Shown: positions 1 through 45,380 of the stretch, piece after piece
How positions within the stretch are numbered: the stretch's first letter is position 1
Layout of the letters: each line of letters begins with the position of its first letter
Origin: Guillardia theta CCMP2712
Lineage: Eukaryota > Protista > Cryptophyta
DNA length: 45,380 nt
NCBI RefSeq assembly: GCF_000315625.1
Contig: NW_005434662.1
Location: forward strand, 1,041,462-1,086,841
Direction of reading: 5' to 3'
Position numbers and translations under genes: made by a program
Notes under the pieces: model-generated
The model's database searches: none
What the model saw: only the letters and a program-made list of their open reading frames with translations
Told to the model about the DNA's origin: nothing

Positions 1-40
1 TCTCTCTGTCGGCCTGTCCGTCCCTCTAACTTTTTCTCAG

Positions 41-133
41 CTCGCTGAGTTTGGAATCCCTCTCGAGGAGCTGGGCTTCAAACCTCTTCATGCCCTCACC
101 ACCACGGCCCCAGCTGGTCTTGTCGCCTCTTAG
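41..133 (+). CDS. Probable last exon of a gene that begins left of the window (LAEFGIPLEELGFKPLHALTTTAPAGLVAS*)
   Basis: ctaac branch point, polypyrimidine tract and ctcag acceptor ending at 40, then 31 open codons ending in TAG at 131-133. Confidence 0.4.
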   Translation, partial: LAEFGIPLEELGFKPLHALTTTAPAGLVAS

Positions 134-408
134 ACATCTTTCAGTACATTCCTGCTATGATCCCTGTCGCTCCCAACTGTGAAAATCTTCTCCCTCTCCC
201 CCTCATCCCTCTTTCCTGCTCCTCTACTTCCTCCCCACCCCTTTCCTTCCTTCCTCCTCCTCCTCCTCCTCCTCCTCCTCCTGCTCACCCGCCCCCTTCT
301 TCCAATCCTCGTACGCTTCCCCTCCTTCCCCCGTCCTCTTCGACCAGGATTTCGTTGTACAACCATCTCCTCCCTCCCTTCGCATTTACTGTCCTTCACT
401 TCACTTGC

Positions 409-3400
409 TCAAGCGCTGCAGCTTCCTCCCGTGCAGTTCAGCGCGTGACTCATCATGAAGCTCAGCGCCTCCTCCAGCCCCTCATCGCAGAACTCATGCT
501 GCAAATGCTCGTCACTTTCTGATTTTCTCCNNNNNNNNNNNNNNNNNNNNNNNNNNNNNNNNNNNNNNNNNNNNNNNNNNNNNNNNNNNNNNNNNNNNNN
601 NNNNNNNNNNNNNNNNNNNNNNNNNNNNNNNNNNNNNNNNNNNNNNNNNNNNNNNNNNNNNNNNNNNNNNNNNNNNNNNNNNNNNNNNNNNNNNNNNNNN
701 NNNNNNNNNNNNNNNNNNNNNNNNNNNNNNNNNNNNNNNNNNNNNNNNNNNNNNNNNNNNNNNNNNNNNNNNNNNNNNNNNNNNNNNNNNNNNNNNNNNN
801 NNNNNNNNNNNNNNNNNNNNNNNNNNNNNNNNNNNNNNNNNNNNNNNNNNNNNNNNNNNNNNNNNNNNNNNNNNNNNNNNNNNNNNNNNNNNNNNNNNNN
901 NNNNNNNNNNNNNNNNNNNNNNNNNNNNNNNNNNNNNNNNNNNNNNNNNNNNNNNNNNNNNNNNNNNNNNNNNNNNNNNNNNNNNNNNNNNNNNNNNNNN
1001 NNNNNNNNNNNNNNNNNNNNNNNNNNNNNNNNNNNNNNNNNNNNNNNNNNNNNNNNNNNNNNNNNNNNNNNNNNNNNNNNNNNNNNNNNNNNNNNNNNNN
1101 NNNNNNNNNNNNNNNNNNNNNNNNNNNNNNNNNNNNNNNNNNNNNNNNNNNNNNNNNNNNNNNNNNNNNNNNNNNNNNNNNNNNNNNNNNNNNNNNNNNN
1201 NNNNNNNNNNGACCTGCAGCTTCTCAACGGGTGGGGGGTGGGGGGGAAGGAGCAGGAGGAGGAAGGAGGAAGAGGGAAAAGGAGGAGGAGGGAAAGAGCA
1301 GCATCAAGAGGAGGGGGAGAGGGAAGACGAGGGAGGGGGGAAGGTAGAGGAGGTGATATCGATGACAACGACAATGGATATGGTTTCAACAAGAGCGCCG
1401 CAGCTTTTACCGGCCGTTTGAAAGACTTGAGAGCGTTGATATCCTGTAAACAGCATTCAATCATCCTCACCCTCTCCTCTCGTCTTCTCTTCACCTCTGC
1501 GATCACCGGGGCTCCCCGTTGGTCCCTCGGCTGAACTTGCGATCAACCCACATCCCTTCCACTCCTCCTCCTCCTCCACCACCACCACCACCACCACCAC
1601 CACCACCTCCTCCTCCTCCTCCTCCTCCTTCATCACTCCCACCACCACTTCTCCTGTTCCTTCTCACCATGTGCCAGAAAATTGCAGGCGGATATTTCTC
1701 TGTGAGGTGCTGCAAAGGTGAGATTACACAGGATAAGTTGCACGCTATTCCACAAAAGAAATTCTTATGAAGATCATATGGTTGTACAAACGCAGACACT
1801 GTGTAAACATATTCGTGTACAGGCATACCAACATCGTGTACCAATGACATCCAAAAACATCACTAGCAGTTTCATCTTGTACAAAAATTATGAAATTGCC
1901 AACCTCTGGTGGGACCGGCATGATCTGAACAGCAATTGCTGCCTGCAGAAAGTTTGAGAAATAGCGTTTCCCACATCCGTAGAACTTCTGCAACTTCACT
2001 CTACTCTCCACGTGCTCCTCCGCTCCATCGCTCGCTTCTACATCCTTCCCCTCTCAACTTGCTCCTCCTCAGACTTACTGGGGGTTCAGACGAGATGCCC
2101 AGCGCATGCACGATGGCTCCTCCCGAGGAAGCGCCGAGAGCGACAAGCTGCAGGCGAATCAGGGGAGAGGATGGAGTGGGAGGAGAGGACAGGAATCTTC
2201 TCGAGATTGTTGGTCTTTCTGAATGATTCCACTGCCTTCTTGATACGAGCTAAGGGGAAAGTGAGGATATGAAACACTGAGAGGGAGGGAGAGGAGGAGA
2301 GGAAAGGAGGGAGGGAAAGGGAGGGTGCGAGGGAGAGGGAGGGAGGAATGGAGGGAAGGGGAGATAGGGAAGGAAGGAGGGAGGGAGAGGGATGGAGAGG
2401 GAGTACGAAAGGACATTATCCAGAAAACGTCTGCGCAAGAATTCGGCAGGAATGAAGCAGGGGGGAGGGAAGGAGCAAGGTGAGCTGGAGGAGAGGACGC
2501 GCGGGAAGGTTGAAGAAGAGAACAGGGGGAAGAGGCCTTCGGGACAACATGACAGGAAGAGCCGATGCTCACCGACATCGTCTTGTGGGTTCCAACACTT
2601 GCTGCCTCGGTCTTGACTCGTGACTGCTCTCCTACATTAGAGGAAACAAGAGGAGGACGTCGTGAAGCGAGTGAACATGAAAGAGGAAGGGGAGGGAGGA
2701 GAGAGAAGGCAGAGGAGAGACGTACAAGCAGCGACGGAGACGGGGAGGTAGCAGAGAGCGAGAGCGAGAAAAGTAGGGGAGGAGGAAAAGGAGACGGAGT
2801 GGAGAGGGGGAGGGAGAAGGAGGGTATATGTAAAACACTCAGCAACCTGCAACGACTGAGAGTCCCTTATCGAGAGCCGTTGAGACTATCTTCCTTTCTA
2901 TTGGCAACCCAATACATTCCTGTGTTTGACAATGATATCCCTTCCTTGCTCCCTCCCCTTCCTCGCTCCCCTGGCTCTCTGGCTCCCTTCCCTCGCTTTC
3001 CTTCTTTCCCTCCCCCTCTCCTCCCTCCTCCCTCCTTTCTCCCAGGCACGAGGATTCAAGGAGGGCGGTCACAACACCTTACAGTCGTCGCTCTTGTCGA
3101 AGAAGTCAGTAGCAGAATGAGAGCAGCCTGCGCTGCTGTCAGTCCCTGACCCTCCTCGCAACATCTCGATGTTGCCACCGTGAGCAAGGAACAGGATGGC
3201 ACGAGATGTCTTTCCCCGAGCTTTCTCGACTGTCTGATAAACCTGTACGTTTGCAAACAAGTCGTTCAGCTCAAGGAGTTAACATCACTTCGCAGCTCAA
3301 ACACCATTTCGATCCCCGAATCGGATAGGGTTGTCTTGATTCCTCGGACAGACTGAACCGCCTCTCTACTCTCGCTCTTCTTGCTTTCTTGCAACCTTCA

Positions 3401-3826
3401 AAAAGATAGAGTGAACGGATCTCACAACCACAAATCTGCTTCAACGTTGTTTTCTCTTCAGCACTGTGAGAAGCTCTTGTGGCTTCAACTCCTGCATGAG
3501 ATCGATTTTTGTTCCCACCTGTGACATTTTACATCTCACCACTCACAGAAACAGGACGAGTTTGTGTCACACTTTCTCTCAAATCTACTTCAAGCCCCTG
3601 CTGCTTTGTTGTCGAGCTTGATCCAGTCGCTGCGAACTATTCACAATCGGGGACGTCAAAACGAGTGTCTCAAACCAAATGTTGTGACAAAAAAGACGAC
3701 AACAAGAGCAGTCGCAACTATGATACACGTCTTGGTCGTGTGATCATTCATGGTCTGTCGGCATGTCAGATCGGACATCATCTTCAACCTATTCCGCACC
3801 GGATGTCTCGGTTTCTTTGGACGCAT
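409..3826 (-). CDS. Multi-exon type II membrane-anchored alpha/beta-hydrolase (algal/plant uncharacterised family); part falls in the N gap
   Basis: Manual splicing gives an N-terminal TM (CIIVATALVVVFFVTTF), AILFLAHGCSHSATDFFDKSDDCK-ECIGLPIERKIVSTALDKGLSVVA-VTSQDRGSKCWNPQDD, nucleophile elbow LVALGASSGG (about 2115-2150), HMPRD (candidate catalytic Asp) and HEFCDEGLEEALSF (candidate catalytic His), stop at 409. Start codon uncertain (3826 or 3751). Confidence 0.8.
531..1210. other. Assembly gap (680 N)
   Basis: Run of n. Confidence 1.
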
Positions 3827-4727
3827 CCTGCAATCACCGTCAACACCCTCGAATATCCCACAAGGACACGTCATGCTCAAGTAAAGATGAAACTTGGTGG
3901 TCCTATCACAGTGTTTCGATGATCTGAGACCTAAGGTTGTCGTTGGATAAGAATCATCGGAGATAGACAGCTCTTTCCCGTGCACAACATCAGTCTATCC
4001 TCTGCATCTGCATCTGCTTATCCTTCTGATCATCATCTCCTTCGGTTTCATCGTCCTGCAACCTTCACCGTTCTCCTGTCCTCCTCTTGTACATCTTCAT
4101 CGCCTTCCTTCCCTGGCACATCCTAGTCATCCCGTTCCTGCTGGGGTGCAAGGCCATACATAGGGGTACTTTATAGGTGAATAAGAAGGGTGGGTGTGTA
4201 CAAGTGAAGGGGTGATATTTGACTACAAAAGGGGGGTAGACATGGTTTGTTGCCCATAGGGCTCCGAGTAGGAAGGGGTCGTGATGAAAAGTGGGGTGTT
4301 CTGCCTAAGAAATGGGGGTATGTTTAACAAGGGGTGGGTCTCAACACATCCCCACTTAGGAGGGGGTAGGGTATATTCTATGTTTGGGTGGGTACTTCAT
4401 TGGAAACATCGAGGGCGTAGATGAGAGGGGTACTCCGCAGTGGGTGGGGTTGAGGATTGGGTGGGGTGCTCCCAGATCGCCCTTTGTTTGTTTCCCGATG
4501 TTGGATTCAAACTTTACTTTTTAATAACAAATATCAGTAAAATTTCAATTATATTATATTATATTCAAATTTGAAAGTTCATAATCGAACAAAATAACCA
4601 ACTATTTCGACAACTACAGATTGAGGACGTATGTCCAACCCGGTTCCGAAAACGACTAAAGTTTTGCAAGGAGACCGGAGGATGGCTGGGAGATCGTTGT
4701 TGAGATTCCTCCCACCAGTATGAAGTT

Positions 4728-4890
<163 letters not shown>

Positions 4891-5278
4891 GTCAACAGGA
4901 GAGGAACAGAAAAGAAGAAAGGGAGTAGGAGCATGAAGATGATTGCACTAATGGTCCAGAGGCATTGCTCGTTGTGACCATCACCACTCTGTATACTGCA
5001 TTACACCAACCATGACTTGCTCAAGTATTGTACTCAGCATCCCTGGATAGAAGCTGCTTCGATCACCTGGTTCTCGCTTCTTAGCTTCCATACTACTTGC
5101 TGTTCACACCACCTTTCATGTCCTGAATACTAACTACAATTGTACATGCACTTGCTAGTATCATTTGTTCAGAACACCACCTGTTTTCTTTTTAGCAAAC
5201 CGCGATTCACTTTCCGTTGATTTCGGAACATGCATAAGACACTGACTTGAATTGTTTGGAAAGAATCGGATCAATCAA

Positions 5279-6374
5279 ATGAGGCCGCTTCCTTTGAACA
5301 GAATGTCCCTTCTTGCCCTTGCGCTCGTGCTCTTTCAAGGTCGTTGGAACCTTTGTTCTATCATTTGTTTGCTAACATAATGAGATATAGGGGCCCACGG
5401 TAAAGAAAACAGCGTACCTGTGCAGAAAGGCCCGAACGGGTACGGAAATAGAGTGTGAAGAGTTTTTACACAGCTCTGATGTTCGTTTACAGAAAACCTC
5501 TGCCGTCTTGCTCCGAGGCGACGAATTGCTTCGATTGTTTTGTACAGCAGGTGATTCTCAGTTCTGGCTGCCCTTGTCCGTGTTGGCATGCGTATTTTGT
5601 TTGGCCCATTGCAAATTCTGCAGGACGAGAGAGCTTGCTTAACTTGCCTGACAAGTCAACATTTTGACATGGAACGTGATAGGAATGTTATCCTAACCCT
5701 CTTGGTGGTGATCCGATCTGTTCTCCTTGTGGCTGGTGTTCACACAGTAAGGAGACATTCATATTTCATGCTCGTGCTCAACTTTGCTGCAGACCACAGC
5801 GCAAGCTGGACTGCAGATGTCAAGGGGACTTGTGTGATAGCCCCCGTCGGAATGTTCGATTTTTGTCAGGTATCTTGCCTTACGAATCTCCTCCTCCTCA
5901 CTCCGATCTCAGCTAGTGGATCCTGGAGCGGATAGATACTGCCCGGAGTCTGTCTGTAAGGTCGGCGACTTTGGCTGCGCCTGCAAGGACAATGTCTGTC
6001 CAGGTTGAGGACTGAACGGCACTTGTTGTTTGTGACTGGTGACCCGGGTTCACAGCGATTGAGAAGCTGATCGGTCTCTTCACCTTGGAAGGGATCTGGC
6101 TTATTCTCCTCACAACTCTTGCCATTGGCGTATGCGTTACAACGCTCTGTATCTGGTCGATCTGTTGTTCGAGGCAGCGCCGTGTCATCATCGTCAACTA
6201 CTATGACCCTGAGGTATGTCTGATCCGATTCACCTCCTCTTACCTTGTCGGACGGTCACTTTGTGCGTGTATAAACAGAACGGTAGAGCTGCACTCCATG
6301 ACGTCGTCAACGGCCCTGCACAGGGCGGCCTGCAAGTTAACGGCGCGACAACGGCATACACTCGCTTCCAGTAA
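5279..6374 (+). CDS. Small type I membrane protein with PSI domain, PTTG1IP/PBF-like (8 short exons)
   Basis: Phase-consistent splicing gives signal peptide MRPLPLNRMSLLALALVLFQGAHG, PSI-like SCSEATNCFDCFVQQECYPNPLGGDPICSPCGWCSHN...KGTCV...C...YCP, a further Cys-rich segment, TM GIWLILLTTLAIGVCVTTLCIWSICC, and C-terminal YTRFQ*. Confidence 0.75.
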
Positions 6375-8187
6375 CTTAAGTATGATTAGTACCGCTTTCT
6401 GCCTGTCCCGTGAGTCAGGCGGTTTACTGCGGCCTACAGTGGCACGGTGGCAGCCTGTGCTATACTAGTAATTCCGAACGGTCCAGGCCGCCGCGGCCTG
6501 CTTGTTGCCAGCCTGTCACAGTGCCGCGATCATCCGGGCCCGGGGGCGGCAAGCATGGGCCGGGCAGCCTCCGTGACAAGTTGTGTGGGGCGGCTCAGTT
6601 AATCATCGGTTTAAAATGAGGCTCTCATAAACTTCATATCTCAAGCAGTTCAGTCAAGAAAACTCACTGAGAGTCTGTGGCAGTGGCATTCGAGTCTGTT
6701 CCCGCATAACTTGTACCGTACGGTACTGGTTGTACCAACTTGAACCTGACGGTAGTACGGTACGGTACTGTACGGTATGGTACGGTACGGCAGAAAGTAC
6801 TACCAGTTCAGTGACCGTCTGCTATCCGTATTTGTAGGCCGATGTCAAATTTGAGTTTTAGAGTTACTCTTTAAAACCAGTTCTTCAAATGTCTGTTGAT
6901 ATTTCAAAATGTTTACTGCTGAAATCAATATATATAAAACTTTAGATTATAAGTCCTTTATTTCTTTGTATGAAAATTGAAAAACATTTTAAACAAGTGT
7001 ACCATGGCTTGTCATTGATACGACCCCCCTACCCCCACCCACACGATGCCGTAACCGTCCCGTCGATTCCTCAAAACGCTGGGTAGGTCCTCTATATATT
7101 GGTGCGGGTAAGGAGGGGTGGTGATGTCCATTGAGGGGTGGATTCTGCATTATGAAATGGAGGGTCCTTTTCAGGCTCTTGACCTCTTTCGAGCAGGGTG
7201 GGTAGTCACTTCGTGGTGTTGATTGTCGGAGGTGGGGTGGCGGGGCCATGGGAGGTATGAGGGCGATGAGCATCCAGTTGATATTTGTGGGGTCGGGTAG
7301 TAGATTTGGGGGTGGGGTGGTATTTTCATGGTAGGTTTTCAATTAGATGTGCAGGGTGGGTCCCGGGACTGTCCGAAGTGGAGGGGGTACAGGGTGGCTG
7401 GATGGGAAAATGGGGCGGCAGGTGGGTGTTCACGCTCTGAATGGTGGGTACTTTTGAGGTCATACGGAGGGGTCAAAGCGAGGACAGGGGGTTGGACAGC
7501 ACGGGTATTGGGAGTTTTGTGGGTACCACTGAGATTGGGAGGTAGAAAGAGGGGTGGGGGTGGGAATGGAGGGGTGGTGGGTTTCAAATATTTAGGAGCG
7601 ACAATGCCGGGACGGAGAGCAAGGATGTATGTGGGAGGCGAGGAGGAAGGAAAAGGACGGAAGATGCAGATGTTATGGAGAAAAGAGTCGAGCTGGAGGA
7701 ATGAGCGCAGGAAGAGGATAGGGATGAGGCACAAGACGCCAGGCCACAAAGGGCATGAAGACGAACAAGTCATGCGCAGTAGCATGTAGGATGGGAGATG
7801 AGAACAAGGATAGATGTTTATTTTGAGTAAGGAAATAGTTGCAGATGATCGAGTCCTTGGGGGGCTGGAATGATTTGAGGGTTAAATAGACAGCTAAGTT
7901 CTAGTCGTATTTCTCTTTGCAACACATCCTCCCCCCACACCCCCAGGTCATGGTCGTGAAGGAACACGAATGGGAGACAGAGGAAAATATTACAGTGTGT
8001 GGGGGCTCATGCACTCTCAATTTATCAAGCCGATAATATGCAGTCTCTCGAGCGACAAGTGTGAGAGAAAGGGTTGTTCCGGGTGTAGAGAAAGATATTC
8101 CTTGTTTGCTGATGACAGCCGTTAATCTTTCGCTTCAGATCTCTTGTTTCAGATCACTTTGCTGCCTCGAGCGCGTTTTGCTCGATC

Positions 8188-9606
8188 ATGAAGGTCACAC
8201 GAAAGTGTGGAGATCTCCAGTGTGTCTGTGCTTGTCAGAACATAGCAGTACATTCACAGGAACCTCAACTCCCTCAAGGGTAAAGAAGGAGAAGCTTGTT
8301 TCAGACTGCATTGTGATTGATTTTGAACAGGTTTCACCTCCTCGTCAAGATTGTATCGCATACTCCATACAAGTTCGCGTACTCTTGGACTGCCCCTGGC
8401 TCCTCACATCCCTTTGATGAGTTTGACTTGGAATCATGTCTGCAGAAGGCATCGATGACGGGAATGGCGAAGGATGTGTTGTCAGATGTCTTGCAAAATC
8501 ACAAGATGAATGTGAAGACAATGATGACAGAGTGGGCGAGGAAGAAAGAGACGGAGAGCAGGCAGAGTAATGGACACAGCGACTACCATGAGCAGATGAG
8601 CAAAAATGCTTCTCTGAGCTCCTCGTTCCCCAGCATGTCCAACAGAGATCACCCTCAAAACCACCACGGCATCGAGCTTGAAAGTCCTCCCGCAATCGCA
8701 CCGCAGGAAGACCTGTGCGGCATACAAGGCTGCGTCTGCGAGACTGAGGGACTTCACATCCATCAGCAAGAGCCGAAGCTACCACAAGGGTGAGGCGCTA
8801 ACTGCTTGTCGAGCTTGAATGCCCTCGTTGACTCGAGTGATGGTGCAGATTCTACCTATCAGTGAAGAAAGAAAAGTCAAAGCTGGAGATGAGGTGGAAG
8901 CTGCCTGGGTCAAGTGATTTGTTGAAGGAGAATGCGATAGAGCGGGAGCTGCGGTCGACATCACCTGCCAGCGCGATGAGTGTGGACGAGTTTGAGAGAT
9001 TTGTCGACCTGTTTGTGCAGCACAAGATCAACGTAAAGGCTTACGCGGCGAAGGAGTGGAGCCGGAGGAAGAAACTCGATTCTTTAGCTCAGACGAATAG
9101 GCACGAGGAATGGGATGTGATGATGGACCCTAAGACAGGTCAGGATGCCCGCGGGGTGCCGGAAGAGAACGTTGCTCTACTTGTCAAACCAAACTTTGGA
9201 GATGTCAACAACGAGCGGACTCTGATCTTCGACTCCGGAGACTTTTGTCCCGCATGTGGCAAAGACTTCTCTCACATCGCGTAAGTACTCGTTGCTTGTT
9301 GCTCATTGCGCGCGTTCGTCCACCTGACTCGTATGATGAAGTAGAATCGCCACTCGACGCAACTCGATGCTCAAGCACCTCTACCACTTCAAGAGGACAG
9401 GCTACTGTAAGTTCTCGCGCTACAACTTCAACGCCATGGGCCCAGCAGCGGTCAACGACCATGCAGACGTCGCTGAGAGCTCCGACCTCCTGCTCAACTC
9501 GTCGCAACAGCTGCTGTCCGGTATGGACTTTGAAAGCCATCCGCTCAACGACAGCGCCGCTACCATGATGAACGACCGATCGCACGAGTGCTACATGTCA
9601 AACTCG

Positions 9607-9662
<56 letters not shown>

Positions 9663-9666
9663 CGAC

Positions 9667-9698
<32 letters not shown>

Positions 9699-10338
9699 GG
9701 GCGAGGGCGGGGGCGGGGGCGGGGGCGAGGGCGAGAGGTCGCCTCCGCGCCGGAAAAGAGGGCGTCCAAGGCTCCCCTCCTCCAAGTGCAGCCGATGTGG
9801 CAAGTGGCGGAGGCTTCGTTCTCGTTTCGGGACTGATCATGATCGACCCTTCTTCTGCGCCATGCTGTCAAACACCAACTGCTCCATGGATGAAGTGCCG
9901 GCCCACCGCCCGCGCGACTTGTTAGAGGGCGAGAAAGACAGGGAGAGGGGCAGGGCAGCGCACAAGCGACCCCGCTCGTTCCCCGACACGGACAGAGATG
10001 AAACAGACTCGGGCGGGAGGGCAGAAAGTCTGACGAGCAAGAAGGAGAAGTTGGAAGTCTGCACGTGGCAGAAGAACTTCGAGATGCTCAAGGACTTCAA
10101 GCAGAAGCACGGGCACCTGTTCGTCTCCCAGAGCTCCAAGTCTCGCTTCTTCCACCCTCAGCTGGGACGATGGGCCAGCTGGCAGAGGACGCTGCTCAAC
10201 AAGGGAGAGCTGCAGGCAGAGAGGAAGCGATGGCTGGACGAGATCGGCTTCTGCTGGAATGGCAGGGAGGTGGTCAAGATCATCGGCCGCTCCACCAAGA
10301 AGAGAAAGCACAGGGACAAGCACAGGGACAGCCACTGA
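8188..10338 (+). CDS. Nuclear chromatin-associated protein: two copies of an about 95-aa module, C2H2-like finger, poly-Asp tract, AT-hook, CW-type zinc finger, helicase-associated (HA) domain
   Basis: Introns 8280-8330, 8790-8848 and 9281-9344 join the ORFs in frame. Motifs: CPACGKDFSHIAIATRRNSMLKHLYH; KRGRPR; CSRCGKWRRL...FFCAM..TNCSMDE; WQKNFEMLKDFKQKHGHLFV...LGRWASWQR...LQAERKRWLDEIGFCW. Confidence 0.85.
9607..9735 (+). repeat. Coding microsatellites (GAC/GAT)n and (GGCGAG)n encoding poly-Asp and GE repeats
   Basis: Read directly within the last exon of the 8188-10338 gene. Confidence 0.9.
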
Positions 10339-10520
10339 GTCGTGTTACTTCCTTCCCCTTCCCCTTCCCCCCTCCCCTTTACCTCTTTCCCCTCCTTTCT
10401 CCCCTCCTCCCCACTTGCCTCCCTCCTCTCGCACTCCATCCTCTCTTGCGTGCTGGACACATCCCAAACACCGAACTTCTGTCATTATGTAGATTCTCTA
10501 AAGTACATGTTAATGTCAGC

Positions 10521-13500
10521 TCAGCACCATCCCCACCACCTTCTCCACCACCCGCAACCTTGTCCGCCCTGCGCCTGAGTCGTTGCAAGCCCTGCGAGCT
10601 CACACGCTCCTCCTGCCTGCCTCTCCCATAAACTGGTGTCGGACCACAGCACGTCACCTCCCTTGGCCGAGACCGTTGAGTCCGTCCCAGCTGCAAGGAA
10701 GCAGCTGCTGCATCCTCCGTACCGCACACTCCCACAGCGCCGCGCCTCCTGCGCTCCGGCACGCAGCATGGCCGCCTTGTCCGCAAGGAACGAGCTCCTC
10801 GAGACGAGCGATGCGTTGCGACAGGAGGAGGCTGAGGCTGCCGAGGCGTCGGCGTGTACGAGGAAGAGGTTGGACCCCGGGACCACAGCGAGGACGAACT
10901 TGACCTGAGACAGGCAGGTCGCGCCATCCACTCCCTCAGCCTCCACCTCAACCCAGCTGCTCTTTAGCACCAGCACCACCGCGCGGGAGACTACAGGAGA
11001 CCCACCTTGCTGGAGGACAGCTGGGGTCTGCAGGAGGCCGAGGGAGTCGAGGGCCCTGAGGAGAGCGGGCTCGACTTCCCCAAGGAAGAGGCCGGAGGAG
11101 AAGGCGGCGATGCTCGGCTTGCCCGGGCTGGCAGCCACCACAGACAGCTGAGAGTCGAGGAGGAGGCACCAGGAGGCCCCCTGCTTGTATGCGCACTCGC
11201 TCCAGCTCCCCAGCGTTGCCTGAGTGAAGGAGACGAAGAGGAGCTGTGCCCCCGCCACCCCGGCGATCTGCCTGCTCCTGCACACCCCCGACGCAGCCTC
11301 GCCCGGCCTGACCTCCAGCAGGGCTGTTGAGATGCTGACGATGGTGGAGCCGTCCACTGTGTCTGTTTGCGGGCCCGAGACGATCACAGTAGAGTCACAA
11401 GCCCCTTCCACCCCCCGCACGTACCAGACCTCCTGGGTGACAGCTGGGGGTGCCGGAAAGAACCTCCCGGGGTACGTCCGAACCACTCCGCTGGCCATGC
11501 CGACCTGGAGGAAGCGCCAAGTGCCCAGCAGCGTCCCAGCAAGGGCAGCGCGTCGGCCCCACGACTCCTTCCATGCCTCGTTGAGCAGCGACGTCGCCAG
11601 GACGTCCCGCACCGCTCGCTTCTCGAAGCCTCCAGCTGGAAGGCCAGCAGGAGGGGTGGGGGTCACCTGGCCGCTGGCCGTGAGTGTGACGGAGAGCAGC
11701 CAGTTCTGCAGGCTGAGGACGGAGGAAGAAGTGAAGGTGAAGGACCCGAGTTGGGCCCCATCCACTAGGCTGATGCTGGAGAAGGCGAACACACTCGTCT
11801 GTAAGGTCAGCTGCTTCCCTGCTGGGAAGATGTTTTCAACGGTCGAGCCGTCCACCGCATTCAAGGAGGAAGGGTCTGTCTGGAGCTGATAGTAGAAGGT
11901 GACAAGTTCCTTTGATCCCAGCTGCTGCAGGTTTGTAACTGGGAAGCCCGAGGTGTACCGACTGACCACGAGCCCAGCAGGCGTCTCCTCGACGGACCAG
12001 CCGAAGCTGCCGACGGCGAGCACGAAGGAGAGGTTGAGATGGGCAACGATCGAGTCCCCTTGAGCGAAGAGAAAGGCACGAGCGACCGATGGTCCAAGTT
12101 GCCATGAGCTGGAGGTCTGCTGAGAGGTGTTCAGCAGCCTCTGCTGGAGAAGTACTGGACCGTAAGTTTCAGCAGCCGCAGCAGCCGCAAGGAGCTGAGT
12201 GAACTGCTCGCCCTCCACATCAACCGCAAACTTGAAGCCTGTGGAGGAAGGTGACAGGCTCGGAGAGAACAACAACCTCCCTCCTGCATCCACCACCAAC
12301 AGCTGGACGACCTGGAAACACTCTCAGCTCACCTTCAACTGGACCTTACCCCTCCGGTTGCTCTTTTCCTCACCTTATTCGTCTCAACCAGAGGCTTCAC
12401 ACTGGGATTGCTAGCGAGGCTTGTCTGCGCTCCCGTAAAGGCGAGCTGGGGGGAGACACTGACCGCGGCGACGGCGACAAGCTTCTGATCCTCCGGGGAC
12501 GAGCTACCGAAATTGAGGAGGGAGGAGAAGATGGGAGCGGAGAAGGTGAGTAGCGGCTGATTGTGCGGCCCCCCGAGTTGTACTTGACTCACAGCGACGG
12601 TGGAGTCTGAGCTCTGGAACTTCCTGCTGCTGACGGCGAACCGCTCCCCAGCCTGCTGCTGCCATGCGAACCTGTAGGGGATGCGAGTGAAGGAGCCCGC
12701 TGCTCCTGCCGTGCAGGCCATCCCGGTCATCCAGGTCTTCTCGTACATGGAGGAATCAGCGCCCAACGTGACCACGTGGAGGGAGACACCGAGCTGGAGC
12801 AGACGGTCAGAGACTGAGGCGGGAGGAGACGGGGAGTAGCCGTTGGTAACCAACACCACCTCCTTCCGCGCTTGCTTGCTCGAGGAAACAGCTGCTGCCT
12901 CGTTCTCAAAGACATCGAGAGCAGACGAAATCGCGTCCCCAAGGTTGACGAGTCCGTTGGGCAGCCACGACTTTGCTGCGAGCTGCATCCAACCAGCCGT
13001 CACGTTGTCGGCAGCGCACAGTCTGCTCTTGAGCCCCGTCGCGTTACTCAGCTGGCATCCTCCTTGCATCCCACACCCATAGACCCTAGCGACAGACTTT
13101 GTCGCTAGCACGAGAGCAACCGAGTCTGCGGGCCCCAGCGAGCCCAGCAAGGATAAAGTCACTTGCTTGCCGACGTACTGACGGTCAAACTCGTCCATGG
13201 AACCCCCAGTGTCGAGGACAAACACGACGCTGCGAGGAGCAGAGGCAGCAGCTAGGAACCAGCTCTGCATGCGGGGGTCGAAGCGTTCGTACCCCGGGAG
13301 GTTCTGCTCCATCCACACAGTGCCGGGATAGAACCGCTCGATGCCACTGTCGGCCATGGCGATTCGCTGCCAGACAACTCCGAGGGACGCCGCCTGGGCT
13401 GATCCAAGAGTCGCCTTCATCCATGGATCCAGGGAGTGGGTGGCATTGATGAGAAGGGCAGCAGCTGAGACCCTCTGGGCTGTCGAGCAGAGAAGAACTT

Positions 13501-14215
13501 TTGCCTTCACTCTCGTAAGGCAGTATAATGCGATGGCTGGATCGAGCGACGGCTGCTGGAGGTTCCCGTCGGTCCCAAGACACTCGTACTTGCCTCCTGT
13601 GAGAGGAGCAAGTCCTCCAAGAATGGCCTCCCGCAAGTCTCCTGCCCGATTGTTGGAGTACGTCGACCCGAACGCTGGGCTCCCGATGCGCATGCAGTAC
13701 TGCGGGATCTTGACGACGCTGCTGTCGAGGGTGACGGGGGCATGGAAGCGAGGGTCCTGGACGGTCTTCTTGGCGCTCACGTCCGAGGGCACGTCAGCTT
13801 CTGTGAGCGCACCTGACGCATGCAGAGCATCCGCATCTGCCCCAGCCGCTTGCAGCAACTGAGCGTCATCTTGGATGCTCGCGAGGTTGGGGGGGATGTT
13901 CCGCCTCAGGGCGTTCGAGGCCTCGTCCCGCAGCTTGATCGCCAAGGACGCTGTTGATGCGAGGAGCTGCGAGCTATCCCTCGCTATGCTCCTGACGAGA
14001 TCCTTGCTGACCGTCCCGTTCGTCTCCTCGGCCCCCGCTGTTGCGTTCTTGAGCGCTGCCTGCAAGAGAGGTGCGGCCGCTGCCTCATTCACTACCTGAA
14101 GCAGCTGAGACCCCAACCCGGCAGCGAGTCCTGCGATCGAATCCGCAGTGCTACACGATGAGCGCACGAGGAAGGTGAGGAGGAGAAGGCCGCGCAGTAG
14201 CTGACCTATCGCCAT
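10521..14215 (-). CDS. CACHD1 / calcium-channel alpha2delta-like protein (signal peptide, VWA_N/Cache, VWA, further Cache domains)
   Basis: Intron 12312-12373 joins the 626-aa and 592-aa ORFs in frame. ERFYPG...FDPRMQSWFLAAASAPRSVVFVLDTGGSM resembles alpha2delta YDVRRRPWY..AASPKDMLILVDVSGS; second Cache-type motif VGMASGVVRTYPG...WYVRG; N-terminal signal peptide. Confidence 0.85.
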
Positions 14216-15432
14216 CCTTGCAGTGGGGCGAAAAAGTTTCTTGAAAGCCGGAGGAATGTCGAGACTCTTGGACTTGCTCGATACTTCACATCACTGTCAA
14301 TCGATTGATATCCTTCAAGCACTGTCTACTTCGTTCGCATTCTCCTCAGATTGATCGCCGACATTAGCACGCCTCACTCCATCTCGTTGTCTAGATGTTC
14401 GTACTTGCTGCTTCTTGTGCCCTTTGATGAGCCATTCTTGGTTCTCTCCTCTCTCGACGCCTCTCCCTGGTATTCCTGCTGGTATTCTGCCTCCTGCCTC
14501 CGTCTCCAGCTCCTCGTCCAGCTCCTCCTCCTCTCTCCTCTCTCCTCCTCTCACCTCCTCTCTCCTCTCTCCTCCTCTCCTTCAGTTATTCCAACCTTGC
14601 GACCAGAGTCTGTCTGACCTACGAACACCACCGTGACAACCAACTAGCCGTCCTAGTGATGTTGAGTAATAAATCATTCTGGAAAAGCCTTCACCGGTAC
14701 TTTATTGGGGAATATGGACGGTGGGGGTGGAGTTCAGGGGTAGTCCAGGTCAGAGGGGGGGTGGGTGGGTATTTCAGTACCAGAGAAGTTTGCTTAACCT
14801 TGTTCAGATTAGTTTAGGGGGTAGGGGTACTTGAAAGGTATGTAAGATACCGGTTATAAGATCTCAAATTATCGAATAAAATACGGGTGGTATCAATAAT
14901 ATGAAGGGTGGGGGTAGGGAGGGGAGTCAATGCCGGGGGAGGGGAGGGCGGCGGCAGTGGAAGAGGAGCGGAATGCAGGAAGAGGCACGAGCAAGCTGGT
15001 GGGTAGCCCCCGCCCCATCCTCCTCCTCCTCCTCCTCCTCCTACCCTCTCCCTCCTCGTCACGTTCATGTTTCGATGTCAGGACTTCACGTCTTTCTCAA
15101 TGGTCTGTGGGCGTTACGGCACAGTGATGCTGTAGAGTGACAGTGTGTGTGGGTTTGGCCTGAGAATGTGTACGCGCTCGTGTTTGATTCGAAAACTTCA
15201 TGTCCATTCATTTTGAAATCCTGAAACATCAACTTTCTCCTGTTATCCATGTCTCTTTTGCAAGAGTGAGTTACAATGAATGCAGGCAACGTTAGGCTAT
15301 ATAAGGTTGTTTCATACCCGAGATATTATACATCCTTATCGTACAGGTGCTCGTACTGTGATGTATTTGAAGCATGTTGATCGTCTCTCTTCTTTATTCC
15401 CACCAGCAGCGCATTGTTTCTAGACCCGTAAG

Positions 15433-20258
<4,826 letters not shown>

Positions 20259-20403
20259 CCTCTCGCCAGCCCCTCCCTCACTCTCTTGTATGTAAATGAA
20301 AGCTCAAGATTTTGTTATACTCTGAAGTCATGGAGTTTTAACGAGGATTAGGCGGTGGCGGGAAGGAATAGCGAAGGAGCAGAGGTCGACAAGGAGGAGG
20401 AGG

Positions 20404-23400
20404 TTATAAACGGATGCCCTGTATCTCGAAGGCGAGGACAGCGCCGATAGCTGAAATGAGGAGACTGGAGATAGGTGTAAGCTTTTCTACTTCTCCTCCT
20501 CCTTCCCTCGCGCTCATGACGTACCTGACGACAGCTGGCTCTGCTCGTAAGAAGAGGACGCGCATAGGTTGAGCCTGGAGGCCAGACGTGAGGGGCGGGG
20601 GATCGGGGATGGGAAGGAGAGCGACAGTGAGGGGGTCGGACGTGAACGAAGAGGAGGCGGAAGAGAGAAGAGGAGTCGGAGAAGGATAATGAGGACGATA
20701 ATGAGGAGGATGAGGAAAAACAAAAAGGAGGAGGAAGAAGAGGAGTTGGAGGATGCGGAAGAAGAGATGAGGCGGAGAGGAGAAGTCACTGCATCTGCCG
20801 CTCCGATTTCAGATACGACAGCTCCCAGGATGTCAGCCGTCTGCGGGGCGGGTAAGAAGAGAAGGAGAGCAGCAGGGGAGGAGGGAGCAGAGGGAGGAGG
20901 CTGACGAAGATGCGAGGGAGCATGAGAAATAAGGGTGGAGGAAGTGCCTCAATCAAGGTCTCGTAGGTCTCCTCAGGCTCTTTCACTCGCTTCTTTGACC
21001 CCGCGAGGATGAGACAAGCTGACTGAGCTCGCGTGAGCACCTACTCAAACGTCAGCTCCCCCCTCTTCAGGTCTCTAACTCTTCCCCCATCCCCTCCACA
21101 CCCCTCCGCATTTCCTCCTTCTCCGGCTCTTGGTTGCTAGAATCATCGAGTACACTCAAGTAACCTGCATGTAGGCGGAGGAGAAGCTGTTGGTTATGTA
21201 GGCCGTCATTGTCTGCAAGGGTAGTCACACCACACGAGCCAGAGGGGTCCAGGAGGAGAGCGAGCTGGAGGAGAGGCGGACGAGAGCTGAAGTAGCGGAA
21301 GGACAAGGAGGAAACGAGACGAGGAGTAGGGAAACTTCACCTGAATCATCAGAGGAGTCGCCAGCACAACAAGGCGGACAACAGCTGGGATCTTGATGTC
21401 CAGACCAAACTGGGAGGAACTCATCCCGTCTGCTCGCACGTCTGATCAGAGAGATGAAGGAGGGAGAAGGATGGGGAGAACAGAGGAGAGCGAGGCAAGG
21501 GTCGAGGGAGAGAAGAGAGCGGGGGAGAGGATGGTAGAGAAAGGATGGTTCTCACACTCCAATTGATACACGTATGACCCAATAGCCTCCACAGCAGCTG
21601 AACAGAAGTAGACCCCAAGGCATGCGCAACCTTCATGCCCAGTCAGCGCAATTCCCTCCCTTTCCCCCTCCTCTCTCTCTCTCTTCTTCCTCCCCCGCCA
21701 TTCTCACTGTATAGCTGAAACTTCAGCTCGATCGAAGGAGCAAACGCCCGACCATGCATGACGCGCCACAGCGCTGCCCAGCCTTCTACGTTGCCTGGCT
21801 TGCGAAGGTCAATCCGAGGCAGCGCAGAGCGTGAGCTAGCCACGGAGCCCTTGCGGATGTTCCACTCGAAGGTGATCCCAGAAGGAGGAGCGATCAAGTC
21901 CAGCAGCTTCTGAGCAAGACGCATCAGGCGCCAAAGCCAGAGGCAGGGGGCGTAGGCGAAGTAGGCCATGATGAAGAAGCCGTAGCTGGCGAGGGTGTGG
22001 AACAGGTAGAACATGTGCTGGGCCATGTTAGTGCCGAAAACAGGCTCGTTGAGACAGGCGCGGATGACCAGCGGCAGGCACGCGATGGTGAGGGAGAGCA
22101 GCATGATAGCAAAGAAGTATCTCTGACCCTGCTTCTGCGGAAGGTAGAAGCACTCCAGAAGGAGACTAAGTGCTATCACTGAAGCCGGAGCCTCCCCCTG
22201 CTGCACGCGAGCGCTGATGGCCTCGTTGGTCTCGCGGAACAAGCAAGCGAGCAAGCCGCTCTTGGCTCGGAGCAGGGGATGGCTGGAGGTCTGGCGAATG
22301 GCGTGGAGGACGAGAGCAGCTCCTGACTTCTTGAGGTCTGAGAATTTCACGTCAGGCCGGAGCCTCCGCACGAGGTCGTGAAACTCGTCAAAGGAGAGGC
22401 GGCCGTTGCCATCGACGTCAAACTCTTGCAGGATCATCCGAATTTCTTCCATGTTTGCCTTGATCCCCATGGCTGACAGCGCAACCTGAAGCTCGTCCAC
22501 GTCAATGTCGCCCGAGTCGTTCCCGTCGATGGTCTGGAAGAACTCGAAGGCCCCGTCGATCTGCGACAAGCTCTCCACAAGCGAGTTCCAGAGCTGGACA
22601 GTCAAGTTGGGCTTGCCGAAGAAGGAGACGCTCTTCCTGGTCGACTTGGTCCTTGTACGATATGACGTGGTGTCAACGTCTTCAGGGTCAACGACTGTGG
22701 TGGTGGCAGAAAGAACGTCGTCCATGGGAGAATCTTCGAACTTGAAGTTGAGGAAGGCGCAGGAGAGATCGACGTCATGGTAGAGGCAGGACTTGTACAG
22801 CAACTTCACCAGAACCTCTTTTTGGAAGTTGCCCACGTTCATGATGTACTCTGACATCTGCTGCTGCGACATTTGTGCTGTCTCCGAGTACGCTGAGGTG
22901 TGAATACTGCAATTCTCCGACTGCGAGAACAGCAGGTCCCCGTAGAAGGCGTACTTGAACGCGAGCGTGCTTGCTCGCCCACCGAGCACGAGGAACAAGG
23001 TGACGACTTCGTAGAGAGCAGAGACCTTGAGCGACGAGTGCCAGAGGATCACAATCGCTAAAGTAGTCCAGGTGGGCAGCATAGGTAGCGTGAGATCATT
23101 TGTGATCATTACCCTGAGCTGCCTCAGGTTTGCCGGCCAGAACTTTTTATTGACGGCAACCGTGTAACCCTCGAACAAGCGCACGAAGGGAGCAGTGACG
23201 AGGATGGGACTGATCTCGTAGACGAATGCTTTCAACGCAGGCACAAACTTGAACCGCATCTCGGAAACCACCTCTTTCCTGTGCTCCCTCCATAAGTTCC
23301 CCGCGTCCTCACCGAAACATTCCCGAGCATTTCTCTCAGCGTTGGCGCTGTCAAGAGCAAATGAGTAGACGGCTTGCTGTTTGACGCTCGTGGTCCTCTT

Positions 23401-23463
23401 CATCACCTCCTCTTCCACCTCTTCAACTCCTGCTTCCTCTGGCATGACCCACGATTCTTTCAT
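20404..23463 (-). CDS. Polytopic membrane protein, PHTF-like / 7TMIC (insect OR/GR superfamily)-like, with an EF-hand pair in the long loop
   Basis: EF-hands DGNDSGDIDVDEL and DVDGNGRLSFDEF. LPRIDLRKPGNVEGWAALWR resembles PHTF LPHFRLKKVQNIKMWLSLR. Downstream small exons splice to ...TADILGAVVSEIGAADAAQPMRVLFLRAEPAVVSLLISAIGAVLAFEIQGIRL* (TM7a/7b-like). 5' end uncertain. Confidence 0.7.
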
Positions 23464-26165
23464 TCACTTTCCTTCAACTCAGAGTTATTGTCCGCCATCA
23501 GGCGCAGAGAAGAATCTTTCAGTCAGTCTCTCTTGTGCCAGTCTCCTTCCTTGTTCAGACTAGACCAAACCAATGGAAAGCTCTGACGAAAACCTTTTTG
23601 AAAAGCAAATGAATTCCTGCAAGAGAGACTCAACCTGTGCTTCAACCATCAGGATTATCTCTGCATATGCTTGCTGCGATAAAACTAAAGAAACATCAAC
23701 GTCAATGGTCGTCATTTTCATCAAATGACAAGACTCCAGCAACAATTGTGGTACAAAACAAAACAAACTAGTCACCGGCTTCCACGATAGTTATCATTCA
23801 CCTCATTCTGCCTCTCTATCTTCCCTGCAAACTTTCTTCTACATCTTCTCTCCTCTCTCCTCCTCCTCCCTCGATCATCTTCGCTCCTTCGCCCTCCCTC
23901 TCTCCCGTTCCTCTTGCCGTTGCGCGCCTGCAATGCACCTAGCCATATTCCAATCCTTCTGTACTACCCCTCTAGTTTCCCTCAAATAGGGGGGTCATCA
24001 TGACGGGGTTTTTACTCCAGACAAAACAATGTATTTTATTAAAATGAACCTGAATCTGGTACCCTCATCCCCTCCCGGACCAACCTGACGGCCTTGCTGG
24101 CAGTTACACGGGCAGTTATTCCTAAAAAACCAGTCGAGGCCCAACAATGACTTTTAACACTAAATTATTTTAAAAGATCCCACCACCCCACCCACAATTC
24201 ATTGTCAGTGGCTACTGTAGTACCCACATAATACCTCTAGAAATGGGGGGTCACAGGCAGGCGGGTGGTACCATGTCGCCGGGACTCTGTAAACCACTTG
24301 TTGTGGGCATTGCGTGCAACCGCAATCCTGATCGGGCAAGTAAGTAAACTCGCTATGTTTTGTATCATATCCTTCCCAAAGATTATAATCTCCCAAGGGA
24401 GCATCTATAACTATTTTATTTAATGTACCGGTGAAATTCGAGAGAGAACCACCGGTACCAGGTACATTTTTTAGCTAATAGTTATATACTCTTGCCAGGA
24501 TCCCCATGAGGAAAGTTACATGTGCCATGACCGTCATGGTGTGGTTGAACCAGAGCCAGTTCTGTCATCGTCGCGTTGATCTGCTTCATCATCTCCATAT
24601 TAGTTTCTCTCTATCTCTGCCCCTTTGTGCCTGTGCCTGTGGGTGCGTTTTTGCTCGCGTGCAAGGTCTGCTAGCTTCACTCGCTCCTCCCTTCATCATT
24701 GTTGTCACTATCATTTCCATCATTTGTAACCCTTTTGATATATCTCTCCCTCTCCCCACCGCCCCCCCTTCCAATCATCCCTCGTTTTCATCGTTCTTAT
24801 TCATCTTCCAGCTGGTTGTAATATCTCTCAAAGACCTCATTTCACTCCTACCCACACTACAGATACAGTCATGCATATGGTCATCATCGTCATATCGAAT
24901 ATCGAAACCGTTGTATGTAATCATATTCGTCTCGCCACCACCATCACAACTATCTAACACTACTATAAATGACGCATAATGATGATCGCAATCATAGCCA
25001 TGGTCCACCTCCACTTCAATCGCCATCGGCACGCCAACCTCCCCTCCCAAACCGCTTCCCCCAACATCTCCTTCACCATCACCAGATCAACACTACGAAA
25101 ACCACCACATTCTGATCGTCCTCTCTCATCATTGTGAACACCATCGCTCTCATCACCACCACCACCTCCTCCTCCTCCACCACCGTCACTACCTGTATTA
25201 CGGTCAACGTTCTTGTCCTCGGTTTCATCTTCATCATCAAAATCTCCAAAATTGTCATAGTCATCATTTTCACCTATCCAATCGTTCACTTTCACCGCTC
25301 TCTCCCGGTTCCTCCTCCCTTTCTCCCCTGCTGATCCTCCTCCTCTTCTTCCCCTTCTTCCTCCTTCCGCCCCCCCTTCTCCCCCTTTCAAGGCTTCCGG
25401 CTCCTTGCCTCTGCTCCCCTTCTCGCATCACCCCTTCCCCTTCACTCTTCCCTCTCCCCCTCCATGCCAGAATCCCGGCTCCCTATCATGGTCTTGATTT
25501 TTATCATCATTGTCCTCGTCGTCATGATCCTCCTCCTCCTCTCATTGTCATTGTCATTGTCCTGACTAGTCCTCGTCATCATCATTCAAGCATCATCATG
25601 GTCACGGTCATGGTCATGATTGCCCTTTATCTCCTCCTTGGCCACCTCCTCCTCATCTCTCGATGCAACTCGTCTCACATGACAACCGAGATCAACGAGC
25701 TATCTAACAGCAGTGCATTGCTCTTTTTGATTTATTTTCATCCTCGTGAACCTCATTTTGTCAATTGACCTTTTGTCTCCTTCTCTGTACCCTATATATT
25801 TTTGTGTTTAAAATGTTTTAAGAGTCAAAAGGGGACCACGCCGTTGAACATGCTAGGAGGAGAAAGAAGAGCAGAACAAGAAGATTGAAGGGAGCTTGTG
25901 CAGTAACAGGAGTTGAGTGGAGGAAGTTGAGTAAGACGACAGAGCATTAGACCAGAGTATGAGACGTGGGTCAACACAAGGTTGATCATGGTTGAGCAAT
26001 CATTGATTGATTCAGATTAGAGACGAACCCAATAGAAGTTGCACCCTAGAAGGCTACCTGTGATCAATGTGATAGTATATGTGATGAAAGTGCTGTATTC
26101 CAATGTGAATTCATGTGCTATCATCTTGTGCTTGCTGACTTTTTGATTCTTTTAGTTAATGAACG

Positions 26166-27123
26166 ATGTCGTTCGCAGCCCTCGATATCGAACCAATCAC
26201 AGCCGATGACAAGATCCTGGAGATGCTCCGGTCATGTGGAGACAAGTTCTCAGATGAAGAGGATACCGAGACAGACGATTCTTCTGCCCCTCAGACTCCA
26301 ACCCACGCTCTTTCCTTCAGCACCCGCAAGGCCGATTCCACCACCGCACGTCTGAACCTTTCGCCGTCTAAAGGGCTTGATGTCGACCAGGAGGAAGCTT
26401 ATGAGGCGATCAACTCCGATGAAGTCGATCCTGCGCATGTCACGATTGCTGCGGATCTCAAGATCCCCGATATCGAGTGGAGAACGACACAATCTCCGGT
26501 CTTGACAAGAAAATCTCTTGACGACACCTTTAAGGAGTTTGTCCTTGCCAACACAGACGCCAAAGAAAGAGAAGAAGTCAACGATGATGATGAAACTCGC
26601 CAAGACGCTGATCACACTGGAGATGTCATGGTTCATGCGCTTCAACTCAAGAATGATGGTGATAAGAACGAGTCGCTACTTGAGACGTGTCGAACTGACT
26701 TGCAAGACCTGGATGAGGAAGTCTTGGAGGTAGAGAAAGCAGCGCTGATAAAGATGGAGAGCATACGAGAAGACGAAGACGAAGACGAAGACGAAGAGGA
26801 CGAGCAAGTTGGAGCTGATCTCCCGGTCGCTTCGGAGACGGTGCAGTCAGACTCGGATTCAGACGAGGTGGACAGCATGATCAAGACTCTTAAGATCAGG
26901 CTGGAAGAGTGGAATGAGCTGCCGCTCGCCCCTGCGCCGGCTCACAGCATGAACACACCGCAGGAACCCGCTACTGTTCTCTCTCTCTCCGACCTCCGAC
27001 CGAAGCCTCTGGCTAAAGTTCGCAATGACATTAGGATTGCCTATGAGCCCGTCAAGCAGCAGCACGTTGTCACCTCCGAGTTTCGCACAATGCTGGGCGG
27101 GCGCTTAGAGCATCCCCTGGTCG

Positions 27124-27191
<68 letters not shown>

Positions 27192-27990
27192 TCCTCCTCC
27201 TCCTCCTCCTCCTCCTCCTCCTCCTCCTCCTCCTCCTCCTCCTCCTCCTCCTCTTGTCTTGTACACGCTCTAATCCCACTCTTCGAATTAAGCTGGTGTC
27301 TGTCTTGATGCTGACGTAAGATCAGGTGCGATTGCATGGGCAGTGTACCAAGGTGCAGCAGCAGCAGAAGAGAAGAACGTTGGAGCGAATTTCCCACGAA
27401 ATGAGCGGCGAGGATGTTGAGGAAACGCATCTCGAGAATCTTTCCAAAGTTTTTCTGTCCCGAGGCAAATCGAACGAGTTCAAGAGGTCTGCGCTTGTTG
27501 AGACATGCGAGGGACGAGGAGAGACTTGCGGGAGGCGATGGAGGGGAGAGGAGAGGAGCGGAGGAACGAGGGATGAGGGGAGAGGATGATTTTGTGTCTT
27601 TTCTTATTTTATGGCCCCTCGTAACTTAATTGGCAGACCACTGTCAACTGAGCCTTTGAAAATTGAGTCCGACAAAGAAACCGCAAAGTTGATCCTCGTT
27701 CTTGTGCTCCTCGTTCTCGTCCTCGTCCTCGTCCTCCAACCTCTCTTCCTTGTTCTCTTTGTTCTCCTCTTCGTTCAGCTGTTTTCCGACTTCTCGTTCT
27801 CCTCCTTCTCCTTGCGTCCTCCTTCTCTGGCTCGTACTCTCTCGTGTCTTTTGTCCCCCCTCCCTCTAATGTGGTCGAGGCTTGTCTCTCATGCTTCTAT
27901 TTTCTTGGTCGCAGGTCGACTTTGCTATGGAAGCGACCTGATAACGAGGGACACTTTGCTGCGACAAACAAGCAGAGACGATCGGTGAGA

Positions 27991-28066
<76 letters not shown>

Positions 28067-28182
28067 TGGAGGAGGAGGAGGAGGAGGAGGAGGAGGAGGA
28101 GGAGGAGGAGGAGGAGGGGAGGAGGAGGAGGATCATAATGATCATTATTACGACTATGATGACAATCTTGGTGGTGATGCCG

Positions 28183-28214
<32 letters not shown>

Positions 28215-31200
28215 ACAACTGCTGTTGATCATGATGATCTTGATGACGATGACGATGATGAAGGTAGTGATGATGCTGATGCCGATACTGGTGGTGCTGG
28301 TGGTGGTGGTGGTGGTGATGATGATGATGATGATGTTATATTATCGGGAGGGTTTTGCTGCTTCTGTTGGTGCAAGAAGAGTATAAAGCTAATGACGCGG
28401 CTCAGCAGCGATCAGAAAGTTTTGACATTGACAGCGGGAGGAGCATTCTTCACCGCACCATCGGCATGCTCAAGAAGAGCATCTCAACCCTAGCTGAAGG
28501 AAAACTTCGTGAGCTCTGCCATTGTTGCTGTTTGGCGCTTCTGATCGTCCGCTCAGCAACGGATGGGGAGGTTGAGAGGATTTTCAACCTTATCGATCGA
28601 GAGGGGCAGGGGGAGGTGACGGCTCAAGACATCTTGACAGCCGTTGACAGCAACGAGCTGGTCAGTCATTTCTTCCGCCCAATCATGGAAACAGACATCG
28701 AGAGCGGAGAAAGGTGCGAGAGCCTCTTGTTCTCTTCCCCCGCCTGCTACTTGAAGAGTTTGAAAAGCTGCCTTCTAGTGTCCTTCCGTCCTCCTTCCTC
28801 GATGCCAGACTGGGCGGTATGAGCCTCGAGGTGAAAAGCTGGGAAAGTTTGACAAGGTCTGACGCGAGCTGCGAAGAGCTTCAAGTGTCGTATCGTTGCT
28901 TGTCATCCTGACAGTCAGCTGGACTCGGGAAGAATCAAGGGGAACCATTCGTTCCGAAGGAAGTTGAGCCATCCAGCCACTCCCACTACCAGAATCTCTC
29001 ACGTTAGTACCACTAGAAATCCCTTGCCTTGTCCTCTGCCCTGCTCTCTTCTCTCCTTTCCTCTCCTCTCTCCTTCCCTCTCTTCTCTCCTTTCCTCTCC
29101 TCTCACCTCCTCACCTCCTCTCTCTCGATGCTTCTCATCTGCCTCTGCAGGAGTCTTCGGTGCTCGAGCGCCGACAGTTTCGTGCAATGAGTGAGAGCGG
29201 CAGCAGCGCGCCGATGGCCTGGAGGAACAAGAGTGCCTTCAGACGGTCAGTGGTGGACGACCAGTCGCGGAAAGAAGCAGAGGAGGTGGCTCACTTTCTT
29301 CTCGCTCCTTCTTCCTGCTCTTCACGTGTGTCTCCTCCTCTCCTCCTCTCTCCTGTCTCTCCTGCCTCTTCTTTTCTCCTCTTCTGCCCTTTCTCCCCCC
29401 CCGTCTCTCTCCTCTTCTCCTCTCTCTATGCTGCTGGTCTCAACCCTCCTTGTCTCTGCTTATCCTCCTCAGGTCAACCACGAGGGTCAGCTGGACCCGG
29501 ACGTGGGGCAGCAAGTGCGCGCGCAGTCGAATCTCTGGCTCTACTTCCGCGTGTGTTGGATCGTCGGCATCGCAATTGCTGACCTCATCAGCTTCTTTGT
29601 CCTTCAGATCGGATGGTCTGGCGACTTTCTGTGTGCAGTCGACGAGACGAGGACGAGGCTGAACCGAGGAAACTTTGCGTTCATCGTCCTCCTCATCTTC
29701 TTCCACCTCTGCTACATCCTCCCCATCATCTTCGAGCCCGACTTTGCAGGACGGAGGATATACTGCCCTACCTACGCCTGCCTGATCTCGCAGGGCTTCA
29801 ACCTCTGGTACCTCATCGTCCTCCTCGCCTCCAGCATCGTCCTCGCCCTCCACAGCAGCAGCTGCTTGTCAGCTGAGGTTGACCCCAGCAGTCATCAGCC
29901 CTCCTCCTCTAAGCTTGACGTTAATGCCCGCCTTCACCTTGCTTTGCAGCTGCTTCGCACCATCTCAGCTCTCCATCGCTGCCGCTCGCTGGGCTCTGAC
30001 CTGCGCGTACGGCTGCAGACGGTGGTATCAGTGAACAAGCGGAGGTTCATCGACCCAGACGCCAACCTCAACCTCGACCTCACTTACATTTGCGACCGCC
30101 TCCTCGCCATGGCGCTCCCTTGCGTCGACGGCGCCATGTACCGCAACGACGTGCGGGACGTGGCGAAGTTCTTCTCCTCGCGGCACTTCGGGAGTTTCGT
30201 GGTGGTTAACCTCTGCGAGAACTTTGAGGAGGCAGGCAACGGCAACTACGACTCGTCGCTGCTCTACGGGCAGGTGCAGAAGCTTCCTATGTTCGACCAC
30301 AACGCGCCCACCCTCAAGATCCTCCTCGAGTACTGCGAGCGAGCGACGCGATGGCTGAACGCAAGCAAGAAGAACGTGCTCACCATCCACTGCCGGGGGG
30401 GGAAGGGACGCACAGGTACCTTCGTGTCTGCCATGATGATGTGGACGGCGACCTGCCGGACAGCAGACGAGGCCATGGCGTACTTCGCTCACCGGAGGAC
30501 GCAGCCGTCGCAGACACACAGGGGGATGCAGGGGGTGGATGCGCCATGTCAGAAGCGCTACCTTGGGTATCTGGAGAAGCTGCTGGCTAACGACGGGGAG
30601 ATTGACTTCCTCTCTCCCCGCCTCCTCCTCCTCAAGAGCGTGCAGCTGAAAACGACGCCCAGCTGGCAGAAGCAGGCGTGCCGAGTGTCGTTCATGGTGC
30701 TCAACGGGACCAACCTCATCTTCGACTACGGCAAGGCGCACGGTATCTTCGACCTGCAGACGGAGGACATGGAGAACAGCGTGTGGACGTTCGACCTCGG
30801 GCTGCTGGCAGTCAGCGGCGACATCACGATCCGCTTCTTCTACTTCGACGCTGATGCCGCCATGAGCAACATCGTGGGGCAGCGAGGGGAGCTGCTGCCC
30901 GGGGGGATGGGGGTGAGGTACGGGGGTGTGAAGGGAAAGCTGCTGTGCTTCGTTTCCTTCCACACTGCCTTCCACCAGTCGCGGATCGTGTTCAGCAAGA
31001 GCGAGATCGACGAGGCGTACAACGACTGGAAGCAAGAGCGGTTCTCCGACCGCTTCGAGCTGACCGTTGAAGTGTTTGCGGGGTCATCGGAGGAGGCGAA
31101 AGACTTCTTTGACATCAAGCCGTACTCGGTCAACGGCCTCGATCTGGGACTCCCTCCCGGCATCCGCGAGCTCCAGCTCAAGGAGAGCATAGCCGATATC

Positions 31201-32891
31201 TTCCTGCGCGGCCGCGGGTGCATCGAGCTGGAGGAGGATGCGGAGGTGTCAGGGCTGAGCTGCTTCGGAGAGAAGGGCAAGCTGCTGTGGGTGGAGGAGG
31301 GAGGCGTACAGCTCGAGATCGAGCACATGCGAGCTCCCGACGGGTGCGCACTGGGAATGAATCAGTGCAACTCGTCGATGTACATGGGGAAGGTGGGAGC
31401 TGGAGCTCTGCTGAACATGCGGGAGTGTCTGCTGGGCAAGGGGCAGCCCATGACCAACATGCGATGCGTCGTGAGGAGCAAGCGAGCGAGGCTGCGATGC
31501 CTCGACCTCGGCAGAGACCTGCACCTCCCCAGCTGCCAGGTGGACCTCAGCCCAGCTGACCTCCTTAACCTCTTCGAGACGCTGGCAAAGAACCTCGCGT
31601 GCAAGTCGCGCGACATCGCGGTCCTCCTGCACCAGACGGCGCAGGCGCAGAACGTGAAGCGAGACGCGGAGGCTGGGCAGGCGGACGAGCGCGCGAGGTT
31701 CGTCGCGAGCGTCATCGAAAGGAACGAGCTACCCATCACGGAGCGCGTGATCTTCTCCTGCGAGGCAACGCTGGTGCAGGGGACGCGCAAGGTTGAGGGA
31801 CAGTTCTTCATCTTCTTGGAGTGGGTCATCTTCGCCACCGTCTCCTCCCTCCAGCGCGACTGGCGCATCGCCGTCCATCACATCCGAAGCTTCCGCGCTG
31901 AGAGCGATCGCCTCATCCTCAACCACAGCACCCTGCTCGAGCATGACGGCTCTCCGCTGTCTCACTTCTCCAGCGGGGATGAAAGCTTCCGGCTGCTCTC
32001 TCGCACTTCCACCCTCCGTGGGGACGACAGCGGAAAGCCGCTGACGAGGAGCGTCTCCAACCCGCAAGCCTCGGACGACGAAGTTCCTTCGTCCCCGGGA
32101 CCCCACGCAAGCGCCACGAAGCTGCGCACACGTATGTCGAACCTGCTGACGGGGGAAGGGAAGGGAAGCGAGAAGAGCGACAAGGCGGAGAAGAGCGACA
32201 AGGCGGAGAAGAGCGAGACTATCCTGATGGCCGCGTCTGACCTCCGAATAGCCGAGAAGGTTCTCAAGAAGCTGCAGAACAAGAAGCAGATGGTCCTCGA
32301 GTCTCCTGCTTGGAAGTCTCAAGGTAGTTTCTTCCCCTCACGCGGTCAGAGCGAGCAGCTTCGGTCCTTCGGCTTCGTCCTCGTTAACGAGAGCATCTCC
32401 GACGCCGAGTCCGCCATCTTCTCTCAGCTGCTCGCCAAGTCCAAGCGAGCCTCGTTCCGCTCAGGGGAAGTGATCATGGAGGCAGGATGCGTCAAGCGAT
32501 CTATCATCCACCTCATCAGCGGCATGGTGACGGCACGAGGAGCGACGGGGACGGTGTTCTCGGTGCGGCAGGCAGGGTTGGGAGACTCGATTCTCGGCGA
32601 GCTTGCCTTCTTGGAGAGTGGGAACAAGGGAGCAGGAGCAAGCATCATTGCAGAGTCAGAAGTGGACTGCCTCATCACCTCCTACGACGTCCTCGAACTT
32701 CTCAGCTGCAACGAGCCAATGGTGGGGGCTCGCTTCTACCGGAAGATAGCCATGTGAGAATTTCTGCTCTGCTCTTCTCTGCTCCCCCCTTCCCCCCTCC
32801 CCCCCCCCCCTTCCTCCTCACTCTGTTCAATAGATCCCTCGCACGTCGACTTGAGAAGCAAATCGAGCAGCTTGTCATGACAACAGAGTAA
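26166..32891 (+). CDS. Voltage-sensing-phosphatase (VSP/TPTE)-like protein: acidic N-terminus, EF-hand, 4-TM VSD-like domain, PTEN phosphatase, PTEN-C2, cNMP-binding-like, GRAM/PH-like, cNMP-binding
   Basis: Main exon 29473-32753: VSVNKRRF...LNLDLTYICDRLLAMALP, DHNAP, HCRGGKGRTG (30388-30417); FRSGEVIMEAG...ILGELAFL...ASIIAESEV. Upstream exons, including IFNLIDREGQGEVTAQDI, join in phase by manual splicing (N-terminal joins less certain). Last exon 32834-32891. Confidence 0.85.
27125..27253. repeat. Compound microsatellite (CTG)n(CTC)n, intronic
   Basis: Read directly; lies in the first inferred intron of the VSP-like gene. Confidence 0.9.
27992..28335. repeat. Compound microsatellites (GCT)n,(GAG)n,(GTG)n,(GAT)n, intronic
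   Basis: Read directly; bracketed by a gtgaga donor and a ctcag acceptor. Confidence 0.9.
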
Positions 32892-33045
32892 GAAAGCAGA
32901 GGAGGAGTGACAAGTTTGACTAGTTCTGCAGGTGTGATGGAGACGTGTTTCTTGAAGATTATCTTCATTGAAAGGAGCTTGTACATGAGATGTCAAAATA
33001 ATTTCTTACATGATAACATACAAGGTGACACCAACTTCTTTCTCC

Positions 33046-35649
33046 TTACTTCTTGCCTCGGACCTTATCATTGTTGATCTCCCTCCTACAATAATTCTCA
33101 CCGACGCTCTCCCTTCGCATCCCCCTGCTCCTCCAGCCCTCTCTCCTCACCTTTCCAGCTCATGCTCGTAGTTCTCGTATCCTCTCTCCACATGTTCCAG
33201 CGGTTTCATGTGTCGGTTGAACATCTTATCCGCAGCTCTGACAGCCTCTTCCTCTGCCCTCCTCGTCTCCAGCTCCTGCACTCCAGTTAGCCACCATTTC
33301 ACCTCCAGGACTCTCGCACCAGCTCCTGCTCCTTCCTCCATCTGCTTGTCGACTTCGTGACCAAGCTCTTCGACATTGGCGATTGAGTCAGTCCCTTCCT
33401 CTCCGTTGTCATGCCTCCTCGCGGCAACGCTAGCATGTGACTCGCTTTTCTCATCCTCTCCATAGCCAGGTTGTGAATTTCCTTCTTGTGAGCCTGCAGG
33501 AAGTAGTCTTCCTCGCTCTTAAAGGCAGACCCGATCGCATCCACGTGCCTCTTCAGGTTGGCATTGACGGCCGCATGCTTGTCTTCATCCTCCTCTTTAG
33601 AGATCTTCATCCTCTGATCCCTCACCTTCCTCTCCACTTCTCTCTCCTTGCTCAGTGAGCTTCTCGCATCCGCTCGCTTGATTCGCTCAAGCAGACTCTT
33701 CTCTTCCTCCTTCACCTTGGCAGACACGTAGGACTTCTGCGCCTTCCTCAGGCCCGCAAGAACCGCGTCGTCGCTTTTGACGATAGTCAAGTCGTCATCC
33801 TGCTCATCTGAGGCAGCGGACGACGAGCTGGTTGATTTGACAGCTGAAGCAGCTGGAAGGGAGCTGGCTGGTTTGACAGCGTCCGGGCTTCCCTTCTCTT
33901 CATCGTCCTGAGCATCTGCTTCTTCACGAGCTTGCTTAGCCATGTCAATGAGCTTCTCTTGCTCGTGAATTTCCTTCACAAGAGATCGTTGCTTTTTGCG
34001 GAGCTTTTCTAGCTGAAGCGATCGCTCCACCTCCTGTTTCTTGGCACTCCGATAGCGATCGTTCGCTTCTCTAATCGCATTTTGAACAACTGACGGAGGC
34101 TGTACCTGCTCGTTATCACTTTCCCCATGACTAGCAGAAGCATCTAGCATCTTGCTATCTGAACTCGATCTAATCATTGCACGAGTTTTCCTCTTCTCCT
34201 TCGACATGGCGATTTCTCTCTCCCTCGCTTCTGCGTATCTTTGATTTCCTTCTGCTATCGCAGATGCCACTACATCAGAATTCCTCGAAGACTCCACAGT
34301 GTTGCGCGAAAATGATGGTCCTTTCGTCTCTGTTTGACCTCGCAAGTCAGTCTGAGGAAACCAGCCCACCTTTCCTTGTCCTGTCAGAACTTTGTCGACC
34401 CCCATCTTATCGTCGACTTCGAGAACGGTAACTGCCTCCCCCTCCTTCACAGGAATCATCCCCCCCTGCGAGAACAAAAAGGATTTGATAGCGACCGCCT
34501 TCTGCCCCACCTTCAAGGCTGAGCTACTTGAAGGCAACGATTGTAAGTTACGACTGTCTGCCAACGACAAGCCACTCGAAGAACGGATGTTCGACTGTGC
34601 TGGGGAGCCGATGTGAATCTCTATGCCTCTATCTATGAGGGGAAAGAAAGTCGAGCGATTCTTCTGCACTGAAAGCAAATGGTTCCAAGATATCGTTCTG
34701 TTCTCCTCCAGCTCTTTTGACATGTTCAACAGGCTTTCGTATCCCAAAGACCCATCGTATTTCTGTGCTAACGTGCCGATCTTGTCGAAATACGCCTCCC
34801 CTTCTGGAGAGATGCCCTGCCAAAGCACGGATCAACTGAGCAATCGACGAACAAGACATGGTTCACAGTCTTGTTGTTTTCGATGGACGAGATATTCTCG
34901 AATGCTGCTTGCTCGTATTTCTCATGAGCTGCTTTCCATTTGAGCCACTTTTGTGATTCAGCATTCACACGGCCCTTCCGTGCTTCAATCTGACGCAGTC
35001 GTTACATCGGTATTGATGTTGAGATTATCTCTTCAACCTCCATCAAATGCAACGCTTTCTCCATTGCTGCCTCGCGTTCTGCCATGTGCTTTGATTCTTG
35101 CTTAGCTCTAAACAAAGTGTTTAGTAAGAATGGATGTCAAGGAATGTCCTTACAATTCATTCTTCTGCCGGGAAATATCACTATCATCGTCCTGCTGGAC
35201 TGCTCCTGGAAAGTGCATGTGTTTAGTCATAGAATCCTGCAATCCTGCATATGCGTGAAGAGTCTATACCTTCTTGCAACTCCACAAAACGTGATGGCAG
35301 CGAGCGCATACGGGCTGAGTTCGCTCTTTGTCTTTCATGTGAACTCCCCTGCAAGGTTGATCGGGAGAACAGGGAGATCTCGTGCTTGTCATCCTATAGC
35401 AAGCAAACTTCTTGAGCCCTCTTCATTTTCATAGTGTGCAAGTACCTTGAGCATTAAGCACGCACAAATGACTAGAACTCCCAGAATTGCAGAGAGTAAA
35501 AGACGGGAAGGCCCAGGATGACGTAAGCCTACAAAATATCTTTCAGGATAAGCAATAACAGAAATTACAACGCCGGCATAATCCATATCTTCCATACAAG
35601 ACCTCAAATAATCATGTTTCCACTTTTCGCTCTTTCGCAATATTGACAT
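33046..35649 (-). CDS. Membrane-anchored SH3-domain and coiled-coil protein of unknown function
   Basis: N-terminal TM (LLLSAILGVLVICACLML); SH3-like KAVAIKSF...IPVKEGEAVTVLEVDD...KVLTGQGKVGWFPQTDL (about 34345-34520); long charged helical C-terminus. Exon boundaries partly inferred. Confidence 0.65.
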
Positions 35650-36526
35650 GATTTTTTCACCCTTATTCTCCTCCTCCTCCTCAACCACAACAACCACAAC
35701 AACTATTCCATATGAATGACCTATTTTCCTCTTCATTTCTCACTCCTTTCAGATCTCATTCTCTCTTCCGCATATGTTCCATCACCTGGCGCCGCCATTT
35801 TCTATTTCCGGGTTCGCAGTATGTTGATTGTGGAGGCAGACTTCGCCGAATGTTTACTCAAATAATTAGAAATATTATAAAAGAGATCTCTACCCCCCAC
35901 CCCCACCCCTACCCCTACCCATCTCTTTCGAAAGACAATCAGAGGAATGACCCCACCCCATCCCAATAGCCTATTAGCACCCACCCTGTACACCTTGATA
36001 CGGTACACGAAGAGCCATGGCAAGCGAGTAGAATGAGGGAGCCTGGGGCAGGGGCGCGTAGAGGACGAGCAGCATGAGTATGAGCATCTTCATCATGGTG
36101 TATTTGCAGTATCTCCTTGCAATGGTCACATGCATTGTGACCGGCAGTGACATCAAGATGGAGGGTATGGCGCGATCATAACATGACGAAAAGGAAGACG
36201 CTCAGAGGAAGTCTTGTAGCTACTTTGATCGAGAATCAAATTAGGTTGAATAACCAGTATCGTCGCAAACATGTTGAAAGTGCAAGAGTATGCAGGGATA
36301 GATAGCACTATTACGAAGTTTTCCTTATCAGGACCCTTCCGTGATCGCTGAGATCTCAAAAATCTATCAGCATACAACTTCTTTTGATACGTGCTGTGGG
36401 TGCATATTACGATATCATGTTCTATGTGCACTCCGCGGTCTTTGGTAGTTGTTCGTGGATGTGCTGATTTTTTCTATGCAGGAAGAAACAAAGCAAACCA
36501 AGTCTGTTCCACACTTGGGATAGACG

Positions 36527-37450
36527 ATGACGGTCGAAAAGCCTGGGTTCCTACTCCTCTGTTCTGGGATTTTTCTGGCGTTTGTATGCATCCTACATGT
36601 TTCTGAAACTATCCTGAAGTCGCAGGCTGCATCCTTGGTCTCCTTGAACCTAGATCAGTCCAGCATTATTCACAGGAACGAACTGATTCGCGTTGATGTT
36701 CCTGCGTCACAGTTGTCCTTGACCAAGATCGGTGACATTGTGAAAGGAAAGATGAAGGCAGCTACTGGGGGTGTGGTTGTTTTTACGGGCAGCGTTGCTG
36801 CTGGCACGAGGGTGTCGCCAACTAAGGGCGCGGTGACGGTAAAAGTGATCTCGGACAAATACATCGCACCAGGAACTCCTGTCAGTGGCAGGGTAGGAGA
36901 CTCGATGTTCTCAGGAACAGTGGTTGGCTCTCCGAACAACGAAGAACGCTTGTCTGACATGGAAAAGCGTCTCTCAGCTCTCGAGAAGCCTGCAAAAGAT
37001 CAGGTCATTGATCTTCACCACGAGGTTGAAAGCATGCAGGACAGACTACGGAGGTTGGAAGGAAGGAAATCGATCAAGGAGAGGATTGATGACCTTGAAG
37101 AAAGGATCAAAGAGTTAGAGAAACGTCCGCCGTCCCTCGATTGGAGGTTGATCAAGGACAACAGTGAAGGCTTTCATTTTCATGGTTCTATTGGACCAAA
37201 TACAGTGGAGCCTTCTGTGGACAAGTTGGAAACTGGACTCTCGAAACTGGAAAAGAAACCAGGACCAGAGGAAGTGGTGCGTCCTATTGTTTCAAGATTA
37301 GACGATATTGAGCAAAGAATCGACGATATTTCGGGTGGTATCGATCCGAAGCGAACCATGGCAAACTTGGAAAGACGATTGGCAGCATTGGAGCGTCTTG
37401 CAGGCACCGCAGATGGACAGGACATTCCTCCTCCTAAATTCAATAGCTAA
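36527..37450 (+). CDS. Intronless signal-anchor/secreted protein with a small beta-rich domain and segmented coiled coil (307 aa)
   Basis: Hydrophobic N-terminus; Gly/Val-rich beta segment; repeated heptads LSDMEKRLSALEK, IDDLEERIKELEK, MANLERRLAALER. Confidence 0.7.
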   Translation: MTVEKPGFLLLCSGIFLAFVCILHVSETILKSQAASLVSLNLDQSSIIHRNELIRVDVPASQLSLTKIGDIVKGKMKAATGGVVVFTGSVAAGTRVSPTKGAVTVKVISDKYIAPGTPVSGRVGDSMFSGTVVGSPNNEERLSDMEKRLSALEKPAKDQVIDLHHEVESMQDRLRRLEGRKSIKERIDDLEERIKELEKRPPSLDWRLIKDNSEGFHFHGSIGPNTVEPSVDKLETGLSKLEKKPGPEEVVRPIVSRLDDIEQRIDDISGGIDPKRTMANLERRLAALERLAGTADGQDIPPPKFNS

Positions 37451-37800
37451 AGGGTTAGTAAAGACAAAACCTTACCAACGATTGTAGCTTTGTGCTTGCC
37501 AGGCTCAGGAATGCACGGTACCGTGGCGTCAAGACGGTCTGTTACTGTTTTATCAGTTAAGTTTGGGGGCAGCAGTTGGCAGGTTTAGGTTTGGTTCTCG
37601 CTGTCTTTTCTCTTCTCGCCGTGTGGCCTGTGCGACAGTGTCAGGGTCAAGCCTCCTCGACTCTCCTGCCCCGATTGTCCTCGTACTGAACTTTTTTGGC
37701 CGGCACCGGGCCACGCACTTACTGGTCAGTGACCAGCACCCGGCCCGATCGGCCTTCGGTCATTTTAGAGACAAAATAGCAGCACACCCAAACGATGCTT

Positions 37801-37997
37801 GCTCCCTCCTCCCATCAAGAGCTCCCTCCCTCCTCCCATCCAGAGCTCCCTCCCTCCTCCCATACAGAGCTCCCTCCCTCCTCCCATCCAGAGCTCCCTC
37901 CCTCCTCCCATCCAGAGCTCCCTCCCTCTTCCCATCCAGAGCTCCCTCCCTCCTCCCATCAAGAGCTCCCTCCCTCCTCCCATCAAGAGCTCCCATC
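37801..37997. repeat. 24-bp tandem minisatellite, about 8 copies (gctccctccctcctcccatcMaga)
   Basis: Read directly; reads LLPSRAPS x8 in one frame. Confidence 0.92.
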
Positions 37998-37999
37998 AT

Positions 38000-39810
38000 C
38001 GTCAACGCTGACAATTCCCGATCACTCGCTTCGGCAAAGGTTGAATCTCAACTTAAAGCAGAAATCAGGCAAGTTATCTTGCAACGCATTGAATTCTATC
38101 AGTGATCCCTTCTCAGCATGCCAAGAAAAGATGCATCTTATCACTATTCACATTGAAAGCCCGAAGGATGGGGTTAGCGAGGGGAAACGATGTTTTGTTG
38201 TGGATCGTGTCACTTTAGACACAAAAGTCAATGAGATGTAAGACTGAATTGCCGATTACCGTGCTGATCACGACTCAATCAGAAAGTCAAGAATAAGATC
38301 CCTTTATGGAGTTCCTATGTAATAATCTTGCAAGTTTGCATAGCTCGCTCAATTCGTGCATCCTTTGCAGTAGTCACCAAGCTTTGATTTTCAGCAACCA
38401 GAGGGTTCACCCTGACGAGAAGGTCCAATCGAAGCAGGCAACAGACCAAAGCTGCTTCCACAAGGTTGTAAGTGATGAAATCACGCTGAGAGAAGTGGGG
38501 ATAAGACTTGGTTGGAGGACACCAAAGTGAGTTTTATCTGGTGTGGACCTATGCAAATTGACGAGGCATTCTTTCAGGCTTACAGTTCATAGCGATCCTT
38601 TGATATTGAGAACGATATATCCTCTAGAAGACTATTTGCCTGGAGGACAACAGTGAGTGGAACTGGATGCAAAGAATGCCTCATGTAGATGCTGAATTGA
38701 GTTGTTACAAGATGGTGCATTGGTGCTGCACCAAACACTCATGTAAGGGGACAAAGAATGGGATTGCTCATCAGCATTTTCACTCTCATGCTGATCCTCC
38801 TCCTCGTGAGTTATTCTTGTCTATTCTTTTGATTCTTTTACATAAGACGGCAGGTGGTGCTTGAATGGTTGACATGAACTTCTTGGGGAGACGGCTCACT
38901 CGGGGGATTTGTTTTGATGGCATTGTTTACAATGACCGTACATCTTCAAACCTATGTGAGGGTGTGTGTGCATGAGAGAATCACTTGGCAGCTTCATCTG
39001 CCGCTGAAGAGAAAAACTCCCAGCACAGAGAAGATCAAGGCGATGATGACTGGATTGTCCAAACTGTTGAAGAAACGTGTCATGCTGTATGCCCCATTGA
39101 TACACCTACATAGGAGCAGGATTTTACCTTATAAAATTTGGTGTTGGTCTAGCGCGACGCAGTTCTTCTGCAATACTCTGCGTCCAAAGAACAATCATAT
39201 GATTACATGGAAGAAAGAAAATTAGGAGAGTACAAGATTGACTTCTTCTGAGATCTTGAGACCTCGAACCTAAAAAGGATAGATATTCTATGTCAGAGTT
39301 TTCCAAAAGCATTCGAGCTATCCCATACTTTCCTCCTCCTTTCCAGCCACTCAGTGTAAAACCACTTTTCCAGCCTTCTCGCGTTTTTGGGCGACCTTTC
39401 TAGATCTTCAAGATAGTTGTTTAGACCACCCTATTTCATGTTAATTTTGCCAACAAACAAGTGTATCATCTCACTTTGTTCTTGTTCTTCGCTAGATCTC
39501 GACGCTCACTGGGCACAAGAACAAACCACCAGTACGACATGGTTCCCAAAGTGGACAAGACTACAGGTAGGGCGACTTCTAGTGGAGGCGGTCTCGCTTC
39601 AAACACTTGACTTCCTTGATCCAATACCATCCTTTGATTCAGACATGCCCGTCTGCTTAAGGGTGTGTGCCTCAACAAATTTCTCTGCGGATTGACCAAG
39701 GAGAACGATTCAATCGGCAAAACATGCCAGCAGATGAGCAAGGCAACACAGCCCGTTTTCCTTTATCAAACAGTCAGAACCCTAGACAAACTTCATAACG
39801 AAACATAGTT
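38000..39810 (+). pseudogene. Decayed coding-like sequence, possibly a transposon relic
   Basis: Protein-like fragments broken by many stops and frameshifts, with no convincing splice model; weak resemblance to a KDZ/CxC-type transposase C-terminus. Confidence 0.25.
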
Positions 39811-40829
39811 GGTCGTCAAACGACTCGATGTACTCTGCCCACATGTACTCCTACATGTTAGACTACGTCACGAGCATACTTTTTCTACTCATATGCAGAC
39901 TCTTCACCTCCTCATTCCTCCCTATGGGCACTGGTTTTTCATCATGCAGCAGCAGCAGCAGTGGACTCACATTTCCTTGATTTGCGACAGTCTTTTTTAC
40001 TCAAAGTTAAGTAAACAATCAATATGAAGACGTCGGAGGCTGGCTGAGTGACCGACCGTACCGTGCCGTACCGTCACGGCGGGTACTGCCGGCCCCGGCG
40101 GGGCCCCGGCGGCCGGGCCGCGCCGCCGCCGCGCCGGGCCGCGCCAGTGGGCCCGGTCCGGCGGGCCGATCATCGGACCATACCCGGTCACCGGGCCCGG
40201 TAGATCGGACGGTACGGGCAGTACTTGAAACCGGCGAGTCCGACGACGGCGCGTGCCGCAGCCGGGCCCTGCCCCGCGAGCTTGTCAAAGAGGAAGTAGG
40301 ACAGGTGCTTGAAGGAGTTTTTGAATGATAGCGCTGATGTGATGAGGATTCCTCCGCCTCGATTCTTCTCGCCGCTCAGTCACTATCTGTGGCGCCCCGG
40401 CGGCCAGGCGGGGGAATGGGCCTGCGCGCAACAGCCTGGAAGTGGCAGCCGGATAAGATTTCAACTTCCCTTACTGTCTTTTCCCTGGCACTGGCCCGGC
40501 GGGCCCCGGCGGGCCACTGATGCTGATCGGACTCAGCCTGTGAGTCAGTGAGTCTCAGACGGCAAATGAGTCCGGGGGGCGTACCGCCGTAGTACCATTG
40601 AATCGGAACAGGCCCTGAGCCGGGCCCGCCGCGCGCCAACCAACTGGGCCCGCCGTGACCCAGTGGCTCGGCGAGTCGGAACCCGGCCGGTTGCGGAATT
40701 GAACTTGATTTTGACACTGTCCGATCGGCGGGTGACAGGCTGCGGGAGTTTATTTTAACAACTAGACTCGTGTGAACATGGCGAAAAAAATCAAAAAGAA
40801 TAAGGGGTGACGCGCTAAGCATTAGATAT

Positions 40830-41851
40830 CTACAATTCAAATGTCAATTTCTTTGCAAACTCGCTTCCTCGCAATCTCTCCGTGATTGCCTCATCCATTC
40901 TGTTGTTCTGTGAATCACTGAACCAATCCTTCCACTCCCCGACGTCCCCCTTGCGCAAAAGGAAGCCGGCCTTTGTCCCTTTCATGCTTTCAAAAGATGT
41001 ATGCTCCATTATTTTTTTCATCTTGCGTTCTGATACTTGAATGTCCAGGAAGTGAGCCAACCTTGTCACCTCCGATTGTTGATCCCGCTTCACGTCTTCG
41101 AAATACATGACGTGGCTCTTTTCTCTGGGAATCTCTTTGGTCAGCCATTCCTCCATTTCCTTGAAATAAGTGAAATAGCTTCCTCCTGGATGAGGACACT
41201 GCGGGTCAATAAAACGCTCAAAGCTTCCATCCCAACCGTCCGGGGGCAGGCCACCCATGTTGGCATAACTTACTGCTGCATCCTTTGGATTGCGCATGAT
41301 GTATATCACTTTGCAACCTGAGCTCTTGACTGCATGAGGGAGCATCCAGGGAGGACTGTGCGAAGCAAAGATTCTTCTTCCTTTTCGCGCGAGGAAATCT
41401 CGGAAGGATTCGTGTCCTACAACAGCAAAGGTGAGAAAGAATTTTGTAATTAGCCAGCAAAGAACCAAATAGAGGGTGTGGTTCTGCTTCAGGTTCCAAG
41501 GGAAGCCACTCAGGATAGACTTGCATCTCAGTATTATGTGTGGCGGTTATAGTCCCATCCTCTGTCATGTGTACGAGACAGTTTACTATCCTCCAGAGCC
41601 AGGTAGTTCCACACCTGTGCCGATATGAGCATCACATATGTACATATCAAGGTGTCCCTCACTTCGGAAACGAGCAAGCGAGTATATCAGTATCGAACAT
41701 TTCTATTCTTGGAAAGCTTCAGCAGAGTCTTGCCTGACCAAAACTGAATCAGAAAACAAACTCGTCAAGAGCAAACAGAAAACCTGAAAAACTCGGGCTG
41801 TGGGAGACCCTTGTAATATTTCCTCTTGCATGGGTTCCCAAACTTTGGCAT
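40830..41851 (-). CDS. Cytosolic-type (SULT family) PAPS-dependent sulfotransferase, apparently with a 1-bp frameshift near 41705
   Basis: 5'-PSB DILACSFPK|CGTTW split by an intron; 3'-PB KVIYIMRNPKDAAVSY; C-terminal FLLRKGDVGEWKDWFS; ATG at 41851. Confidence 0.88.
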
Positions 41852-43612
41852 TCTTCTCAAAAAAGTGCCAAAATTATTCCTGCAAGCACAAATGAGAGGA
41901 AGATGTGCAAAATATTCAGAATTCAGAAGCGAAATAACTGGTACAAATGATGATGAGCTCGTTTTGGTCACAGCATGGTCGTGGTCAAAAGGAATGGTAG
42001 GGAAAAATTGCGTCAGCACACCGCCAAAGCAGGAAGCTGGATAACAGTGAATAGATGCAGGAAGGAAGGGGTAGAGAAATGAAGGAATGCTGGATTGAAA
42101 CTGAGCGGAAGGTAAAGAGGGCAGGAGTGAAGGAAAAGGAAGAGTAAAAAAAGGATGATGTGCAGACAGAATAAAAGACAGCATGGGTGAAGAAGCTCAG
42201 CAGCCCGAATGAACTAAGGGAACAGGAGGGCTGGTGGTCTGAAGAGGGTAGATTAGAAGAAATGCTTCATCTCAGCAGGAAGATGTCAGGGTTGCATGCA
42301 TCTACATGCATGTGAAACGATCTATACTCGCTCTCAATAGCTCAAGGGAATCACAGGATGGAATTAGAGTCGTGTTCCGTCAGAAGATGTAAGAGCTTGT
42401 GATGATCTTAAGGAGGAAGAGGCTTGAAAGGAACCAGGAGGCAGAAAACAGGAAAGCAGAGGTAGATCGAGGAGAAAGCGATGGGAAAGAAAGTTGCAGG
42501 CGGAGAGCAGGACAGCTGAGGTAGGAGAGCTAGCTCTGGAGCATCCATGTAAGTGACCTAGGGGTCAAGCGAGCAAGGAACGACGTGGGGGAGAAACAGC
42601 AGGATTGCGAGGGTGAAGGTAGGAGGGGTCATACAAGCCTAACGAACTCATAGGGGTAGGTAGATCAGGCCGTGACCGACAGAATTAAAACCTCCACTTA
42701 TTGAATTCACTACCCCCATAGTGGGCAAATAAAGAAACTTGTTTCAGGAGCATAGGGTGGGGTGGTGCATCAGAACAGTAAAGGCAACCATCATTGCAGT
42801 GCCCATCTGTGATCACGTGACCAGTCACGGCGCACTTGATAAAAAAAAGACCCACCAGTCTGGTAATTGTAACTTTCAGTTTGAGTAAAAGAGTATGGAT
42901 ATCTTTACTCAAAGTTAAAGATCAGTACCCAGATAGAGAGATAAGAATACAGATTGATTATAGCGCCCATACCCGATCCACCGCAATGAGCCTGGGCATA
43001 ATTATGGGTGCCTGTTTGAATCCAAAGCGGCGATAGGTTTAGGTTTAGGGTCACCCGGTTGTACTCCCAGCCTAGTACGAGGACAATCACAGGAGAGTAC
43101 TCGAACGCCTCTTTTTTTATTAGACTAGGATGTCTATGCGAGAGCCGATAAGCGGCTGGTTGGGGACCCCTCAGTTTACTACCGACCGTCATCGCACTGA
43201 CCGGGCCCGATGTTCCGGGCCCGGCCCTTCAAGTCCCGACTGGCACTGCACCGGGCCCAAACCTGCCGCTGTATCGGAGATCATGCCAATCATTGAACTC
43301 GGAACTTACGGAATACACGCCGCGGGGCGAGCGCTCAGTAGGCTGGAGGCCAGTGTGACATATTCACCTAACGCGGACGGGCCAGACTGAGTCCTGGACA
43401 TCAAGTTTCCGGCGACCGTCACGGCGTCGGACCGTACTCGGTCACGGGCCTCGCTGTATGTCCGATCAGTGGCAAGAAGCTCGGATAAATTGAACTTAAA
43501 AAGGGTTTCAAGTTTAGGGTCAGGCTCCTCGCTGTACTACCGCCGGCCCACGGTCCGATCGGACAAGAAGCTCCGACTCGTCCGATCGGAGTGTCAGGTC
43601 TAAACATTTTTG

Positions 43613-43630
43613 AAACCCTAAACCCTAAAC
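43613..43630 (-). repeat. Short telomere-type repeat in the C-rich orientation (aaaccctaaaccctaaac)
   Basis: Read directly. Confidence 0.7.
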
Positions 43631-43865
43631 TTGAAAGGGCCTAAACCAGGCTCGGAACTAAGGACTACGGAAACAAAAGCATAGCGTTGCCTTTCTCAAT
43701 TGACCTTGGAGCTCTAAAACGTTTCGCGGTGAGGGTGGAAGATTCAAATCCACGCATACCACGAGAAATTGTACTCAAGAAGACCCTACCCCTGAAAAAG
43801 TCCTGCTTGGCTCTTCGTGATTTGAATTCAGACCACGGTCGAAAGACCCACCCCGCCCCCACATG

Positions 43866-43942
43866 AGGGTTTAGGGTTTAGGGTTTAGGGTTTAGGGTTT
43901 TAGGGTTTAGGGTTTAGGGTTTAGGGTTTAGGGTTTAGGGTT
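43866..43942 (+). repeat. Interstitial telomeric array (TTTAGGG) x about 11, one TTTTAGGG variant
   Basis: Read directly. Confidence 0.97.
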
Positions 43943-44212
43943 CAAGGTAAGGAGAGAAGGTAGGAGGCGACCGAAAGCCAAGGTGAGGAGAGGCAACTCT
44001 CCTGACTGAGGCTGAGGAAGCCAAGAGAACACAGCAGAAGTAGAGAGTAGAAAGACGCCTCAGAAGCAGGGTTCGCATTGTAGGCCGTGTACTCCCAGTG
44101 CTCGAGCGCCTCTTTAGACTAGGATCAAATTGCATAAGCCCACAACGAGGCCAAGCAACATTCTAGCATTCTAATAAACTCACATAATAATAATAATAAT
44201 AATAATAATAAT
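43943..44212 (+). mobile_element. Probable 5'-truncated non-LTR retrotransposon 3' end with (ATA)10 tail, inserted in telomeric repeats
   Basis: 270-bp unique segment between two TTTAGGG arrays, with AATAAA at 44173-44178 and an (ATA)10 tail (44184-44213) fused directly to AGGGTTT. Confidence 0.6.
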
Positions 44213-44299
44213 AGGGTTTAGGGTTTAGGGTTTAGGGTTTAGGGTTTAGGGTTTAGGGTTTAGGGTTTAGGGTTTAGGGTTTAGGGTTTAGGGTTTAGG
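44213..44299 (+). repeat. Interstitial telomeric array (TTTAGGG) x about 12
   Basis: Read directly. Confidence 0.97.
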
Positions 44300-44407
44300 C
44301 GCCGTTATTTCCGGCAGCATGGCTCCTTGCCAGGTGTAGGGGAAGCCGCCAGGGCGCCAAGGAAGCTGCAAGCGAGAGGTTTGTTTACTTCAAATAGCTT
44401 TCTAAGT

Positions 44408-45380
44408 ATGGTTCTTCAGTATGATGAAAATGTTCGCAACCTGCTGTATCGGAGATCATGCCAATACACGCAGAGCGGACTTGTGGATGCCTCTGTCCTC
44501 GAAGCTGATCTCGTCGAGAGGGTGAAGAGCTTCGCGAAGCGTTATCCGCACAGCAGGACAGCCCAGGCTTGCAAGGCTGTGGAGGGATGCACCCCCGACG
44601 CTATCGCAGAAGCCATCCGCTCGACATGTCAGCAGGCACGACGTGAGCTTCTGCAAGAAGCGATGGCTGGATGGAGTGACGCATCCAGAGAGTGGTTTAT
44701 GCAGCAGATTGAAGAAGCCAAGAAGGAGAAGGTCGAGACATACACCGCCTCAGCAGGCAACGAGGTGACTTCCTTCATCTCCATGACTCTCCTGGGCATC
44801 TCCTCGGTGTATGTCAACCATGAAGAAAAGCTGAAGAAGAAATTTGAAGAGATCGGACTGATCGTAGACTCAGTGCAAGAGAGTAAAGCAATCATGTGGA
44901 AGGCTCCGTATAGACCCGAGATAGCGAGTGCTGAGGAGATCCCGGTGACTGTTTCCTTCCTCCGCAATGCACAAGCGGAGAAGCTCTGGCAGGGAAGAGA
45001 GGACTTCGCGATCGATGGTCGCAAGTTCACAGCTGTACATGTGAGCATCGTGCACGATCGATCTTTCAAGATTCGAGCCAAGAGAGGACCCTGGGGCAAA
45101 GGGGGCAGCTTGGCAGAGCTGACCCACCTGTTAACCTTGGGCGGCATGACAACGGCTGAGATAGCTGCCGTCTATCGCTATCAGCTGCTGCGCCAGTCCC
45201 TTGCAGCGGTCCAACTCCAGCCGCTGGCAGGCATGCTGGTCGCTGGGGCGCCAGGACAGCAAGTCCACAAAGGCTTAGGTCAGAAAGGCTTCGTCGCTGT
45301 AGGGGCCAACGTCATCTGGAGACAGAGGGAGGTGGAGTGGATCGTCTCCTCGAGCTGCCCAGAGGCGAATGATACAGCAG
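44408..45380 (+). CDS. Intronless ORF (at least 324 aa, runs off the window) with an RRM-like domain; probable ORF1 of a telomere-associated LINE
   Basis: Not in the supplied ORF track because it has no stop in the window. MVLQYDENVRNLLYRRSCQ...; RRM-like pattern MTLLGI / EEKLKKKFEEIGLIVDSV / VTVSFLRNAQAEKL / FAIDGRKFTAVHV. Starts 108 bp after the telomeric array. Confidence 0.7.
   Translation, partial: MVLQYDENVRNLLYRRSCQYTQSGLVDASVLEADLVERVKSFAKRYPHSRTAQACKAVEGCTPDAIAEAIRSTCQQARRELLQEAMAGWSDASREWFMQQIEEAKKEKVETYTASAGNEVTSFISMTLLGISSVYVNHEEKLKKKFEEIGLIVDSVQESKAIMWKAPYRPEIASAEEIPVTVSFLRNAQAEKLWQGREDFAIDGRKFTAVHVSIVHDRSFKIRAKRGPWGKGGSLAELTHLLTLGGMTTAEIAAVYRYQLLRQSLAAVQLQPLAGMLVAGAPGQQVHKGLGQKGFVAVGANVIWRQREVEWIVSSSCPEANDTA

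Follow-up and report, generated by a model that had tools for sequence, protein, structure and literature searches.

The window, a stretch of 45,380 nucleotides from Guillardia theta CCMP2712 (contig NW_005434662.1, positions 1,041,462 to 1,086,841, forward strand), probably encodes a protein, related to the animal voltage-sensing phosphatases (VSPs), in which an altered four-helix sensor and a tail of CNB-type and GRAM-type domains come from one exon, and which represents a protist subfamily. The preliminary description went further and proposed a single transcript over 26166-32891, adding an acidic N-terminus and an EF-hand to yield a lipid phosphatase with three inputs (Ca2+, voltage and cyclic nucleotides). 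Our results confirm its observations in part and support its interpretation in part: the VSP core and the tail hold, whereas the EF-hand fusion and the integration of inputs are not supported as proposed.

The gene model is built from the following elements:
29151..29285, + strand: candidate short upstream exon (ESSVLERRQFRAMSESGSSAPMAWRNKSAFRRS...), acceptor ctgcag/G, one open frame
29473..32753, + strand: main coding exon, ORF residues 95-1188, unbroken from S1 to the C-terminal CNB
32754..32833, + strand: last intron, 80 nt, GTGAGA...ATAG
32834..32891, + strand: terminal exon, 58 nt, encoding (I)SLARRLEKQIEQLVMTTE and the stop TAA, end of the CNB C-helix

The underlying open frame (29191-32757, + strand) is a single ORF of 1188 aa. 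Its conserved part begins at the acceptor cag/GTC (29472/29473), which follows a CT-rich tract; alignments of the relatives start only at 29521 and then stay in one frame. GC3 of the main exon is 0.80, with values of 0.72-0.92 in each 300-nt interval. Splicing out 32754-32833 keeps the frame (giving ...RKIA-I-SLARRL), the translation of the terminal exon agrees with the C-helix of three relatives (P0040, P0002 and P0003), and the paralog C29 keeps this stretch in a separate frame (residues 1157-1207 matched). The predicted 3' gene end at 32891 is thus confirmed by comparison. At the 5' side the most economical gene model would start shortly upstream of S1, for instance at the in-frame ATG at 29187 inside the short exon (GC3 0.73). 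Donors GT after 29249 and after 29285 are in phase with the acceptor at 29473, but the best-looking one (GTCAGT after 29245) is out of phase; membership of this exon in the gene and its exact donor are uncertain.

The membrane domain, linker and enzyme are arranged as follows:
29539..30027, + strand: VSD-derived four-helix TM domain (hydropathy, AlphaFold, TM-only hhalign)
29539-29613, + strand: S1, ORF residues 117-141, carrying a conserved Asp
29623-29634, + strand: DFLC, with a clade-invariant Cys
29665-29733, + strand: S2, ORF residues 159-181
29770-29871, + strand: S3, hydrophobic helix at ORF residues 203-227
29851-29865, + strand: HSSSC, with a clade-invariant Cys
29905-30027, + strand: S4 and continuous linker helix, hydrophobic helix at ORF residues 243-272
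30028..30048, + strand: linker / phosphoinositide-binding motif SVNKRRF, ORF residues 280-286
30040..30597, + strand: PTEN/VSP-type phosphatase domain (phmmer against PDB, VIA)
30295-30309, + strand: DHNAP
30388-30417, + strand: P-loop HCRGGKGRTG
30532-30552, + strand: TI-loop GVDAPCQ
30625..31107, + strand: PTEN-type C2 domain (Pfam PF10409 4.2e-14, residues 475-627)

The phosphatase and C2 domain noticed earlier are borne out by phmmer, Pfam PTEN_C2, Foldseek and VIA. The best PDB sequence matches are VSP chains: phmmer finds 9c49 (deposited as TPTE2, the entry being Danio rerio VSP) at 1.5e-37 and Ci-VSP at 1.5e-35, with PTEN at 1.2e-32. VIA yields a Z of 30.8 to Ci-VSP 3awf and Foldseek a TM by target of 0.85-0.88 to PTEN, and the alignments of both programs to PTEN and Ci-VSP also span the C2 domain. 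SVNKRRF aligns with NKRRY of chain 9c49, Ci-VSP and PTEN, and among 56 sequences its N, K and R vary little or not at all. The catalytic motifs are intact and VSP-like, with a P-loop Gly at the position of PTEN's Ala and an acidic TI-loop residue; the Gly-Gly and the acidic residue are common to Ci-VSP. PTEN likewise shares the catalytic and C2 fold, the NKRR lipid-binding motif at the N-terminus and the CX5R loop. However, PTEN is soluble, has HCKAGKGR as its P-loop (HCRGGKGR here) and ends in a short C-tail, whereas the protein of the window has four TM helices before the NKRR motif and a long regulatory tail.

Hydropathy and AlphaFold agree with the earlier observation of four hydrophobic segments directly before SVNKRRF. 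The model of 29473-31110 (pLDDT 89.2, pTM 0.85) contains four TM helices at a pLDDT of about 87-95, with S4 running into the linker, though its alignment took in canonical VSPs, which might have biased the TM model toward a VSD. Its best structural match in the Atlas is the predicted model of the chordate TPTE2 cluster (TM 0.72, 457 residues aligned, model residues 4-538), and PTEN-only rows align fewer residues (about 316-352). Comparing the TM part of 17 divergent sequences with 29 canonical VSP sensors, hhalign gives a probability of 78.9% (P=1.6e-5) with S1-S4 in register, against P=0.29 for the reversed control; an earlier hhalign of the TM region with few sequences was weak. Searches of the TM region alone against Pfam Ion_trans, PDB profiles and Atlas features gave no match, and the TM-range rows of the whole-model VIA were generic four-helix bundles only (Z about 11). 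Taken together, hhalign, the AlphaFold superposition and the phosphatase tree (below) support derivation of the TM domain from a voltage-sensor domain.

As a sensor, the domain is degenerate. Its S4 follows the pattern R-x-H-x3-Q/H-x2-R, and the clade keeps only R1 and R4 (two of the four canonical arginines), with a hydrophobic residue at R2 and His (Gln in the window) at R3. The acid and base of S2 and the WNxxD acid of S3 are absent, while an invariant His and two extracellular Cys are new in the clade. Because of these losses and gains, classical steep voltage sensing is rather doubtful, and so is the voltage integration suggested before; sensitivity to pH, redox or metals, or a role as a static anchor, would be possible.

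The tail runs in the order CNB-like, long helix, GRAM/PH-like, disordered spacer, CNB:
31156..31509, + strand: degenerate CNB-like beta-barrel (family alignments, structure matches)
31552-31722, + strand: long helix after the CNB-like domain
31747..31926, + strand: GRAM/PH-like beta-sandwich (AlphaFold strands at pLDDT 73-87)
31939..32346, + strand: disordered Ser/Lys/Glu-rich spacer (pLDDT 25-50), length differing among relatives
32401..32753, + strand: C-terminal CNB-fold domain (Pfam, family profile, VIA)
32596-32643, + strand: phosphate-binding cassette GELAFLESGNKGAGAS

The tail model has a mean pLDDT of 61 and thus only moderate confidence. Of the cNMP-GRAM-cNMP order read earlier, the last CNB fold is confirmed: Pfam PF00027 scores 22.6-26.2 bits (8e-6 at 26.2 bits), just below the cutoff of 27.5, the family profile reaches CRP and PKG CNB domains at 6e-9 with a Lys aligned to the cassette Arg, and all of the 50 best VIA rows are CNB folds (Z 14.4-11). 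The other two domains are moderately supported. For the first CNB-like domain (pLDDT 56-84) CRP/CLP lead the PDB profile matches at E 0.6-0.8, the stretch from model residues 40-47 to about 545-549 aligns with tandem-CNB PKG chains, cNMP_binding rows of the Atlas span model residues 28-315, and the relatives carry a second weak cNMP stretch. The GRAM-like region has the family consensus RFxLPxTE...GxFFxFxxWVIF...SIEDI; a protein-language feature search places a GRAM cluster first at 0.92 (28 of 100 matches are GRAM), and Pfam and PDB sequence searches of the region gave no GRAM match.

The full architecture is kept in the relatives P0002, P0003 and P0040 and in the paralogs C29 and C106, and the tail also in P0004 and P0013; together with the single exon, this upholds the placing of VSD-derived TM domain, linker, phosphatase, C2 and tail on one polypeptide. 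The family ranges over cryptophytes (a Baffinella protein sits within the P0005 cluster) and environmental eukaryotes, with annotations that are only hypothetical or PTEN-family. An ML tree built from the phosphatase domain unites 13 rows in the clade of the window (support 99/94), whose sister group (99/99) is a protist VSP clade with canonical S4. The genome itself also encodes VSPs with a canonical S4. In agreement with the preliminary description, none of the papers found in the searchable literature describes this domain combination, and from its sequence the phosphatase would belong to a protist subfamily for which such papers hold no description.

The proposed N-terminal part with the Ca2+ input comprises two upstream ORFs:
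26166..27119, + strand: upstream acidic ORF (ORF 26166-27308), exon 1 of the earlier reading
28355..28660, + strand: candidate EF-hand exon, ATG 28466 in frame, phase-0 donor CTG/GTCAGT at 28660/28661
28595-28630, + strand: EF-hand loop DREGQGEVTAQD, a single loop

The loop lies 812 nt upstream on the same strand, and its donor is in frame with both the 29151 exon and the 29473 acceptor. Moreover, relatives have long N-terminal extensions (170-600 aa), and two of them (P0019 and P0026) carry a Ca2+-type C2 domain N-terminal to the TM domain. Frame compatibility is nevertheless all that speaks directly for the fusion. The Pfam EF-hand_6 match (0.002-0.0035) reaches 17-18 bits where the cutoff is 25, the loop is unpaired (no other EF-like loop occurs in 25000-33000), and neither three paralog loci nor the N-termini of the relatives checked contain an EF-hand. 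GC3 is 0.61-0.63 in the EF-hand exon and 0.58-0.62 in the acidic ORF, against 0.72-0.92 across the main exon; without splicing the EF ORF terminates at a stop codon of its own at 28822, the best-looking donor of the small exon does not match the frame of the main exon, and RNA reads on the gene are essentially nil in the 6% of the run read. We therefore hold a fusion of the EF-hand with the phosphatase to be improbable on the basis of the sequence, and the single transcript over 26166-32891 equally unlikely; a neighbouring gene or a candidate 5' exon is the more likely reading of the EF-hand ORF. The acidic ORF, without a Pfam match or a paralog in the genome, may be a separate gene. The same scarcity of RNA reads, together with a 1-nt deletion in the G5 run at 32151 in one DNA contig, might suggest a silent or decaying gene. 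This is very improbable given 1188 open codons, the GC3 of 0.80 and intact catalytic residues, and the deletion is likely an error, since it falls in a homopolymer and the contig has a depth of 3.7 in a 2011 run.

The TM domain could be a degenerate static anchor of an enzyme that is tail-regulated or constitutive, a reading whose chances fall somewhat short of even: the retention of only two of the four S4 arginines, the lost S2 and S3 charges and the missing Ion_trans match (present in the canonical protist VSPs P0061, P0085, P0088 and P0133) favour it. Against it, S4 R, H, R and C, the S1 Asp and the two loop Cys are strictly kept in the clade although TM identity to the window is only 21-36%, which argues for a constrained function beyond anchoring, and both the S4-linker helix and the distance from it to NKRR match those of VSPs. 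For the tail it is about evenly balanced whether the CNBs are KCNH-like homology domains that bind no cyclic nucleotide and have a regulatory role within the molecule or between proteins. In the window a Lys occupies the position of the cassette Arg, where the family has K/R/H/I/S; the residue after it is Gly or variable instead of Thr/Ser, no cassette is recognisable in the first CNB-like domain, and the fold matches include KCNH CNBHD structures. Yet the cassette Gly-Glu is invariant, the Gly-rich GNxGA loop is conserved, and a phosphate contact is still conceivable via the Lys of the window or the Arg of P0040. Because of the Lys, cyclic-nucleotide binding by the last CNB would be non-canonical and is a tentative prospect, which leaves the earlier cyclic-nucleotide input in doubt. 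Given the S4 and countercharge losses and the cassette Lys, we can only infer sensing of voltage or cNMPs.

The preferred reading, a VSP relative with altered sensor and added tail, can be set against known systems. VSPs (Ci-VSP, Dr-VSP and TPTE/TPTE2 of animals and choanoflagellates) have the same layout of S1-S4, NKRR[YF] linker, phosphatase and C2; the protein of the window differs in its S4 (R1/R4 only, His or Gln at R3, an extra invariant His), in lacking the S2/S3 countercharges, in longer S1-S2 and S3-S4 loops with one invariant Cys each, and in a tail of roughly 570 aa. For the tail, the likeness drawn earlier to Dictyostelium GbpC/GbpD (RasGEFT/RasGEFU) agrees with the cNMP domains and GRAM membrane-localization domain of GbpD (PMC1273635): by domain content, these likewise form a C-terminal regulatory module, but the effector there is a RasGEF or kinase, whereas here it is a membrane lipid phosphatase whose cassette Arg is not conserved. 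S4-type and CNB-fold domains also share a single chain in HCN, CNG and KCNH channels and in the sperm Na+/H+ exchanger SLC9C1 (PMC6052114). CNB domains of SLC9C1, HCN and KCNH appear among the fold matches of the tail, but their effector is a transporter or pore instead of a lipid enzyme, the domain order differs, and the protein of the window has a GRAM and a second CNB-like domain. In this protist protein the TM domain would keep the enzyme at the membrane, the continuous S4-linker helix may, as in Ci-VSP, relay a change of conformation to the active site and the phosphoinositide-binding linker, and the CNB/GRAM/CNB tail may act as an added regulatory or autoinhibitory, lipid-targeting module.

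The architecture from S1 to the last cyclic-nucleotide-binding-type (CNB) domain is carried directly by one exon, and the gene is a genuine and conserved variant, apparently not described before, within the VSP (voltage-sensing phosphatase) family, with sensing functions and an N-terminus that are predicted. On the forward strand a frame is open from 29191 to 32757 (1188 codons; residue numbers follow this ORF). Its first ~94 codons form a CT-rich tract that ends at the acceptor cag|GTC (29472/29473), and the alignment of relatives, in a single frame throughout, begins at 29521 and not earlier; we therefore place the main exon at 29473-32753. The 3' end at 32891 proposed in the preliminary description is correct: the peptide of the last exon agrees with the CNB C-helix of the relatives and with a paralog on contig C29 of the same genome, in which the matching stretch is a separate frame. 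The 3' part of the gene thus reads:

29473-32753 (+), main exon
32754-32833 (+), last intron (80 nt, donor CCAT|GTGAGA)
32834-32891 (+), last exon, adding (I)SLARRLEKQIEQLVMTTE and the stop

A start at ATG 29428, within the CT-rich tract, was rejected as unlikely, because the polypyrimidine tract would then be read as a hydrophobic leader, clashing with the N-in topology needed by the sensor. The donor 29245|GTCAGT of a small candidate exon (from 29151) was rejected as well, its frame being incompatible with every nearby main-exon acceptor. Comparison of 26950-32949 with one RNA-seq run (2026), one DNA run and two sets of contigs bearing the label 'RNA?' yielded no usable gene coverage and no splice joints; the apparent read 'joints' lie within CT-rich repeats and have sides of 20-22 nt. 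Long trinucleotide and CT-rich repeats, namely (TGC)n, (TCC)n, (GCT)n and (GAG)n, occupy the putative introns and spacers 5' of the main exon, and all spurious read matches fell on them:

27126-27250, repeat
27995-28120, repeat
28180-28340, repeat
29020-29120, repeat
29290-29470, repeat

Within the main exon, the G5 run at 32151-32155 is one G short in a contig (depth 3.7) that stems from a DNA run of 2011. If real, this loss would change the reading frame ahead of the last CNB domain; it is more likely a homopolymer error than a real change. An antisense ORF opposite the phosphatase exon (30028-31035, minus strand, 335 codons) was rejected as a shadow ORF rather than a gene, because its first-position GC (0.87) mirrors the GC-rich third position of the sense strand.

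The catalytic core bears out the PTEN-type phosphatase and C2 domain that had been recognized from the sequence. Pfam reports PTEN_C2 (4.2e-14) together with DSP/PTP families. The P-loop HCRGGKGRTG has the CX5R form, the Asp loop reads DHNAP, and the TI loop GVDAPCQ pairs with GVETASQ of Ci-VSP in the alignment. With phmmer against the PDB the best match is 9c49 (1.5e-37; a VSP chain deposited as TPTE2 in a Danio rerio VSP entry, the alignment beginning in the S4-linker), followed by Ci-VSP (1.5e-35) and PTEN (about 1e-32). The AlphaFold model of 29473-31110, built with 56 aligned sequences, has a pLDDT of 89.2 and a pTM of 0.85; Foldseek gives TM scores by target of 0.85-0.88 for PTEN and about 0.8 for Ci-VSP, and VIA a Z of 30.8 against Ci-VSP. 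Directly after S4, SVNKRRF (residues 280-286) aligns with the linkers of VSPs as a basic, phosphoinositide-binding linker of the NKRRY type, which is a hallmark of this family. S4 and linker are modelled as a single unbroken helix (AlphaFold, model residues 145-185).

Hydropathy places four hydrophobic transmembrane (TM) helices directly N-terminal of SVNKRRF, modelled by AlphaFold at a helix pLDDT of 87-95. Searched alone, the TM region gave no Pfam Ion_trans, PDB profile or Atlas feature match (best Atlas feature score 0.79), and the VIA list for the whole model is filled by phosphatase folds, the rows over the TM range being generic helical bundles only (Z about 11). Nevertheless, three independent lines tie this domain to the voltage sensors of VSPs. 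When 17 rows from the clade of the window were aligned with 29 rows of canonical sensors in a TM-only hhalign, which omitted the last 12 residues before NKRR, the probability was 78.9% (P=1.6e-5, against P=0.29 for the reversed control) and the register held from S1 to S4 over 118 columns; an earlier comparison of 7 with 16 sequences was weak (8.7%), the signal coming only with larger alignments. In the ESM Atlas a chordate TPTE2 cluster ranks first by structure (457 aligned residues, model residues 4-538, TM 0.72), a superposition of two predicted models obtained with canonical VSPs in the structure alignment, whereas PTEN-only clusters align over about 316-352 residues. Finally, a maximum-likelihood tree built on the phosphatase domain assigns the window to a 13-row clade (support 99/94), whose sister (support 99/99) consists of proteins with a canonical RxxRxxRxxR S4.

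The exhaustive protein search returned 4290 PTEN-like proteins, and the best 150 of these include canonical protist VSPs as well as the window's clade, referred to below as the His-S4 clade. A protein annotated as hypothetical from the cryptophyte Baffinella frigidus/CCMP2293 belongs to one cluster of the His-S4 clade, and one canonical VSP cluster includes a choanoflagellate protein. Both types are found in the genome of the window, where the canonical VSPs have WNIFDF in S3 and LRILSRVAVGARVLRILLGIRRARK in S4; the two on contig C21 are arranged as an inverted pair, with about 4 kb between them. The loci on the other contigs are:

C21:458459-459070 (-), canonical VSP (L004-L006, with the next two)
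C21:463032-463643 (+), canonical VSP
C190:32142-32735 (+), canonical VSP
C29, about 478300-481930 (-), paralog L009 with a His-type S4 (KVHSHLHMTR), PTEN, C2, CNB tail and a separately framed last exon
C106:181735-184860 (+), paralog L010 with PTEN, C2 and CNB

Sensor positions of canonical VSPs and their state in the window's clade.
S4 R1: Arg
S4 R2: hydrophobic (Leu in the window)
S4 R3: His (Gln in the window)
S4 R4: Arg
S2 aromatic-acid-base motif (D/E and R): absent
S3 WNxxD acid: absent

As for the sensor itself, the window lacks the pattern of at least three S4 Arg/Lys at every third position with acidic countercharges in S2 and S3, and, of acidic residues, only the S1 Asp is kept. Besides this Asp, the clade conserves a Cys within S4 and the motifs DFxC (S1-S2 loop) and HxxxC (behind S3), and a His right before the R2 position is invariant. 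By homology the protein belongs to the VSP family, yet it falls outside the classical charge definition of a voltage sensor. Of the voltage-sensor domain put forward in the preliminary description, the relationship to S1-S4 of VSPs holds (hhalign, Atlas, tree), but the full charge pattern of a classical sensor does not.

The C-terminal tail, described earlier as cNMP-GRAM-cNMP, has the same layout in five relatives from the protein search (P0002, P0003, P0040, P0004 and P0013). Its last domain has a CNB fold, which VIA recovers in all 50 rows shown (Z 14.4-11) and which the family profile matches to CRP and PKG domains (6e-9). Pfam PF00027 scores 26.2 bits in the window, just below the cutoff of 27.5, and 3e-11 to 9e-12 in relatives; the window's domain alone gave no phmmer match in the PDB, so that the family profile was needed. 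In the phosphate-binding cassette Gly-Glu is invariant. The phosphate-binding Arg is Lys in the window, since GPRTSS of CRP aligns to GNKGAG, and K/R/H/I/S across the family, while Thr/Ser is replaced by Gly; the canonical combination of Gly-Glu with Arg-Thr/Ser is therefore lacking in this domain.

The other two parts of the tail are less firmly assigned. The first domain shows a weak CNB-like pattern, its top PDB profile matches being CRP/CLP at E 0.6-0.8 (Atlas TM 0.39-0.44, pLDDT 56-84); tandem-CNB chains of PKG align over both CNB domains in VIA, with high rmsd, and a second cNMP stretch is found below threshold in relatives. Between the two lies a long helix followed by a beta-sandwich (strands at pLDDT 73-87). 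A protein-language feature search ranks GRAM first for this sandwich (0.92; 28/100 matches), with 158 shared features, under the 170 typical within one family; GRAM (PF02893) gave no Pfam match at E<=10 and no PDB profile match in the tail. A word-based homologue search with residues 640-1188 gave no matches, and the tail is modelled with moderate quality (mean pLDDT 61). The predicted order of CNB-like, GRAM-like and CNB domains is accordingly supported to a degree that differs from part to part. It parallels the combination of cNMP domains plus GRAM in GbpD (PMC1273635).

It had also been proposed that an EF-hand exon (candidate 28355-28660) belongs to the same gene, and the donor CTG|GTCAGT at 28660/28661 does have a phase compatible with both the small exon (29151) and the acceptor of the main exon (29473). 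The feature concerned is:

28595-28630 (+), EF-like loop DREGQGEVTAQD (Glu at position 3, Gln at 5, Asp at 12)

This loop scores 17-18 bits in Pfam against a cutoff of 25 and is the only one within 25000-33000, where no second EF-hand to pair with it was found. That it shares a transcript with the phosphatase is nevertheless doubtful and, in our judgement, rather unlikely: the EF-hand is absent from every relative's N-terminus checked and from three 10-kb paralog loci, its frame ends at its own stop (28822), the reads compared provide no RNA coverage over the phosphatase gene, and GC3 breaks between the upstream ORFs (0.58-0.63) and the main exon (0.72-0.92 in every 300-nt window). No paralog of the EF-hand exon was found in the genome. 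A Ca2+-related N-terminal module would not be foreign to the wider family, because two environmental relatives, P0019 (residues 5-94) and P0026 (residues 239-345), have a classical Ca2+/lipid-binding C2 (PF00168; 1.9e-24 and 1.1e-8) N-terminal of the TM sensor, an arrangement that would represent another undescribed VSP architecture. Further upstream, an ORF of 380 codons (26166-27308, +) is acidic, rich in Asp/Glu/Ser and shows codon periodicity; it has no Pfam match and no paralog in its own genome. A separate EF-hand gene ending at 28822 may have this ORF as its 5' part.

VSPs have been described in animals and are mentioned for choanoflagellates (PMC12223298). In line with the preliminary description, the literature searched describes no VSP-type protein that carries CNB or GRAM domains. 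A natural multi-input lipid phosphatase can be imagined, in which membrane potential, together with pH or redox, would be sensed through the His-containing S4 and the extracellular pair of Cys, and in which cAMP or cGMP and phosphoinositides would control the same catalytic domain through the CNB-like/GRAM-like/CNB tail; a Ca2+-binding N-terminus might be present as well. Taken as a whole we consider this speculative and quite improbable. If true, a flagellate alga would have its electrical and its cyclic-nucleotide signalling coupled directly to PIP turnover.

For now the result is at the level of annotation. To our knowledge, no enzymes other than VSPs are driven directly by an S4 voltage sensor, and we know of VSP studies almost exclusively in animals. 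In HCN channels and SLC9C1, regulation is shared between an S4 domain and a domain of the cyclic-nucleotide type. Provided that the protein is active, the minimum number of S4 charges that drives a VSP becomes testable, as does the co-regulation of an enzyme by S4 and a cyclic-nucleotide-type domain, and the protein could be a source of new components for PIP tools under voltage or ligand control. Overall, a unicellular alga, probably a cryptophyte, has canonical VSPs plus a sister subfamily in which the sensor is remodelled (Arg to His, countercharges lost, extracellular Cys conserved) and a CNB-like/GRAM-like/CNB module is fused to the enzyme.

Follow-up and report, generated by a model that had tools for sequence, protein, structure and literature searches.

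The window analysed here (45,380 nucleotides of Guillardia theta CCMP2712 DNA) ends in a G. theta chromosome end in which the TTTAGGG repeats are interrupted by retrotransposons. We consider it very likely (probability about 0.88) that non-LTR retrotransposons with telomere repeats as their sole target repeatedly interrupt this chromosome-end array, always in one orientation, and that one of them, family A, is mobilised in trans by a Dualen-like relative, element B. Telomere-specific retrotransposons are known from insects (SART/TRAS and HeT-A/TART) and from a fungus (MoTeR). A cryptophyte alga now appears to have the same solution, with a fixed site in the telomere repeat, head-to-tail arrays, a Gag-only rider and coexistence with telomerase.

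A sequence-only reading of the window had described a telomere tract, a short piece, a second tract, a leader and an ORF together with their junctions, and every one of these features was recovered base for base (Table 1). The proximal tract, (AGGGTTT)10.9 with one TTTTAGGG variant included, is the border between chromosome-internal DNA and the telomeric array. The short piece had been taken for a truncated copy and is indeed a 5′-truncated copy of family A: it matched positions 2464–2705 of the full copy at 97.9%, its 5′ junction corresponds to position 2295, and it retains no more than the terminal portion of the 3′ UTR, where a single 76-bp unit stands in place of three. The second tract, which TRF placed at 44212–44299 as (TTTAGGG)12.6 and hence overlapping the last bases of the ATA tail, is the target DNA separating two insertions. 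The leader and ORF beyond it aligned to full family A, confirming that they are the 5′ start of another copy. From 44300 onward, the leader matched the full copy from position 28 at 98.7%, and it carries one CGCCGTTATTT(T/C)CGGCAG monomer, where other family A copies have 1 to >30. The reading frame starts with an ATG at 44408 and runs without a stop through 324 codons up to the final window base. As had been claimed by reference to SART1, the sense strand is the G strand. The window junctions read GGGTT/CAAGG (5′) and ...AATA/GGGTTT (3′); since the closing TA of the tail matches the telomere unit as well, the 3′ break point has an ambiguity of up to 2 nt. Contig C12 ends at the last base of the window.

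Table 1. Features of the interrupted telomere array at the end of the window (window coordinates)
Feature	Position	Strand	Basis
Proximal telomere tract, TTTAGGG, ~11 units	43866..43942	+	TRF: 10.9 copies, 97% match; read directly
5′-truncated family A copy, 271 bp	43943..44213	+	Aligned to full copy L066:1390-4094
AATAAA	44173-44178	+	Within the 271-bp family A copy
(ATA)10 tail	44184-44213	+	3′ end of the 271-bp family A copy
Second telomere tract, TTTAGGG, ~12 units	44214..44299	+	TRF: 12.6 copies, 100% match
5′ UTR (108-bp leader) of second family A copy	44300..44407	+	Aligned to full copy
First 324 codons of 715-aa family A ORF (ORF1/Gag-like)	44408..45380	+	Translation; ended by contig end
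Predicted RRM-like domain, aa 123-215	44774..45052	+	Predicted domain model, beta-alpha-beta-beta-alpha-beta topology
Internal premature polyadenylation site, AGTAAA	44883..44901	+	Cleavage near 44901; RNA reads with poly(A)

A full family A copy is 2.7 kb long (2705 bp) and is made up of a 5′ UTR of ~20-bp monomers, a single 715-aa ORF1 (L066:1528-3675), a 3′ UTR with 76-bp repeats, AATAAA and an (ATA)n tail. The window had led to the expectation that an APE/RT ORF would follow downstream in a full copy, and this did not hold: complete copies contain the 715-aa ORF only, with no Pfam domain, and the enzymes are found in B. Since family A is without RT and endonuclease, it is non-autonomous. 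Pfam assigned the 715-aa ORF to no family, returning only a chance-level HEAT match. The frame was nevertheless kept open over at least 709 codons in 21 of the 28 complete copies. When family A copies were compared pairwise, the 18 intact 715-aa ORFs showed a median identity of 99.4%, and the pooled pN/pS among copies was 0.50, which may be read as a mild sign only of constraint on the ORF.

The RRM-like fold proposed for this ORF appeared in a structure prediction and was not matched at the sequence level. The prediction for full-length ORF1 was poor (pLDDT 53); residues 123–215, predicted separately, formed one domain (pLDDT 72), and VIA-align with this model returned RRM domains as all 50 of its 50 best matches, with Z scores of 5.6–6.6, a range that the tool calls common. 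Foldseek gave matches to the domain model only at E >= 0.05, and no RRM match to the ORF was obtained with Pfam or, in usable form, with an ESM Atlas feature search. No Pfam zinc knuckle (CCHC) was found in ORF1 of A or of B. Homologues of the family A ORF came only from G. theta, Hanusia phi and one transcriptome row labelled Heterocapsa arctica, and a metagenome scan for ORF1 relatives yielded none that was confirmed.

The recurrence of both window segments in the genome far exceeds chance. A 241-bp core within the short piece was present in at least 40 places at 97–100% identity, and the 40 best matches to the 1.08-kb leader and ORF were 99–100% identical. Nearly all sampled copies were bounded by TTTAGGG, and the best matches lay near contig ends, as the sequence-only reading had suggested should be checked: all of the 40 best 5′ matches to A, distributed over 33 contigs, were at most 30 kb from a contig end and had their 3′ end facing outward (21/21 on the minus strand near contig starts and 19/19 on the plus strand near contig ends). 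Exceptions that point inward or lie 20–96 kb from a contig end were found on C72, C46, C176, C321 and C154. In the reference assembly, many contigs break off within the arrays, which also contain N gaps; because the contigs stop there, the true chromosome termini are unseen. A junction that reads (TTTAGGG)7.4, then T9, then AGCCGTT occurs identically on three contigs (C184, C225 and C289), and part of the copy number therefore represents duplication or assembly redundancy. A tRNA scan of the repeat adjoining the telomere detected none.

The junctions of the sampled copies were highly uniform. Of 52 sampled 3′ ends, 43 had a simple tail that passed directly into GGGTTTAGGG or a close variant in one phase, and 39 of these 43 tails ended in TA. 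Upstream, 46 of 55 sampled junctions fell after TTTAG, TTTAGG or TTTAGGG, and nearly all sampled copies had TTTAGGG borders in the same phase. The genomic tails were (ATA)n or (ACT)n and spanned 2–11 units. 5′-truncated A copies started at different points of the 2705-bp element (1701, 2295 and 2540) with the 3′ end intact in each, and a constant 3′ end combined with variable 5′ truncation is a sign of target-primed reverse transcription. Three 3′-truncated copies (C82:388432, C29:716788 and C73:632) were capped by new TTTAGGG. At the RNA level, 4698 RNA-seq reads mapped to A, almost all of them to the sense strand, with poly(A) addition at L066:4086, a site that lies within the ATA tail, 17 nt past AATAAA. 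Insertion at one position of the telomere unit and in one orientation, together with the constant 3′ ends and outward-facing copies, identifies these elements as telomeric-repeat-specific non-LTR retrotransposons, as had been surmised from the window.

A 10.8-kb element of autonomous type, B, lies in the same arrays as A. Its ORF1 is 29% identical to the A ORF over 697 aa (E 8e-81), and the open frame that follows, ORF2 (2,500 aa), contains an APE domain (Exo_endo_phos, 4.8e-8) and a reverse transcriptase (RVT_1, 3.8e-35). A and B end in a common 3′ box, TCTAGCATTCTAATAAA; in B, the shared TCTAATAAA box is followed by a trinucleotide-repeat tail. A search for conserved RNA structure in the shared A/B 3′ region found only a 4-bp GGCC hairpin, without covariation. 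None of the 13 strongest RVT_1 matches in the genome was more than 16 kb away from a contig end, and 12 faced outward. The arrays further contain C, a second ORF1-only family of the same build as A with a different tail, and D, a second family of autonomous type. We infer that A probably borrows the enzymes of B.

Several features of ORF2 bear on the affinity of B. Its C-terminus carries a CPWC-x8-H-x4-C motif (zf-RVT, E 0.001, below the Pfam cut-off), and downstream of this CCHC lies IPDG-x12-E-x-AR..KFQEKE, which at the level of a motif resembles PD-x13-E..K. The PD..E..K segment is conserved between B and D, and its PD..E part also occurs in a metagenome relative with an APE-RT-RNaseH architecture. 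A C48 peptidase match was weak (E 0.004), a PDB sequence search with the ORF2 C-terminus gave no match, and neither Pfam nor a BLAST comparison with the RNase H portion of relative P0051 detected RNase H in B. Judged by its domain order, with APE, RT and the CCHC and PD..E..K motifs, B fits best as a Dualen-like element. When the APE profile of B was run against PDB, it found L1-EN (1e-12) and ExoIII (1e-6), and neither TRAS1 nor R1Bm EN at E <= 10. B, unlike SART and TRAS, is not a member of the R1 clade, and none of the tests places it in the I clade, whose (TAA)n tails had been cited alongside SART1 in the sequence-only reading. An exhaustive HMMER search for APE+RT homologues returned 24,209 proteins, mostly unnamed metagenome ORFs of 2,000–5,500 aa, so that names gave no clade label; a word-based search with APE+RT returned 2 proteins only.

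The most probable mechanism is the following. Sense RNA of A would be made and polyadenylated within the ATA tail, bound by the ORF1 protein and copied in trans by the ORF2 protein of its autonomous, 10.8-kb Dualen-like relative. The enzyme would nick the C-rich strand within CCC/T/A/AA, and the freed 3′ end would prime on the UA-rich tail rather than on poly(A). Joining of the second strand after TTTAG or TTTAGG would then create a duplication of 2–4 bp. Telomerase would re-extend the ends and heal eroded copies, and recombination may additionally copy array segments. Because no new insertion was observed, we can only infer the trans-mobilisation of A and the position of the nick, which is ambiguous by 2 nt. 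Telomerase is probably present in G. theta, since a match to the TERT RBD was found at C21:562211.

One alternative is amplification at the DNA level only. If the units were a subtelomeric gene family like yeast Y′, amplified by break-induced replication or recombination without any retrotransposition, the interspersed repeats would be healed ends; head-to-tail arrays with short telomere tracts between copies, the junction repeated on three contigs, the telomere repeats capping 3′-truncated copies and the ~99% identity among copies all agree with this. We nevertheless regard such an origin as improbable. Recombination probably adds copies, but it leaves unexplained a 3′ end consisting of AATAAA and a short tail that is always in one phase with the telomere unit, 5′ truncations that begin at unrelated points, an APE+RT partner in the same arrays with a common ORF1 and 3′ box, and sense transcripts that terminate at the tail. 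Somewhat less probable still is that the 715-aa ORF represents a host gene for a telomere protein, whether domesticated from ORF1 or ancestral to it, within a 2.7-kb unit that is not mobilised through RNA. The predominance of open frames, expression from the sense strand and the homologue in Hanusia phi speak for a gene of this kind, but the unit has the layout of a LINE minus ORF2, with its monomeric 5′ UTR, ORF1, 3′ UTR and tail, the likewise ORF1-only family C is built alike with a different tail, and the 5′-truncated stubs are unable to encode the protein. A host role would in any case be compatible with retrotransposition into telomere repeats; Drosophila HeT-A is transposon and telomere component at once.

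That the arrays are Sanger assembly or cloning artefacts, in the form of chimeric joins of telomere clones, is scarcely credible. Contigs do terminate inside elements, a few copies are oriented inward and the arrays hold N gaps, but independent public runs from seven studies contain 0.62–0.78 of the element A words, and other runs yield junction-spanning contigs, such as X1 with telomere letters between positions 2078 and 1394. The uniform junction phase across ~50 sites likewise argues against chimeric joining.

The elements resemble SART1 and TRAS1 of Bombyx mori in their fixed position in the telomere repeat, the retention of telomere repeats by the host, the dependence on an APE-type endonuclease and the head-to-tail arrays. 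SART1 is co-oriented with the G strand and lies between T and A of TTAGG (PMC7265360), and the G. theta junction is compatible with T/AGGG. In contrast to the silkworm elements, however, A has no RT or EN of its own, the tails are (ATA)n or (ACT)n rather than poly(A), the endonuclease profile of B finds the L1 rather than the TRAS1 or R1Bm enzyme, the 2,500-aa ORF2 of B includes an extra CCHC and PD..E..K module, and the G. theta ORF1 is without CCHC knuckles. Because tail, EN profile, ORF2 module and ORF1 all differ, the likeness to SART/TRAS is convergent and not due to shared descent; the system is SART-like in its working and is not a relative of SART. It thus offers, in a different LINE lineage with an APE endonuclease and a second, putative endonuclease module, an independent case for the evolution of telomere target specificity.

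Like HeT-A, A is an abundant Gag-only element without RT whose Gag has a homologue in a telomeric relative that does carry RT (TAHRE in Drosophila); as with HeT-A/TART/TAHRE, several families occupy the chromosome ends together, arranged head to tail. The Drosophila elements are added directly to the chromosome terminus, their 3′ end toward the centromere, and telomerase repeats are not known there. A shares the ORF1-only organisation of HeT-A and not this mode of addition: the G. theta elements point their 3′ end toward the terminus, use internal TTTAGGG duplex as their target and occur alongside a TERT candidate. MoTeR1 and MoTeR2 of Magnaporthe oryzae are an autonomous and a non-autonomous element with common termini, arranged head to tail among telomerase-made repeats; copies are spaced by half a unit to >20 telomere units, and telomerase heals truncated terminal copies (PMC7367193). 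Shared termini, embedding in telomere repeats, head-to-tail order and truncated copies, probably healed by telomerase, recur in G. theta. The MoTeRs, however, have a REL-type endonuclease only and turn their 5′ ends to the chromosome end, opposite to the G. theta orientation, and MoTeR2 is without an ORF1 homologue, whereas non-autonomous A keeps a full ORF1.

Zepp, a green-algal LINE of the L1 clade (Chlorella/Coccomyxa), also accumulates at the chromosome end, where it nests in itself and carries poly(A) tails. No fixed target position within the telomere repeat has been reported for Zepp; the G. theta elements differ from it in having one and in their (ATA)n or (ACT)n tails. Cryptophyte Dualen LINEs themselves have already been described from transcriptomes, with giant ORFs that combine C48 peptidase, APE, RT, CCHC and a restriction-like endonuclease; rebuilt in this way, they came without insertion sites, and no link to telomeres was reported (PMC5029228). 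B belongs to the same algal group and has clear APE and RT domains, to which the weak C48 match, the CxxC..H..C motif and the PD-x13-E..K motif may be added; it differs in its separate ORF1 and in that RNase H was undetected. The view that no such family was known in this lineage holds for the telomere association in the papers searched, in which no telomere-retrotransposon system is reported for cryptophytes; earlier annotation elsewhere is possible.

A further-reaching proposal, which we put forward tentatively and rate as rather unlikely, is that G. theta telomeres are composites of telomerase products and at least four retrotransposon families, with APE nicking the C strand for priming, a restriction-like nuclease cutting the G strand and the Gag-only elements taking part in end protection in the manner of HeT-A in Drosophila. 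The families might then, with equal reserve, comprise two Dualen-like autonomous elements and a pair of Gag-only riders carrying matching (ATA)n or (ACT)n tails. If true, retrotransposon telomeres would have arisen independently in a protist that retains telomerase. The G. theta system is in any event a case for asking which nuclease cuts what, and whether chromosome ends benefit or suffer from such elements.

Two further observations concern the ORF itself. Poly(A) was found as a loose end on 31 RNA reads after L066:2021, which corresponds to window position 44901, and read depth peaked just upstream of this premature polyadenylation site. In addition, ORF1 copies of these elements account for ~40 gene models annotated as "hypothetical protein GUITHDRAFT_*".

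The features at 43866-45380 agreed exactly, on direct reading, with the description in the sequence-only reading, which had proposed a SART-like, telomere-repeat-targeting non-LTR retrotransposon array. The window covers C12:1041462-1086841; contig C12 ends at 1086841, the last base of the window, and nothing lies to the right. A search of the genome (87.1 Mb, 669 contigs) revealed that both segments are multicopy: the 40 best matches of the leader plus ORF (1081 bp) showed 99-100% identity and were spread over 33 contigs, and the core of the short piece was matched over its full length at least 40 times, with 97-100% identity. Complete copies of this family, termed family A, are about 2.7 kb long with telomere repeats on either side (e.g., L066:1390-4094, our reference copy). 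Since the short piece aligned to positions 2464-2705 of the full copy with its 5' junction at position 2295, it is a 5'-truncated family A copy retaining one of the three 76-bp units, and the window ORF is the beginning of a second copy; the alignment thus supported the earlier proposal of a truncated copy followed by the 5' end of another. An APE or REL endonuclease plus RT ORF, which had been expected downstream, is absent from family A: full copies carry the 715-aa ORF only, no Pfam domain was found in this ORF and the element contains no second long sense ORF.

Features of the terminal array, of family A and of the related families (window positions unless a locus is named)
Feature	Position	Description
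Telomere tract	43866-43942	(TTTAGGG), ~11 units
Short piece	43943-44213	271 bp; ends in AATAAA (44173-44178) and (ATA)10
Second telomere tract	44212-44299	(TTTAGGG), ~12.6 units
Leader	directly after second tract, up to ATG at 44408	108 bp
Open frame	ATG 44408 to final base of window	324 codons
Family A, part 1		5' UTR of ~20-bp monomers (AGGCGCCGTTATTTTCGGC), number varies
Family A, part 2	L066:1528-3675	single 715-aa ORF
Family A, part 3		3' UTR with three 76-bp tandem units
Family A, part 4		AATAAA, then (ATA)n tail
Internal premature polyadenylation site	44883-44901 (L066:2003-2021)	downstream of AGTAAA, within the ORF
Family B, 5' end		~30 tandem 20-bp units
Family B, ORF1		703 aa; alignment of 697 aa with the family A ORF at 29% identity, E 8e-81
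Family B, ORF1/ORF2 junction	L063:3489-3503	TAA AAC CGA ATC ATG; stop TAA, then 10 nt on, same frame, ATG of the 2,500-aa ORF2
Family A, type		ORF1-only; tail (ATA)n; element in window
Family B, type		autonomous; tail (ACT)n; 10.8-kb element
Family C, type		ORF1-only; tail (ACT)n; ORF 52-55% identical to family A; read from 3' parts
Family D, type		autonomous-type; tail (ATA)n; ORF2 C-terminus 57% identical to family B; read from 3' parts

All 40 best family A matches lay less than 30 kb from a contig end. The 21 minus-strand matches were at contig starts and the 19 plus-strand matches at contig ends; in all 40, therefore, the G-rich strand is the sense strand, as had been noticed in the window, and the 3' tail points toward the terminus. 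Exceptions by position were found on C72, C46 and C154, where copies lie 20-96 kb from an end, and by orientation on C176 and C321, where copies face inward; the C72 copy that was read still has TTTAGGG flanks. Among the loci read in this analysis, 43 of 52 informative 3' ends consisted of a trinucleotide tail of 2-11 units running directly into GGGTTTAGGG or a close variant, and 39 of these 43 finished in TA. At the 55 telomere-to-element junctions in the same loci, the tract most often broke off at TTTAGG| (25), TTTAG| (11) or TTTAGGG| (10) and was followed by 36 full-length and four truncated family A heads, the rest being heads of other families. Telomere tracts between elements comprised 2-22 units (median 5.7); up to seven consecutive family A copies were found on C225, and mixed arrays on C15. 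The reference assembly under-represents these arrays, since they contain N gaps (L061-L062, C15:1023161-1032015, and C225:53522-53621) and, of 22 contig ends checked, 20 break off inside an element or the repeats at its 5' end rather than in telomere repeats.

The same arrays contain a 10.8-kb autonomous relative, family B (C15:1035719-1046530; loci L063 and L068), whose ORF2 frame, uninterrupted over 2482-2504 codons in each of four copies, encodes matches to Exo_endo_phos (E 4.8e-8) and RVT_1 (E 3.8e-35). The arrangement of its ORF1 stop and ORF2 start in one frame suggests termination-reinitiation or readthrough. The 13 strongest RVT_1 matches of the whole genome were all located no more than 16 kb from a contig end, 12 of them facing outward; a second group of RT matches (101-108 bits) lay mostly less than 25 kb from an end, and the weaker RT families were mostly internal. 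The 3' ends sorted into four types, corresponding to families A-D. All four carry a TTAGAC box roughly 80 nt from the end, as well as TCTAATAAA, which is separated from the tail by 5-6 nt; no conserved RNA structure was found in these 3' ends. The tail of family A matches that of family D and the tail of family C that of family B, a pairing that suggests, without showing it, which enzyme moves which rider.

The domain order of family B ORF2 resembles that of a LINE group already described from cryptophytes. Transcriptome-built cryptophyte Dualen LINEs carry a C48 peptidase, APE, RT, RNase H, CCHC and a restriction-like endonuclease (Lescot et al., PMC5029228), and family B follows this order, with the C48 match weak (Ulp1/C48 at N-terminal aa 148-260, L063:3933-4271; E 0.004, below the Pfam cut-off) and the putative restriction-like endonuclease suggested by motifs. 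The ORF2 C-terminus contains CPWC-x8-H-x4-C and, after it, IPDG-x12-E-x-AR...KFQEKE. Families B and D have the PD..E..K segment in common, and a metagenome relative of APE-RT-RNase H architecture retains the PD..E portion. RNase H was not detected in family B by Pfam or by comparison with the RNase H part of this relative. The endonuclease-domain alignment retained QNxNG, LQE, GDFNA and KLD motifs, and a PDB search with its profile found L1-EN (E 1e-12) and ExoIII, with neither TRAS1 nor R1Bm EN appearing even at E <= 10; the RT matched L1 ORF2p and R2 about equally well (~1e-19). As judged from these sequence comparisons, family B likely belongs to the Dualen group. Membership of the R1 clade (SART/TRAS) was rejected, none of the endonuclease, tail and ORF1 features tested having been found.

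Apart from G. theta itself, protein searches with the family A ORF1 returned homologues only from its relative Hanusia phi (37% identity, a transcriptome protein) and from a single entry labelled Heterocapsa arctica (P0013). Since the latter matched the ORF of the G. theta element at 100% identity along 461 aa, it probably stems from G. theta RNA cross-contaminating that transcriptome. Family C corresponded to 716-aa proteins at 57-59% identity. The full-length ORF1 model was poor (pLDDT 53), its best Foldseek matches being multi-RRM proteins; aa 112-262 were modeled better (pLDDT 72), with a beta-alpha-beta-beta-alpha-beta core. The RRM-like fold proposed for this ORF is plausible but not established on the predicted structure, because the best 50 matches among 48,161 chains were all RRM domains but had Z-scores of only 5.6-6.6, a range that the comparison tool calls common, and rmsd values of 3-4 A over about 80 residues.

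A mechanism of insertion can be inferred from the orientation and junctions of family A. With the G strand as the sense strand, the primer for first-strand synthesis has to be a 3' end in the C strand, and exposing one calls for endonuclease cleavage within double-stranded telomere DNA. This rules out priming from the G-overhang, the route that results in the reverse orientation of HeT-A and MoTeR (PMC7367193). The bottom strand would be nicked within CCC-T-A-AA; more than one bond is compatible with the junctions, since the TA closing the tail also fits the target. On one reading, the junction is T|AGGG on the top strand, identical to the site of SART1, which lies between T and A (PMC7265360) and likewise requires a cut inside duplex telomere DNA. 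The TTTAG(G)| upstream junction implies a 2-4 bp target duplication. Family A RNA is polyadenylated and its genomic copies lack an A-run, so priming must start on the UA-rich repeat, possibly through pairing of a ...CCCTA 3' end with UA; slippage at this step would account for the variable number of tail units. Such priming resembles the proposal for the Drosophila I factor.

Other processes also appear to shape the arrays. Three 3'-cut family A copies (C82:388432, L047; C29:716788, L064; C73:632, L048) break within the ORF or 5' UTR and run directly into 10-27 TTTAGGG units, and are most readily explained by erosion of the chromosome end with subsequent healing by telomerase. A candidate TERT gene is marked by a Telomerase_RBD match (51 bits, above the cut-off) at C21:562211-562372 on the minus strand, and the one TAG inside this match may reflect an intron. 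In addition, an identical junction, (TTTAGGG)7.4 followed by nine T and AGCCGTTATTTTCGG, occurs on three contigs (C184:90, L042; C225:62149, L066; C289:2638, L022), indicating that copying of array segments between chromosome ends, or assembly redundancy, also adds copies.

The nearest systems in function are SART1 by site and orientation, HeT-A with TAHRE by a Gag-only rider and a homologous Gag in the RT element, and MoTeR1/2 by an autonomous/non-autonomous pair within telomerase repeats. The view that no such family is known in this lineage agreed with the full-text literature (Repbase and the 2012 genome paper being outside its scope), where the searches found no paper that connects telomere-repeat targeting with Guillardia, with cryptophytes or with Dualen elements.

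Among 28 family A copies with the whole ORF region readable, 21 had at least 709 open codons; 18 intact 715-aa ORFs showed a median pairwise identity of 99.4%, and pN/pS among copies was 0.50 pooled and 0.18 as the pairwise median. A raw RNA-seq run labelled as the same species contained 4698 reads on family A, nearly all sense, and sequencing runs of seven studies yielded contigs that include the element. Poly(A) loose ends followed L066:4086, which is 17 nt past AATAAA and lies within the ATA tail, and, in 31 RNA reads, L066:2021 (window 44901). Given these 31 reads and a depth of 526 upstream of the internal site versus 351 at the true 3' end, many transcripts may be prematurely terminated there.

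Proximal to the array, about 190 bp adjoining the first telomere tract (43680-43865) belong to a dispersed repeat with at least 20 copies of 91-99% identity at internal sites on many contigs; its two arms are inverted to each other elsewhere and direct in the window, and ARAGORN found no tRNA in it despite a GGTTCAAATCC-like stretch. Two relics also lie on this side: a 23-nt exact match to family A ORF codons 12-19 (43268-43290) and a 31-nt, 90% match to the family B 3' UTR (43649-43679). An inverted (CCCTAAA)2 is located at 43612-43630, within a GC-rich palindromic block.
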